64,000 nucleotides of DNA from a virus (lineage: Duplodnaviria; Caudoviricetes), in the IMG/VR virus record IMGVR_UViG_3300024270_000002; one strand, 5' to 3'. The translations under genes and the position numbers were made by a program. The notes under the pieces were generated by a model. That model searched no databases. It saw only the letters and a list, made by a program, of their open reading frames with translations, and was not told where the DNA came from. Positions 1 through 64,000 of this stretch are shown here, one piece after another. Positions within the stretch are counted from its first letter, which is position 1. Each line of letters opens with the position of its first letter.

Positions 1-2
1 CG

Positions 3-1016
3 CCAAAAATAAAGTTAACTGAATGGTTAAGTAATAAAGGGTATGCTGAAGACGACATGGACGGACAGCTCGAGCGTATTCTCTGGGAAAAAGAGAATAA
101 TGAGCAGTATGCAAAAAATAAGTATAAATATACTTTTGAAACATTTACAACTAGCTTAGATAACCCTTATACATTAGCCTGCGCTTTTGCTTTTGACTAT
201 GAGCGCTCTTGGGTAACTCTGTACGGCACCGAAGCAGCTAAAGAAACTCTACGTAAAGAGCGTGGAGGAGCAGCAGAAGATTGGTATAGCTTTTTATCGC
301 CCTTTTCACCCAGCGCTGCAGTTGTAGAAGAAAAGTTTACTTTAGAGAACTTTAAATTAGATAGCATTACACCTACTGAGGTAGAGGCCTCATTTATAGT
401 TAGAAATGGTATTGATGGCATGTACGTGCTTTATGTTTATGATAAGTCTAATACCGAACTTCTGGAAGTACCTTTACAAATAAACTCAGATACTAGTAGG
501 CTGCAGGTTATTTCTTTTAAATGTAATAAAAAAATAATGCCAAATGCAGAGTATACCCTAAGAATACAAGCAGTGGGCAAAGTCGGTGAGAATATTTTAA
601 CTCGAAGTATTACTTTTATAACACCACAAAGTCTACCAGGCTCAGCCAAAGCTGTTAAGCTATCATGTGAAGATGAAGTAAAATCAATAAACAGTACTTT
701 TGAATTAAGCGTAGAAATGCCTACAGACTTAGGTTATTGGAGCAATAATAGCTGTGGTTATGAAAAGCTGTTAATTGTTAATAATGATATTGTAAAAACT
801 AACACTTCTAAAAATATAAAAAACATAGTAGCAGACGAATTTGTTATAAAAGAAGAGTTTGGCTATGACTGCCAAATGGGTGATACTGTACAAATCGGTA
901 TTCGTATTTGGACAACAGATAATAATGGTAAAAAGATTTATGATGCTTCGACAGCAAAAACTTCTGAAGTTATTTGTTTGCTAAATAATCCAATACAGGT
1001 TTATTTAAATAAATAG
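3..1016 (+). CDS. Tail protein (5'-truncated by window): end of phage-tail-lysozyme-like domain plus Ig/FN3-like C-terminus
   Basis: Frame open from base 3; QLERILWE...AFAFDYER...R...AEDWY resembles the C-terminal part of phage tail lysozyme domains; beta-rich C-terminus. Confidence 0.55.
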   Translation, partial: PKIKLTEWLSNKGYAEDDMDGQLERILWEKENNEQYAKNKYKYTFETFTTSLDNPYTLACAFAFDYERSWVTLYGTEAAKETLRKERGGAAEDWYSFLSPFSPSAAVVEEKFTLENFKLDSITPTEVEASFIVRNGIDGMYVLYVYDKSNTELLEVPLQINSDTSRLQVISFKCNKKIMPNAEYTLRIQAVGKVGENILTRSITFITPQSLPGSAKAVKLSCEDEVKSINSTFELSVEMPTDLGYWSNNSCGYEKLLIVNNDIVKTNTSKNIKNIVADEFVIKEEFGYDCQMGDTVQIGIRIWTTDNNGKKIYDASTAKTSEVICLLNNPIQVYLNK

Positions 1017-1017
1017 A

Positions 1018-1030
1018 TTTGCTAAATTAT
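1018..1030 (+). promoter_or_regulatory. Recurrent TT(T/A/C)GCTAAATT motif, putative phage late promoter (representative copy)
   Basis: GCTAAATT at 1021, 10679, 14410, 14812, 16399, 19148, 20534, 26862, 42569, 46720, 58665, 62966, all intergenic and upstream of genes. Confidence 0.7.
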
Positions 1031-1068
1031 ATAGTATAAAAATAAAATTTCTTTGAAAGGATTTTATT

Positions 1069-3186
1069 ATGGCAGAAAATTTACAAAAAACCATAAAAAT
1101 TGATGGTGAAGAATTTAACATAAATGCTGTATACAGTGACACCGCTGCAAAAGTTCAACATAATTTGGTAATAAAAGAGTCTTTATCTAACAGAACTACA
1201 GAGAGTTCTTTTAATGGCAATGAAGATAAAACAATAAATTATGTACCAGCAGATAAAGGTGGAATGTTTAAGAAGCCAATTTATCTTTCAGAGCCATCAA
1301 GACAGCCAACAACTAATGAAATAATCACCTCTGGGCAGGTGGACAACCGAGTTTATAACCTAAACGGAACACCTGTATGTACTTGGGATCCTAGTAGTAG
1401 CTATAGATTTTACGAAGTCAAAAATTCAGAGGACCAGATTGAGAAGCTAACAACTATTATAGGAACGTTTGAAGACTTCGAGGACCTGAAGTATATTGCT
1501 AAACCAGTGAGCGTTGGTTTACAATTTGGTAAAAATAGCTCTGGTGATATACAGCTGGAGGGTATTGGAGAATGTACAGACACAGATATAGTAATTCCTG
1601 ATTTTGTTGAATTTGGAGGCACTCTTCAGCCGGTTAAGCGCATTATAAGTAATGCCTTTAATCCTGATAATGCTGCAAATACAAGTAAAAAAGATGTAAT
1701 TAATTCTATAAAAAGTATAGTTATCCCATGTGGTGTTGAAAGCATCAGTGAAAGTGCTTTTAGATACTGTGAAAAATTAACGTACATTATAGTACCTGAT
1801 AGTGTAAAAACGATAGCCGGTTATGCGTTTGCAGAGTGCCCAGCACTTAAGACTGTGAGGCTCTGCTATGGCCTAGAGTCTATAGGAGAAAATGCTTTTT
1901 ATAAGTGTCTGAGTCTAGAAAACATTAGTATTCCAAGTAGCGTAAAATCTATTGGACGCCAAGCTTTTTGGCAGTGCGAGAAGCTTAAAGTTATAGCACT
2001 TCCTGAAGGTATGACAACGCCAGACCCTGCAGCAGCTAATGTTGCTTTGCAAGCAATTGGCACTGCTACTTTCGCTGAGTGCTTGGAGTTGCAGGCTGTA
2101 TATATTCCAGCAAATATTACTGCCATTGGATATAACACTTTTAATATTTGCTCTAAGTTGAAATCTATTATTTTTGGTGGCACAGCTGACCAATGGCGAG
2201 CTATCACTAAGGACAGTAACTGGATTACAAATGATAATAATAAGTATTGTGTTTATTGTTCAGATTTTTACCTAACTGAAGCTGATAATAAATATTCATA
2301 TACTCAGCCTAATAGTGTGATAACACACTATGTTGTGCCGCCCACATCTAGCTCACTCAATACCGGTGTACTTAACAGTTATACAAATTTAGTTAGTATT
2401 ACAATTCCAAGTAGTGTAAAAACTGTTGAACCTAATGTTTTTACTAACATTACAAAGTTAGCTACTGTGTTCTATAAAGGCAGTAGAGCTGACTGGAATA
2501 ATATTAATATTGCAAGCGGCAACGATTACCTACTAAAAGCAAAGTTAGTAACACTGACAGACTCTAATATAAGAGGAACACTTAATACTACAGACATTGT
2601 TAAAGGCCCTTTTATGTATATTTGCAAAGATACTGAGTCAGCAAGCTCGCCCGCATCTAATAAGATGTTTTTAAAGCTACCTGGTTATGATGAGATTATC
2701 GAAATTTCTAAAGGAGCTGCTCGTTTAGAAAGCACTGAAAGTGCAGTAGTACAAGGTTATTATACTTATGAGACTTTGGCGGCGATTATAGCCGGTATTA
2801 ATACGCGATTAGAAGGCTTAGGTGGAGGCATTCTGAAACTTCCAACCACGCTTCCAGCAACAAATTCTGTAATTATACCAGATGGTTTACACGCAACAGT
2901 TTTAGATGATACTTTTAAAACAGACGCTATACCTACTATACAGGATCTTAGTGAACTTATTAGTGGCCTTAGAGATGACCTTGAAGATCTAGCTGGCGAA
3001 GTTGACTATGAATTAAACGGTGAAGCTATTGCCGCAGGTCTTAATAGCCGACTAGACTATATAGAGCGTGCTTTTAATTACCATGATAATACGATTACTT
3101 TAGATGGCGAAACCATGACTGCAAAACAATTTAAAAAACTACTTCATTTTATAGATTCTATAGCGGATGAATACGTTGAAGAATAA
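1069..3186 (+). CDS. BspA-type leucine-rich-repeat (LRR_5) tail/adhesin protein
   Basis: Repeats of IxIPxSVKxIGxxAFxxCxxL; SD-like aagga upstream. Confidence 0.8.
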   Translation: MAENLQKTIKIDGEEFNINAVYSDTAAKVQHNLVIKESLSNRTTESSFNGNEDKTINYVPADKGGMFKKPIYLSEPSRQPTTNEIITSGQVDNRVYNLNGTPVCTWDPSSSYRFYEVKNSEDQIEKLTTIIGTFEDFEDLKYIAKPVSVGLQFGKNSSGDIQLEGIGECTDTDIVIPDFVEFGGTLQPVKRIISNAFNPDNAANTSKKDVINSIKSIVIPCGVESISESAFRYCEKLTYIIVPDSVKTIAGYAFAECPALKTVRLCYGLESIGENAFYKCLSLENISIPSSVKSIGRQAFWQCEKLKVIALPEGMTTPDPAAANVALQAIGTATFAECLELQAVYIPANITAIGYNTFNICSKLKSIIFGGTADQWRAITKDSNWITNDNNKYCVYCSDFYLTEADNKYSYTQPNSVITHYVVPPTSSSLNTGVLNSYTNLVSITIPSSVKTVEPNVFTNITKLATVFYKGSRADWNNINIASGNDYLLKAKLVTLTDSNIRGTLNTTDIVKGPFMYICKDTESASSPASNKMFLKLPGYDEIIEISKGAARLESTESAVVQGYYTYETLAAIIAGINTRLEGLGGGILKLPTTLPATNSVIIPDGLHATVLDDTFKTDAIPTIQDLSELISGLRDDLEDLAGEVDYELNGEAIAAGLNSRLDYIERAFNYHDNTITLDGETMTAKQFKKLLHFIDSIADEYVEE

Positions 3187-3197
3187 GGAAGTGTAAT

Positions 3198-3575
3198 ATG
3201 TCTAACAGAATAATTAAATTTAACCGAGGTGACTCATACGAGTTTAATATTAGGATTCCTGATAAGTCAGATCGTACTAAAAATTATATCTTACATGAGG
3301 ATACCGATGTAGTTTATTTTGCAATAATGTTTCCACATCAGTCATTTGAGCATGCTTTTTTAATACAAGGATATACCTTAGAAGACCAAGATCCAGCAAC
3401 GGGCGAAATTACTATTAAGTTAGTACCAAAAGACACAAGAAGTATTATGCCTGGCGTTTACTATTATACCGTTAAACTACAAATAGGTGGAACACCTGGT
3501 ATCATTAATGACTTTGACGAGCCGGACGAAGTAAGAACAATAATAGAAAGAACAAAATTTATTATATATGACTAA
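3198..3575 (+). CDS. Virion structural protein, BppU-like
   Basis: RGDS...I.L.P.DT...PG.YYY.V.L pattern; follows tail genes. Confidence 0.5.
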   Translation: MSNRIIKFNRGDSYEFNIRIPDKSDRTKNYILHEDTDVVYFAIMFPHQSFEHAFLIQGYTLEDQDPATGEITIKLVPKDTRSIMPGVYYYTVKLQIGGTPGIINDFDEPDEVRTIIERTKFIIYD

Positions 3576-3663
3576 ATTTCAAAAGTTTTTATTGTATATA
3601 ATAAATATATTTATTAATTAATAAAGTATATTATATATTATTAAATATATTATATATTTATTT

Positions 3664-3700
3664 AAGGACGTAAGAATTTAACTTGCGTCCTTTTCTTTTT
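3664..3700 (+). terminator. Rho-independent terminator
   Basis: aaggacgtaag/cttgcgtcctt hairpin plus T-tract. Confidence 0.8.
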
Positions 3701-3809
3701 CTTAAAAATGTTTTTGAGATGCTGCCAAAATATTCTAAACGACATTGTATTATATAGTAAGCTGTAAATTACAGACTCAAAAATATTAAATTTTTTAGGA
3801 GAAATTATT

Positions 3810-6800
3810 ATGAGAAATTATGAGACAAAGATTTATGACTATGTAGACAAGAAGACTGGTGCTCACATTGTAAAGGCTACTACGATGTACGCCGGTAAGA
3901 CTGTTAGTGCTTATTCTAAGTGTGATCCGAAGGATAATTTTGATCTTAAGTTTGGTACTGACGTAGCTCTTAAGCGTCTTGACATTAAGATTGCTCAGAA
4001 GCGTGCAGCAAGTATGACTACTTATGCAAAGTTTTGTAAAATGAATCTCAAATCTATTGAGCAAGAAAAACGCCGCACAAAGAAAGCTATGGAAAGAGCT
4101 GAGATTGCCGCTCTTGACCGTAAGGCGGAAGCAAAGGAACTCGAGGCAGAACTTGCTGAGATGCTTAATAATATTTAAATATGGAAGAAAAGAAGTTTAT
4201 AGGACGTATTTGCCCAAAATGCGGTGCACTATATACTGAACATCAGATTGCTAAAGCGCATCTTGCCTCCGGAGCACAGGTAAATATGTCTTGTGAAAAT
4301 GGACACAAGTGGTCTGAATTCTATAATCTTGATTATCAAGGTTATTGGTGGGATGGAAAAATGTACGATTCATATGGAGAGGAAAAGAAAAAGGAGGATT
4401 AAGCTATGATTCTTAGAATTACTGTTGGTGACAATGACTTTACGGAAGAGCTGGAGCAGTTTGCAAACGACCCTGATGGCTGTGCTTATTTGTTGAAGGC
4501 TTGTGCACCAGATAACATCAGACTTACACAAGACGAAAAGCTTGTTCTTTTTAAAGAGGCTGATCGTTTCAGAGACTTATTTTATAATACGGATAAGTAT
4601 ACTCCCGCTCTTGCTGGTGAGCTTTGTGAGAGAGTAAGAGAAAATTGGGAAAACTTCGTAAACTACGTTATGAAGGACCATGAGTGGTGGACTGACGAAG
4701 ATAAAATTAGAATTAGAGAGTATCTTATCAGAGATTTTAAGGTAAAATTTCAGAAGAGCCTTACCCCGAAGTGGGAAAATGGAGAAGTAGTTTATATCTG
4801 TTGTGGTTATCATAACAAACAGTGGACGTTTTAAGGAGAACCTTATGAGCTGTAGATTTTGTGAGAATAACAGAACAAATCCTGAATGGGAACTCTCTGA
4901 AGAGCAATGCTTTTATGCAATGACTATCGGTGATGCTGAAAAGGGTTATCGTATTATGTTTAATAAGGAACCCTACAGACCACTTGAAATTGAATTTGAC
5001 AAGTGGAATGAGAAGCTTCATCCGCCTATTTGGCAAACTATGGGAGTTTATTATCCAAAGTTTTGCCCTGAGTGTGGACGTAAAATCGATGAATATGATA
5101 GGAGTAAATTTGACTGATGAGTATTAACACGGATAGCTTAAGTGCCTTTATTGAGGACCGTCTTTCTTGGGAACTTTCTGCTTTTGATGATATTAATGTA
5201 GGAGGCCTTGCAGAAGATATTGCTTATGACCTTAAGAGTCATGGTTATTGTTCTGAGCCTTATTTCGCTTATGAAAAAGCTCTCCAATGTTCTATTAATA
5301 AACGAGGCGAAAAGTATTGCAGCTGTACAAGTTGTGAAAGTCATGAATTTTGTATGCTTTTAAGAAAAGAGGGGTATATTCATGGAACGAATTGAAGTGC
5401 CTGCAACGATTTATTGGAAGTCTAAGCATGGAAAGAAGTTTACTTCCAAAGAGGATTGTGAAAAGTATGAACGGCTTTTCGATAAGTGGCAGGTTCCTGA
5501 GCTTTATCGCGAATTTGAGAATGTAGAAGGTCAGCTTTGTTACGCTTATTGGATTGTGTCGAAAGAAGAGCTTGATGAAGTTATTTGGCTTACGTGGCGG
5601 AGACTTGATACTTCCACTTGTAATTATGTTTCTGTAGATAACAGAATATTGGAGCCACAGTGGATTATTGTCTGTCCTGGATACAATGAATACAGTTCTG
5701 AGATGGCTATAAGAACTATGAAGGATTTTCGTGAAGAAATTGATGATATAATCAAGGCTGCGATTGAGACAAATGAAGCACTTGCTAAGCTTATTTGGGA
5801 GAAAGCTTAATATGGAAGTAAATAATGTACTTATCAAAGCAATTAAAGAAAAACGCTTGGCTGATTTTAAACAGCAGCTTGATGAAATTTATAATTATGT
5901 AGCTCGTACTGAGGAAACTGCTGACAAAGCATTAGCAACAGTACGAGATTGGAATAAAGATTCTGAGATTCAGAAATTACAGAAAGAGCTTCGTGAGCTT
6001 AGATCTAAGATCTATGATGACTTTACTTTGACCACCGATGAGCATGCTGAAATTATTGATTGGCAAAATAAGCATATGGAAGCTAAACATAAAAACAAAC
6101 GATATGTTCCTTGGTCTTTTGAGTTTACACCAACAGGACTTGGTCTGGTTGGTTGTTGTAAATGTAATGAGTGCAATGAAGAATTTATGTTTAGGGAGCC
6201 TTGATTATGTTTAAACTTGGAGAGATTATTCCTAGTGAAGGTCCTAAGGGTACTGAATATTACATTGTAGTAGAAGATGGACATAGACCTTTGCTCGAGC
6301 TACTTGATGATTATATCATGCGCTGTCGTACGGTACCTTATGAAGGTGAGTATTGTACGTTAAGAGAAATTGTAGAGCGCGAAAAACAAAGAATAATTAG
6401 TAAAGGATATATAAATGTTTAAAAGTATTAGATTTTGGTTTACTGATAGATCTAAACATAAGCAGTGGAAGCGATATGCGAAGCGGCAGAAGGCATATCG
6501 TAGGAAGCTCGTAAAGCAGGCTAAAGAATTTTGTCCTTGGTCAGGCTGGTATATGCATGAGATGATGAAGACTATGCTTGAGTTTTATAATAAAACTTAT
6601 GAAGCAGGTGATTGTTGTCATAGTACTGAAGAGCGAGTAAAAAAGATTGCTGCTCAAACAAGAAAAGCTTTAGAATACGCTGAAGACCTTGATACTTATG
6701 AAGATTTGAGCGAGGAAGAGCTTCTTGCTATGGCTGAGAAGGAATACGGTTTTAGAAAGTACGTAGAAAAATGGGAAAAGAAGACTGGGATCAAGGCTAA

Positions 6801-7464
6801 TCCTAAGCTTATGTATGGAATTGCTTATGATTATTACGAGAAAAAATACACTGAGGCATTGTATAATATTATAGGAAAACATATTTGGGAGTGGTGTGAC
6901 TAGTGGAATATAACCGTGTATATCCTTTTACTAAAGAAGAGCTTGAAAAACTTGGTGTAAATTTTAAACTCTGGGAATTATGTAAGTATCAGCAGAATAT
7001 TATCGATAAGTATAAAGAATATATTGAAAAGCAGATTCATCAGAAAATTACCGAGGAAACATTTAAGCAGCCCCGCATAGACTTTAATCAGTATTCTGTT
7101 TTTCGACATATTACAATTCCTGAGACTCGTATGGTAGCTTGCTGTGACCCATGGGTACATAAAAATTGGGAGATTCTTCAGGCTGAAAATCCTGTGATTA
7201 CGCCTGAATATTTCATTAGCCTAGCTTATCGTGAGATGGAGGAAAATAAAAATGCTGATTCCGATTAAAACTTATTATGCCGGCGGAAGTCCTGAAAAGC
7301 AGGACCTTATTGATGCAAAACAGATGTGTATTGATGAAAATTGTGTAGTAGAGCTTCGTTGGTACCCTAGCTGCTATGCTGGCTGGTATCATATTTATAT
7401 TATTAAGGACTCTGATATTGATAAAATGTATGAAGAACAGATTCCTAAGGTTTATGGGTGGTGA
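3810..7464 (+). other. Run of 12 small, tightly packed hypothetical phage genes (starts 3810, 4181, 4406, ~4845, 5117, 5382, ~5812, 6201, 6415, 6903, ~7252), several with CxxC zinc ribbons
   Basis: Abutting or overlapping + ORFs with SD sequences; no recognisable function. Confidence 0.7.
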
Positions 7465-7468
7465 TTAA

Positions 7469-8398
7469 ATGGCAAAGTTAATTATTTTATGTGGGCTTCC
7501 TGGTTCCGGAAAAAGTTATTATGCTGAGCATTTCAAGCTTATAGATGATACTTTTTATGACGGTGCTACAGTTATTCATTCATCTGATAATATCAGAGAG
7601 GAGCTTTTTGGTGACGCAGGCTCTCAGGAAGATAATGGTAGAGTATTTGAGCTTATGCGTAAGAGAACTCAAGAAGACCTTAGAGCCGGCAAGACTGTAA
7701 TTTATGATGCTACTAACGTTACCAGAAAGGCTCGTAAGTCTGCTATTGCTTGTGCTCATCCTACTAATGATACTATAGAGTGTCATGTAGTATGGGCAGA
7801 TCCTGAGGAGTGTATCCGTCGTGACGGCCTACGAGACCGTAAAGTAGGTCCTGCAGTAATTGATAAGATGCTTCGTCGCTGGCAGAGTCCTTGGCTTGAT
7901 GAAGGCTTTGATAAAGTTGAAATTCATCTAAATCAGCACGATTTTGACCAGGTTAGATATGTTGCTAGCATGACTTCTGATATGCATATTCCTCATAATA
8001 ACCCTCATCACAAGCTTGGAGTATGGGAACATTGTATGCAGGCTTATAATAATATTGTAGTAAAGCATAAGGATACTAAGCATATTTTTAATTCATTGGC
8101 TGCTGCAGCTTTTTGGCATGATATTGGAAAGCCTTATACTAAGTTTTTCAAGCATGGTGAGGATATTGCTCACTATTATGACCATCACTGCGTTGGAGGC
8201 TACCTAGCTTATGGCTTGTTTTTGAATCCTGATCATCACTTACTGCGTGATGTGGAGATGGACAATATTTGCTTTATTAGCTGGATGATAGCTAACCATA
8301 TGGAACCTTTCTTTGATTCTAATTACTATAGAGACCTTAATCCCAAGTGGAAGTGGTATATCGACGCTATCCACGAGGCAGATCTTGCTGCGCATTAA
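7469..8398 (+). CDS. Polynucleotide kinase (AAA_33 P-loop) fused to HD phosphohydrolase; RNA end-healing enzyme
   Basis: GLPGSGKS, SSDNIREEL, YDATN; HD domain HH...EH...HDIGKP...H...H...D. Confidence 0.85.
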   Translation: MAKLIILCGLPGSGKSYYAEHFKLIDDTFYDGATVIHSSDNIREELFGDAGSQEDNGRVFELMRKRTQEDLRAGKTVIYDATNVTRKARKSAIACAHPTNDTIECHVVWADPEECIRRDGLRDRKVGPAVIDKMLRRWQSPWLDEGFDKVEIHLNQHDFDQVRYVASMTSDMHIPHNNPHHKLGVWEHCMQAYNNIVVKHKDTKHIFNSLAAAAFWHDIGKPYTKFFKHGEDIAHYYDHHCVGGYLAYGLFLNPDHHLLRDVEMDNICFISWMIANHMEPFFDSNYYRDLNPKWKWYIDAIHEADLAAH

Positions 8399-8478
8399 AA
8401 ATAATTTAAAAAATAATTAAAAATTAAAATTTTATATCGTATGATATAATGTGAGTGAAAACGCGTATCACTTACTCA

Positions 8479-8534
8479 GAGCCTATACTTATTTCTCAAC
8501 ATATTCTGGAAAAATATTTTTTGACAGTTAGGCC
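8479..8534 (+). ncRNA. Bulged-helix Y-RNA-like motif, copy 1
   Basis: GAGCCTATACTTATTTCT...AGTTAGGCC immediately upstream of the TerD-domain gene. Confidence 0.7.
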
Positions 8535-8629
8535 AAAATAAAGAAACTACTTATTTAAGCGGTGGCTTGTTTTGGTGTATTTATTATCAAAAAGCTATCG
8601 CTAATTTTATTTTATCGGAGGTATTTACC

Positions 8630-10612
8630 ATGACTGAACTTCAGAACATTCTTATTGCTCGTCGTATGCTCGTAGCATCTGATTATAAGGATGCTTATAA
8701 CCCTAATCTCAAGATTGAGAAGGCATATATTAATGCTTTCCTTCTTTCCAACTTCGGTATCGTTGTAGATAAGCCTGAGCTCCTTACTAAGGAGATGGTA
8801 AAGGATATCTCCGATATCTATAAGCTTGAGGTTCCTGCTTCTTATTTCAAGAATCCTCAGGACACCCGCTTCTATACTGCTGAGGAGCTTCTCGTTGAGC
8901 AGTGCGTATCGTATTTCCTTGCTTACGGTGCCGAGGATTCTCATGTTCATGTATTTGATAAGGAGCTTCCTTCTTATCCTGTAGGTGATGAGATCAAGAT
9001 CCGTGAGTTCCGTATCCTTAGCTCAGACGAGGCTCTCGCAGAGCTTTTGGCTATCACTAAGGCTTACGCCGCTTATAAGCGTCCTTGGGGCCTGGACGAG
9101 ATCAATGAGTTCCTTACTCTTTATACTAAGGGCTTCTATCGCTTCACTGAGATGCCTATTCTCTGTGGTGATAATGCTGTAACTATGCTTGATCATAATA
9201 CTGATTTCGGTCAGTTCTTGTTCAAGAAGGACGTAGTAAAGCTTTCTGTAGCCAAGGCAGGCGAGAAGAAGGAGCTTACTCTTGACCCTGAAACCCGTAG
9301 ACTTATTAAGGCTATTCTCCCTCTCGTGAAGGATTGTCCTATGTCTAAGAAGCAGGCGAAGTATTTCAATAAGCTCGTCCAGATCACTGGCGTGAACGTA
9401 AAGAAGACTTCTAATGCTTGTTCACCTAACAAGCTCGCTCTCGAGGAGCTTAATGCTGGTAATGTTCTTGACGCCGCTGAGATTTTCGCTAAGTCTGGCT
9501 CTCTTCTTGAGCGTAACCTCAAGTTCCTTCTCTCCAGAGCTAATCCCGTTGAGGCAGTAAAGATTCTCGATATGCTCTCTGACCAGAACCCCACTGTTCT
9601 TTATCAGCTCATGTCTACTATCACTGCAGATACTGAGGATGCTCGTACCTTCTCCTTCTATGCTAAGAACAAGATCAAGACTCACGTTGAGACTGAGTAC
9701 GAGGCACGCTATAGAAAGTCTCGCCTTAATGACGCAACCAAGAAGCTCGTCCATGACGTATGCTTTAATAAGATTGCAGGTCATTATCAGGCAGCTGAGA
9801 AGCTTGGAAAGGTTTACATCGATCCTAAGTTCTATCGTGTTGCAATGCCCGTAAATACCTCTGCTTCTGGTAAGGGTATTGATGTTCCTGCCACTGGTAC
9901 TCGTCTGCCTATTACCGGTACTAAGATTCGTTCTTTTGTACACTGGGAGAAGGCGTTCGATATTGACTCTTCTATTGTTCTCGAGCATGAGGACGGTAAG
10001 CTTAATACCATCAACTTCTGCAGCTACCACGACAGAAACTACAATGGCGCTGCTCGTTTTTCTGGTGATATTACTGGTCCTCAGGGAACTGAGTACTTCG
10101 ACCTTGATCTTGAGTCTCTCAAGAACCAGGGTGTGAAGAGAGTAGTATTTACCTTCCACGGTTATTGTTCTACTCTTAACTCTGGTGAAATCTACTGTGG
10201 CTACCAGAACAAGAAGGACTTCAATACCAAGGCTTGGGATCCTAAGAATATTGAGCTTAAGATCCATGTTAAGGGTGAGAAGCGTGCCTATGTGGCGTTT
10301 GCTGTCGACCTCGAGACTATGGAGATTGTAGTACTCAACCTTATGCGTGATGATGACTCTCGAGTTGTTTCTGCTAAGGACTTTGAGTCTATCAAGGCCT
10401 TCATGGATCCTGCAAAGCTTGAGCTCAATATGGGTCTCATTGCTGAGTGGCTTGCGACCGAGGTAGTAGAGAATCCTACTGAGGCAGACTATGTGTTTGC
10501 AGATGATTATACTACTCCTATTAACCTTCAGGATGAGAACGGCGAGCCTAAGGTTCAGACCGTAATCAGATCCTTCGACGTCGAAAAGCTTAACGAGATT
10601 GCAAACGTTTAA
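8630..10612 (+). CDS. Large protein with helical N-terminus and C-terminal TerD-like domain (putative ROT/TROVE-TerD, Ro60-like)
   Basis: C-terminal DIDSS...FSGDITG...EYFDLDL...VVFTFHGY is TerD-like; SGSLLERNLKFLL resembles the PGxfxRxLdxLLR motif of this family; SD ggagg at 8617; strongly biased codon usage. Confidence 0.6.
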   Translation: MTELQNILIARRMLVASDYKDAYNPNLKIEKAYINAFLLSNFGIVVDKPELLTKEMVKDISDIYKLEVPASYFKNPQDTRFYTAEELLVEQCVSYFLAYGAEDSHVHVFDKELPSYPVGDEIKIREFRILSSDEALAELLAITKAYAAYKRPWGLDEINEFLTLYTKGFYRFTEMPILCGDNAVTMLDHNTDFGQFLFKKDVVKLSVAKAGEKKELTLDPETRRLIKAILPLVKDCPMSKKQAKYFNKLVQITGVNVKKTSNACSPNKLALEELNAGNVLDAAEIFAKSGSLLERNLKFLLSRANPVEAVKILDMLSDQNPTVLYQLMSTITADTEDARTFSFYAKNKIKTHVETEYEARYRKSRLNDATKKLVHDVCFNKIAGHYQAAEKLGKVYIDPKFYRVAMPVNTSASGKGIDVPATGTRLPITGTKIRSFVHWEKAFDIDSSIVLEHEDGKLNTINFCSYHDRNYNGAARFSGDITGPQGTEYFDLDLESLKNQGVKRVVFTFHGYCSTLNSGEIYCGYQNKKDFNTKAWDPKNIELKIHVKGEKRAYVAFAVDLETMEIVVLNLMRDDDSRVVSAKDFESIKAFMDPAKLELNMGLIAEWLATEVVENPTEADYVFADDYTTPINLQDENGEPKVQTVIRSFDVEKLNEIANV

Positions 10613-10618
10613 AAATAT

Positions 10619-10652
10619 ATTGGGCGTTAATATCACAATTAATGCCCAATAA
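10619..10652 (+). terminator. Terminator-like hairpin
   Basis: attgggcgttaat/attaatgcccaat. Confidence 0.6.
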
Positions 10653-10746
10653 AAATTTATTAATTTAATAAATTATTAGCTAAATTTTATATAATTATGT
10701 TGTATAATAAATTATAAGTAAAAATATTACAAAGGTGGTAAGTAAG

Positions 10747-10899
10747 ATGGATAAGTTTGTTGAAGAGATTACTAGAGATTGCTTTCTTGAGGATATTAAC
10801 CGTAGATATAATAAAGAAACGGTTGATACTATTATTGAGGCAGTAGAGCATCCTGATACCTTACATAAGCTTACTTCTTGGGAGGAGCTTGGGCTGTGA
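10747..10899 (+). CDS. Short antitoxin (DinJ/RelB C-terminus-like, 50 aa)
   Basis: MDKFVEEITRDCFLEDINRRYNKETVDTIIEAVEHPDTLHKLTSWEELGL; GTGA overlap with toxin start; not in ORF track. Confidence 0.55.
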   Translation: MDKFVEEITRDCFLEDINRRYNKETVDTIIEAVEHPDTLHKLTSWEELGL

Positions 10900-11192
10900 G
10901 AGAGATTTTATACACCAGTACTTTTTCTAAAGATTTAAGAAAGGTTAAGAGCTACCCTGCATTTAAAGCAGATAAGCTAAAGTCTTTTGTAAATAAGCTC
11001 GCAAATGGCGAGGCTCTTCCTGATTCTGCGAAGAATCATCCTTTGAGCAAAGTAAGCCCTAAGCATTATCGCGGAATGTATGATTTTCATATAGCTCCTG
11101 ATATTGTAGTAGTCTATAAGATGGATGATACAAGTATTTCTTTGATTAGGATTGGTAAGCATAACAATTTGGGTTTAACAGAAGATATTTAA
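10896..11192 (+). CDS. RelE/YafQ-family mRNA interferase toxin
   Basis: TSTFSKDLRK...LANGEALP...NHPL...DFHIAPDIVVVY...LIRIGKH; GTG start after ggagg. Confidence 0.85.
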   Translation: MREILYTSTFSKDLRKVKSYPAFKADKLKSFVNKLANGEALPDSAKNHPLSKVSPKHYRGMYDFHIAPDIVVVYKMDDTSISLIRIGKHNNLGLTEDI

Positions 11193-11228
11193 AAAAATTT
11201 CTAAAATAACCAAAATTTAATAAATTTA

Positions 11229-11244
11229 TATTGTATAATATAAT
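11229..11244 (+). promoter_or_regulatory. Recurrent TTGTATAATATA extended -10-like promoter (representative copy)
   Basis: Near-identical copies at about 3590, 11229, 18064, 22373, 23259, 25091, 26469, 27272, 29125, 31372, 35116, 40325, 41837, 46394, 59473. Confidence 0.75.
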
Positions 11245-11248
11245 ACAA

Positions 11249-11309
11249 GAGCCAATGCTTATTTCTGCTGCATAAGCACCAAACTTTTAATTTGTGATTT
11301 AGCTTGGCC
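11249..11309 (+). ncRNA. Bulged-helix Y-RNA-like motif, copy 2
   Basis: GAGCCAATGCTTATTTCT...AGCTTGGCC just after a TATTGTATAATATA promoter. Confidence 0.7.
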
Positions 11310-11332
11310 ATAGTTTAGTTTTATGTTATACT

Positions 11333-11445
11333 GAGCCAATACTTATTTCTAATGCTGGGAACTGTGTGTCGTAGGTTCAAATCCTACCTTGGCGACCATC
11401 GCCAAGTAGCTCAGTGGTAGAGCAATAGTTAATTATAGTTTGGCC
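11333..11445 (+). ncRNA. YrlA-like RNA: bulged-helix motif copy 3 enclosing a circularly permuted tRNA mimic
   Basis: Order is T-arm (gtagg ttcaaat cctac), closed acceptor (cttggcga cca tcgccaag), D-arm (gctc agtggta gagc); aactgt/atagtt stem. Confidence 0.8.
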
Positions 11446-11460
11446 TTAATAAAAAATATA

Positions 11461-11568
11461 AGCTGATTAGCTTAATGGCAAATCCTGGATGGTTTTACAC
11501 GTCAAATTAAGGGACAGAGCCCCTCCCTTTAAAGGAGGAGATTCCGTGTTCGACTCCGGAGTCAGCTT
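11461..11568 (+). tRNA. tRNA-like gene with UUA (ochre-suppressor) anticodon and ~35-nt D-loop insertion; may be a pseudo-tRNA
   Basis: agctgat/gtcagct acceptor; cctcc ctTTAaa ggagg; bulged T-stem; no encoded CCA. Confidence 0.5.
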
Positions 11569-11575
11569 TATATAT

Positions 11576-11764
11576 GCTCCAGTGGTGGAATTGGCAGACA
11601 CCCGGGACTTGTTTGAATAGTTTAAAGGTAAAACAGGAAGCCTAGTACTGATGTATTGAACAAAACGAGGAACAGCATCCAGATGTGAGTTCGAGTCTTA
11701 CTTTAAGCACCAAAAATCCCGTGCCCTTCGGGGCGTACCGGTTCGAGTCCGGTCTGGAGCACCA
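11576..11764 (+). tRNA. tRNA-Leu(UAA) interrupted by a nested tRNA-like element (11611-11712)
   Basis: gctccag/ctggagc acca; cggga CTT|AAAA tcccg after removing the insert; long variable arm. Confidence 0.85.
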
Positions 11765-11779
11765 TAGCAGTTTTGTTAA

Positions 11780-12549
11780 GGTCTGCAGAATTAAAAACTT
11801 AAATGACAGTTGGAAAGACAACCGACGGTTCCGGTGCGTAGTGGTTAGAAGCATCGACTTAGATATGGTAGTAAGCTAATACAACAATAACTACCCAATA
11901 GCTCATAACGTTAATAACGGTAAGTAGGCTGATAAGCAGAGTGAAACTGCTAAGTGTGTTGTGCATATCCACACTAATTAGTGAGTTGTTGAAAATTTTG
12001 AATACTGTAGATGCGAATATAGACGGAGTTAGAGATTATTAAGGCAAATCTTCGTTAGCCGATTGCGCGGGAGCTGCTTCTATGGCCGTAGGCTCCTTAC
12101 AGTATCCGTATCATATGAAGGGTGATGACCTTGCAAGTGGTGAAATGATATATCTGCTTGACGTGCTGATACGTATCAGACATATGGTCGGCGTTAGCCC
12201 ACCTCGAGTGCGTTAATCTCGAGTACTTATCGTGAGGGGTATTATTAGATTTCTGTTAGTTACATTTTTACGAATAACCGGTAGTCAAGCAGGACGATAA
12301 CTACTGCTTTGGGTATAACAGCATTTGTGGCTACTAGTTATCTCGACATTAAGGCTAATAAATTAAATAACACCTTGAGGCGGCGGAAAAGACTTAAGAG
12401 ACAAAGCGATGCCAAAGGGCTCCGAACGAATAAAAAGAGTTGAAAAAGTTGTAAGGCTGTAAAGAAGCTCGTACTCTTTTTGCTTATGTTGACGCTGAAA
12501 AGTATTGCATAAGACTTTGAGTCCAGGATGAGGTGTGGCTACGCAGACC
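11780..12549 (+). ncRNA. Large (~770 nt) structured non-coding RNA, family unassigned
   Basis: No credible ORF; ggtctgc/gcagacc closes the ends; many internal hairpins. Confidence 0.5.
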
Positions 12550-12562
12550 AACTTAAACAATG

Positions 12563-12640
12563 TGAACACTGGTGCAAATGGATAGCACACTGTCGTTAAA
12601 CCGGAAGACAGAGATTAAGGTTCGAGTCCTTAGGAACCCA
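12563..12640 (+). pseudogene. Degenerate tRNA-like sequence
   Basis: D, anticodon (12-nt loop) and T arms present; acceptor stem does not pair. Confidence 0.5.
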
Positions 12641-12720
12641 TTTTAATATTAGTGTCTAGGCGTAGAGTAGAGGTAAGTTATTTAGTTTATTAGTTAAGAT
12701 GTTTAAATTTTGTTTTATAT

Positions 12721-12795
12721 CCGTGAGATAGTTTAATTGGCAGAATGCCCGGTCTAACACACTGGGGGAGTACGGTTCGAGTCCGGTATCGCGGT
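12721..12795 (+). pseudogene. Degenerate tRNA-like sequence (AAC at anticodon position)
   Basis: ccgtga/tcgcgg; cccggt ctaacac actggg; ttcgagt loop. Confidence 0.5.
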
Positions 12796-13002
12796 ATTAC
12801 GTAATATAGAAAATTTAAGTAAGGCCATTGGGCGAGGAAGCTTTGTGTGGCTATCGTCGACTGTGAGAAAACTAATCAGTGCCAGGGAGGCTCCGAACCC
12901 CTGTATTAATATTGGTAGTGCTTTATTAATAAAAGGCGAAAACTGTCTGACTAACGTCTCACTAACGTACAGAAAGATTGCTACTAGCCTTCGGTGTCCT
13001 AT

Positions 13003-13078
13003 AGGGGTTTAGTTCAGTTGGTAGAACATTGGTCTCCAACACCAAGTGTCGGGGGTTCAAGTCCTCCAGCCCCTGCCA
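13003..13078 (+). tRNA. tRNA-Trp(CCA)
   Basis: Canonical cloverleaf, loop ctCCAac, 3' CCA. Confidence 0.9.
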
Positions 13079-13085
13079 TTAATAT

Positions 13086-13165
13086 AAGGCTATGGTGTAC
13101 GGCGCACAGCTCACCGGTCCAAACAAGTAGAAAGATTGGGGTTCAATTCCCTCGTAGCCTTGCCA
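13086..13165 (+). ncRNA. tRNA-like RNA with abnormal anticodon arm
   Basis: aaggcta/tagcctt gcca, D and T arms. Confidence 0.55.
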
Positions 13166-13167
13166 AT

Positions 13168-13256
13168 AGTATCGACGGAATAAAGACATGGGTTGAAATC
13201 CCACAGCGCCGCTATGGCGTGATAGTTTAGGTTGCGAGAACATTATTGAAGATACT
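13168..13256 (+). ncRNA. Second circularly permuted tRNA mimic (YrlA topology)
   Basis: agtatc/gatact closing stem; T-arm tggg ttgaaat ccca, closed acceptor gcgcc/ggcgt, D-arm gttt/gaac. Confidence 0.6.
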
Positions 13257-13264
13257 TTAATTAT

Positions 13265-13345
13265 GGGTAGTATGGCGGAAAGGTAGACGCGAGGGTCGCT
13301 CCCTTGGAGAAATCCGTGTAGGTTCAAATCCTACTGTGCCCACCA
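13265..13345 (+). ncRNA. Type-II tRNA-like RNA with 5-nt anticodon loop
   Basis: Leu/Ser-like D-arm and variable arm, T-arm, 3' CCA. Confidence 0.55.
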
Positions 13346-13447
13346 AGTCATTTGAAATAATTATTAAAACTCTTATAATTATTAAGACTTATAGAGTTGA
13401 CATAAGGAGAGACTAATGGCTGTTAGGAATAGACTAACTTTATTTAT

Positions 13448-13522
13448 GGGTATGTAGCATAACGGTAATGCTAAGCTTAAAGTGACGTACGGATGCAGGT
13501 TCGAATCCTGTCATATCCACCA
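13448..13522 (+). ncRNA. tRNA-like RNA lacking a paired anticodon stem
   Basis: gggtatg/catatcc acca; intact D and T arms. Confidence 0.55.
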
Positions 13523-13613
13523 ACCCGGAGAGAGTGAAATCCACGGTATCTGAAAAGCCTCCCTAAAGGCTTGAAGAGATCAGACAAGTGGTTAGGGACA
13601 TTTGTCAGATTTA

Positions 13614-13723
13614 TCTAAGTATGGTGTAGTGGGAACATGATTGCCCAGTAGCATTGAGGTTAAGGTGAGATTCCTTAAAAGAGCGAAAAGCATTCGTCGA
13701 AGGTTCGAGCCCTTCTATTTAGA
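13614..13723 (+). ncRNA. tRNA-like RNA with an insert containing a second T-arm in its anticodon loop
   Basis: tctaagta/tatttaga; internal taagg tgagatt cctta. Confidence 0.5.
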
Positions 13724-13995
13724 CTAAGGTCAGCACTTGAGAACAAGAGAGCAGGGGAAGTTAATATCGTAAGATAGTCGTGACTGCTTTTCATGGTGGA
13801 CCTATTAAAAAATAAAAATAATGTAGATTGGTGCTATTAAGTAATCGTAGGAACAACGATGAAAGATAAGCAATTACCAGAGTAAGGCGGATCTAAGGTA
13901 GGAGTGGTGAGCGAGACCCGATGCAGCCGTTCGATTCGGCAAGAAACCTTACAGCGGCATAGAGCCAGCGAAACTATGCATCTACATTTTTATAT

Positions 13996-14087
13996 TGAGG
14001 GATCGCCAAGTTGGGAAGGCACTGGGCTTTGACCCCAGCAGCGCGACTTATGTCCGATCGGGAGTTCGAGCCTCCCTCCCTCAGCCA
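13996..14087 (+). tRNA. tRNA-Gln(UUG) with enlarged variable region
   Basis: ctggg ctTTGac cccag; ~21-nt variable region; CCA. Confidence 0.8.
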
Positions 14088-14091
14088 ATAT

Positions 14092-14165
14092 TGCCCTCTA
14101 GCTTAATGGTAGAGTGTCCGGCTCTGACCCGGAAGGACGAGGTTCGATACCTTGGAGGGCAGCCA
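14092..14165 (+). tRNA. tRNA-Gln(CUG)
   Basis: tccgg ctCTGac ccgga; CCA. Confidence 0.85.
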
Positions 14166-14261
14166 GCTCCAGAGTATGACTATCCTTCAACAGAAAACTG
14201 AAAGCGTTAAGATTATAGGTACCTATAAGCTACGAGTAAAACAAAGAAGGAATTTTTATAT

Positions 14262-14379
14262 CACGGCATAGTTCATAGTAGAGCACCCAAATCCCAGGGA
14301 AGAGAGAAGTGTTGACGTTTCTTGATAGCTACAGGAAACTGAGCTGAAGAGGAGCAGGTCATGTCTGCTGCCGTGTCCA
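14262..14379 (+). ncRNA. tRNA-like RNA with ~65-nt insert replacing the anticodon arm
   Basis: cacggca/tgccgtg tcca; D-arm gttc/gagc. Confidence 0.5.
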
Positions 14380-14455
14380 TTAATTTAATAAATTAATAAA
14401 AAATTATTCGCTAAATTAATTAGAATCCAAAAATACTTTAAAGGAGAAAAATGCT

Positions 14456-14551
14456 ATGTTTAATACCAGTTCGTATAAAGCTATAAAGTCAGCCCATGGC
14501 CTCGCTATGCCATTTTCTCCAGAAGTAAAAGGATCTTTTTGCCCGCGTTAA
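14456..14551 (+). CDS. Small 31-aa peptide
   Basis: MFNTSSYKAIKSAHGLAMPFSPEVKGSFCPR between GCTAAATT motif/aaggag SD and a terminator hairpin at 14579-14615. Confidence 0.4.
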   Translation: MFNTSSYKAIKSAHGLAMPFSPEVKGSFCPR

Positions 14552-14851
14552 TATTTTCATGTCTATTAGAAGATAAGTAACGCTTGGGATTTTAAAAAAA
14601 TTCTGAGCGTTTTTTATTTTAATATGTGAAATTTTAGTTATTTGTACTGTATTATATAATACACTGGTTATAATATCGGTTTGATATATGCGGCTATATC
14701 AATGTATGAAGCGCCCTACGCCGAGGCGCCCCTAAACAGTTGTTCACCTTAAGCAACTTCTGTCTATATATAAATAGGTAAGTTGGTAGAGCACTCTGCT
14801 AAAAATTATTTGCTAAATTAAATGAGAGACTTAAAAAGGAGCTTATTTAAT

Positions 14852-15619
14852 ATGCAAAGAACTAAAACAACTTGCCAATACTGTAATAAAGAAATTTCGC
14901 TTTCTAATCTTCTTCGACATGAGGAAGCTTGTAAAGTTAAAATAAATAAAAAAAGTTATACCTTGACCCACGACGGACTTACTTGTCAGTTTTGTGGTAA
15001 ATCGTGTAAAAACAGAAATAGCTTGTGTAATCATGAGCGTTTATGTAAATTAAATCCAGAGCGCCAAACAGGCACTGGTTTTGATAATTTTAATAGGCAA
15101 CGAGCCACTGGTGAGATTACTACTTGGAATAAGGGTTTAACTAAGTACGAGTCTGAAAGTGTTCGTAAACAGTCTGAATCTTTGTCTATTTGGATTCAAG
15201 ATAATCCAAATGTTTATGGCGGTTTTAGACATAATACTGCACAGAAGTGTAAGTATGGCCGATATAATGGGTATTACTGTGATTCTAGCTGGGAGTTAGC
15301 TTTCTTACTTTACAGCTTGGATAATAAATTTGAAGTTCAACGTTGCACCGAGTCATTTGATTATGTGTTAAATGATAGAGTGCGAAAGTTTCATCCAGAC
15401 TTTAAAATTGGAAATACATACTATGAAATTAAAGGACGTTACAAAGAAGCTGATTATGAGAAGATTAAGCAGTTTCCAAAAGAGCTTACTTTAGTTGTTA
15501 TAGATAAAACCTCTATTGAACCTTACTTACAGTACTGTAAAGTAACATATGGTAAGGACTTTGATAGGCTGTATGACCGATCATTCCCGTCCTGGATGGA
15601 TAAGTTGGATTTAAAATAA
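14852..15619 (+). CDS. Free-standing PD-(D/E)xK (TnsA-like) endonuclease with N-terminal zinc fingers
   Basis: C2H2/C2HC fingers; DSSWELAF...FHPDF...YYEIKG. Confidence 0.75.
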   Translation: MQRTKTTCQYCNKEISLSNLLRHEEACKVKINKKSYTLTHDGLTCQFCGKSCKNRNSLCNHERLCKLNPERQTGTGFDNFNRQRATGEITTWNKGLTKYESESVRKQSESLSIWIQDNPNVYGGFRHNTAQKCKYGRYNGYYCDSSWELAFLLYSLDNKFEVQRCTESFDYVLNDRVRKFHPDFKIGNTYYEIKGRYKEADYEKIKQFPKELTLVVIDKTSIEPYLQYCKVTYGKDFDRLYDRSFPSWMDKLDLK

Positions 15620-15628
15620 TTCAACTAT

Positions 15629-15705
15629 GCGCCTGTAGCTCAGATGGAATGAGCAATCGACTTTTAATCGATGGGTCGCGGGTTCGAGTCCCGCCAGGCG
15701 CACCA
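15629..15705 (+). tRNA. tRNA-Lys(UUU)
   Basis: Canonical cloverleaf, ctTTTaa, CCA. Confidence 0.95.
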
Positions 15706-15725
15706 TAAACTTTTAGGAGCTATTT

Positions 15726-15923
15726 ATGAAGATTAAAGTTTGTTATACTTGCAAATATTGCGGTTATACTAATGAAATCACTAGTTTTTGGAAGTGGTTT
15801 TGGACGCCTCATTTTGGGGCTAAGAAGTGGATCAGATGTGAAGCTTGTAATGACAGGCACTTCATGGAAAGACAGAATTGGTCAGGTCCAAAGTGGCTTG
15901 ATTGGCCGAAAGATAGTAAGTAA
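15726..15923 (+). CDS. Small zinc-ribbon protein (paralog of C-terminus of 32467..32796)
   Basis: CxxC..SFWKW..PH..CxxC. Confidence 0.65.
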   Translation: MKIKVCYTCKYCGYTNEITSFWKWFWTPHFGAKKWIRCEACNDRHFMERQNWSGPKWLDWPKDSK

Positions 15924-15931
15924 GTTAATAT

Positions 15932-16095
15932 GGGGTAGGTAGTGAAGTGGCCAAACACGCGGACTGTAACTCCGTGCTTTACTGTATTGGACTTGCTTGA
16001 AGGAACTCGCGACTCTGAATAGTAAGATTCAATCAAGTTTAGGCGCGCATGTGACTTGTAAAGCTTCGCTGGTTCGAATCCAGCCCTCCCCACCA
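15932..16095 (+). tRNA. tRNA-Tyr(GUA) with giant (~90 nt) variable arm
   Basis: gcgga ctGTAac tccgt; gctttac/gtaaagc closes the insert; bulged acceptor; CCA. Confidence 0.7.
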
Positions 16096-16104
16096 AAATT
16101 TTAT

Positions 16105-16180
16105 GCACCTTTAGCTCAGTTGGTAGAGCAACTGACGCTTAATCAGTGGGTCCGGGGTTCGAGTCTCCGATGGCACACCA
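16105..16180 (+). pseudogene. tRNA-Lys(CUU)-like pseudogene
   Basis: G33 instead of U; three acceptor-stem mismatches. Confidence 0.65.
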
Positions 16181-16204
16181 GAAGTATTAAAAATATTATA
16201 ATAT

Positions 16205-16281
16205 CCTGCTGTAGGCTCAATTGGCAGAGCTTCTGACTTATAATCGGAGGGCTGGTGGTTCGATCCCACCCAGTAGGACCA
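16205..16281 (+). tRNA. tRNA-Ile(UAU)
   Basis: tctga ctTATaa tcgga; CCA. Confidence 0.8.
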
Positions 16282-16440
16282 GTATGGGAGTGTATCTAAT
16301 AAAGGAACCGTTATTAGGGATATACGTGTGCCAGCTTGGAGGGGAGCTGTGCGTAGGTTCGATAGCTCGATTTTCGCCAACTTCGCCAAAAATAATTTGC
16401 TAAATTTAATGTAAGAACATTGAATACGAGGTAAATTAAT

Positions 16441-17280
16441 ATGTCGAAAAACTTAATTTGTGTTTGTGGCGAAGAGTTTGATAATTCCCAAAAATTTAAT
16501 AGTCATAAAAGCCACTGTAAAGAACATTATATACATAAATATGGTAGCTTAGTAGAATATGAGGCACACAAAGCTTCTAAGCACAAGGCTGCAGGCAAAG
16601 CTTTACAAGTAAAAGCCGAAACAAATAAGCAAACTGCACTTGCTGCTTGGGTTGCTGAGCGACATAAATGTGAACGCTGTGGTGAACTTATGACTGCTAA
16701 GTTTGGGTCGGGGCGCTTTTGTTCAAGAACTTGTGCAAATGCTCGGGATCATTCTGAATGGACAAAAGAAAAGATCAGTCAGGCGCTTATCAAGCCTGAA
16801 GAGCTAAAAGTAAAAAGAATTAGACCAAAAACTGAGCCTAAGCCTAAAGTAATTAAAACTCAAGAGACTAAGGTATGTGCTGTTTGTGGAATAGCTATTA
16901 GTAAACATAGCGCTACGGGTTTCTGTTCTAAACATTTAACAGAACATAAGCAACAGTTAAAGTTGCAACATTGGCTTGAAACTGGCGATATTGGTATGGC
17001 TGTTGATACTACTATTCGTGGTATTTTTAGAGATTATATTCTAGAACAGCAAAATCATTGTTGTGCTATTTGTGGCATGTCAGATACTTGGAATAATAAA
17101 CCATTAACCTTTGTATTAGATCATATTAATGGAGATGCTGCTTATTCATCTCGTGAAAATCTTAGACTGATTTGCCCAAATTGCGATAGTCAGTTAGATA
17201 CTTTTAAATCTAAAAATAAGAATTCAGCACGAACTAAACGTAAAGAATTTTTACGTGAAATACGTGAAGAAGATAAATAA
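16441..17280 (+). CDS. Free-standing HNH endonuclease
   Basis: CAICG...LDHINGD...NLRLICPNCDSQ; zinc-binding FCSRTCAN motif. Confidence 0.85.
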   Translation: MSKNLICVCGEEFDNSQKFNSHKSHCKEHYIHKYGSLVEYEAHKASKHKAAGKALQVKAETNKQTALAAWVAERHKCERCGELMTAKFGSGRFCSRTCANARDHSEWTKEKISQALIKPEELKVKRIRPKTEPKPKVIKTQETKVCAVCGIAISKHSATGFCSKHLTEHKQQLKLQHWLETGDIGMAVDTTIRGIFRDYILEQQNHCCAICGMSDTWNNKPLTFVLDHINGDAAYSSRENLRLICPNCDSQLDTFKSKNKNSARTKRKEFLREIREEDK

Positions 17281-17281
17281 T

Positions 17282-17374
17282 GGAGGAATACTCAAGCTGG
17301 CCGAAGAGAGTGCTCTTGAAAAGTACCAGGACGTTAGCTGCGTCGCGGGGGTTCAAATCCCTCTTCCTCCGCCA
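17282..17374 (+). tRNA. tRNA-Ser(UGA)
   Basis: ctTGAaa, long variable arm, CCA. Confidence 0.9.
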
Positions 17375-17527
17375 TAAAACAAATAGTGTAATAGTGTTAA
17401 AAGTACGATCAATAAAATAGACACCTGCGAGATTAAGCAATCCTTAACGTTGAGATATTATGGACTCAAGTTTAAGTAGGTCCCAGTTGGAGAATCGGGA
17501 GTCTGGGTTACATTATTAAGTATTTAT

Positions 17528-17604
17528 GGGCCATTAGCTTAGTTGGTTAAAGCCACCGGCTCATAACCGGTCGAGCCGAGGTTCGAGTCCTCGATGGCCC
17601 ACCA
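17528..17604 (+). tRNA. tRNA-CAU, likely Ile2 (lysidine type)
   Basis: gggccat acceptor, accgg ctCATaa ccggt. Confidence 0.85.
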
Positions 17605-17670
17605 AAAATATATAAGAAAGTAGAGGTATTCATTATGCGATTATAAATTTTAATTAAGGAGTAAACGCAA

Positions 17671-18048
17671 ATGAATAACAGACATAAGTATTTCAGAAAT
17701 CTTCGCTACAAGCAGAAACTTGAAGCCAGATATGATAACTGGGGTGAACATCACACTGGAATTTATTTTACTACAGAAGAGCCTGATCCTAGAAACATTA
17801 GAGAGCATCAGCATGCTAGATGGTTTAGAAATGAAAAGTTTCTTGGACATGATTGGTATCTTTGCTGGCATCGTCCTGAAGTACCTTACAGTATTAGGGA
17901 ATATACTTATCATACCAGTAGCTGGAAACAGCTTATGAAGCAGCAGACCTCGAGACGTAATCGTCGTATTAAAATTACAGAAGATGATGTTGCTGTAAGA
18001 GAAAAAGGTTTCTACAAAAAAGTAGAAGATCGTTGGAATTATGACTAA
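17671..18048 (+). CDS. Basic hypothetical protein
   Basis: aaggag SD; ORF track. Confidence 0.7.
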   Translation: MNNRHKYFRNLRYKQKLEARYDNWGEHHTGIYFTTEEPDPRNIREHQHARWFRNEKFLGHDWYLCWHRPEVPYSIREYTYHTSSWKQLMKQQTSRRNRRIKITEDDVAVREKGFYKKVEDRWNYD

Positions 18049-18079
18049 AACTTTGATCATTGATATTGTATAATATAAT

Positions 18080-18462
18080 AAGCTGAATAGTGAGTAAAAA
18101 TCCATTCCTGGTATGCTTTCACGTACAGACTCTATCAACAAGGACCTGTACAATCCTATGATAGAGGAAGGCAGAGATTAGCGCAAAGATGGTGTAAGGG
18201 GAGCATCTGCAGCGGTTTGAGTGCTGCGGGGATCCGTTCGAATCGGATGAGCGTGCCAAACAAGAAAAATCTCTTAAAAATACTGCGAATGAAAAAGATG
18301 TGCCCACAAACTAGACTTACTACTTATTAAATTAATCACACATAAAGTAGCATTTAGTCTGGGAGTAAAAATGGATTGAAGATTAATAAGCAACTTTTCC
18401 TTGACGGTGCGCAACGGCTCGGAAACACATCTCCTATGTCTGAAACTGATATAGTTCAGCTT
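18080..18462 (+). ncRNA. ~380-nt structured RNA containing an embedded tRNA-like domain (18181-18258)
   Basis: aagctgaa/ttcagctt termini, aatccatt/aatggatt, agatgtg/cacatct; starts right after promoter motif. Confidence 0.5.
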
Positions 18463-18468
18463 TTATTT

Positions 18469-18545
18469 CGCTCTGTAGCTCAGTTGGTTAGAGCAACCGG
18501 TTCATACCCGGTAGGTCCTTGGTTCAAATCCAAGCGGAGCGACCA
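18469..18545 (+). tRNA. tRNA-Met(CAU), elongator type
   Basis: accgg ttCATac ccggt; CCA. Confidence 0.9.
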
Positions 18546-18575
18546 TTAAAAATAAAAATATTGTGAGGTAAGTTT

Positions 18576-18899
18576 ATGAGTAGAACTAGAGCTTATACAC
18601 GTAAAATGAGAGCCAAGGCAATCAAGCGTAAGAAGAGAATTGTTTCTAATTGGCGTTGGTTTGAAAGTGGATATTATCCTCACGATGGTATGTATTCCAA
18701 AAATAAGATTCATTGTTCTTGTCCTCTTTGTAAGAGTAAAGCTTATTATGGAAAGCATCTTTTTACAAGGCAAGAAGTACACGCTCTCTTGAAGCTTCAA
18801 GAGGCAGAAAGAGAATGTACATATAATGAAGCTACTGGTACTTTTAGTATTGCTTCAGGTAATAGCGACGCAAATCAGAAGGTATCATGGGCAGAATAA
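18576..18899 (+). CDS. Basic hypothetical protein with HCSCPLC motif
   Basis: SD gagg; ORF track. Confidence 0.7.
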   Translation: MSRTRAYTRKMRAKAIKRKKRIVSNWRWFESGYYPHDGMYSKNKIHCSCPLCKSKAYYGKHLFTRQEVHALLKLQEAERECTYNEATGTFSIASGNSDANQKVSWAE

Positions 18900-18900
18900 T

Positions 18901-18984
18901 GCAGGTGTAGCCGAATGGCATAGGCGCTAGTTTGAGGTACTAGTGGGTAACACCGTATGGGTTCAAGTCCCATCACCTGCACCA
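18901..18984 (+). tRNA. tRNA-Leu(GAG)
   Basis: ctagt ttGAGgt actag; variable arm; CCA. Confidence 0.9.
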
Positions 18985-27315: not shown

Positions 27316-27876
27316 TTGAATACTACTATTACAGAAATCAAAGCAGCCTATGAGCATACTAAGGCAGGAATGTTTTTATTCAATATGTGTGCCGCTTGGA
27401 CAATGTTTCTCGTGAAACATCGTAAGCTGTATTATATACTTGCCTGTACTTGGGGTATTATTATGACAGTTGCAGGGGTACTCGTATCAGGTTTACTTCA
27501 AGCAGTAAAGTTATTTGCAAAGGATAAGATTAAAATTACTTTTAAACCTTATCATTGGATCTATAGTATATCTGTTGGTCCTGATTATTGGGGAGGTTTT
27601 GAATGTGGGCTTTGCTTTCTTCGTGATCAGAAGTCTACTGGCTCTCTTAATGCTCATGAATTTGGACACACTTTCCAGAATTGCTTATTCGGTCCGCTAT
27701 TTTTGTTTATTGTTGCCATTCCGTCGGCGACTTGGTATTGGTCTAGAGAGCTTTCAGAAGCTAATACTAAAAAGCCGTATGATTCTATGTGGTTTGAGGA
27801 CGCTGCAACACAGTGCGGCTTGTACGTAATTAGAACTTTAAATGCTAAAGAGCTTGCTAAGATAGCGGAGGCTTAA
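27316..27876 (+). CDS. Membrane protein with HExxH zincin-like motif
   Basis: AHEFGH...WFE; hydrophobic segments. Confidence 0.65.
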   Translation: MNTTITEIKAAYEHTKAGMFLFNMCAAWTMFLVKHRKLYYILACTWGIIMTVAGVLVSGLLQAVKLFAKDKIKITFKPYHWIYSISVGPDYWGGFECGLCFLRDQKSTGSLNAHEFGHTFQNCLFGPLFLFIVAIPSATWYWSRELSEANTKKPYDSMWFEDAATQCGLYVIRTLNAKELAKIAEA

Positions 27877-27877
27877 A

Positions 27878-29869
27878 ATGAAAAATTGGAATGCGTGTAT
27901 TATAGCTTCAATAATTTGCAGACTTATCGGTCTTGTTGCTGTTCTTGCTTTTGTATGTTTTATGGTAGTATTTACAGGTAGTTTACATTGTTTATGGTTG
28001 TTGTTTTTACTTTTAGCTGTAGATCTTGTGCCTACTTATGAATTTAAAAGAGAATTTCCAATAAATAAGGAGAATAAAAATGATTAAAATTACTAAACCT
28101 GGCCAGAAAGAATTTCATGGTTTTTGTAAATGGTGCGGCTGTGAGTTTACTTATGAGATTTCTGACCTAAAGTTATCCGCGACTTCTGATAAGGTAAGTT
28201 GCCCTACTTGTGGTAAGGATTATCATCATCCATCTATGGTACAAGATCCTACTATTCCTGGCGGTATTGGTTATGGAAGGTTGCAGGATATTACTTGGCC
28301 GCCTGATCCTATTCCTTGCACGCCGGACATGACTAAAACAGACCCTTGTGCAGGCTGTGCGTGGAGAGAAAACTTACTTAGAGACGGTCTTTATGTTGGT
28401 GATACTCCCTGTACTTGGTGCTACAAGAATAAGTTTAATAGTATTACTTGTACTACGCCGCCTCTTACTGGAACCGTTCAAGGCGTAAGTAAACTTGAGA
28501 CTTACTTGACACCTTGTGCTGAACATCTTGATGATACAAAGTGCACCAGTTCTGCACATGTAGCTGGCTCCACTTACACTATCCATAGTGAATATAATAA
28601 GCCTGAAGTAGATAAAAAGCTTCAGGAAGTTTATGACGCCGCAGGCGTAAAAGCTGAAGATATTGCACAAGGAACCGTTATGAGTACCCTTTTAAGTGCT
28701 TGCCATAATTGTACGAGCAACCTAAATAAGTGTGGCGACACAGAAGGCTATAATTCTTGCTCTGGTGAGCATAATTGTGGTGGTAAGAAAAACTGCAAGG
28801 GCAAACATTAAAACACGATACAGACGAAATATGAGCCAATTAGAAGGCAATTAAGGAGATTTATTATGAAGCCATGTCCTTTCTGCGGAAGTTCTGATAT
28901 TAGGTATTCAATAAAAACAGGAACTTCAAATTTTAAACGTATTTATCATGCTAGCTGGTATTGCTGGGATTGTAATACTTATGGTCCTAGAGTGCTTTAT
29001 AAGCCGGCCGAAGGTGTTCATCGTAGTACTGTAGAGAAAGATGAAACTTTGAAAGTGGCAGCACTGAAACTTTGGGAAAATCGTAAATAATTTTTCAAAA
29101 ATATATAAAAATATTCCTTTTGAAGTTGTATAATATTAATGTAATTACATAACTTCAGGAGGAATTTTATTATGTATGATTCTATGGTTCGTGATGTGCT
29201 TAAGGAGTGGAAAGATGATGCTAAGGTAACACATCTTATGCTTTATAAGCTGAGAGATGGAGTACTTACTGTCTATACTGATCGTCCTGGCCCGCTTATT
29301 GGCTTTCATGGTGAAAGAGTAGATAGATTTAAGCAGAAGCTTCTTGCGCTTCCTATTTATCATATCAAGGACGTTCGTCTTGAAGAAACTCACGGTATTT
29401 TTTGATGATTAATTATGGAATGTAAAATTGGAGATATGGTTGAAGCTTATAATGGTAACATCATCGGTTGGATTACCTACATTAATCATCAGAAAGAAGA
29501 AGCTGATGTTGAGTGGGATGAAGGCAACTTTGATTATAACTGTGCTGTTGTTCCTTTTAAATATTTAAAGAAAGTGGAGAATTGACTATGAAAAAGCTTT
29601 TAGTTACAGTTTTATTTACTATTTTGCTATTTAGCTTGGTTTCTTGTAGTAAGCCACAGATGAGCGGTAATATTGCCGATTGTGCCGAAGCAGTAGATTC
29701 TAGCTATATAAATTTCGAGGTGATAGACTTTAGCTACAGGGATGGCTGGACTATTTTGTATGATAAAAATACAAAAGTTATGTACATTATTCTTGACGGC
29801 TATCAGTCTACCGGTATGACGCCTATTTTAAATGCTGATGGCACACCTAAACTTTATGAAGGAGATTAA
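27878..29869 (+). other. Small hypothetical genes (27878 membrane; 28080 Cys-rich; 28866 Lar-like zinc finger; 29172 KH/S3-like fragment; 29415; ~29588 lipoprotein)
   Basis: KPCPFCG (Lar-like); TDRPGPLIG (KH-like); lipobox LVSC. Confidence 0.6.
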
Positions 29870-29871
29870 TT

Positions 29872-30186
29872 ATGAAATCAACTGGAATTGTAAGAAGAAT
29901 TGATGATCTTGGAAGAGTGGTTATCCCTAAGGAAGTAAGACGTACTATGCACATCAAGGAAGGTGATCCTCTGGAACTTTTTATGGACGGGGAATATGTA
30001 TGCTTTAAGCGTTATGATAGTTGCCATCCTATTAGACAGTGCCTTGAAACCTTGCAGGAGTGCATTGCTGATGATGCCCTACTTAATGTAGATCAGGCTG
30101 AGGCGGCAGCTATTAAATCGCTTGTTATGCTGCTTAATAAGAATAAGAAGGCATTTGAACTTCAGCCTATTGAGGAGACTACGTAA
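29872..30186 (+). CDS. AbrB/SpoVT-family transcription regulator
   Basis: MKSTGIVRRIDDLGRVVIPKEVRR. Confidence 0.92.
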   Translation: MKSTGIVRRIDDLGRVVIPKEVRRTMHIKEGDPLELFMDGEYVCFKRYDSCHPIRQCLETLQECIADDALLNVDQAEAAAIKSLVMLLNKNKKAFELQPIEETT

Positions 30187-30455
30187 TGATGTTAGAACAA
30201 ATGGAAACTGCACTTGAACACGCTAAGAATGAGCTCAGCTATGCAACTCATCTTGAAGAGTGCGGCGCCAATACTGGTATTAGAAAGATAAATGCTAACA
30301 AAGCTGCTTGGCTTAAGTTGGTAGTTTATCTTGCGGAGCGTGGCCTTGAATACGAGAAATACTTAAATGAGCCTACTATAGCTGCCGTAGAAGAAGCACC
30401 TAAGACTGACTTTGAAAAAGTTATAGAATTTTTTCGAATGATTAATAGCAACTAA
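30186..30455 (+). CDS. Hypothetical protein
   Basis: ORF track. Confidence 0.65.
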   Translation: MMLEQMETALEHAKNELSYATHLEECGANTGIRKINANKAAWLKLVVYLAERGLEYEKYLNEPTIAAVEEAPKTDFEKVIEFFRMINSN

Positions 30456-30466
30456 GTAGTTAAGGA

Positions 30467-31330
30467 GTGGTTAAAATGCATGAGCTTTTACATGCTATAG
30501 TACATTCAGTTATTATATTACCTTTTTTATATATTGCTTATCTTCTTATGGAGTTACTGGAGCATAAAGCTGGAGATAAATTTAAGGCTAATCTCGCTGC
30601 AGACCGTAGAACAGGCCCTGTCTTGGGTGCTTTCTTTGGGATAATTCCACTCTGCGGCTTCTCAGACCTTGGCGCAAGCCTTTATGCAGGCAGAGTGATT
30701 TCTTTAGGTACACTTATAGCATTATTTATATCTACTTCTGGTGAAGCTGTTTTTATTGCAGCAGCACATCCTGAAAAATTACTTTCACTTTTCTTTATAT
30801 TTTTACTTAAGTTTGCATTTGCCTGTATTTGTGGATTTATAATAGATTTCTACATGAGAGGTAAGCAACCAGATATTCACATTCATGACCTTTGTGAAGC
30901 AGAAAAATGTCATTGTGAGCACTCAAATGTATTTGTCTCTGCTTTGAGACACGCTGTACCTATGTTTGGTGTTGTGCTTTTTGTGAATTGTCTAGTTGCT
31001 TTACTTGAAGCTTTAGGTATTATGGAGACTATGAGTATTGCGGTTCAGAATTTTCCAGCTATCGGAGTAATTTTCTCAGCAGTGATTGGGTTTATTCCTG
31101 GCTGTGCGCCTTTAGTTCTTCTTATCAGTTTGTGGTATGAAGGAATGTTATCAGCAGCAGCTCTACTTACTGGTTTGATTACTTCTGCAGGCACCGGCTA
31201 TTTGGTGCTGTTTAGTACAAACAAAAACGTAAAGCATAGTATTTTTATTACAATGTTTATTCTTTCTTTAGCAATTGTTGTAGGCGGTTTTTTTGAACTT
31301 ACTGGTCTACTTACTAAATTAGGTGTTTGA
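30467..31330 (+). CDS. Putative metal (Mn/As) transporter, multi-pass membrane protein
   Basis: PFLY..YLLME.LEH, G.IP.CGFS, LY....I.LGTLIA..ISTS.EA, His/Cys-rich loop. Confidence 0.75.
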   Translation: MVKMHELLHAIVHSVIILPFLYIAYLLMELLEHKAGDKFKANLAADRRTGPVLGAFFGIIPLCGFSDLGASLYAGRVISLGTLIALFISTSGEAVFIAAAHPEKLLSLFFIFLLKFAFACICGFIIDFYMRGKQPDIHIHDLCEAEKCHCEHSNVFVSALRHAVPMFGVVLFVNCLVALLEALGIMETMSIAVQNFPAIGVIFSAVIGFIPGCAPLVLLISLWYEGMLSAAALLTGLITSAGTGYLVLFSTNKNVKHSIFITMFILSLAIVVGGFFELTGLLTKLGV

Positions 31331-31416
31331 TAATAAAAATTTATAAAAATATTAAAAAATAAGACTTCCTGTATTGTATATTAATATAGGAAGTTTTTAC
31401 TATTTGTGGAGGATTT

Positions 31417-31986
31417 ATGGCAACTATTTATCATTACTTTGAAAAGGATACCTTTGAGCCAGAAAAGAACTATTTTTCTACTGAAAAGGTAAAGTGTGAG
31501 CGTCAGGAAACTGATGTCGAAAAGCAGCTTTCGGACCTGTCTTATAAGTGGTCAGCTATTGGCTTTCATTGCATTGGCTGGGGCTGTTTAGTTGGTTTAA
31601 TTTTGATGCTTACTTTTGGCACTCTTGGAAGTCTTTTTAGTTCTTGGTTTTATATCGGAGCTGCAATCGGCGGGATTCTTTTTGTAGGTGGTATTATCTT
31701 CGCAAACGCAGTCTGCTGGCCTACAGAGCAGAAGTATGCGGAAGAGCTTCGAAAGTATAGAATAGACTACGAAAATGTACTGTGGGCGGTAGCAACTACT
31801 GATATTAGAATTTATAATGACGAACAGAAGAAAATTGCAGAAGCTTGGAGAGCAGAGCATCCTCTTGAGGAAAAGATCAGAGCTTGCCTTAAGGACCCCA
31901 TGTCAAGTGTAGATATTGCTAATCTTGCTAGGTACTATGCAGAAGAATACGTAAAGGAAGGTGTTTCACGTGAAACTGTGGATTGA
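31417..31986 (+). CDS. Two-TM membrane protein
   Basis: Hydrophobic segments. Confidence 0.65.
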   Translation: MATIYHYFEKDTFEPEKNYFSTEKVKCERQETDVEKQLSDLSYKWSAIGFHCIGWGCLVGLILMLTFGTLGSLFSSWFYIGAAIGGILFVGGIIFANAVCWPTEQKYAEELRKYRIDYENVLWAVATTDIRIYNDEQKKIAEAWRAEHPLEEKIRACLKDPMSSVDIANLARYYAEEYVKEGVSRETVD

Positions 31987-32281
31987 TGATGTGCGCCCGG
32001 CACCTGATGGCTATTTGCCTTTTAGAACAGTTAATGACGCATTGCGTTATATTAGACTGAATAGTGATTTTATTGAGCTTATTGATCTCGATCATGATGC
32101 TGGTGATTGTGCAAAAGAGGGTGGCGATTATATTAATGTCTTGCGAGAAATGAATCGGTTAGCTAGAGTGCATAAAATGGACTTTAGTCACATCAGATTT
32201 AAACTTCATTCTGCAAATCCGGTTGGAGTTCAGAATATGCGGTATATTCTTCAGGATAATGGTTGGAAGGAGATTCGCTGA
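31970..32281 (+). CDS. Cyclic-phosphate-processing receiver (cREC) domain protein
   Basis: LWIDDVRP...LDHDAG...HSANPVG. Confidence 0.8.
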   Translation: MKLWIDDVRPAPDGYLPFRTVNDALRYIRLNSDFIELIDLDHDAGDCAKEGGDYINVLREMNRLARVHKMDFSHIRFKLHSANPVGVQNMRYILQDNGWKEIR

Positions 32282-33272
32282 TGTTTAAAATTATGGATTC
32301 AGAAAAGCTTTTTATTCCTGTAAAGTCCGGTTTTTCTACAGCAGCTAAGGCCCTTGATTGGGCAAAAAAGAATTTGCCTAAAGATAGCTGCAGACCATGG
32401 AGGCTATGGACTCCTGCAGATAGATATAAAAAATATTTTATTCAGAAGTATTAAGGAGATTTATTAATGAAGCTTAGCAAGATGACTTGGTTTAATACTA
32501 TTACAGCGGCATTTTGTCTATTTTGTGGCATTTATTGCATTTGTCACGGTAATATATTATTTGGTATCTTAGATATAGTCCTCACAGCAGCAAATCTTTA
32601 CTGTGTCTTTAACTATATTGCAGAGTGGTGGGAAACGTCAAAAAAGATTCAAAAGAAATTTGTATTTACTTGTAAAAAGTGTGATCATAAATTTGTTCCT
32701 AGTTTTTGGCGCTGGACTCTTGTTCCGCATATTTTTAGTAATAGATTCTTTAAGTGTGATAGATGTAAGTATTATAGCTGGATGAGGAGAAAGTAATGAA
32801 AGTTGTTAGACCGCCTTTTACTTGGAGTACTCTTATACACGATTTTAATACAAAAACAGTAAAACCATATGACGTTTTGGCTTATAGAGAAGATCGTATA
32901 AAGAAACTAAAAAAGCAGCACTCAACAAAAGAAGAATTTGCAGATGCTTTGAAGTTAGATTTTCAATGGCAATATTGGTCGCGCTCTGAATATGAAATGA
33001 TTCTTTATATTGAAAACGACCGAGTTTATCTTGAGCCTTGGTGTGGTGATTTTAAAGACGGTAGAATTGATATTACTGACGGAGATACTCTTAATTGGCC
33101 GGTCTTTGCTAGGGAGATGCTTGAGCAGGCTTGGACGGATAAAGAGACTGGTTGTAAGTATGTAAAATTTGATGTATATGATCAACTTAAGTTTAGATTT
33201 GATGAGCTAATAGATTTTGTTTGGAATTATAGACATAAATATCAGAGAATAAAGAAGGAGGAATTAAAATGA
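32281..33272 (+). other. Three small hypothetical genes
   Basis: ORF track 32263, 32467, 32796. Confidence 0.65.
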
Positions 33273-33490
33273 AAGCAAAGATTAGACTTGATACAATGAA
33301 AGATATTAATCAGTTTGTTGCTGTTTGCGCTAGGATATCCACACCTGTTCATATCACTGACGGCGCTGGCCTTAGGGTGTCTGCTAAATCTGTTTTGGGT
33401 GTAATGTACTCAATGGAATTTGCTGATATTTGGTGTGAATGTGATGAGGATATTTATCACTTGATTGAGCGCTTCACTATTATTGATTAA
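33269..33490 (+). CDS. HPr-like protein
   Basis: FV.......V.I.......VSAKSVLGVM. Confidence 0.75.
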   Translation: MKAKIRLDTMKDINQFVAVCARISTPVHITDGAGLRVSAKSVLGVMYSMEFADIWCECDEDIYHLIERFTIID

Positions 33491-33504
33491 TTAGGGGTTG
33501 CAAT

Positions 33505-35781
33505 ATGAGAGAAGAGATGATTGTAAAATATATCGCAGACGACGGCGCTACTTTTAAAGATAAATTGGACTGTCTAAATTATGAAAAGCTTTGTGAAAAG
33601 TATAAGAAGTGGTTGGCAGACGGTAAAGTGATGTTTTGGGATCACGATGAAAATTACATAAATTTCGACCTCGGCGGCTGTCATGAAGGTGTTAATTATC
33701 TTGACTGGCTTAAGAAGCGCCTGTCCACAGGAATCGGCTATATCATGATTAATGAGCATCCTTGTAGTAGCAGTTGGATTTCCATTTGGGAATTTGTAGT
33801 AAAGTTTTGCAACTTTGACACAGACGAAATCAAGAAGCTTGAGCCAACGTATCGTGAGGGCGATTTGTTAAACTATGATCCGCATGATTGTAGCTTTCAT
33901 AATATCGATTTAGTTATTAGAAATGCTACAGCAGCTAAAGACCGCTTGGTAAAAGACTTAGCACATAAGGCGTTTAATGCCGGTAAGGAGGAAGAAAATG
34001 AAGGAACTTGTTAACCTTGTTGCAGAGAATCCCGACCTGCCTATTATTGCCTTGGTACATGGAGAGGTCTGTGGAGATGACTGCGGCTACTGGCTTGGTT
34101 GCTGCGGTTCGGCTTCTGTAGAGCTTGTAGGCTGTATTGGTGAGCGATATTATACTGATTTCGAAGAGTTTATGGAAGTATACTATGATAGACACGATGA
34201 GGAGCTCTGTGAGAAATTTAATTATAATCCACGTTGTTGTGCGGTTGCTGTAGAGCGTGGCGAATACACTCAGGAGCAGTTTGCAGCTAATTGTCTCGCA
34301 GAAGAGCAGCTTGATAATTATCTTAAGGAAGTAGCTAATAAATATATGATAAAAGCTATTGTTATGTACGTAGATCTTCCCAAAGATAGTGTTATAATGG
34401 AGGTAGACTAATGATAGAGCTTACTTATGGTGAACTTAAACAGGGGCTTCTTTGCTGTACAGTTTATAGAGACTGTAAGGGGTGTCCTTTATTTGATGAA
34501 GATAAAATGCAGACGGCTACGGCTGGTGATGTGTCTTGTACTGGGCAGCTGTTAAGTGCCGCAATGAACTGTATTAATGTGATGGAAAAAGATCTTGATG
34601 CTGCTACTAAACGCGCAGACGAGTGGGAAGCCACTGCAACAGCGCATGAGAAAGCTTTAATTGATCTTCATGATAGTTTAGATATAAAAGATATTAAAGC
34701 ATTGGCTGCTAAAGAATTTGCTGGCTTTGTGCAGGAGTGGATGACTTATACTTTTCCATGTGCGGAAGACTGTGACCATAAGGTTCAGCAGGTACTTGAT
34801 ATTTATCTTAACTATTTAAAACAACCTAAGCAGTCAACTGAGGGGAAATTCTAATGGCTGACTTAAGAGGAGCTTTACTTGCTGCAGCTGAAGAAGCTGA
34901 TAAAATGCAGGACCAGATTGATGCCAATGAAGTAGACCTTCGTAATACTCAGGCTGAGTTAGAGAATACTAGGCAGTTACTACTGGACACTCGTTGTATA
35001 GTAGAAGAGCTTTATAACAAGAATGAAACACTTAAGAGGCAGCTTAAGAATACCGGAGAATTGATGCATAATATGGCAGAAATTTTGATTTCAGCGGCAG
35101 ATTTATGAGTAAAAGTATTGTATAATATAATAGACTTCGGGCTGCTTCGCTTTGAGGCAGCCTTATTATTTTTGGAGGAAATTAAGATGCTACAGCGAAT
35201 TGATATTAAATTAGCAGAGTACTGGTTTGGCTATAATGAGTACTATGTTTATTATGACGACGAATACATGACACAGGAGCAAGCAGAGAAAGCCCTTGAG
35301 TTTATCGACTGGGGCGGGTGGGAGCCTGAACTTACGCCTTATTATCTTATCGTGCCGGCAGTAAAGAAACCACTTTTAAACAGTATTAAAGAATATTTTG
35401 TAAGTGGACGTCACCAGGAGGAAAATAATGAAACTTGATTTGCACGATATTGAGAAGTGTGAAGCTTGCGGAGCAGAAAATGTAAAAGGTCTTGTTGCTT
35501 GTTCTTTATTTGGAGCATACTCTGGGGCGTGGTGTGAAAACTGCCTTAGAGAAGGTAGAGATAGCTACAACTTGATGGTAGACTATATTGCTGATGCGGG
35601 GCAGTGGCCTGAGGATATAAATGAGACTTATCAAGAAGAAGTTAGACGTCAGCTTAAATTGCATAATAAAACAGAAGAAGACTTTAAGAAAGACGTAGAT
35701 AAGATTATTGAGTTTTTACGCTCAGATATGCCTACTACTTATATAGTTTTAGATACTATTGGTACAGAGGGGGATTTTTAA
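33505..35781 (+). other. Six small hypothetical genes
   Basis: Packed + ORFs 33505, ~33998, 34411, 34854, ~35187, ~35428. Confidence 0.65.
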
Positions 35782-35782
35782 C

Positions 35783-36301
35783 ATGAGATCAAGAATTTGT
35801 TTCCTTGATTATGACGGGGTCGTTAACACACCAATGTGGAATGAAGAAGGCACTCATTGCTCGTACAACCACAATGGTCATGGTAAAGTAAATAATTTTC
35901 AGGCAGTTCAGTGGCTTTCTGAGGCGTGCCAGAAGTTTGGCTATGATATTGTAGTCACTTCCACTTGGCGCATCTGGGACAATTATAAGGAATGTCTTAC
36001 CCACGGTGGTCTTAGAGATGGTATTGAAATTCTTGGTAAAACTGATCGTCTTAGAGGCGTTTGTAGAGGTGCTGAGATTAAGAAGTACATCGATGAGCAT
36101 CCCGAAATCCAGTATTATGTTATTGTAGATGATGAAGCGGATATGCTACCCGAACAAATGGGTCATTTTATTATGACTAACGGAGATACAGGTTTTAATC
36201 TCAGTGAGTTTAAAAGATTTGAAGAAATTTTTAACAAAGATAATGAGCGGGGCGGGTCTTTTCCTGAAAGAAAACAGAAAGATTATAGGAGAACAGTATG
36301 A
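35783..36301 (+). CDS. HAD phosphatase, Swiss-army-knife RNA-repair type
   Basis: FLDYDGV...IVVTSTWR...RGAEI...YVIVDD. Confidence 0.85.
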   Translation: MRSRICFLDYDGVVNTPMWNEEGTHCSYNHNGHGKVNNFQAVQWLSEACQKFGYDIVVTSTWRIWDNYKECLTHGGLRDGIEILGKTDRLRGVCRGAEIKKYIDEHPEIQYYVIVDDEADMLPEQMGHFIMTNGDTGFNLSEFKRFEEIFNKDNERGGSFPERKQKDYRRTV

Positions 36302-36484
36302 TTACAAAAAAGCAAGCTATTGATATTGTAAATAAATTTGAATTTTTCCAAGGGCAGAGAGCAGGAAGAGAGCTTTGGAGCTCAAAAGAGTACTCAGTAC
36401 AGGAAGTAGATCTCGTAAGCTTTCGTCAAGATTGTTATGACTTGCTTGAATATTTAAAAAATACGGAGACTAAACAGAATGATA

Positions 36485-37030
36485 ATGTATAATACTGGAA
36501 TGATTATTGGCAGATTTCAACCGTTCCATTTAGGACATTCTATTATCCTTGACAAAGCGCTAGACCAATGCAATAAAGTAATTGTGGTAATTGGTTCTGC
36601 TCAAGAAAGTGGAACACCTTTAAACCCATTGTCTGCATCTGAAAGAGAACAAATTATTATAGATAGTTTTACGAATAGACTTGATTATGATAATCTTGAA
36701 AAAATTGAATTCCTGCATCTTAACGATAGAGAACATTGGTGCAATGATTCTTCTTTTGGAGAATATGTTATAAATGCAATCGAGCATACATACGGAGTAA
36801 CACCTAGCGTAGTATTTGAAGGAAAAGAATCTTCTCGTAATAGCTGGTTTGATACTATCGATATTGATGTAGTTCAGATATCAAGAAATAAATGTGCAGT
36901 ATCTGGTACTGAATTAAGAGAGGCTATTTATAATGGAGATAGAACTACCTGGGAAAATCAATGTGCTCCTGGAATTGAATATTGTTTTGATAGTATAAGG
37001 GAGGCGATATTAAATGCTACAAAAAACTAA
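36485..37030 (+). CDS. nadM: NMN/NaMN adenylyltransferase (NadM-like)
   Basis: IGRFQPFHLGH, IGSAQES, NPL...ER, SGTELRE. Confidence 0.85.
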   Translation: MYNTGMIIGRFQPFHLGHSIILDKALDQCNKVIVVIGSAQESGTPLNPLSASEREQIIIDSFTNRLDYDNLEKIEFLHLNDREHWCNDSSFGEYVINAIEHTYGVTPSVVFEGKESSRNSWFDTIDIDVVQISRNKCAVSGTELREAIYNGDRTTWENQCAPGIEYCFDSIREAILNATKN

Positions 37031-37766
37031 AGAGCTAATTACTTGGATTAGAGAACAGTTTAAAGATATTCCTGATGGTCATGCCATTATCGGTATTTCA
37101 GGCGGTAAGGACTCTACTATCGCTGCAGCGCTTTGTGTTGAGGCCTTGGGCGCTGATAGAGTAATCGGAGTATTAATGCCACAAGGCGTACAAAAAGATA
37201 TTAGTGATTCTTATGAAGTTGTTGCAACTCTTAAGCTTCAGTATCATGTTGTTAATATTGGAGCTGCCTGTGAAGAATTATATCGTTCTATTAGCGATGC
37301 TGTTTTTCTTTGTGGCGGTAAAAATGCAATAGAATCTAATTCTATGATTACGACAAATGCTCCGGCAAGAATGCGTATGACTGCTTTGTACGCTATTGCA
37401 GCACTTTATACTAATTCCCGTGTGGTAAATACCTGCAACGCATCCGAAGATTATGTTGGTTATTCCACTAAGTATGGCGATGCAGCTGGGGACTTTTCGC
37501 CTCTCGGTAATCTTACTGTGAGAGAGGTGCTTAAAATTGGGGATGATTTAGGCCTTCCTAAGCATTTAGTGCATAAGCCGCCTTCTGACGGTATGTGCGG
37601 TAAAACAGACGAAGATAATCTTGGATTTACTTATGAACAGCTTGATGACTATCTTTTGGGAACAGGCGATGTTCCGCTGGATGTAGTTGAAAAAATTAAA
37701 AAACTGCATAAAGCTACTCGACACAAATATGTACTTATGCCAATGTTTAATAATTTTAAAAAGTGA
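37014..37766 (+). CDS. nadE: NH3-dependent NAD+ synthetase
   Basis: GISGGKDS, N..ARMRM, GYSTKYGD, KPPSDG...TDE. Confidence 0.95.
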   Translation: MLQKTKELITWIREQFKDIPDGHAIIGISGGKDSTIAAALCVEALGADRVIGVLMPQGVQKDISDSYEVVATLKLQYHVVNIGAACEELYRSISDAVFLCGGKNAIESNSMITTNAPARMRMTALYAIAALYTNSRVVNTCNASEDYVGYSTKYGDAAGDFSPLGNLTVREVLKIGDDLGLPKHLVHKPPSDGMCGKTDEDNLGFTYEQLDDYLLGTGDVPLDVVEKIKKLHKATRHKYVLMPMFNNFKK

Positions 37767-37777
37767 GGAAAATAACT

Positions 37778-38977
37778 ATGATGAAGCTTAGTCCTATTAT
37801 TGTATCTTTGTTGGATACCGACCTTTATAAATGGAATATGTGTCAGGTATTCTTTCATAAGCATACCAATATGAATGGTAAGTATATTTTTAAATGTAGA
37901 AACGAAGGAGTAGAGTTTACTTCTGAGATGGTTGAAGAAATCAATGCTCAGATCGACCACCTCTGTACTCTTACGCTGACTGATGAAGAACTTGACTATC
38001 TCGCTTCTTTGAGATTTATTAAGAAGGACTATGTTGAGTTCCTTCGTATTTGGAGACCACTTCGCAGATATGTAAATTGTTTTTATGATGATAGTAGCCC
38101 CTGCAAGATGAGAATTGAAATCGAAGGGCCACTTTTCTCAGTAATGCAGTTTGAAATTTATCTTCTTGAAATTGTTAATGAGACGTATTTCAGAATGAAG
38201 TATGATTATATGCAGCTTGTAGAGTCAGCTAAAGACAGACTTTATTATAAGACTAATTCTTTTAGGCTGGAAGAATACGATTTTAAATTTGCTGAATTTG
38301 GTTGTCGAAGAAGACTTTCCAGAGAATGGCAGGATTATGTAGTTAGCGAGCTTCTAAAGACCGGCAAGTGCGTAGGCACTTCTAATACGTATCTTGCGAT
38401 GAAGTATGGTTGTAAACCCATTGGAACTTACGCTCATGAGTACGTTCAGATGTTCCAGGGAGTTCCTGGTATTCAGCTTGCGTACACAAATAAGGTTGCA
38501 ATGGAAGAGTGGTTTGATGAGTATCAGGGAGATAATGGAACTGCACTTACTGATACTCTCGGAACAGACCTTTTCCTTAGAGACTTTAACAAGCTTCAGG
38601 CAATGTGCTATACTGGAGTAAGACATGATAGCGGAGATCCTTATGAGTGGGGAGAAAAAATTATCGCTCATTATGAGAAGCTTGGAATTGACCCCAAAAC
38701 AAAGACTCTTCTTTTTAGTGATAGCCTTGATTTTGTAAGGGCTCAGGCCATCTATGATTATTTCAACAAAAGAATTAATGTAAGCTTTGGTATTGGAACT
38801 TATCTTTCAAATGACACTAATGTAAATCCTCTTAATATTGTTATTAAGCTTCAATATGTAAATGGTCACCCCGTCGCAAAGATTTCTGATAATCCCGGAA
38901 AGGCTATGTGCCAAGATGACTCCTATCTCGCATATTTGAAAAACGCAGTTGATTATAGATTAAAGGAAGGTATTTAA
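37778..38977 (+). CDS. pncB: Nicotinate phosphoribosyltransferase
   Basis: SLLDTDLYK, EFGCRRR, GTSN, GTYAHE, GVRHDSGDP, FSDSL, FGIGT, KISD.PGK. Confidence 0.95.
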   Translation: MMKLSPIIVSLLDTDLYKWNMCQVFFHKHTNMNGKYIFKCRNEGVEFTSEMVEEINAQIDHLCTLTLTDEELDYLASLRFIKKDYVEFLRIWRPLRRYVNCFYDDSSPCKMRIEIEGPLFSVMQFEIYLLEIVNETYFRMKYDYMQLVESAKDRLYYKTNSFRLEEYDFKFAEFGCRRRLSREWQDYVVSELLKTGKCVGTSNTYLAMKYGCKPIGTYAHEYVQMFQGVPGIQLAYTNKVAMEEWFDEYQGDNGTALTDTLGTDLFLRDFNKLQAMCYTGVRHDSGDPYEWGEKIIAHYEKLGIDPKTKTLLFSDSLDFVRAQAIYDYFNKRINVSFGIGTYLSNDTNVNPLNIVIKLQYVNGHPVAKISDNPGKAMCQDDSYLAYLKNAVDYRLKEGI

Positions 38978-38979
38978 AT

Positions 38980-39543
38980 ATGAAAGTATTGCTTGTAGTT
39001 GACGTTCAGAATGATTTTGTAACTGGAGCTTTGGCAAATCCTGATGCACAGGCCAAGATTCCTGCCATTAGGGAAAGGATTCAGCAGCGAATTAATGAGG
39101 GCTGGCAGGTAATGTTTACACAGGATACACATTATAACAGCTATAGTGCTTCTATGGAAGGTAAGTATTTGCCAGTGCCTCACTGTATTGATGGAACTTG
39201 GGGTTGGCAAATAGTAGATGAGGTCAAGGAGTTTGAAGCTTCTCAACTTCATATGCCAATTTGTAAGCTTAGATTTGGTGATGATTACCTATTTGAAAAG
39301 ATTATTAGCCGTTTATTTCCAAATTGGCGAAGCATAAATAATTACTTTATTGAAGAAATTGAGCTTATTGGTTTCTGTACTGATATTTGTGTAGTTTCTA
39401 ATGCTTTGATTTTGAAGGCATCTGTTGATAATAATACTGTTATTAGCTGTGATGCTTCTTGCTGTGCTGGTACATCTATTGAAGCACATGAGGCAGCTAT
39501 TAAAGTAATGCAGTCTTGTCAGGTAGAGGTAAGAAATGCATAA
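38980..39543 (+). CDS. pncA: Nicotinamidase (isochorismatase family)
   Basis: VVDVQNDF, TQDTH, PHC..GT.G, GFCTDICV. Confidence 0.9.
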   Translation: MKVLLVVDVQNDFVTGALANPDAQAKIPAIRERIQQRINEGWQVMFTQDTHYNSYSASMEGKYLPVPHCIDGTWGWQIVDEVKEFEASQLHMPICKLRFGDDYLFEKIISRLFPNWRSINNYFIEEIELIGFCTDICVVSNALILKASVDNNTVISCDASCCAGTSIEAHEAAIKVMQSCQVEVRNA

Positions 39544-39578
39544 TCTTTTTGACCATTGGAAAAGACGAGGTGAAGTAA

Positions 39579-40333
39579 ATGGTGAAATGTGATTGTTGGG
39601 TGGAAAATGGGCCGTATTGTAATGGCACAAAAGAGCAAGATATTTGTTTTTGTAATGGCGATCGTAGAAAATGTGATTTTTATGAGGATGTGCGTGAAAA
39701 AGCAGTTTTAGCTGCAGCACAGAAATATAATGAAACTCCTACAAGAACTTTTATTCCTTTTCAATGGTATTCTATGGACTCTGCGCCAAGAGGTTTTGAC
39801 TGTGAGCATCCTGACGTGTTAGTTTGCTATTTGGATAGAGGTATTCCAAAATACAAAACCTTTAAATTTTTAGACCGGTTTAATATGGAAAGCACCTTTA
39901 TCGCTAAGCACGCAGTTGCTTGGTGCTATATTGAGCAGCCAAAAAATTTAATGACAAAAGAAGAGGCTATCAAAAATCTTCAGAATGCCGGTATTTTTGA
40001 CGAGGCAGGCAACCTTAAGCCGATTTATGAGAGTATTTTAGTAAAGGTAGAGGATCTATGAGAAAGAAATATCATCTATTTAATAAAGGCTTTGAGGCAA
40101 TGAAAGATAATATCTGTGATACTTCTTGTGGACTTTATCCAGCGCCTATGGAAGCACAGGAAGCTTTAGATATTTTGACCAGCTACCTGCTTGGTGATGA
40201 TTGGTATGTAGTTGACTCTATGAATACCAAGCAAGTCAATGCTATTATCACAGAACAGATTCTCGATAAATATTCTAAAAAATGGAAAAAAGATTGGAAA
40301 AATTATGAAAATTCCAATAAATGTGTTGTATAA
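39579..40333 (+). other. Two hypothetical genes (39579..40061, 40058..40333)
   Basis: ORF track. Confidence 0.65.
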
Positions 40334-40337
40334 TATA

Positions 40338-40438
40338 ATATCAGGTGCCACGAAGCAGATATGCAAGAAACGCTTTGAGAATGCGTCACGGTCTGATAAA
40401 GCAGCTGTGGTTATGGAGTTAGATGAACAGCCTGATAT
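40338..40438 (+). ncRNA. Unidentified structured RNA motif, copy A
   Basis: AGGTGCCACGAAG...AGCTGTGGT.ATGGA...GATGAACAGCCT; atatcagg/cctgatat. Confidence 0.6.
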
Positions 40439-40723
40439 ATTGTTGGAGTAGCTAACCAACTTTTTAAGCTGAGTTGAATGACTGACGTTGGGACGTTCCC
40501 CGTTCACCTTCGCTTGGGTGCTCAGCAACAAGCATTTTATGAATTATCTGGGCAGTAGAGCGAGCGTAGTCGCATTGGACGTAAGGTCCTGACCTGAGCA
40601 CGGGTCCCTGGAAAGTGCAGTAATAAGCGAGTATGCCAAATAGAGTTGACCGTCAGAGAGCAGTCGGAATCGAGAGCCGATGAGTTGCCAGGAGTTGCTA
40701 ACCTCGCCTCGCTTTATGTTTAA

Positions 40724-40913
40724 TTGTAGGTGCCACGAAGGATCCTTAAGCCGTTAGCTTTATATATTGCCACGACGATGAAGTGGAGCGCAACAATATA
40801 TAAATGAATCGGGGTGGTCAAAGCTCAAGTAACACCTTTAAATTTGGGGGTTGAACACTGGGCCGGGATTGTCAAAATAGCTGTGGTAATGGAATGTGAT
40901 GAACAGCCTACAA
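40724..40913 (+). ncRNA. Unidentified structured RNA motif, copy B
   Basis: Same core with larger insert; ttgtagg/cctacaa. Confidence 0.6.
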
Positions 40914-41125
40914 AATCTTTTATTTGAGGAAGGAGACCTTATTTATGTACTTCGTTATTTGTGAGGACACTCCACCTGTTAATGTAAAACGCTGACTAAG
41001 ACGTTAGTTAGTGTCTGTGGGCGCAGGTTCGGCATCGCCGAGGAAAACGAGACATACTGCGAATTGAGGTTAGGTGGGAGGCCTCTTTAATAGGGGCGCT
41101 GAGGTAAAGGCGCCCTTTCTTATAT

Positions 41126-41272
41126 CCACGATTGGCGGAACAGGCAACACAAATGTAAGTCCTGACTAAAGGCAGAATTAACGGTAAGTCCTTTTGGTGT
41201 AGACGCACCGCGGAGTAGCGGCGATACGCTGACGAGTGTATCATCTGGGTTCGAATCCTGGGTTGTGGGCCA
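41126..41272 (+). ncRNA. tRNA-like RNA with multi-hairpin insert
   Basis: ccacgat/gttgtgg gcca; T-arm ctggg ttcgaat cctgg. Confidence 0.55.
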
Positions 41273-41294
41273 ATTTTATTTTTAGGAGACTAAT

Positions 41295-41846
41295 ATGGTC
41301 ATCGGAATCGACTTTGACGGAACAATTAACAGAATGCTTGAAACTTGGCTCGAGTGGCTGAATAAGAAACATAATAAGTATGTTTTATTCAATGACGTAA
41401 AAGACTGGGAGCTCGCTAAATATTATCCGACTCTCACTAAGGCAGAGCTTTTTGAGCCGCTTAACACACCTGAATTTTGGGATGAGGTTAAGATTTATGA
41501 AGATGCTCCAGAAGTAATCGAAAGGCTTATTCACGAGGGTGACCAAATTTATATAGTCACAAGCACTCACTATAAATTTGTAGCAGAAAAGCTTAAAAGA
41601 TGTCTTTTTACTCATCTTCCGTTCCTGACAAAAGAGAACGTTATCATTACATATAATAAATCGCTTATTAGATGTGATCTTCTGTTAGATGATGCAGAAC
41701 ATAATTTAGTAAATTTTCAAGGTATTAAAGTAGTCTTTGACGCACCGTATAATAAAAATACTTCTGTAGCAGACTTTAGGGTAACTTCTTGGAAAGATTT
41801 TTATGAGCTTATTTCAGAATTAAAAATTGCTACTAATATTGTATAA
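41295..41846 (+). CDS. 5'(3')-deoxyribonucleotidase (NT5C, HAD)
   Basis: IDFDGTI...K.LI..DLLLDD...F.APYN. Confidence 0.85.
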   Translation: MVIGIDFDGTINRMLETWLEWLNKKHNKYVLFNDVKDWELAKYYPTLTKAELFEPLNTPEFWDEVKIYEDAPEVIERLIHEGDQIYIVTSTHYKFVAEKLKRCLFTHLPFLTKENVIITYNKSLIRCDLLLDDAEHNLVNFQGIKVVFDAPYNKNTSVADFRVTSWKDFYELISELKIATNIV

Positions 41847-41878
41847 TATATTAAAAATAAAGGAGTTATAAATAAAAT

Positions 41879-42307
41879 ATGAGAACTAAGAAGTATTGGG
41901 AAGCGCAAGCTGATCAAAGATATAAAGAAAAACAGGAATTGGAAAACAAACTTAGCGCAGCTGAAAAATCACTCAGATTCTTGCTTGCTGATCCTAATCC
42001 TTATCGAGTAAAGCTAACGCCAGTTTCAGATATTTTTGCTTTAGGATCTTTTAAAACTAAAACTCGTTTTGAATATGTAGACGAAAAAGGTACATATCAT
42101 AATCATATTCGTAATATCAGTCCTGGAGATATAGAAGTTTTAAGCACTAACAAAGAAACTGCTGTTCTTAAATATGAAACTACTAAAGGACACTATACAT
42201 ATTGGATTTTTAATAAAGCTCTTGAAACAGTCACTGAGATTTCAGTAGAACTTTTATCTGATCTGTGTGATTCTGAAGTTAGGAGGTTACTGAAAAATGT
42301 CAAATAA
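41879..42307 (+). CDS. Hypothetical protein
   Basis: ORF track; aaggag SD. Confidence 0.7.
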   Translation: MRTKKYWEAQADQRYKEKQELENKLSAAEKSLRFLLADPNPYRVKLTPVSDIFALGSFKTKTRFEYVDEKGTYHNHIRNISPGDIEVLSTNKETAVLKYETTKGHYTYWIFNKALETVTEISVELLSDLCDSEVRRLLKNVK

Positions 42308-42536
42308 GTATTCAAATACTACTTCTAGTGGTGGAGTCGGGTTTTGCACTGTTTTGTTTTTAATTTTTTTAGTCCTTAAACTTTGTGGTGTAATCACCTG
42401 GTCTTGGTGGTGGGTCACTGCACCGCTCTAGATTCCTTTTGCAATTGTTATAGCTATTTGCGCGGTAGTTTTTATTGTGGGCGTTTTTATCGGAATTGCT
42501 CGAGCTATCTGTAAAGCTAACAAAAGACGAGATTAA
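42297..42536 (+). pseudogene. Small membrane protein gene with in-frame TAG (42429-42431)
   Basis: ...LKLCGVITWSWWWVTAPL*IPFAIV...; this phage family normally reads PLWIP. Confidence 0.7.
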
Positions 42537-42627
42537 TAAATTTTATTAAAAGTTATTAAAAATTATTAGCTAAATTAAATGTAAGTGAAAAACTTAATAT
42601 TTAATTTGTAGGGAGTCAATAATTTTT

Positions 42628-42765
42628 ATGAAACAAACAATTAGTTTTCAATTAGACAAAGAATTGGTAGAGAGGCTTAAGCAGGAAGCAGATTCAAAAT
42701 ACTTATCCACATCAGCATTACTTAGACTTATTCTACTTGAACATTTTTCGCTGGGTGGTAAGTAA
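42628..42765 (+). CDS. Ribbon-helix-helix (CopG-like) protein
   Basis: MKQTISFQLDKELVERLKQEADSKYLSTSALLRLILLEHF; not in ORF track. Confidence 0.7.
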   Translation: MKQTISFQLDKELVERLKQEADSKYLSTSALLRLILLEHFSLGGK

Positions 42766-42767
42766 CT

Positions 42768-43496
42768 ATGATAGCTTCTTATATTTCTGAAGCTGTACTA
42801 ACATCCGCAGCCGATAAAGCAAGTGCAGATCAATATTTGACCATTATACACAATGCACTCACAGCTAATCGTAAACGCTATAATAAGTCGGATAGCCGTT
42901 ATGTTTATTATGAGCAACATCATATATTACCAAAAAGTCTGTACCCTGAGCATCAAAAAGACAAAACAAATTTAGTTTTACTTTTAGCAGAAGAACATTT
43001 TGCTGTACACCAACTTCTAACAAAAGTGTGGCCAGGTCAGGAAATGGCTTATGCTTTTTGGAGAATGTGTTATTGTAATGGTGCCAAGTTAACTATAACG
43101 GCTGAAGACTACGCTTATGGTAGACAACTTATGCAACAATACCCTGCTTTCAAAGGTAGACACTTTACTGACGAATCTAAAGCACTACTTAGCCAACGTT
43201 CTCGTGAATTTTGGCAGCGTGGCGGTTATACTCACTCTAAAGAACAAGATTTAAAAATGGTTGCTACACGAAAAGCAGATGGTTCATATAATCGTACTCC
43301 TGAACAAAATACTAAGTTAGCCACAACTATGAAAGGCAGTATTTTTATCAACAACGGTATCCAAAACAAACGAGTTTACGAGTGGGAATTAGATAAATAT
43401 TTGGCACTTGGTTGGCTAAGAGGAAAACTCCCATTATCTGCAGAACACAAACGTCATATTGGAGAGGCTTCACGTAATCGTAAAAGAGTTAAATAA
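42768..43496 (+). CDS. HNH homing endonuclease with NUMOD-type DNA-binding tail
   Basis: EQHHILPKS...NLVLL.AEEH..VH.LL; FINNG..NKR...GW.RG. Confidence 0.85.
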   Translation: MIASYISEAVLTSAADKASADQYLTIIHNALTANRKRYNKSDSRYVYYEQHHILPKSLYPEHQKDKTNLVLLLAEEHFAVHQLLTKVWPGQEMAYAFWRMCYCNGAKLTITAEDYAYGRQLMQQYPAFKGRHFTDESKALLSQRSREFWQRGGYTHSKEQDLKMVATRKADGSYNRTPEQNTKLATTMKGSIFINNGIQNKRVYEWELDKYLALGWLRGKLPLSAEHKRHIGEASRNRKRVK

Positions 43497-43523
43497 AATT
43501 AAATAATGAAAGGCAATTATATT

Positions 43524-44315
43524 ATGGCAAATAAAAAAGATTCGCTCGGCGATAGAATGAAAGATAATTATGAAAATAGAGCTAAGACTTATCTTACCAG
43601 AAGGCTTCCTGTGGTGATCCGAATCGACGGCAAATGTTTTCATTCATTTTGTAAGAACTTTCAGAAACCTTATGACGAGGTTTTTCATAAGGCAATGAAC
43701 TCTACCTTGCAGTATCTTTGTAAAAACATTCAGGGATGTAAGTTCGGATACACCCAGAGCGACGAAATTTCGCTTCTGTTGACTGATTACGATACACTGA
43801 CTACAGATGCCTTTTTTGATTACAACGTGCAAAAGATCTGCTCTATTGCGGCTTCTATGGCTACTCTGCACTTTAATAAGGCTTTCAGAACTTATGTTAA
43901 TGAATATACTGCTGGTAAAACTCTTGATAGCTATTCTATTGAGTTACTAAAGGCCAAGGATAAGGGAGCAATGTTTGACGCTCGCTGCTTCAGCATTCCT
44001 GCATCGGAAACGTGTAACGTATTTATTTGGAGGCAGCAAGATGCGACTCGAAATGCTGTTCAGATGCTCGGGCAGACGTACTTTAGTCACAAGGAACTCC
44101 ATAAGAAGTCTACTTCAGATATCCAGGAAATGTTGTGGCAAAAGGGTATTAATTTCAATGATATGCCTATTGAGTTTAAGCGTGGTGTTTGCTGTTTTAA
44201 GAGAGCTATTGAGGTAAGAGGCGCAGCACGAACTGAGTGGTATATTGATAAAGAATGTCCTATTTTTACACAGGATAGAAATTATATTGAAAGATTTCTT
44301 CCCAAGGAGAACTAA
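43524..44315 (+). CDS. thg1: Thg1-like 3'-5' polymerase (tRNA-His guanylyltransferase family)
   Basis: RIDGKCFH, GYTQSDEIS, FDARCF, WRQQDATRN. Confidence 0.93.
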   Translation: MANKKDSLGDRMKDNYENRAKTYLTRRLPVVIRIDGKCFHSFCKNFQKPYDEVFHKAMNSTLQYLCKNIQGCKFGYTQSDEISLLLTDYDTLTTDAFFDYNVQKICSIAASMATLHFNKAFRTYVNEYTAGKTLDSYSIELLKAKDKGAMFDARCFSIPASETCNVFIWRQQDATRNAVQMLGQTYFSHKELHKKSTSDIQEMLWQKGINFNDMPIEFKRGVCCFKRAIEVRGAARTEWYIDKECPIFTQDRNYIERFLPKEN

Positions 44316-44873
44316 ATGACAAACAGAGAAAAATTTATTCAACTTTGTGCTAAGATTGATAGGCCTGGAAAAGCAGAACTTTTTGAATGGCTAGAGAGTA
44401 GTGATTTTTTCAGTGCTCCGGCAAGCGCAAAGTATCACGGCTCCTATGAAGGTGGACTTGTTGAGCACTGCCTTAACGTATATGAAGCTCTATTTAAGCT
44501 TCTAACTATTTATCCTGAGATCGAAGTTTCAGCTGAGAGCGCTTTGATTGTGTCACTTTTCCATGACCTCTGTAAAGTAAATATGTATGAGAAAGAAACT
44601 CGTTATCGTAAAGATGAGAACGGCAAGTGGGAACCCTATGAAGCTTATACTCACAATGAGAAACTTCATTATGGCGGACATGGAAGTAAGTCAGTATTTA
44701 TTCTTCAGAACTTTATTAAGCTAACACCTGAGGAAGCTGTTGCTATAAATTGCCATATGAGCTCTTGGGAAGACAATCCTAACGTAGGTGCCGCTTTTGA
44801 GCACTGTCCTTTGGCTTGGTTACTTCATGTTGCTGACGAGAGTGCTACTTTTATTACGGAGGCTAGAAAGTAA
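44316..44873 (+). CDS. HD-domain phosphohydrolase
   Basis: APAS..YH...GGLVEH...HDLCK...GHG. Confidence 0.85.
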   Translation: MTNREKFIQLCAKIDRPGKAELFEWLESSDFFSAPASAKYHGSYEGGLVEHCLNVYEALFKLLTIYPEIEVSAESALIVSLFHDLCKVNMYEKETRYRKDENGKWEPYEAYTHNEKLHYGGHGSKSVFILQNFIKLTPEEAVAINCHMSSWEDNPNVGAAFEHCPLAWLLHVADESATFITEARK

Positions 44874-44875
44874 AT

Positions 44876-45646
44876 ATGAAGTTATTTTGTGTTTCAGATA
44901 TACATAGCTTTTATACACCGTTTAAAAAAGCTTTAGACGACGCTGGTTTTGAAAAAGATAATCCAACTCACTACCTTGTCAGCTGCGGGGATGTGCTAGA
45001 CCGTGGTAGCGAAAGCGAGGAAGTGCTCCATTTCCTGATGTCACTTGAAAGAAAGATCCTTGTAAAGGGTAATCACGATCTTCTTCTTGAAGAATGTTGC
45101 ATGAGAGAATTTCCGTATAGCTATGATGTATCGAACGGGACTGTAAAAACGATCAATGACATCGGCGGCGCTGGAGAAGGTTATCCTTTTGATAAGTGCT
45201 GTGAAAATACTTGGAATAGGACCGCCGCGTATCGAGCTTCACTTGTAAATTATTTTGAGACTGAAAATTATATTTTTGTTCATTCGTGGGTGCCTCTTAA
45301 ATGCTTAGACGACATGCCCAAGCATTATACTAAGAATAGACAGTTTGAATATGACCCTGAATGGCGTACTGCAGACAGAGATTCTTGGGAGCAAGCTATG
45401 TGGGGTAATCCTTTCGAACTTGCTGAGCGGGGACTTAATCATACAGGCAAAACTATAGTATTCGGACACTTCCATACGAGTTGGCCAAGAGCTAAATATG
45501 AGGGGAAGCCCGAGTTTGACGAGGGTGCGGATTTTTCATCGTATTACGGTGATGGTTATATTGCACTAGATGCTTGCACTGTCCATACCGGAAAAGTTAA
45601 TGTTTTAGTTATTGAAGATAATTTTTTAAATAAGGAAGGTATTTAA
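44876..45646 (+). CDS. Calcineurin-like metallophosphoesterase
   Basis: SDIH, GDVLDRG, KGNHD, FGHFH. Confidence 0.9.
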   Translation: MKLFCVSDIHSFYTPFKKALDDAGFEKDNPTHYLVSCGDVLDRGSESEEVLHFLMSLERKILVKGNHDLLLEECCMREFPYSYDVSNGTVKTINDIGGAGEGYPFDKCCENTWNRTAAYRASLVNYFETENYIFVHSWVPLKCLDDMPKHYTKNRQFEYDPEWRTADRDSWEQAMWGNPFELAERGLNHTGKTIVFGHFHTSWPRAKYEGKPEFDEGADFSSYYGDGYIALDACTVHTGKVNVLVIEDNFLNKEGI

Positions 45647-45648
45647 TT

Positions 45649-46136
45649 ATGTTTATTATTAGCGGTGAAAGAGGAACTGGAAAGACGAAAGCTCTGCTTG
45701 AAAGAGCAAAAGCGGAAGGCGGTATTGTAGTGTGTAGGGATCCTGAGAAGATGAGAGAGCGTGCACATAGATACGGTATTGTAGGACTTGATATTGTAGG
45801 TTATAACGACATTTATACTGTTGACTCTTATATCGCAAGTAAGCCTGTATATATTCACGATATTAATAAGTTTATTGAGTATAATATACCAGAGGCCAAG
45901 GGCTATACCTTGAGTATTGACTAATGGATAAGAAATTTATTTATGGTGCTCGCGATATTTCGACAGGTAAGCTTGTTAATGACATAACAAATCCCGGTCG
46001 AAAGTTTTGGGAAATGAAAGGTAATTGTATGAACGCTATTAACGCATATAATAACCGAACTTCTTATTCAAGACGTTGGCATAAGCACGGCCCGCTTGAG
46101 CTCGTTGTTTTTGAACTTGTTGAAGTTAAGGAGTAA
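45649..46136 (+). other. Two small genes (truncated P-loop protein 45649..45924; hypothetical 45924..46136)
   Basis: GERGTGKT Walker A. Confidence 0.6.
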
Positions 46137-46141
46137 GAAAA

Positions 46142-46348
46142 ATGACAGTAATTTATTATGGCGCAGATTATCCTAGCGACCACCTTCTTAAGCTTACAAA
46201 AGTAATTAAAAAGCAGCTCGGTGATGATGTTTTGTTTGTACCTAAAGACTTTTAAGTAATGCTTGACTGCTCGTTAGAACAACTAGAGTCAGTTAAGACG
46301 ACTATTGAAGAGGCTATTGAAAAGATAAAGCAAAAAGAAAATAAGTAA
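46142..46348 (+). pseudogene. Small gene with in-frame TAA (46253-46255)
   Basis: aaggag SD; frame continues for 30 codons after the stop. Confidence 0.5.
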
Positions 46349-46760
46349 AGGCAAAAGAAAGTTGGTTTATAATGACTAACTTTCTTTTTATCTTATTGTA
46401 TAATATTATAACTAAAAATATATCTAAAGGAGCTTTATTATGAGTAGACCTGAAAAAATGTTTAAGATACTTTATGCAGCAGATGAAATTTGTCCAGCGT
46501 GTGGCACATATTCTGCTGATGGAAATGTCTGTAATGCATGTCAAGAAGCGTTTAATGTTTTTGAACCACATAAGTTTTACTCAGAAGATGGTGATGTATT
46601 ACAGATGAATTAATGAGACTTGCTATTAAACATGTTTAAAATGTTGTAAATTAATTATAAAGTTAAAGCTGTATATTGATTTATATGGTTTTAACTTTAT
46701 ATTTTTAATAAATCTATTTGCTAAATTATTTGATAAAAAGTTATGTTAGGAGGTCTTGCT

Positions 46761-47414
46761 TTGATTACTAAAGCGATTATACAGTCAATAAATCCAGCTG
46801 GCAATCGTTGTAAAGTAAGAATGCCGCTATTTGAAACAGCTGCAAACCATAATCCAATAGTTGCTGAAGCACTCGTAAACATACCACCAGGCATGTTTAA
46901 CAGTTTTGCCGTAGGTGACGTAGTATTTGTAGCATTTGAAGAAAACGCTTTAGAAAAACCAATAATACTTGGTAAGCTATTTAGGGGTGCTGAAATAGAG
47001 GGAAATATTCGCGGTGGAGGCGGAGTGCTAGATACATTGAAAGTGCGATCTGCTGCTGCAATACCATCGTCGACGCTTTTCGTATTTCCAACTGCAACTC
47101 AACAAAACTATAAAGAATTTAATACACCAAAAAAGCAAGCTGACTATATAAAATGGCTAGAAAAACTTACTAAAAAATTGTTTAAACAGTCAGAAGAACA
47201 CTTTAAATGTTTTAAAAACTGGGTGCAGTGGCAGCTCCGCCCTGAGAATGTTGAAATAGACGACGGTGATTTGGACTTGGATGTTGCTGTGACTGAGCCT
47301 TTTAAGTACCAAGAAGAGGGTGACGCGTGTCAAATTTGCGGACGAGACTGTCCTAAAAATAAAAAACGTACTTATGCAGAGCTACCTATTAATAAAAATT
47401 ATCCAGATACTTAA
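46761..47414 (+). CDS. Baseplate spike/hub OB-fold protein
   Basis: RCKVRMP...VGDVVFVAFE....KPIILG. Confidence 0.65.
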   Translation: MITKAIIQSINPAGNRCKVRMPLFETAANHNPIVAEALVNIPPGMFNSFAVGDVVFVAFEENALEKPIILGKLFRGAEIEGNIRGGGGVLDTLKVRSAAAIPSSTLFVFPTATQQNYKEFNTPKKQADYIKWLEKLTKKLFKQSEEHFKCFKNWVQWQLRPENVEIDDGDLDLDVAVTEPFKYQEEGDACQICGRDCPKNKKRTYAELPINKNYPDT

Positions 47415-47429
47415 GTTAGGAGGTATTTG

Positions 47430-47822
47430 ATGCGTTCATTTAAATTTCCGAAAATGTTTAAATCAAATAGTTCTCAAATTTGGCGTGAAGATGAGTATGG
47501 TAAGGCTACTAAGCAAAATAGTTTATTGCTGTTGCAATCTGAGCGTGGTGAATTTGAATGTGACCCATATTTCGGTATATTATTAAAACACTATATGTTT
47601 AATCAAAATAGTTATATACTTAAAGATATGCTAATTGATACTATATATACTCAGATAGCAATTTTTTTGCCACAAATCAAGATATCTAGAAATTCAATCG
47701 ATATAGTCTCCGATAATATAAAAGGTAGACTTTATTGCCGTTTTTCAGGAATTAACCAGATTGATTATACACACAATACTTTTAATTTATTACTATTTGA
47801 CGAAACTCGCCAGATTTCATAA
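47430..47822 (+). CDS. gp25-like baseplate wedge subunit
   Basis: LLL..ERGE...DPYFG..L. Confidence 0.8.
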   Translation: MRSFKFPKMFKSNSSQIWREDEYGKATKQNSLLLLQSERGEFECDPYFGILLKHYMFNQNSYILKDMLIDTIYTQIAIFLPQIKISRNSIDIVSDNIKGRLYCRFSGINQIDYTHNTFNLLLFDETRQIS

Positions 47823-47838
47823 GAAAGGAAGTCTATAA

Positions 47839-50800
47839 ATGCTTACAAAAAATGAAATTGCCACCTTAAACTTATCTCCAACTAAAAAAGATTTTGTTCA
47901 AATATGGAATGAGCTTTTGGAAGTTGCAGGTAGGCTATCTGAACGGTGGGACCCGACAAGTACTAACGAGAGTGACCCTGGTATTGTCATATTAAAAGCA
48001 CTTGCTGGTATTGCTGATAAGTTAAATTATAATATTGATAAAAACACTCTTGAGGCTTTTATGCCAACAGCAGCACAGGAAGACTCTATGCGCAAGTTAT
48101 GTGACATGTTGGGCTATAACGTTAAATACTATAGATCTGCTGAGACTGCTGTTACCATTAGATATTATAATTCAGAACCCTCAGATGATGAAAAGTCAGC
48201 CTTAGAGATAGGCCTTGCTATTCCAAAATTTACCGCTATTACAAACGGTGATCAAGATATTAATTATTTTACTACTAATCAGACTGACGTCTATATTTCA
48301 TCAACAACCCCATCTATTACACTCAGCTGCATGGAAGGTCAGATTGTTAAATGTGAGAGTACTTCAGATAATAATGTAATTACAGCAAGTCAGATTTCTG
48401 AACGTAATAGATTTTATCTGCCAGAGGCACAAATAGCAGAAAATGGTATATTTGTGTATAACGTAGCATTTGACCAGAAGGACGGTGCCAATTGGGAAAA
48501 GGTAGATAATTTAAATATCCAGAGGCGTGGATCTCGTGTTTTTAAGTTTGGTTACGATTCCTATGAAGGACGTCCTTATATCGAATTTCCAGAAGACTAT
48601 AGTGAATTAATTAACGATGGTCTTTTTATATATTATGCTAGAACAAGCGGTGCAAACGGAAACATCTCTGCCAGAACATTATCTCAGCTCGAACCGCCAA
48701 GTTCCTGGAGTGGTATATCTGCTGAGAGCTTTAGTGTTGAGAATGCTTTTGCCGCTACTACTGGAGCCAATCTTGAAACGATTAATCAAGCTTATAACAG
48801 TTTTAAGAAAACTATCGGTACATTTGAAACGCTCGTTACATGTAGAGACTATATGAATAAAATCTATACAATGACTGCAGACGATACAGGTAAGCCTTTG
48901 GTGTCAAACGTATTAGTTACAGATATTAGAAATGACTTGAATAGGGCTATTACTATTTGCAGCTGTGATGATGCAGGCATTTTCTATAAAGATACTCCAT
49001 TGACTGCACCTGTTACAAAGACACTTAAAGTCAAAGATGGCAATGTTGTTAAAATGGTGACTGCTGAAGTAGAGGAGCCTGTAATAAATCACTTTGACCT
49101 GGTGCTATATCCGTTTAAGGCCTATAATCAGATTAGGGGCAATGTTACCGATATCCAAGAGGTTTACGATTCTTCTTTTAAGTATAATCCAAAAATGCTA
49201 ACAGACATAAAAAGTAAGCTAGATGATTATAAAACAATCGCACACACTATAAAAGAGCCGAGACTTGGTGATGTTATTAGTATAAATAACTATCTTAGAC
49301 TAAATGCGGTTATAGGTACTAATACTAAAATTACAGTAGAAGAAAGAACCTTATTAGTCGATACTATTAAAATTGCTCTTGCTAATGCTTTTAATATGCG
49401 TGAGCTTGACTTTGGTGAGGAAATTCCTTTTGATAGCATTGTAGAAGTTATTGAGAAAGCAGATGCTAGAATTAAGATAGTATCTTTAGCAGAGCCTGCC
49501 TTATACACAACATTCTCTGTATTAGACGGGTATAATGATAATACTCCAGTAGTTCGTGAGTACGCAGTAGCTTCTGATTGGCTGACCGAAGAGACTGCAG
49601 ATGCAGTTGGACGGTTTGACTATACAGACGGACACACATTTAATACACAAGAAGCAAAGAAGATTTATAATAGACTAGCAGTACGTAATGTGCTTGCCGG
49701 TAGAGTACCTTTATTTAAATATAACGATACTTTTAAAACTAGCTTTTCTGAAGGCGCATACCGTACCACTAAAAATGTTTTAGAGGATGAGATACCTGAA
49801 CAGCTACGTACGCCAACTAGCACAGAACCATTTACCATTTATACTGATAAGAATGATACTTACACCGGTCAGTTGGTTTCACAAGTAGAAAAACCTGTGA
49901 ATTTTCCTGACGATGTTTCTAAGTGGTATGATGATACTGAAAAGGTTTATTATGTTAAACAACCAGGTATTGATCAGCCTGTATACTCTAAGCTCGTTTA
50001 TACGAAAACATCTGTTCCAAAAAACTATATTAATAATATAATAGCTAAGACAGACGACGGTAACAATATTACTGAAATTGTAACAAGCTGTGTGATAAAT
50101 TCCGATAAAGATGCTGCAGGAGAACCTACATATGAAATCTCAGACGTAACGCTAGCTGCAGGTGAAACAGTAAAATTTAGGGCTCCTAATTTTACTACTG
50201 ATAGAACATACCCTGCCTATGTTAACTATCATCTTAAATTGAAAACTGCAACCGCGCGTGTGGCGGAGGCTGCGAAGGCATACACATTATCCAGTTTGCT
50301 GAACTCTCAGGTCGATGGTCGCGGATTGACCCCAGACGAAAGGCGACAGAGAGCGCTTAATTACTTTGCAGCAGCAGGCCATAAGCATACTTTTACACTT
50401 ACGCAAAAAGTACTGAAGAAAACTTCAGATAGTATCGATAAAGAAGATGAGTTTACATTAATAAAAATTGAAAATGACTCAAGTATAATAACTAAAGAAA
50501 AACCAGAAGATATCTTAATTAAGAGTGGTTTTGTAAAACTTACTAACACAAAGCCAACTCTTGCCTGGATAGATGGGCCTAAGAACTCTAAGCCAGATTT
50601 GGATATACCTAAACTAGATTTAGGTGACTCTTTGTTTATTGTAAACGCTGGAGTGTTTACTAATATTAAAACGGAAGTAGACGAGTATATAACTTATTTA
50701 AATACAAATTACCCTAATAAGCTTCCAACAGAGTATGACTGGACGATTTCTTATACTTTTGAATATGTACCATTTGAGGAGGCAACACTATCAGAGTGGA

Positions 50801-53800
50801 AAAATTTTATCATTTCTAATGGTAGACTGCTCTTTGGCTTCTATCCAGTAGTAGAAAGCGAAACGGTGCTGTGGCACGCAACAGCTGGTGGATATAACTT
50901 AGGTAAAAATGTACTTTCAAATACGGCTAAGTTATTAGCATTCACGCGGGGCGATTTCGGATTCCTAGACTCTTTTACAACTCGCTTATTAGGTGTGTAT
51001 GTAGCAGAAGACCTTGGAAGCGATCAAAAAGCTACTAGTATCGCCAATGACGAAGAGTATATGCTACGTAGTGGCGAAAAGCTATTTATCGAGTATACTC
51101 CTTCAACTACTACGGAAGATGGTGCTAGCCAAGACCAAGCCGTAGTCACAGAAGTTTTTGGAGAAGGGACCATAATTAAGCCGAGTGGGTTTGAAAGTAA
51201 TTTAATAGACTCTTCTGTTTATCAACAGGACCACACTCCTCCTAAAAAGGTCAGCTTTACTGATAGTGATAAAGACATACCATTATTCAGCTTGGGGGCA
51301 AGCGAGCAAATAGAAATTCGTGAGCTTGCTAAAGTAACCTTGAATAGAGAAAATCTTCCTAATACACCACAGATTTATGTTTATAAAAACTTTAATAACT
51401 GCCCAGAATTAGAAAAGCTTTCTACAGACGGTAGTAGTTATTCAGGCGGAAAGCGTATAAATAGTTCTTACACTTTAAAAGACGGTGAGTACATTTTTTA
51501 TACTGACCAAAACATGACAGAGTTTGCTTATTTTACTTCCGGCACTGAAGTTACCCTTTATGGTTCTACAGTTCTACCACAGTTTGATATCATAGACCTT
51601 GCGACTATTTTTGACAACGGTATTCAAGAGATTCCTTGGAAATTAATACCGTTAGTAAATGATAATGGTATTAATTTCCAAGAGTATCAGTATGTTACTT
51701 TGGGTGAAGGCGATACCCTTAATCGCATATTTTTAGCAGGTTTACGTCCATTAAATGAGTCATGGCAAATGTGTGATAAAGTAGAATATACTATGGCTGG
51801 AGCGAAGAAAGACGCGCTACCTAAGATTAATATATTTGATGCTACTAACAGCGGAAATGGCTGGGAAGCATGTAGCGCACTTGAATTAAAGGTATCTCAG
51901 GATACTGCACAGACGTTACGTAAAACGGATAAAATAGAAACTAAGATTGTTCTTAAAGATAGTAATAATGAAACGTTTATGACGCTAGAAGCTGAGAAGG
52001 AACATCCGGTATCTTTCAAGACAAATCTTCCGTGTCAAACAAGTAGTGGTAAGTTAAACATTTCAGACCTATACACAAACCCAAATAAGCTGAAAAGCTT
52101 TGAACTGAAGGTTTTTGCAGAAGAGACGCCTGCTATAATAAAAACAAAAACTGGTACACTGATACCTTACCAAGATGATACTGCCAAAGACTTAGTAGAT
52201 GTTGCAAATTGGCCAGTTGACCAAACGCTTTCTGTCAATGACTTTGGTACTTTGTGGAAGCCCGTGGCATTATCAAGTCTTACTTTTGCCGAAGATGACC
52301 CTTATACTAATGCCTTAAGGCTATCAGTTAGTACAATACCAAATACTTATGGCATTTTTAGTATTTATCTAGACTACAGAAAAACAGAGCCCTTATATGC
52401 TCAGACCTGGATAGAGCTTCTTCCTGGAGTAGACACGCAAAATGTTGAGCTATTCAATAGTACAGTTAAATGGGAAGATAATAAGCTAATGTTACATTCT
52501 GGTATTAACTGTATTCGTGTTAATAAAACAAGTGATCTCTTTATTAAGACAAAAGCTACTGACGGTGCATTGTATTTTGACAGCATTAGACTTGTAGACT
52601 GCCGTCCTGTTGAGTATATAGAAAATGGTAATAAGGTAGCTAAAGTCACACAGGGACTGAATCTATCTCAAATAGGCTATTTAGATACTTCCGACGATAG
52701 TACTTTTAGTGTGTTTGACAGTCGTATTCGTAAAAAACTGCGTGATGAGCTTACGAATTCCGCCCTTGATAGTTTAGAAGAAAGGGCTAACGAAGAGTCT
52801 GCTATCTTTGCAAGTACTTGGGATGAGTTACTCGTGTCTAAGACGGCTATGCAAGATCTAGTAGACTGTATAACTAGCGCTATCACCGAGATTGAGTTAC
52901 TTAATACATCTAACGGTACAGATACACCTTCCGAAAAAGAAGAAGAGCTCATAGCCATCTTTGATAAATATAAGCAGATTTCGGAAAAACTAGATAAAGA
53001 GAAAAACCTAAAAACTGCTTTAGATAATAATAGTACTGTTGATGAGCTTGAGCGTCAACTAGCAGACCTTGCTAGCAGTCTTACAAATACTGAAACAGAG
53101 CGCCAAGACTTGCTGACCAAATTGGAGCTTGTAAAAGCGGGCGCAGAAACTAACGCTAATAATTTTTCTAAGGATACTTTGCGTAATGGCGATATTTTAG
53201 ACGATTTTGTGAATGCCGCTGATATTGTATTGCAGCCAAGCCTAGTAGACGATATTAAATTTGCTAGTATGCGTAAAATAAATACTCGTTATGGAGAGCA
53301 GCTAGACAGTCTGGCGGCTGATATCGAAAATGTTTTAAAATCAGAAGAAGCTTTAAATAATTCGTTAAGTTATTTACACGCGACAAAACATACCGTGTTA
53401 TTAGAACAAGTCGAGGCACTGATAAGCACGTATGAGGCATCTTTGAGCTCGTCTATTAAAGACGTACAGGATCTTGCTATAGGAACAGACAAAGAGGGTG
53501 TTATTGTAGTAGACTATACTGCCTTAGAGTCTGCATTAAATAGCTTAAAAGAGCATATAAGTACTACTGGTATTAGTCTACTAATTGCTAGAATTGAGTC
53601 TACTGCAGACAGTAGTTTATATACTGAGCTTGCTGAAACGATAGATGCTTTAAAACTTTTACTTGAGGCGCAAGGAACAAATAGTAATATTATAACAGCT
53701 ATCGATTCTGTAATTACTCTTGTACAAAATAAAAACAATAGCAAGCCAGATGAGACCATAAAAGGTAATTTGGAGTCTATTAAAGGTGATATTTCTAATT

Positions 53801-55530
53801 ATTATACTGCAAAATTACAAATTGCTTTGGACAGTATAGATAATATACTTTCCTCATTAGAGGATACTTATAAGGGAGCTAAAGACTATCTTGACAATCA
53901 AGAGGATGCGCAGATCAAGCTTATTTTAAGCAGACTTGAGAATATTTCTAACACTGCTACTGCCTGCTTAGACTTGGTGAAGACCTTTGGTGCCGCATCT
54001 GATTTTAACATTACGACTGATTATGCGTGTTTACCGTTTGGAGAAGATGCCGTCTTGACGACTTGGCCGGTATACATGCGACAGGCGCTAATATCTGGAA
54101 TTGGGTTACTTTATGAATATACTCGAAATGCGGCAAATAGCCGACAAATAGATTTTGAAGCAGCTATTAATGCGTTAGAAAACCGAGCAGTTCTTGCACA
54201 AGCTGCCGACCTTAAAGCTTTTAATACACTATTTAATACTGCAAAAACTTTAGCAGCTCGTATTAGCCAGAATCATTATTATGAACTAGCTATTGCTGAT
54301 CTTGCAAATCTAATCGTACCATCAAGCGAACTAAAAGAGTTACTTGATGCCGAGAACGACTACGTATTAATGCATCTCATCTCCGAGTTTAAAGATACTG
54401 CAAATGTTGCAGAGCAGCAACGATTAATTACAGAACTTAAGAGTGAGCTCGATAATGTAATTAAGCTAGATACGAAGTTAGCTGAAATAAGCGCAAAATT
54501 ATTATGCCCTAGTATATTGCTTGCGGATAGCAATAAAAAATTATCTGAAAATAGTGTGTTCTTTGAAAGATTCTTGAATTACGCTGTTGGCAAAAAGAAG
54601 ACACTTTTAACGTTGTCTAGTAACTTTACCATGGAGCTGAATTCACTGACAGCTGAACTTGAAGAAGCTCTTGCGACAACTGGTTCTCTGCTTAATGCAA
54701 TAAAAGCTGGGGATATAGCTCAGTTTGACGTTAACAAGTGGGAAAATATTACTACTACAGATGAATCGTCAACTCTACTGTCAGAGTATTATTTAGAAAA
54801 GCTAACTAAGCTTAAAGGCACTTTAGATATTCAAGAGCTAATAACTAAAATAAAAAATAGTAAGCTCTTTGATTTCTTGAAAAAAAATTTTGTTATTGCT
54901 TGGCAAATTTGTGAGATTTATGATGAGAAGGTGGACGGCAAGTTAGTTGAGAATACTAGAGAAGTTTGGATAGACGGAGCCGGGGAGTATATAATCCAGA
55001 ATACTGGCAGTAGCTGGCAAACAGTAAATGGCGATATTGTAGAGCTAAGACATTACGCTGATGGTAGATGGACAGATTGCCGCAATGAACAAGAGGTAGA
55101 GCTTATCGTTAAATCTGGTGATAGCTGGCTAATCGAAGGTAAAGAGGCCTTCTCTGTGACTGATGAAAAGCTAAGTTTGTTGCTAACCGGTACTGACGAC
55201 AAACCAGGTCTACTTGAACAGGTAGCGAGCTTGTGCAATAATAGTATTACAAAGTCATTTAAAGATGCTTATAGCATAATAATACTAGAGGAACAGCTTT
55301 TAGAGGAACTTAGCGACCTCGATAAGAATGGAGATTTTTATTACAGCGTTCCTGTGGAGTCTAACTTTGCTATAGACTTTAATAAAGGTGATTCTACCGC
55401 AAATACTTTAATGAACCCTACTGTCAATTATGATATCAATAATGTAAATAATAATTTTGTTATTTCAAAAATAGATATTGATTACTTGACAAAAGGACTT
55501 CAAATTGCACATTCATCTAGGCTAAATTAA
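47839..55530 (+). CDS. Very large baseplate wedge protein (gp6/J-like N-terminus, long helical C-terminal region)
   Basis: ESDPGIVILKALA...E.F..TA......LGY; LVT..DY. Confidence 0.8.
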   Translation: MLTKNEIATLNLSPTKKDFVQIWNELLEVAGRLSERWDPTSTNESDPGIVILKALAGIADKLNYNIDKNTLEAFMPTAAQEDSMRKLCDMLGYNVKYYRSAETAVTIRYYNSEPSDDEKSALEIGLAIPKFTAITNGDQDINYFTTNQTDVYISSTTPSITLSCMEGQIVKCESTSDNNVITASQISERNRFYLPEAQIAENGIFVYNVAFDQKDGANWEKVDNLNIQRRGSRVFKFGYDSYEGRPYIEFPEDYSELINDGLFIYYARTSGANGNISARTLSQLEPPSSWSGISAESFSVENAFAATTGANLETINQAYNSFKKTIGTFETLVTCRDYMNKIYTMTADDTGKPLVSNVLVTDIRNDLNRAITICSCDDAGIFYKDTPLTAPVTKTLKVKDGNVVKMVTAEVEEPVINHFDLVLYPFKAYNQIRGNVTDIQEVYDSSFKYNPKMLTDIKSKLDDYKTIAHTIKEPRLGDVISINNYLRLNAVIGTNTKITVEERTLLVDTIKIALANAFNMRELDFGEEIPFDSIVEVIEKADARIKIVSLAEPALYTTFSVLDGYNDNTPVVREYAVASDWLTEETADAVGRFDYTDGHTFNTQEAKKIYNRLAVRNVLAGRVPLFKYNDTFKTSFSEGAYRTTKNVLEDEIPEQLRTPTSTEPFTIYTDKNDTYTGQLVSQVEKPVNFPDDVSKWYDDTEKVYYVKQPGIDQPVYSKLVYTKTSVPKNYINNIIAKTDDGNNITEIVTSCVINSDKDAAGEPTYEISDVTLAAGETVKFRAPNFTTDRTYPAYVNYHLKLKTATARVAEAAKAYTLSSLLNSQVDGRGLTPDERRQRALNYFAAAGHKHTFTLTQKVLKKTSDSIDKEDEFTLIKIENDSSIITKEKPEDILIKSGFVKLTNTKPTLAWIDGPKNSKPDLDIPKLDLGDSLFIVNAGVFTNIKTEVDEYITYLNTNYPNKLPTEYDWTISYTFEYVPFEEATLSEWKNFIISNGRLLFGFYPVVESETVLWHATAGGYNLGKNVLSNTAKLLAFTRGDFGFLDSFTTRLLGVYVAEDLGSDQKATSIANDEEYMLRSGEKLFIEYTPSTTTEDGASQDQAVVTEVFGEGTIIKPSGFESNLIDSSVYQQDHTPPKKVSFTDSDKDIPLFSLGASEQIEIRELAKVTLNRENLPNTPQIYVYKNFNNCPELEKLSTDGSSYSGGKRINSSYTLKDGEYIFYTDQNMTEFAYFTSGTEVTLYGSTVLPQFDIIDLATIFDNGIQEIPWKLIPLVNDNGINFQEYQYVTLGEGDTLNRIFLAGLRPLNESWQMCDKVEYTMAGAKKDALPKINIFDATNSGNGWEACSALELKVSQDTAQTLRKTDKIETKIVLKDSNNETFMTLEAEKEHPVSFKTNLPCQTSSGKLNISDLYTNPNKLKSFELKVFAEETPAIIKTKTGTLIPYQDDTAKDLVDVANWPVDQTLSVNDFGTLWKPVALSSLTFAEDDPYTNALRLSVSTIPNTYGIFSIYLDYRKTEPLYAQTWIELLPGVDTQNVELFNSTVKWEDNKLMLHSGINCIRVNKTSDLFIKTKATDGALYFDSIRLVDCRPVEYIENGNKVAKVTQGLNLSQIGYLDTSDDSTFSVFDSRIRKKLRDELTNSALDSLEERANEESAIFASTWDELLVSKTAMQDLVDCITSAITEIELLNTSNGTDTPSEKEEELIAIFDKYKQISEKLDKEKNLKTALDNNSTVDELERQLADLASSLTNTETERQDLLTKLELVKAGAETNANNFSKDTLRNGDILDDFVNAADIVLQPSLVDDIKFASMRKINTRYGEQLDSLAADIENVLKSEEALNNSLSYLHATKHTVLLEQVEALISTYEASLSSSIKDVQDLAIGTDKEGVIVVDYTALESALNSLKEHISTTGISLLIARIESTADSSLYTELAETIDALKLLLEAQGTNSNIITAIDSVITLVQNKNNSKPDETIKGNLESIKGDISNYYTAKLQIALDSIDNILSSLEDTYKGAKDYLDNQEDAQIKLILSRLENISNTATACLDLVKTFGAASDFNITTDYACLPFGEDAVLTTWPVYMRQALISGIGLLYEYTRNAANSRQIDFEAAINALENRAVLAQAADLKAFNTLFNTAKTLAARISQNHYYELAIADLANLIVPSSELKELLDAENDYVLMHLISEFKDTANVAEQQRLITELKSELDNVIKLDTKLAEISAKLLCPSILLADSNKKLSENSVFFERFLNYAVGKKKTLLTLSSNFTMELNSLTAELEEALATTGSLLNAIKAGDIAQFDVNKWENITTTDESSTLLSEYYLEKLTKLKGTLDIQELITKIKNSKLFDFLKKNFVIAWQICEIYDEKVDGKLVENTREVWIDGAGEYIIQNTGSSWQTVNGDIVELRHYADGRWTDCRNEQEVELIVKSGDSWLIEGKEAFSVTDEKLSLLLTGTDDKPGLLEQVASLCNNSITKSFKDAYSIIILEEQLLEELSDLDKNGDFYYSVPVESNFAIDFNKGDSTANTLMNPTVNYDINNVNNNFVISKIDIDYLTKGLQIAHSSRLN

Positions 55531-55543
55531 GGAGGACTTCGTA

Positions 55544-56356
55544 ATGATTAAATTTAAAGACCAAGTACCTTCTGTCTACTCTAGCGCATCAAGAGATTTC
55601 CAATATTTAGGGTGGCTAATAGACATTGTGCTTAACTCGGTTAAGCACAATGTCGATGACCTATATAATTTACCGAATAGTACTGCAGACACTAGACTGA
55701 CGGAACTATTAGCAATGACATTAGGCTTTAAAGTAAAACGCAATTATGACCAAGATCAATTAAGAGCTTTGGTTGCTATTATTCCTAGAATTCTTAAATA
55801 TAAAGGAACAAGGACTGCGGTTGAGATGGCGGGCAGAGCATTGGTAGCTGCATCTGGAACAACTCGGGGAGAGTTTTCTATTGATGAAGATAGAACTAAG
55901 GATGGTGAGCTTACCGTTATCTTACCTGCTGAGCTAGTAGATATTTCTCTGTTCATGGATCTGCTTAATTATATTTTACCTGCTGGCATGACTTGCCATA
56001 TTATTAGAGAAAATAAAATAAGTAAAGATGCTGTTACTCATCTAGTATACAACGAAGACCTATTGGCTGAGTGGATTCCAGATCTTGACTGGACGGAAAC
56101 AAAAAGTGAGCAAAGTGAGCAAACTGAGCAAACATTTCCTGGTTTGGCTAATATGTTTGATGTACCTGGTATTGACCCTGTTCTTTCTAACTATGTAGAT
56201 TATAATAAAGACTTGCCGAATGTTGGTTTGTTAAATAACAGCGTAATACCGGTGATTTCTGATACTATGTTGCATACAACAGCAGAAAGTACGCCTAAAA
56301 AAGATCCAACAACATTGTATGAACTAGCTGACGATGCTGGAGCCATGGAGGATTAA
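55544..56356 (+). CDS. Baseplate/tail protein (P2 gpI-like)
   Basis: LLAMTLGF...ILKYKGT..AV...ILPAG. Confidence 0.7.
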   Translation: MIKFKDQVPSVYSSASRDFQYLGWLIDIVLNSVKHNVDDLYNLPNSTADTRLTELLAMTLGFKVKRNYDQDQLRALVAIIPRILKYKGTRTAVEMAGRALVAASGTTRGEFSIDEDRTKDGELTVILPAELVDISLFMDLLNYILPAGMTCHIIRENKISKDAVTHLVYNEDLLAEWIPDLDWTETKSEQSEQTEQTFPGLANMFDVPGIDPVLSNYVDYNKDLPNVGLLNNSVIPVISDTMLHTTAESTPKKDPTTLYELADDAGAMED

Positions 56357-56358
56357 TT

Positions 56359-56901
56359 ATGAAGAATAAAGCAATAAATACACTTAAATATACTGGGATA
56401 GTCACGCTATCCCAGTATATTGGAAAAAAGAAAGTTAAAATCGCTCAATTTAACAATACTGGCGGAGCATCTTTATTTGACTTCTTGGCAGACTGTCTTA
56501 TAGGTGAAGAGCTAGAGACAGTCCGAATGAAAAGACCGAGAAAAATTATGTTGCTACATCGTATACCGCTTGGAGATAGACCTGAAGACGGGTATAGATA
56601 TGAACCAGCTTCTGGGTTTATTTTTCTGCTAGAGCAACCAAAGAAGATTCAAAGTTCTGTACAAAGTAGAGTACAATATAGCTTTTTAATACATCGAGAT
56701 ATGCTTGAGGCTATAACTGACTTTAGCACTCTGGGGTTGGGATTATACGCCAATAGTGCAACCGACATAGATGTAGAGAACTTTACTGCTTTTTGTATGC
56801 TAAAGTTTTCTAGAAATGCTATAGCTAGTTCTTCTTTAGTTGTAGACTGGGATTTGATTATTAATAACAGTGGAACAAATCCGTCTATTAAAAGTATATA
56901 A
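56359..56901 (+). CDS. Putative tail structural protein
   Basis: Position in tail module. Confidence 0.55.
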   Translation: MKNKAINTLKYTGIVTLSQYIGKKKVKIAQFNNTGGASLFDFLADCLIGEELETVRMKRPRKIMLLHRIPLGDRPEDGYRYEPASGFIFLLEQPKKIQSSVQSRVQYSFLIHRDMLEAITDFSTLGLGLYANSATDIDVENFTAFCMLKFSRNAIASSSLVVDWDLIINNSGTNPSIKSI

Positions 56902-56927
56902 ATAAATAGATTACAAGGAGAGCTTTT

Positions 56928-58628
56928 ATGTTTATTGAAACGCATGACGAAAACATAACAAATGGTGATGTATCAGTACCCTTAGCCTTTATAAAAAGTA
57001 CTAACGTTCAGGCCTATCCTTGCGGGCGCAGACGCAGTGAATTAGCTGCAGGTGGCAGTACCAGAATTCCTTTTGACCCAGAAGCACGTTTAAACACTGA
57101 GGCCAATAATAGAAAACATTCCGGAGTAAACGGTTATAAGCAAACATACCTAAAGAGCTGGGATGATGGATTACTGGCAATTTCACTCGCTGGCTATTTG
57201 TTTAACATTACACTGCCGGATGGTTATTCTGCAGTTGGTGAGTTTGGAGCACAGTTGACAACTGCGTTGACAACACAGTTGTCAAGTAAAGTAGGTACAG
57301 ACGCTAGTAAGCTTTATGCTAATATCTTAATAGAAGATGCTCATTTATTTTCAGGCTTCCAGGAATACTTTACCGGTGTTTTACGTAACCAGTCTGGTAA
57401 TCCAGATAACGAACCTGAGGATGCACTTGACCTGCTGTCCAGTACTGTAGCTGCAGATGCCACTGATAAAGATAAAAAAGATAAATATTATTTTTCTGGA
57501 TTATCTTTTTCAACAACACCTCTAACTGTATTAGCTGGTGACGAAGAAGATACTCGGACTATTTATGAAAAAGTTAGATACTTTGATAGAGACAATAAAC
57601 AAGAAACTAGGGATGTTAAGCAAACTTTTGTTTCTTTATGTATCTTAGAGAAATCAGAAGATAGTAACACTTGGAAAATCCACGAGCCTGCTAGACTACC
57701 TCTCATTGAGCACGATACCCTTGAAGATTCTATTGTCGTCGGTGAAACCAGAGTACGCCATAACCTTAGAGTAGAAAAAGACGCTACTATATATAATAAG
57801 ACTAATACTGCTGACTTAGAAGTTACTGATGAAGCCGCAGTAAGAACTACTCTTAGCGTACAAAATAATTCTAATAATGCTCAGGCGAACATAGATAGAG
57901 CCGATATCGAGTATGCAGATATAGCAGATACTTATATAGACATCGCACGAATAGACAATGCTACTATAGACAGTCTTACAGTTCCTTATACTACCGGAGG
58001 TGCTACCTCTATTACAGAGGATGGAATTGACACACAATATATTGACGCGATTAAGGCTGATGTTGCTGTTCTTAAAGTACAGGGCGAGGGTAGCAGCGCT
58101 ACAATAGACACCGCTACCATTACCACTGAACTACACGTAGAGAATGAGAATAGTAACGCCAAAGCCTATATAGACAGTGCTGACCTGGTGTATGCCGACA
58201 TAGAAGATGCAGACATAGACGAAGCAGATATTACTACTCTTAGAGTGCAGGGTGACGGAAGCAGTGCTACGATAGATGTTGCACTTGTAACAAACACATT
58301 AACTGCACATAATGATGAAAGAACTGCATTGGTAGAAACTGATAAAATACAAATTCCTTATGGTACTAGTGCAGGCACATACACAGATATTACTAATACT
58401 GGCCTCTCTTCTCCCTTTGCTAGGATTGCAAAGATAGAAACTACCCCTGATGGAGGCGTTACGCTACAAGGCAATAATGTTACTGCAAAAGGTGAAGTAA
58501 AGGCGTCAGATTTCTATCAAACAGTAGGTAATGCTTATATGAAAGTTCCTGTTATTGAACTTAAGGACTTAGGTACTGGTTATTATCAGCTGCAGATTTC
58601 TCGAGTAGGTCAGAAAGAATCAACTTAA
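56928..58628 (+). CDS. Tail fibre/spike-like protein with beta-helical A.I..A.I repeats
   Basis: Repetitive ADID/ATID pentads; internal duplication LKVQGEGSSATID/LRVQGDGSSATID. Confidence 0.55.
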   Translation: MFIETHDENITNGDVSVPLAFIKSTNVQAYPCGRRRSELAAGGSTRIPFDPEARLNTEANNRKHSGVNGYKQTYLKSWDDGLLAISLAGYLFNITLPDGYSAVGEFGAQLTTALTTQLSSKVGTDASKLYANILIEDAHLFSGFQEYFTGVLRNQSGNPDNEPEDALDLLSSTVAADATDKDKKDKYYFSGLSFSTTPLTVLAGDEEDTRTIYEKVRYFDRDNKQETRDVKQTFVSLCILEKSEDSNTWKIHEPARLPLIEHDTLEDSIVVGETRVRHNLRVEKDATIYNKTNTADLEVTDEAAVRTTLSVQNNSNNAQANIDRADIEYADIADTYIDIARIDNATIDSLTVPYTTGGATSITEDGIDTQYIDAIKADVAVLKVQGEGSSATIDTATITTELHVENENSNAKAYIDSADLVYADIEDADIDEADITTLRVQGDGSSATIDVALVTNTLTAHNDERTALVETDKIQIPYGTSAGTYTDITNTGLSSPFARIAKIETTPDGGVTLQGNNVTAKGEVKASDFYQTVGNAYMKVPVIELKDLGTGYYQLQISRVGQKEST

Positions 58629-58718
58629 TAAATTACTAATTTAATAAAAGGCTACAGATTATTAGCTAAATTAAATGATAAAATTATGTTTAAATTTAGT
58701 CAAAGGAGCCTTATTTAC

Positions 58719-59399
58719 ATGCCTGGCTGGTTAATAACTGTGTTGAGCGCGACCGGATCTGTCGTACTCACCCTAACTGTCACATTACTTTTTAATAAAT
58801 TGGTTGCACTACCGAAAGAGATTAAAAAGCAGAGGGCTGCAGAAGCAGCGGCTCACGCAGCAAGAGAAGCAGCTCTACAGTCAGAAATAGACACTATTAG
58901 ACAAGAGGCCAAAGAAAAGGAAGAAAAACATCGTAAAGATGACCAAGTAAGAGACGCTAGAATCGCAGCACTTCAAGCTGCTGTAGATGCCTTACCTTCA
59001 TATCGTGCACAGAGTCTTCAAATTCAAACACAACTACAAACAACAGATAGAGAAATTCTCAGTGCTTGTGAAGCAATTCAAAGAGGCGTAGCTGATAACC
59101 AACACGTTCTAAATGAACGTCTTGACCGTTTAGAGAAACGTGAGAAGAATGCACTCAGACAAAAGATTTTACAGGAACATCGCTTATTTACAGATGAGTC
59201 TATGAATCCCATGAGAGCTTGGACAGAGATGGAACATCACTCCTTCTTCGAATTAGTAAAAGACTACGAAGATCTCGGCGGCAACGATTATGTGCATAGT
59301 GATGTTCTTCCTGATATGAATAGGCTTCGAGTTATCCCTATGTCGGATAGAACCACTTTGTATGAATTAATGCACAGTAGAAGAATTAACGCACAGTAA
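58719..59399 (+). CDS. Single-TM coiled-coil protein (holin-associated type)
   Basis: N-terminal TM; C-terminal Y..LGGN motif. Confidence 0.5.
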   Translation: MPGWLITVLSATGSVVLTLTVTLLFNKLVALPKEIKKQRAAEAAAHAAREAALQSEIDTIRQEAKEKEEKHRKDDQVRDARIAALQAAVDALPSYRAQSLQIQTQLQTTDREILSACEAIQRGVADNQHVLNERLDRLEKREKNALRQKILQEHRLFTDESMNPMRAWTEMEHHSFFELVKDYEDLGGNDYVHSDVLPDMNRLRVIPMSDRTTLYELMHSRRINAQ

Positions 59400-59513
59400 A
59401 AATTATACTAAATAAATTAATAAGGTCTGTCAATAGATGGGCCTTATTTTTTTCTTAAATTTTGAAAAGAGATATTGTATAATATAAAGTAAGATAATAC
59501 AAGGAGTAAAATA

Positions 59514-64000: not shown

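Follow-up and report, generated by a model that had tools for sequence, protein, structure and literature searches.

The window analysed here, a 64,000-nucleotide stretch of IMG/VR record IMGVR_UViG_3300024270_000002, is part of a large uncultured phage genome, and its plus strand carries nearly all of its genes. A tRNA array extends over approximately 11.4–27.2 kb of the window, with 31 tRNAs reported by ARAGORN, and Rfam places a GOLLD RNA at 25469–25989. The tRNA that ARAGORN calls at 13448–13522 has an anticodon of four bases (aaag) and an Rfam tRNA score of 46 bits. The subject of this work is a 113-base element at 11333–11445 on the plus strand. It belongs to a set of RNA elements that share a bulged helix, which we refer to as the scaffold, and the first two scaffold copies in the window (8479–8534 and 11249–11309) are flanked by genes for a polynucleotide-kinase-like P-loop kinase (Pnk-like; 7469–8398), upstream of the first copy, and a YafQ/RelE-family RNase toxin (10878–11192). 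Farther along the window is a gene for a Thg1-like protein of the tRNA 5′-end 3′-5′ polymerase family (43506–44315; Pfam E-value 3e-33), which by its sequence is a putative additional tRNA-repair capacity of the phage. A calcineurin-like phosphoesterase gene (44876–45646) lies near it, and an NAD salvage module (NAD synthase and nicotinate phosphoribosyltransferase genes) is found at 37014–38977. The predicted functions of the kinase, the toxin and the Thg1-like enzyme form a tRNA damage-and-repair theme around the element.

A conserved bulged helix carries different cargos

The scaffold consists of G1, a bulged A2, 5 bp, a bulged U8, 3 bp (RCU with AGY), a single-stranded UAUUUCU, the cargo, and a closing C. 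The first-pass annotation had described our element as cargo of a conserved bulged-helix family, and this description holds: the 18-nt scaffold motif occurs 8 times in the window versus 0.37 expected, position R9 covaries with its pyrimidine partner (ACU..AGU versus GCU..AGC) in 8 out of 8 window copies, and the element fits every part of the scaffold definition. The other copies are also on the plus strand. The one at 8479–8534 stands in front of the gene for a TerD-like protein discussed below, and the one at 11249–11309, directly upstream of the element, combines a small hairpin with a mimic of an anticodon stem-loop whose loop reads CUUUUAA (Lys-UUU type); this copy and the element are found in the same order in L016, L189 and G004. 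The copy at 25014–25069 carries a hairpin with a UUUGGGA loop (tRNA-Pro UGG-type), and four more lie in tandem at 26725–26780, 26799–26851, 26877–26951 and 26966–27064.

Beyond the window, the motif is present at 45 loci of IMG/VR viral contigs, many of the contigs being 90–237 kb long. The scaffold motif worked as a search probe, whereas an exact search of viral contigs with the T-arm/acceptor/D-arm junction gave no match. We extracted 83 unique closed scaffold copies, of which 16 enclose permuted tRNA bodies. Three of the 83 were automatically classed as normal-order tRNA-like, and two of these were confirmed (L011:657-761 and L018:2393-2503, the latter with a tRNA score of 61 bits). The other cargos are T-arm minihelices and plain hairpins, many with 7-nt anticodon-type loops (UUUGGGA, CUUUUAA). 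Among genome contigs, 120 motif matches were obtained versus approximately 140 expected by chance, and four real scaffold loci were found, in two MAG bins (Bacteroidales and Lachnospiraceae). The scaffold matched no Rfam family, and no account of it turned up in the literature that could be searched. As part of the reading developed below, to which as a whole we give slightly better than even credence, the scaffold would define an RNA family particular to phages, in which various parts of tRNA are mounted on the same handle, with our element as one cargo variant.

The element is a tRNA body in permuted order

Direct reading of the element shows a tRNA body back to front inside the conserved bulged helix, with all parts on the plus strand. 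The scaffold 5′ strand (11333–11350; G-A-GCCAA-U-ACU-UAUUUCU) supplies G1, the bulged A2, the 5-nt stem strand, the bulged U8, RCU, and the single-stranded UAUUUCU. It leads into a cargo-proximal 4-bp helix, the 5′ strand of which (UAAU, 11350–11353) pairs with 11432–11435; an equivalent helix of 4–5 bp is found in L016:7844-7957 and L036:902-1018(-). [quoted passage not shown] A single nucleotide, U(-1) (11399), separates the CCA from the 5′ half, which comprises the acceptor 5′ strand with C1 at 11400 (11400–11406), U8 A9 (11407–11408), a 4-bp D arm with the loop AGUGGUA containing G18 and G19 (11409–11423), A26 (11424), and the 5′ strand of the anticodon stem (positions 27–31; 11425–11429). 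A 2-nt linker and the 3′ strand of the cargo-proximal helix then run to 11436, and the scaffold 3′ strand (11437–11445) closes the element with AGU, the complement of the 5-nt stem, and the final C.

The nucleotides that make tertiary contacts in tRNA are all in place (U8, A14, G15:C48, G18, G19, U54, U55, C56 and A58). RNAfold extends the acceptor to 8 bp over a CCA triloop (z = -2.6). ARAGORN makes no tRNA call on the element in its native order but does so once the halves are re-joined with any 7-nt loop. The first-pass annotation had placed a tRNA 3′ half ahead of its 5′ half, with the acceptor closed over CCA, and each of these parts is located as it claimed. The anticodon stem that it described is likewise real, but the proposed direct continuation of that stem into the motif helix is not: a 7-nt/2-nt internal loop, the 4-bp helix, and the single-stranded UAUUUCU intervene. 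The element is thus a circularly permuted tRNA-like module with the topology of the bacterial Y RNA YrlA.

Compensatory changes show that the permuted cloverleaf is under selection

To the pairing scheme we applied a set of 14 diverged permuted copies from uncultured large phages, with 500 shuffles and slid registers as controls. Standard pairs are found in 97.0% of cells, as compared with 76.4% for shuffles and 31–47% for slid registers, and 23 out of 29 pairs have changed on both sides in a compensatory manner. For covariation, the score is 0.632 versus 0.210, and none of the 500 shuffles reaches any of these measures. All of the tRNA stems contribute: the acceptor is paired in 97/98 cells, with double changes at 7/7 positions, the T stem in 70/70 (100% in the 14 copies; 4/5), the D stem in 55/56 (3/4), and the anticodon stem in 61/70 (5/5). 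The scaffold helix is 100% paired in the 14 copies, with double changes at 6/9 pairs. The permuted cloverleaf is real and under selection, and the tRNA body folds like tRNA.

These comparisons also bear on the age of the element, for which recent derivation from a real tRNA had been suggested. Instead, the acceptor stems differ at 4/7 pairs between phages, and because the element has been kept across phages through these compensatory changes, it must be both old and under selection. We found no close copy of it among the tRNAs of the window. In G009, ARAGORN calls a "tRNA-Gly with intron" across two adjacent permuted units; this call is an artefact, since the scaffold strands pair within each unit rather than between units.

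The element resembles tRNA-Pro but is not required as the sole tRNA-Pro

The element has a tRNA-Pro pattern (UGG anticodon, G37, A38, C1-G72 and A73) in common with the window's own tRNA-Pro. The loop GCUGGGA is identical in L016 and L189, and L036:902-1018 has GCUGGGG despite the change of 4/7 acceptor pairs. In L025:968-1087, the combination of G3:U70, A73 and GGC is instead an alanine pattern. Because the sequence AAUGC recurs ahead of non-tRNA cargos too, G32 C33 may be part of a sequence that marks a sub-family of the scaffold, which leaves five loop bases, C1-G72 and A73 as the basis of the "Pro" reading.

ARAGORN reported no tRNA-Pro in the window. We found, however, that 21132–21276, which it miscalls as Leu(cag) with an intron, is a tRNA-Pro(UGG) interrupted inside the anticodon loop, the orthologue of which is intact in G009. 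The insert is 67 nt long, is tRNA-shaped from +1 to CCA, and ends in ACCA. The tRNA-Leu(UAA) at 11576–11764 is also split: a unit of 102 nt, tRNA-like from +1 to CCA (Rfam tRNA score 39 bits), lies between positions 34 and 35, and its own anticodon arm holds a further 39-nt insert.

We considered whether the permuted unit is simply the phage's missing tRNA-Pro. This was ruled out by the interrupted gene at 21132–21276 and by the co-occurrence of both forms in other phages: whereas the window combines the permuted Pro-like unit with an interrupted tRNA-Pro(UGG), both G004, a close relative in which a neighbouring protein is 92% identical, and G003 have the permuted unit plus an intact tRNA-Pro(UGG), and G009 has the intact tRNA-Pro(UGG) with the permuted unit absent. 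Since G004 and G003 carry the conventional gene intact, the permuted unit is not required as the only tRNA-Pro.

Sealed and openable acceptors

The permuted copies fall into two groups according to how the acceptor is closed. A sealed acceptor, capped by a loop of UUCG type, TGCA type or 3 nt and devoid of CCA, is found in 10 out of 14; L013:3546-3658 is a sealed copy. Given UUCG-type or 3-nt caps and the absence of CCA, the sealed copies are not ordinary tRNA genes. In the openable copies, which include the window element, a gap comes after A73-CCA, and its last nucleotide is always U(-1). Gap length is 1 nt in the window element and in L016 and L189, rising to 2 nt in L036:902-1018 and to 6 nt in L025:968-1087. 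In two further Pro-like permuted units, G003 4107-4285 (-) and G002 237103-end (+), the gap after ACCA contains an entire nested scaffold copy, which bears a hairpin with a UUUGGGU loop.

The same signals mark the conventional tRNA genes of the window, 29/31 of which encode CCA and 28/31 of which have T(-1), against a T background of 28%. That CCA and U(-1) are kept across lineages with quite different acceptor sequences suggests that they are in use. Since the openable copies retain the processing signals of the phage's own tRNA genes, they are probable substrates for nicking by RNase P, with the cut in our element predicted at 11399/11400.

A TerD-like protein is a candidate partner

The gene that follows the first scaffold copy (8630–10612) encodes a 660-aa protein that is 75–100% identical across hundreds of phage contigs. 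It had no match among Pfam or PDB sequences. Structure comparison (Foldseek, VIA-align) assigns a TerD fold to residues ~427–588 (Z 14.0, rmsd 2.5 Å, 145 residues aligned), and the helical N-terminal half, which is poorly modelled, matches only non-specific helical repeats (Z ≤ 6.4). With that half so modelled, no Ro60, ligase or capsid fold was among the matches listed.

A scaffold copy lies ~100–150 nt upstream of the TerD-like gene in the window and in 4/4 distant relatives that have the gene; G001 has one scaffold copy but lacks the gene. It is because of the copy ahead of the gene in all four of these relatives that we name the TerD-like protein as a candidate partner of the scaffold, a guess from synteny.

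The element as a proposed tethered tRNA mimic

We are inclined, somewhat more than not, to see the element as a scaffold-tethered tRNA-Pro-like mimic, probably openable by RNase P, that serves as a bait or adapter. The phage would produce a small RNA of ~113 nt in which an L-shaped body derived from tRNA-Pro(UGG) is permuted and mounted by its anticodon stem, with both RNA ends in the bulged helix. This handle may stabilise the RNA, bind a common phage protein (the TerD-like protein being the candidate), or both, and the covariation shows that the mounted body folds as a tRNA does. A nick by RNase P between U11399 and C11400, followed by trimming of one U, would expose the CCA end, and the scaffold and stems would hold the two halves together, by analogy with Mycobacterium smegmatis YrlA and the two-piece tmRNA. 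The extra helices at the anticodon arm would bar the tethered body from the ribosome. In this way it could engage tRNA-binding factors as a bait or adapter, the most plausible of them being defence enzymes of the host that target tRNA, or enzymes that handle tRNA.

Two known types of RNA come close to this arrangement. The two-piece tmRNA (RF04321/RF01849) is a bacterial and phage example of a permuted tRNA-like domain, in which, as summarised where Keiler et al. (2000) is cited in PMC3978253, processing opens the acceptor gap and exposes the CCA while the pieces stay paired. Our element differs from it in having a full D arm and anticodon stem, and it has neither G3:U70 (its 3:70 pair is C-G) nor a tag reading frame; neither ARAGORN nor Rfam called a tmRNA in the window. 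The cultured Rhodobacter phage RcXuper (L093 3031-3564; OP186293.1, about 3216-3749) has a permuted two-piece tmRNA gene, and directly after it we noted an unannotated T-arm/closed-acceptor/D-arm core that scores 40.7 bits with the YrlA model. This core is 82.5% identical to our element over 62 nt.

The second type is GOLLD, the linker of which holds tRNAs (Kretsch et al., 2025, PMC12286853), so that there too a tRNA body is covalently tethered to a larger phage RNA beside tRNA islands. Whereas GOLLD forms cages and is 500–800 nt long, the carrier in our case is a 40-nt helix. The window's GOLLD itself contains a second permuted tRNA (~25548–25650), in which the T arm and acceptor 3′ strand lead to G73-CCA, and a gap of 45 nt whose last nucleotide is U(-1) precedes the acceptor 5′ strand and the D arm.

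Comparison with circularly permuted tRNA genes

A real, chargeable tRNA would also be consistent with the conservation of the CCA and with identity elements that agree with one another (Pro here, Ala-like in L025:968-1087). The main rival to the tethered mimic is a true circularly permuted tRNA-Pro(UGG) gene, in which the paired leader and trailer would be the signal for cutting and ligation, the ACCA-U gap would be opened by RNase P and 3′ trimming, and a translating tRNA would result; we consider this rather unlikely. As in the permuted tRNA genes of Cyanidioschyzon merolae, green algae and Thermofilum pendens, the 3′ half is upstream, a gap at the acceptor end is available to RNase P and 3′ processing, and the leader and trailer pair beside the anticodon region. 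The layout has a direct precedent in T. pendens, where an encoded CCA and a 1-nt gap are reported for one permuted tRNA (Soma 2014 review, PMC3978253), and both here and in the Ala-like copy the identity elements match the anticodon. The tRNA-shaped insert in the conventional tRNA-Pro also speaks for such a gene: that inserts of this kind interrupt tRNA genes implies an RNA ligation route of some sort in these phages. The Pnk-like kinase is a near neighbour of the element, and Rnl1 is found in 2/5 relatives and RtcB in 1/5, although a distribution as patchy as this counts against the idea as well.

Several features are difficult to reconcile with excision and re-joining. The bulge-helix-bulge (BHB) motif of permuted tRNA genes is absent, the large bulges of our element both being on the 5′ strand with different helix lengths. 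The splicing-endonuclease family (PF01974) was found in 0/5 relatives, while archaeal controls were positive, and the setting is a bacterial virus; no tRNA-splicing endonuclease is known from bacterial hosts. Joining the halves, either way, leaves no canonical U33, the junction position varies from 28/29 to 31/32 among the copies, and the distance to the scaffold also varies. Furthermore, most family members are sealed or hold only tRNA fragments, and G004 and G003 have an intact tRNA-Pro(UGG) in addition. We are equally doubtful of the broader form of the proposal, in which the phages would provide the first case, beyond archaea and algae, of circularly permuted tRNA genes: RNase P would open the gap, an unknown endonuclease would remove the helix, and a phage repair ligase would seal the product, the same route splicing the inserts out of tRNA-Leu and tRNA-Pro.

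A possible role in transcript punctuation

The scaffold could alternatively serve as punctuation, either as a stabilising helix or as an RNase site for the tRNA-array transcripts and the TerD-like mRNA, with the cargos as incidental captures. Its copies do lie where transcription units begin and in between blocks of tRNAs, as well as ahead of the TerD-like gene in 4/4 relatives, and a promoter-like site ends at 11244, 5 nt before the copy at 11249–11309, although our promoter scan, like the terminator scan, performed no better on the window than on shuffles. RNase P together with RNase Z would also free the normal-order cargos of L011:657-761 and L018:2393-2503. An incidental cargo, however, would not maintain 23/29 pairs by compensatory change, nor would we expect CCA/U(-1) or UUCG caps to be kept in separate lineages and anticodon-type loops to appear in the small cargos. 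We therefore regard punctuation as an improbable account of the family.

Comparison with YrlA and other bacterial Y RNAs

The YrlA model (Rfam RF02553) aligns over its full length at 11349–11452 with 39.2 bits (E = 1.7e-6 in 2.5 kb) and thereby confirms the order T stem-loop, acceptor-like stem-loop, D stem-loop; the topology that the first-pass annotation proposed is thus borne out, and the tRNA tertiary nucleotides are also those of YrlA. Family membership did not follow from the same search. The gathering threshold of RF02553 is 69 bits, nine relatives score 34.6–43 bits, all below it, with matches driven by the tRNA-like core, and the model's outer stem is misaligned with the real closing helix of the element.

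As in YrlA (Chen et al., 2014, PMC4201824), the opened anticodon stem runs into a long helix in which both ends of the RNA lie, and the T arm, closed acceptor and D arm follow one another in that order. RNase P cleaves the M. smegmatis YrlA, whose acceptor is 7 bp long, and CCA is added to that RNA (PMC4201824). Our element, by contrast, has its CCA encoded in the genome as part of the loop, keeps an anticodon-type loop of 7 nt, and sits on a handle of another kind, the bulged helix with UAUUUCU, which is strongly conserved. The motif GNCGAA(N)G, which in Y RNAs binds Ro60 and lies in the 5′ strand of the Ro60-binding helix (PMC4201824), is absent from the scaffold 5′ strand of the element when searched for as GNCGAA(N0-1)G. 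The related phages also differ from YrlA carriers in that no rsr/TROVE gene was found in them as gene or neighbour: TROVE (Ro60/rsr) searches were negative for the 30 window ORFs scanned, for five relatives that are 95–100% complete, and for RcXuper, whereas control genomes, including Bacteroides-type ones, gave matches.

A genuine Y RNA of the YrlA kind, with its bulged helix bound by host Ro60/Rsr and an exonuclease recruited, would account for the topology, for the full-length model alignment, and for one handle with varied modules, and the control match indicates that Bacteroides-type hosts can encode TROVE. Against it stand scores of 35–43 bits versus 69 in all copies, the misaligned outer stem, the missing motif, and the negative TROVE searches, and we find it very unlikely; the earlier suggestion that the bulged-helix family consists of Y RNAs is accordingly one that we do not retain. 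Judged by sequence and model scores, the element appears YrlA-like in layout but not a member of the YrlA family.

Finally, a decaying, functionless remnant of two tandem tRNA-Pro genes is hardly credible: the ACCA-T-C1 junction looks exactly like the head-to-tail junction of the phage's tRNA genes, but the covariation across diverged phages largely refutes this explanation, the scaffold flanks are exact, and the relatives, which the first-pass annotation had named as the place to look for plain tandem tRNAs, never have them at this locus and always have scaffold-flanked permuted units. The resemblance of the ACCA-U junction to those of the phage's own tRNA genes does make a tandem origin in the distant past likely.

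Implications for phage biology

Selection maintains, in large phages of the gut and rumen, a family of small RNAs with a shared handle on which complete tRNA bodies or parts of tRNA are displayed. The only bacterial RNAs known to have such a layout are defined by the Ro protein, which these phages do without. If the tethered-mimic reading is correct, these RNAs would represent a new, RNA-based route by which phages reach tRNA-binding enzymes, for example host anticodon nucleases or toxins that modify the CCA end, and this route would stand alongside the phage tRNA arrays and repair enzymes. If the element is instead a permuted tRNA gene, then both permuted tRNA genes and protein-dependent re-joining of tRNA would extend to the viruses of bacteria.

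Follow-up and report, generated by a model that had tools for sequence, protein, structure and literature searches.

A tRNA-like insert in the anticodon loop of a phage tRNA-Leu(UAA) gene suggests a tRNA-mimic class of intron

The window analyzed here, a stretch of 64,000 nucleotides of DNA from a virus of the Caudoviricetes, contains a tRNA-Leu(UAA) gene (11576-11764, plus strand) that is split between U34 and A35 by a 102-nt insert (11611-11712), and this insert is itself tRNA-like. Judging from sequence, we give a probability of about one half to the reading that it is a true intron of a tRNA-mimic class, marked by a minihelix and an NCCA tail and removed by RNase P, a cut behind the CCA, and an ATP-dependent RNA ligase. 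To our knowledge, bacteria and phages have been thought to possess only self-splicing tRNA introns; if the proposal holds, it would represent a new splicing route that works by tRNA mimicry, in which universal end-processing enzymes cut and a repair ligase closes, and phage RNA ligases would thereby gain a housekeeping task in addition to repair.

The first-pass annotation had placed a 102-nt insert within the anticodon of a tRNA-Leu, and ARAGORN, run with introns allowed, returned a tRNA-Leu(taa) with an intron at exactly 11611-11712. When the insert was deleted in silico, a check proposed in the same annotation, the program called a normal 87-nt type II tRNA-Leu(UAA) with a long variable arm and A73. 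The loop pieces carried by the two exons, CTT (11608-10) and AAAA (11713-16), are flanked by CGGGA and TCCCG, and only removal of G+1 through CCA yields the predicted 7-nt loop, CUUAAAA, so the boundaries are unambiguous for a loop of that size; the predicted spliced junction of the tRNA-Leu is GGGACUU-AAAAUCCCG. The insert was also correctly described as a cloverleaf of its own, with a non-decoding arm and a terminal ACCA: its stems can be read directly (Table 1), and the Rfam tRNA model (RF00005) matches 11611-11709 over its full length (model positions 1-71) with 39.4 bits against a gathering score of 29. The anticodon arm is replaced by about 39 extra nucleotides, and the 5-bp stem and 7-nt decoding loop are absent; the inner element is tRNA-like and no true tRNA. 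Folded as a whole to minimum free energy, the 189 nt keep the outer cloverleaf, with the insert protruding from the anticodon stem. The nested gene is the sole tRNA-Leu(UAA) in the tRNA array of the window, and CCA is encoded by 29 of the 31 conventional tRNAs; in the ORFs of the window, TTA ranks second among Leu codons in use (22.7 per 1000 codons).

Table 1. Positions of the two nested tRNA genes, their component parts, and RNA-repair-type genes within the window.
Feature	Position	Strand	Detail or basis
tRNA-Leu(UAA), exon 1	11576-11610	+	Acceptor 5' strand, D arm; ARAGORN, covariation of exons in relatives
tRNA-Leu(UAA), exon 1, anticodon part	11603-07; 11608-10	+	Stem 5' strand CGGGA; C32 U33 U34
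Putative tRNA-like intron of tRNA-Leu, 102 nt	11611-11712	+	Rfam RF00005, 39.4 bits; homologues of same architecture
Leu insert, acceptor stem, 7 bp	11611-17 with 11702-08	+	GTTTGAA with TTTAAGC
Leu insert, D arm	11620-34	+	GTTT/AAAC; read from sequence
Leu insert, enlarged non-decoding arm	about 11635-84	+	
Leu insert, T arm	11685-11701	+	GTGAG-TTCGAGT-CTTAC
Leu insert, tail ACCA	11709; 11710-12	+	Discriminator A; CCA
tRNA-Leu(UAA), exon 2	11713-11764	+	A35 A36 A37 A38, stem 3' strand TCCCG
tRNA-Leu(UAA), exon 2, remainder	within 11713-11764	+	Long variable arm, T arm, acceptor 3' strand, ACCA
tRNA-Pro(UGG), exon 1	21132-21168	+	C1, D arm, stem CGTGA, loop UUUG
Putative tRNA-like intron of tRNA-Pro, 67 nt	21169-21235	+	Acceptor GTCGGAA/TTTCGGC, ACCA; Rfam tRNA, 36 bits at 21169-21232
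Pro insert, inner parts	within 21169-21235	+	Short D arm, stunted anticodon region, T arm
tRNA-Pro(UGG), exon 2	21236-21276	+	GGA, stem TCACG, variable loop, T arm, acceptor, ACCA
P-loop polynucleotide-kinase-like gene (AAA_33)	7469-8398	+	Pfam PF13671, E 3.7e-21
RNA-repair-type cluster	43506-45646	+	Thg1-like 43506-44315, HD 44316-44873, metallophosphatase 44876-45646 (Pfam)

A second nested gene was found at 21132-21276, the body of which shows the features of a bacterial tRNA-Pro in a reading of the sequence (C1-G72, A73, and the variable loop GGGTC). Excision from +1 through CCA at 21169-21235 gives the loop UUUGGGA, that of tRNA-Pro(UGG); the ARAGORN guess of Leu-CAG for this gene was dropped, the tRNA body being that of Pro. 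No further Pro tRNA is present in the array, and with both nested genes the array covers all 20 amino acids. Default ARAGORN gives no call for either gene, and for this reason the phage had seemed to be without tRNA-Pro and tRNA-Leu(UAA); tRNA gene finders overlook nested genes of this kind.

Several other unusual elements lie in the window. A tRNA-Tyr(GUA)-like gene (15933-16095), kept in locus L002 at 16083-16245, has a 75-nt insertion (15983-16057) at the tip of its variable arm with a 7-bp stem, GCTTTAC/GTAAAGC; ARAGORN miscalled this gene as Asn with an 84-nt intron and called it tRNA-Tyr once the tip was shortened. Directly upstream of the nested tRNA-Leu is a permuted tRNA-like RNA (11349-11452; Rfam YrlA, 39.2 bits, below the gathering score of 69), with weaker YrlA-like matches at 25522, 24026, and 27094, followed by a tRNA-like element (11460-11570) with the acceptor AAGCTGA/TCAGCTT, an arm CCTCC-CTTTAAA-GGAGG (UUA, ochre-type), and an enlarged D region, which is kept in locus L021 at 2507-2616. 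A free-standing tRNA-like element at 13615-13724 (Rfam, 37.8 bits) has an enlarged anticodon region and no CCA, and the 92-nt tRNA-Gln(UUG) at 13996-14087 has an unusually long variable arm. A GOLLD RNA is located within the array at 25469-25989 (Rfam RF02032, 160 bits, above the gathering score), and at 27073-27224 a tRNA-Met (end 27149), one of the two tRNA calls of the window lacking a terminal CCA, abuts a tRNA-Thr (start 27150) with zero spacer in the ARAGORN coordinates.

The 681-aa protein encoded beside the nested tRNA-Leu (8567-10612) was used as a query to recruit 10 viral and 70 metagenomic loci, which were searched by a rule-based census: stretches bounded by a 7-bp stem and N-CCA were deleted, and a case was accepted when ARAGORN then formed a tRNA with the junction inside its anticodon loop. 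Nested Leu(UAA) inserts of 52, 65, 67, 68, 76, 77, 78, and 122 nt were obtained from these loci, and the phage of locus L009 has nested Glu(UUC) and Asp(GUC) genes as well. A scan of IMG/VR for the junction pattern recovered many additional carrier contigs of 46-205 kb, giving a total of 24 distinct Leu inserts of 47-122 nt, all at the same site, on >35 independent phage contigs; nested Gln(UUG), Ile(UAU), Lys(UUU), and Pro(UGG) genes occur on the same carrier contigs. In every one of the 24 Leu inserts, a 7-bp acceptor stacks directly on a T arm with a 5-bp stem and a 7-nt loop, and the tail is ACCA; A73 is likewise universal (24/24) and G1-C72 nearly so (23/24), and the middle parts, 12-87 nt in length, are unrelated in sequence.

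The same +1-to-NCCA rule, which all 24 Leu inserts obey, repairs the Leu and Pro tRNAs of the window and the Glu, Asp, Gln, Ile, and Lys tRNAs of other phages. The restored loops are in every case canonical, with 7 nt, U33, and purine 37, and the anticodon matches the tRNA body, at junction positions that range from 32/33 to 36/37 and follow different nucleotides (U, G, or C). The intron guesses made by ARAGORN (SeC, His, Leu-CAG) were discarded, the tRNA bodies being those of Pro, Glu, and Asp. Because ARAGORN tolerates several tail lengths, the 4-nt tail rule rests on the 7-nt loop together with the identity of the tRNA body. Three exceptions were noted: the inner acceptor stem in L037 is imperfect, leaving the register ambiguous; the nested tRNA-Ile(UAU) insert of L112 (acceptor CACTACA/TGTAGTG) has the tail ACAA, in which the 4-nt length is kept and CCA is not; and some inserts begin with C.

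In 596 Gb of prokaryote genomes, the junction pattern was matched about as often as expected by chance, and 3 of the 81 matches examined form a tRNA after excision, the other 78 forming none, compared with 18 of 22 pattern matches in viral contigs. The three tRNA-forming matches are on contigs of 120-165 kb in MAGs labeled Prevotella, Paludibacteraceae, and Bacilli; these contigs are probably phages, and the host of the window phage probably belongs to the Bacteroidales. The exact junction had no match in viral contigs (a collection without the window's own genome), the window region had only an unrelated 62-nt match among INPHARED phages, and blastn of the inserts against all loci revealed no close free-standing copies. 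Empty alleles, which the first-pass annotation had suggested seeking in related phages, do exist, some of these phages having an uninterrupted tRNA-Leu(UAA) with the same CTT↓AAAA loop.

Covariation of the inner stems was assessed in an alignment of 11 inserts, with 500 shuffles and slid registers as controls. Pairing in the acceptor and T stems is complete (100%), and 8 of the 12 pairs show compensatory changes; this level of pairing was equaled by none of the 500 shuffles, and slid registers were 36-53% paired. Exon pairing, the decay of which in relatives would have counted against the first-pass proposal, is retained, as all outer tRNA stems covary in 12 relatives, both intron-bearing and intron-free, and the halves of the anticodon stem covary across the insert that separates them. 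By these patterns of change the outer gene is under selection and kept functional, and recurrence, covariation, and the bacterial-genome control together exclude chance.

An acceptor/T-arm minihelix with CCA is a minimal substrate of RNase P and RNase Z, and G1-C72, A73, and CCA are determinants of bacterial RNase P. The Leu inserts present these substrate features almost without exception, namely the 7+5 bp stack in 24/24, G1-C72 in 23/24, and ACCA in 24/24. Since the junction varies from 32/33 to 36/37, the cuts appear to be set by the insert and not measured from the outer tRNA, and tRNA end maturation would be their simplest source, because the sites coincide with mature ends, their position in the loop varies, and the minihelix alone is conserved. 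From this logic we infer each enzyme, the order of the steps, and the chemistry of the ends. The precursor would fold as a tRNA within a tRNA, and host RNase P would read the inner acceptor/T-arm minihelix, G1-C72, and the ACCA tail and cut at the inner +1, leaving exon 1 with a U34-3'OH end. A second tRNA 3'-end endonuclease would cut exactly behind the inner CCA, producing exon 2 with a 5' phosphate and, by the same cut, freeing the tRNA-like RNA. Held together by the outer acceptor, D, T, and anticodon stems, the exons would present a nick in the anticodon loop, to be sealed by an ATP-dependent RNA ligase that would be phage-encoded in most carrier genomes, and the product would be the phage's only tRNA-Leu(UAA).

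Candidates for the nuclease acting after CCA are a CCA-tolerant RNase Z and an RNase E-type cut. The RNase Z of T. maritima cuts endonucleolytically right behind an encoded CCA (PMC3161902), and archaeal RNase Zs, whose requirements are limited to the acceptor stem and a matured 5' end, also cut after CCA (PMC7479834); however, CCA inhibits RNase Z in most bacteria (PMC3161902, PMC7479834). E. coli RNase E acts on proline tRNAs, with a proL site, ACCA↓AAAAUC (PMC5291269), that the 3' site of the window, ACCA↓AAAAUCC, closely resembles. The structural part of the earlier claim that ordinary maturation enzymes excise the insert is thus sustained, the sites lying at the inner +1 and NCCA of an invariant minihelix, and the enzymes themselves stand as candidates.

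The gene content of the carriers was examined for cutting and joining enzymes. RNase Z-like MBL proteins are absent from 5/5 carrier genomes and RtcB from all 20 phage genomes searched, the Bacteroides control having RtcB; the 681-aa neighbor was rejected as a dedicated splicing factor, as it is missing from other carrier lineages. With no candidate phage nuclease common to the carriers, host enzymes or an unrecognized nuclease are left, and the spread across lineages is consistent with host enzymes that are universal. A probable RNA ligase is encoded in 9 of 10 near-complete carrier genomes, several being of an OB-fold plus weak PF09414 type, and in G001, the closest of the near-complete relatives, a PF09414 RNA ligase is encoded beside RlaP; in one complete carrier genome (G015), a trial of three ligase families yielded an NAD-dependent DNA ligase only. 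Ligases are common also in relatives without a nested Leu gene, so their co-occurrence does not discriminate. No ligase was found within the 64-kb window, where tblastn of the RNA ligase, RlaP, and DNA ligase of G001 gave no match, and thus the ligase, if present, lies outside these 64 kb. RNA-repair-type genes are scattered through the window at 35759-36301, 43506-45646, and 7469-8398, including a SAK-type HAD and a Thg1-like 3'-5' polymerase; a cREC family match is also present, and NAD salvage genes are located at 36479-39543. The AAA_33 kinase is possibly an end-healing enzyme that may be linked to splicing.

These repair genes bear on an alternative that seems unlikely but is the most probable of those considered, namely that the insert is a true intron whose minihelix is read by a dedicated, unrecognized endonuclease of phage or host, leaving 2',3'-cyclic phosphate and 5'-OH ends that would be healed by phage kinase and phosphatase and sealed by a phage ligase, or joined directly by host RtcB. 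Such a route would suit the end-healing genes of the window (AAA_33 kinase, metallophosphatase, HD, SAK-type HAD, and the cREC match), the kinase-phosphatase-Rnl1 fusions of relatives, and the presence of RtcB in Bacteroides, and the ACAA tail of one insert hints at a distance ruler and not at reading of CCA. However, phages of this kind would be expected to carry healing genes in any case, as a defense against anticodon nucleases; no candidate nuclease is common to the carrier lineages, phage RtcB is found in 0/20 genomes, and bacterial RNase P has as its determinants precisely the invariant set of G1-C72, A73, and CCA.

It is improbable that the RNA goes unspliced, with the tRNA-like unit acting as a processing signal that frees a tRNA-like RNA and two halves as decoys or regulators, and no decoding tRNA being made. 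tRNA-like units do act as processing signals in mitochondria and in MALAT1, and this phage is rich in non-decoding tRNA-like and Y-RNA-like elements; however, halves alone would not need a 7-nt loop that is restored exactly, with U33 and purine 37, every time, nor does this alternative sit well with the covariation of the anticodon-stem halves across the insert or with the nested genes being the sole Leu(UAA) and Pro genes of the window, which complete its set of 20 amino acids.

Very little probability attaches to catalysis by RNA, whether through self-splicing or through a ribozyme acting in trans, with a group I-like core or as a large, ornate phage RNA such as the GOLLD encoded in the window. 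The insertion site, U34/A35, is the classical group I site of tRNA-Leu(UAA) in cyanobacteria and plastids, and a complete 209-kb related phage, G008, has a 651-nt intron at the identical site in its tRNA-Leu(UAA) (1511-2248 of locus L109, about 145211-145948 of G008:C1), with an HNH-type ORF and a weak group I match of 24 bits; this site is thus occupied alternately by true group I introns and by tRNA-mimic inserts. Introns of 181-183 nt in tRNA-Lys(UUU) genes at L007 5098-5368 and L060 1825-2095 share core motifs with the G008 intron. Against RNA catalysis, the group I model (RF00028) had no match in 11300-11900 at E values up to 10, conservation is limited to the tRNA-like stems, and the base ahead of the junction varies (U, G, C). 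Group I introns have a terminal G and about 200 nt or more, whereas the insert has 102 nt, with homologues down to 47 nt, and a 3' end in A; assignment to that class was rejected for want of a core match, for size, and for the ACCA end, and by sequence the insert cannot self-splice by group I chemistry.

A bulge-helix-bulge (BHB) intron was rejected as well. The inner acceptor stem, a helix of 7 bp, has the 5' site at its base and the 3' site 4 nt beyond its opposite strand, so both sites flank one end of the same helix; the loop strands measure 3 and 8 nt, where a BHB has 3-nt bulges with a 4-bp helix between them. EndA (PF01974) was found in none of five carrier phage genomes, with archaeal controls matching. 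The Rfam search and the fold thus agree with the earlier statement that the insert has neither a group I core nor a BHB. An assembly chimera, the error foreseen in the first-pass annotation, or a decaying pseudogene might be suspected from the metagenomic source of the assemblies and the imperfect inner stem of L037, but both are excluded by the recurrence of one architecture on >35 independent contigs from many metagenomes and by compensatory changes in the inner and outer stems.

A wider reading of a tRNA-mimic intron, possible though held tentatively, is that the inserts form a further class of tRNA intron that depends on proteins and would be the first such class in bacteria and their viruses, defined only by the minihelix and NCCA, processed by RNase P, a post-CCA nuclease, and a ligase, and mobile between Leu, Pro, Glu, Asp, Gln, Ile, and Lys anticodon loops across unrelated large phages. 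Until the repair enzymes of the phage have appeared, such inserts may leave the anticodon loop in an unfinished state, unmodified and uncleavable; shielding of the anticodon against host anticodon nucleases is a speculation. The minimal inserts of 47 nt, such as that of locus L138, offer a compact, directly testable substrate.

Several known systems resemble parts of this arrangement. In mitochondrial tRNA punctuation, MALAT1 mascRNA, and abutting phage tRNAs, a tRNA shape recruits RNase P and RNase Z, as would be the case here, but the flanks are never re-joined there. In the T4 response to PrrC (Pnkp, Rnl1), a phage ligase seals a break in the anticodon loop while the halves are still paired, and kinase, phosphatase, and ligase genes occur in the phage group of the window; T4 repair, however, mends a damaged intact host tRNA, removes no encoded insert, and acts on ends that need healing. 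The BHB introns of archaea and eukaryotes differ in that recognition here would target the intron's own tRNA shape, and in that the ends predicted here are 3'-OH and 5'-P, whereas the BHB route gives 2',3'-cyclic phosphate and 5'-OH. Group I introns of tRNA-Leu(UAA) share the insertion site U34/A35, but the window insert has 102 nt, no catalytic core, and an end in CCA rather than G.

The closest likeness is to the tRNA introns of Lak megaphages, which were reported as "enigmatic" and conserved, one of them, in Thr(TGT), being such that it "itself may encode a tRNA" (Devoto et al., 2019; PMC6784885). Like the inserts described here, these are short, conserved, non-group-I insertions in the anticodon loops of phage tRNAs, and their host is Prevotella, while two carrier contigs in this study were binned as Prevotella and Paludibacteraceae. 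The Lak Tyr intron, however, has extra 5' sequence ahead of its tRNA-like part and ends in ...GCTA (Table S6; PMC6784885), whereas the splice sites of the window are the +1 and the CCA of a full cloverleaf, and the window phage belongs to another clade, with genomes of about 220 kb in its closest relatives. The earlier claim of an undescribed splicing route therefore stands for the mechanism and not for the introns: Lak tRNA introns were already on record, with no mechanism, boundary rule, or class definition (PMC6784885), and our literature search found no description of a tRNA-like or nested tRNA intron with +1-to-CCA logic. The existence of such inserts is thus barely described, and the mechanism is not described. 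The window insert combines a position in the anticodon loop, a tRNA fold or its top half, and ends of the +1 and NCCA type, the features by which a tRNA-mimic phage intron may be recognized, and if the proposed route is correct, the Lak introns would be explained by it. What is new here is the full-cloverleaf, CCA-ended variant in a different phage clade, together with the boundary rule, the minimal invariant, and the breadth across tRNAs and phages.
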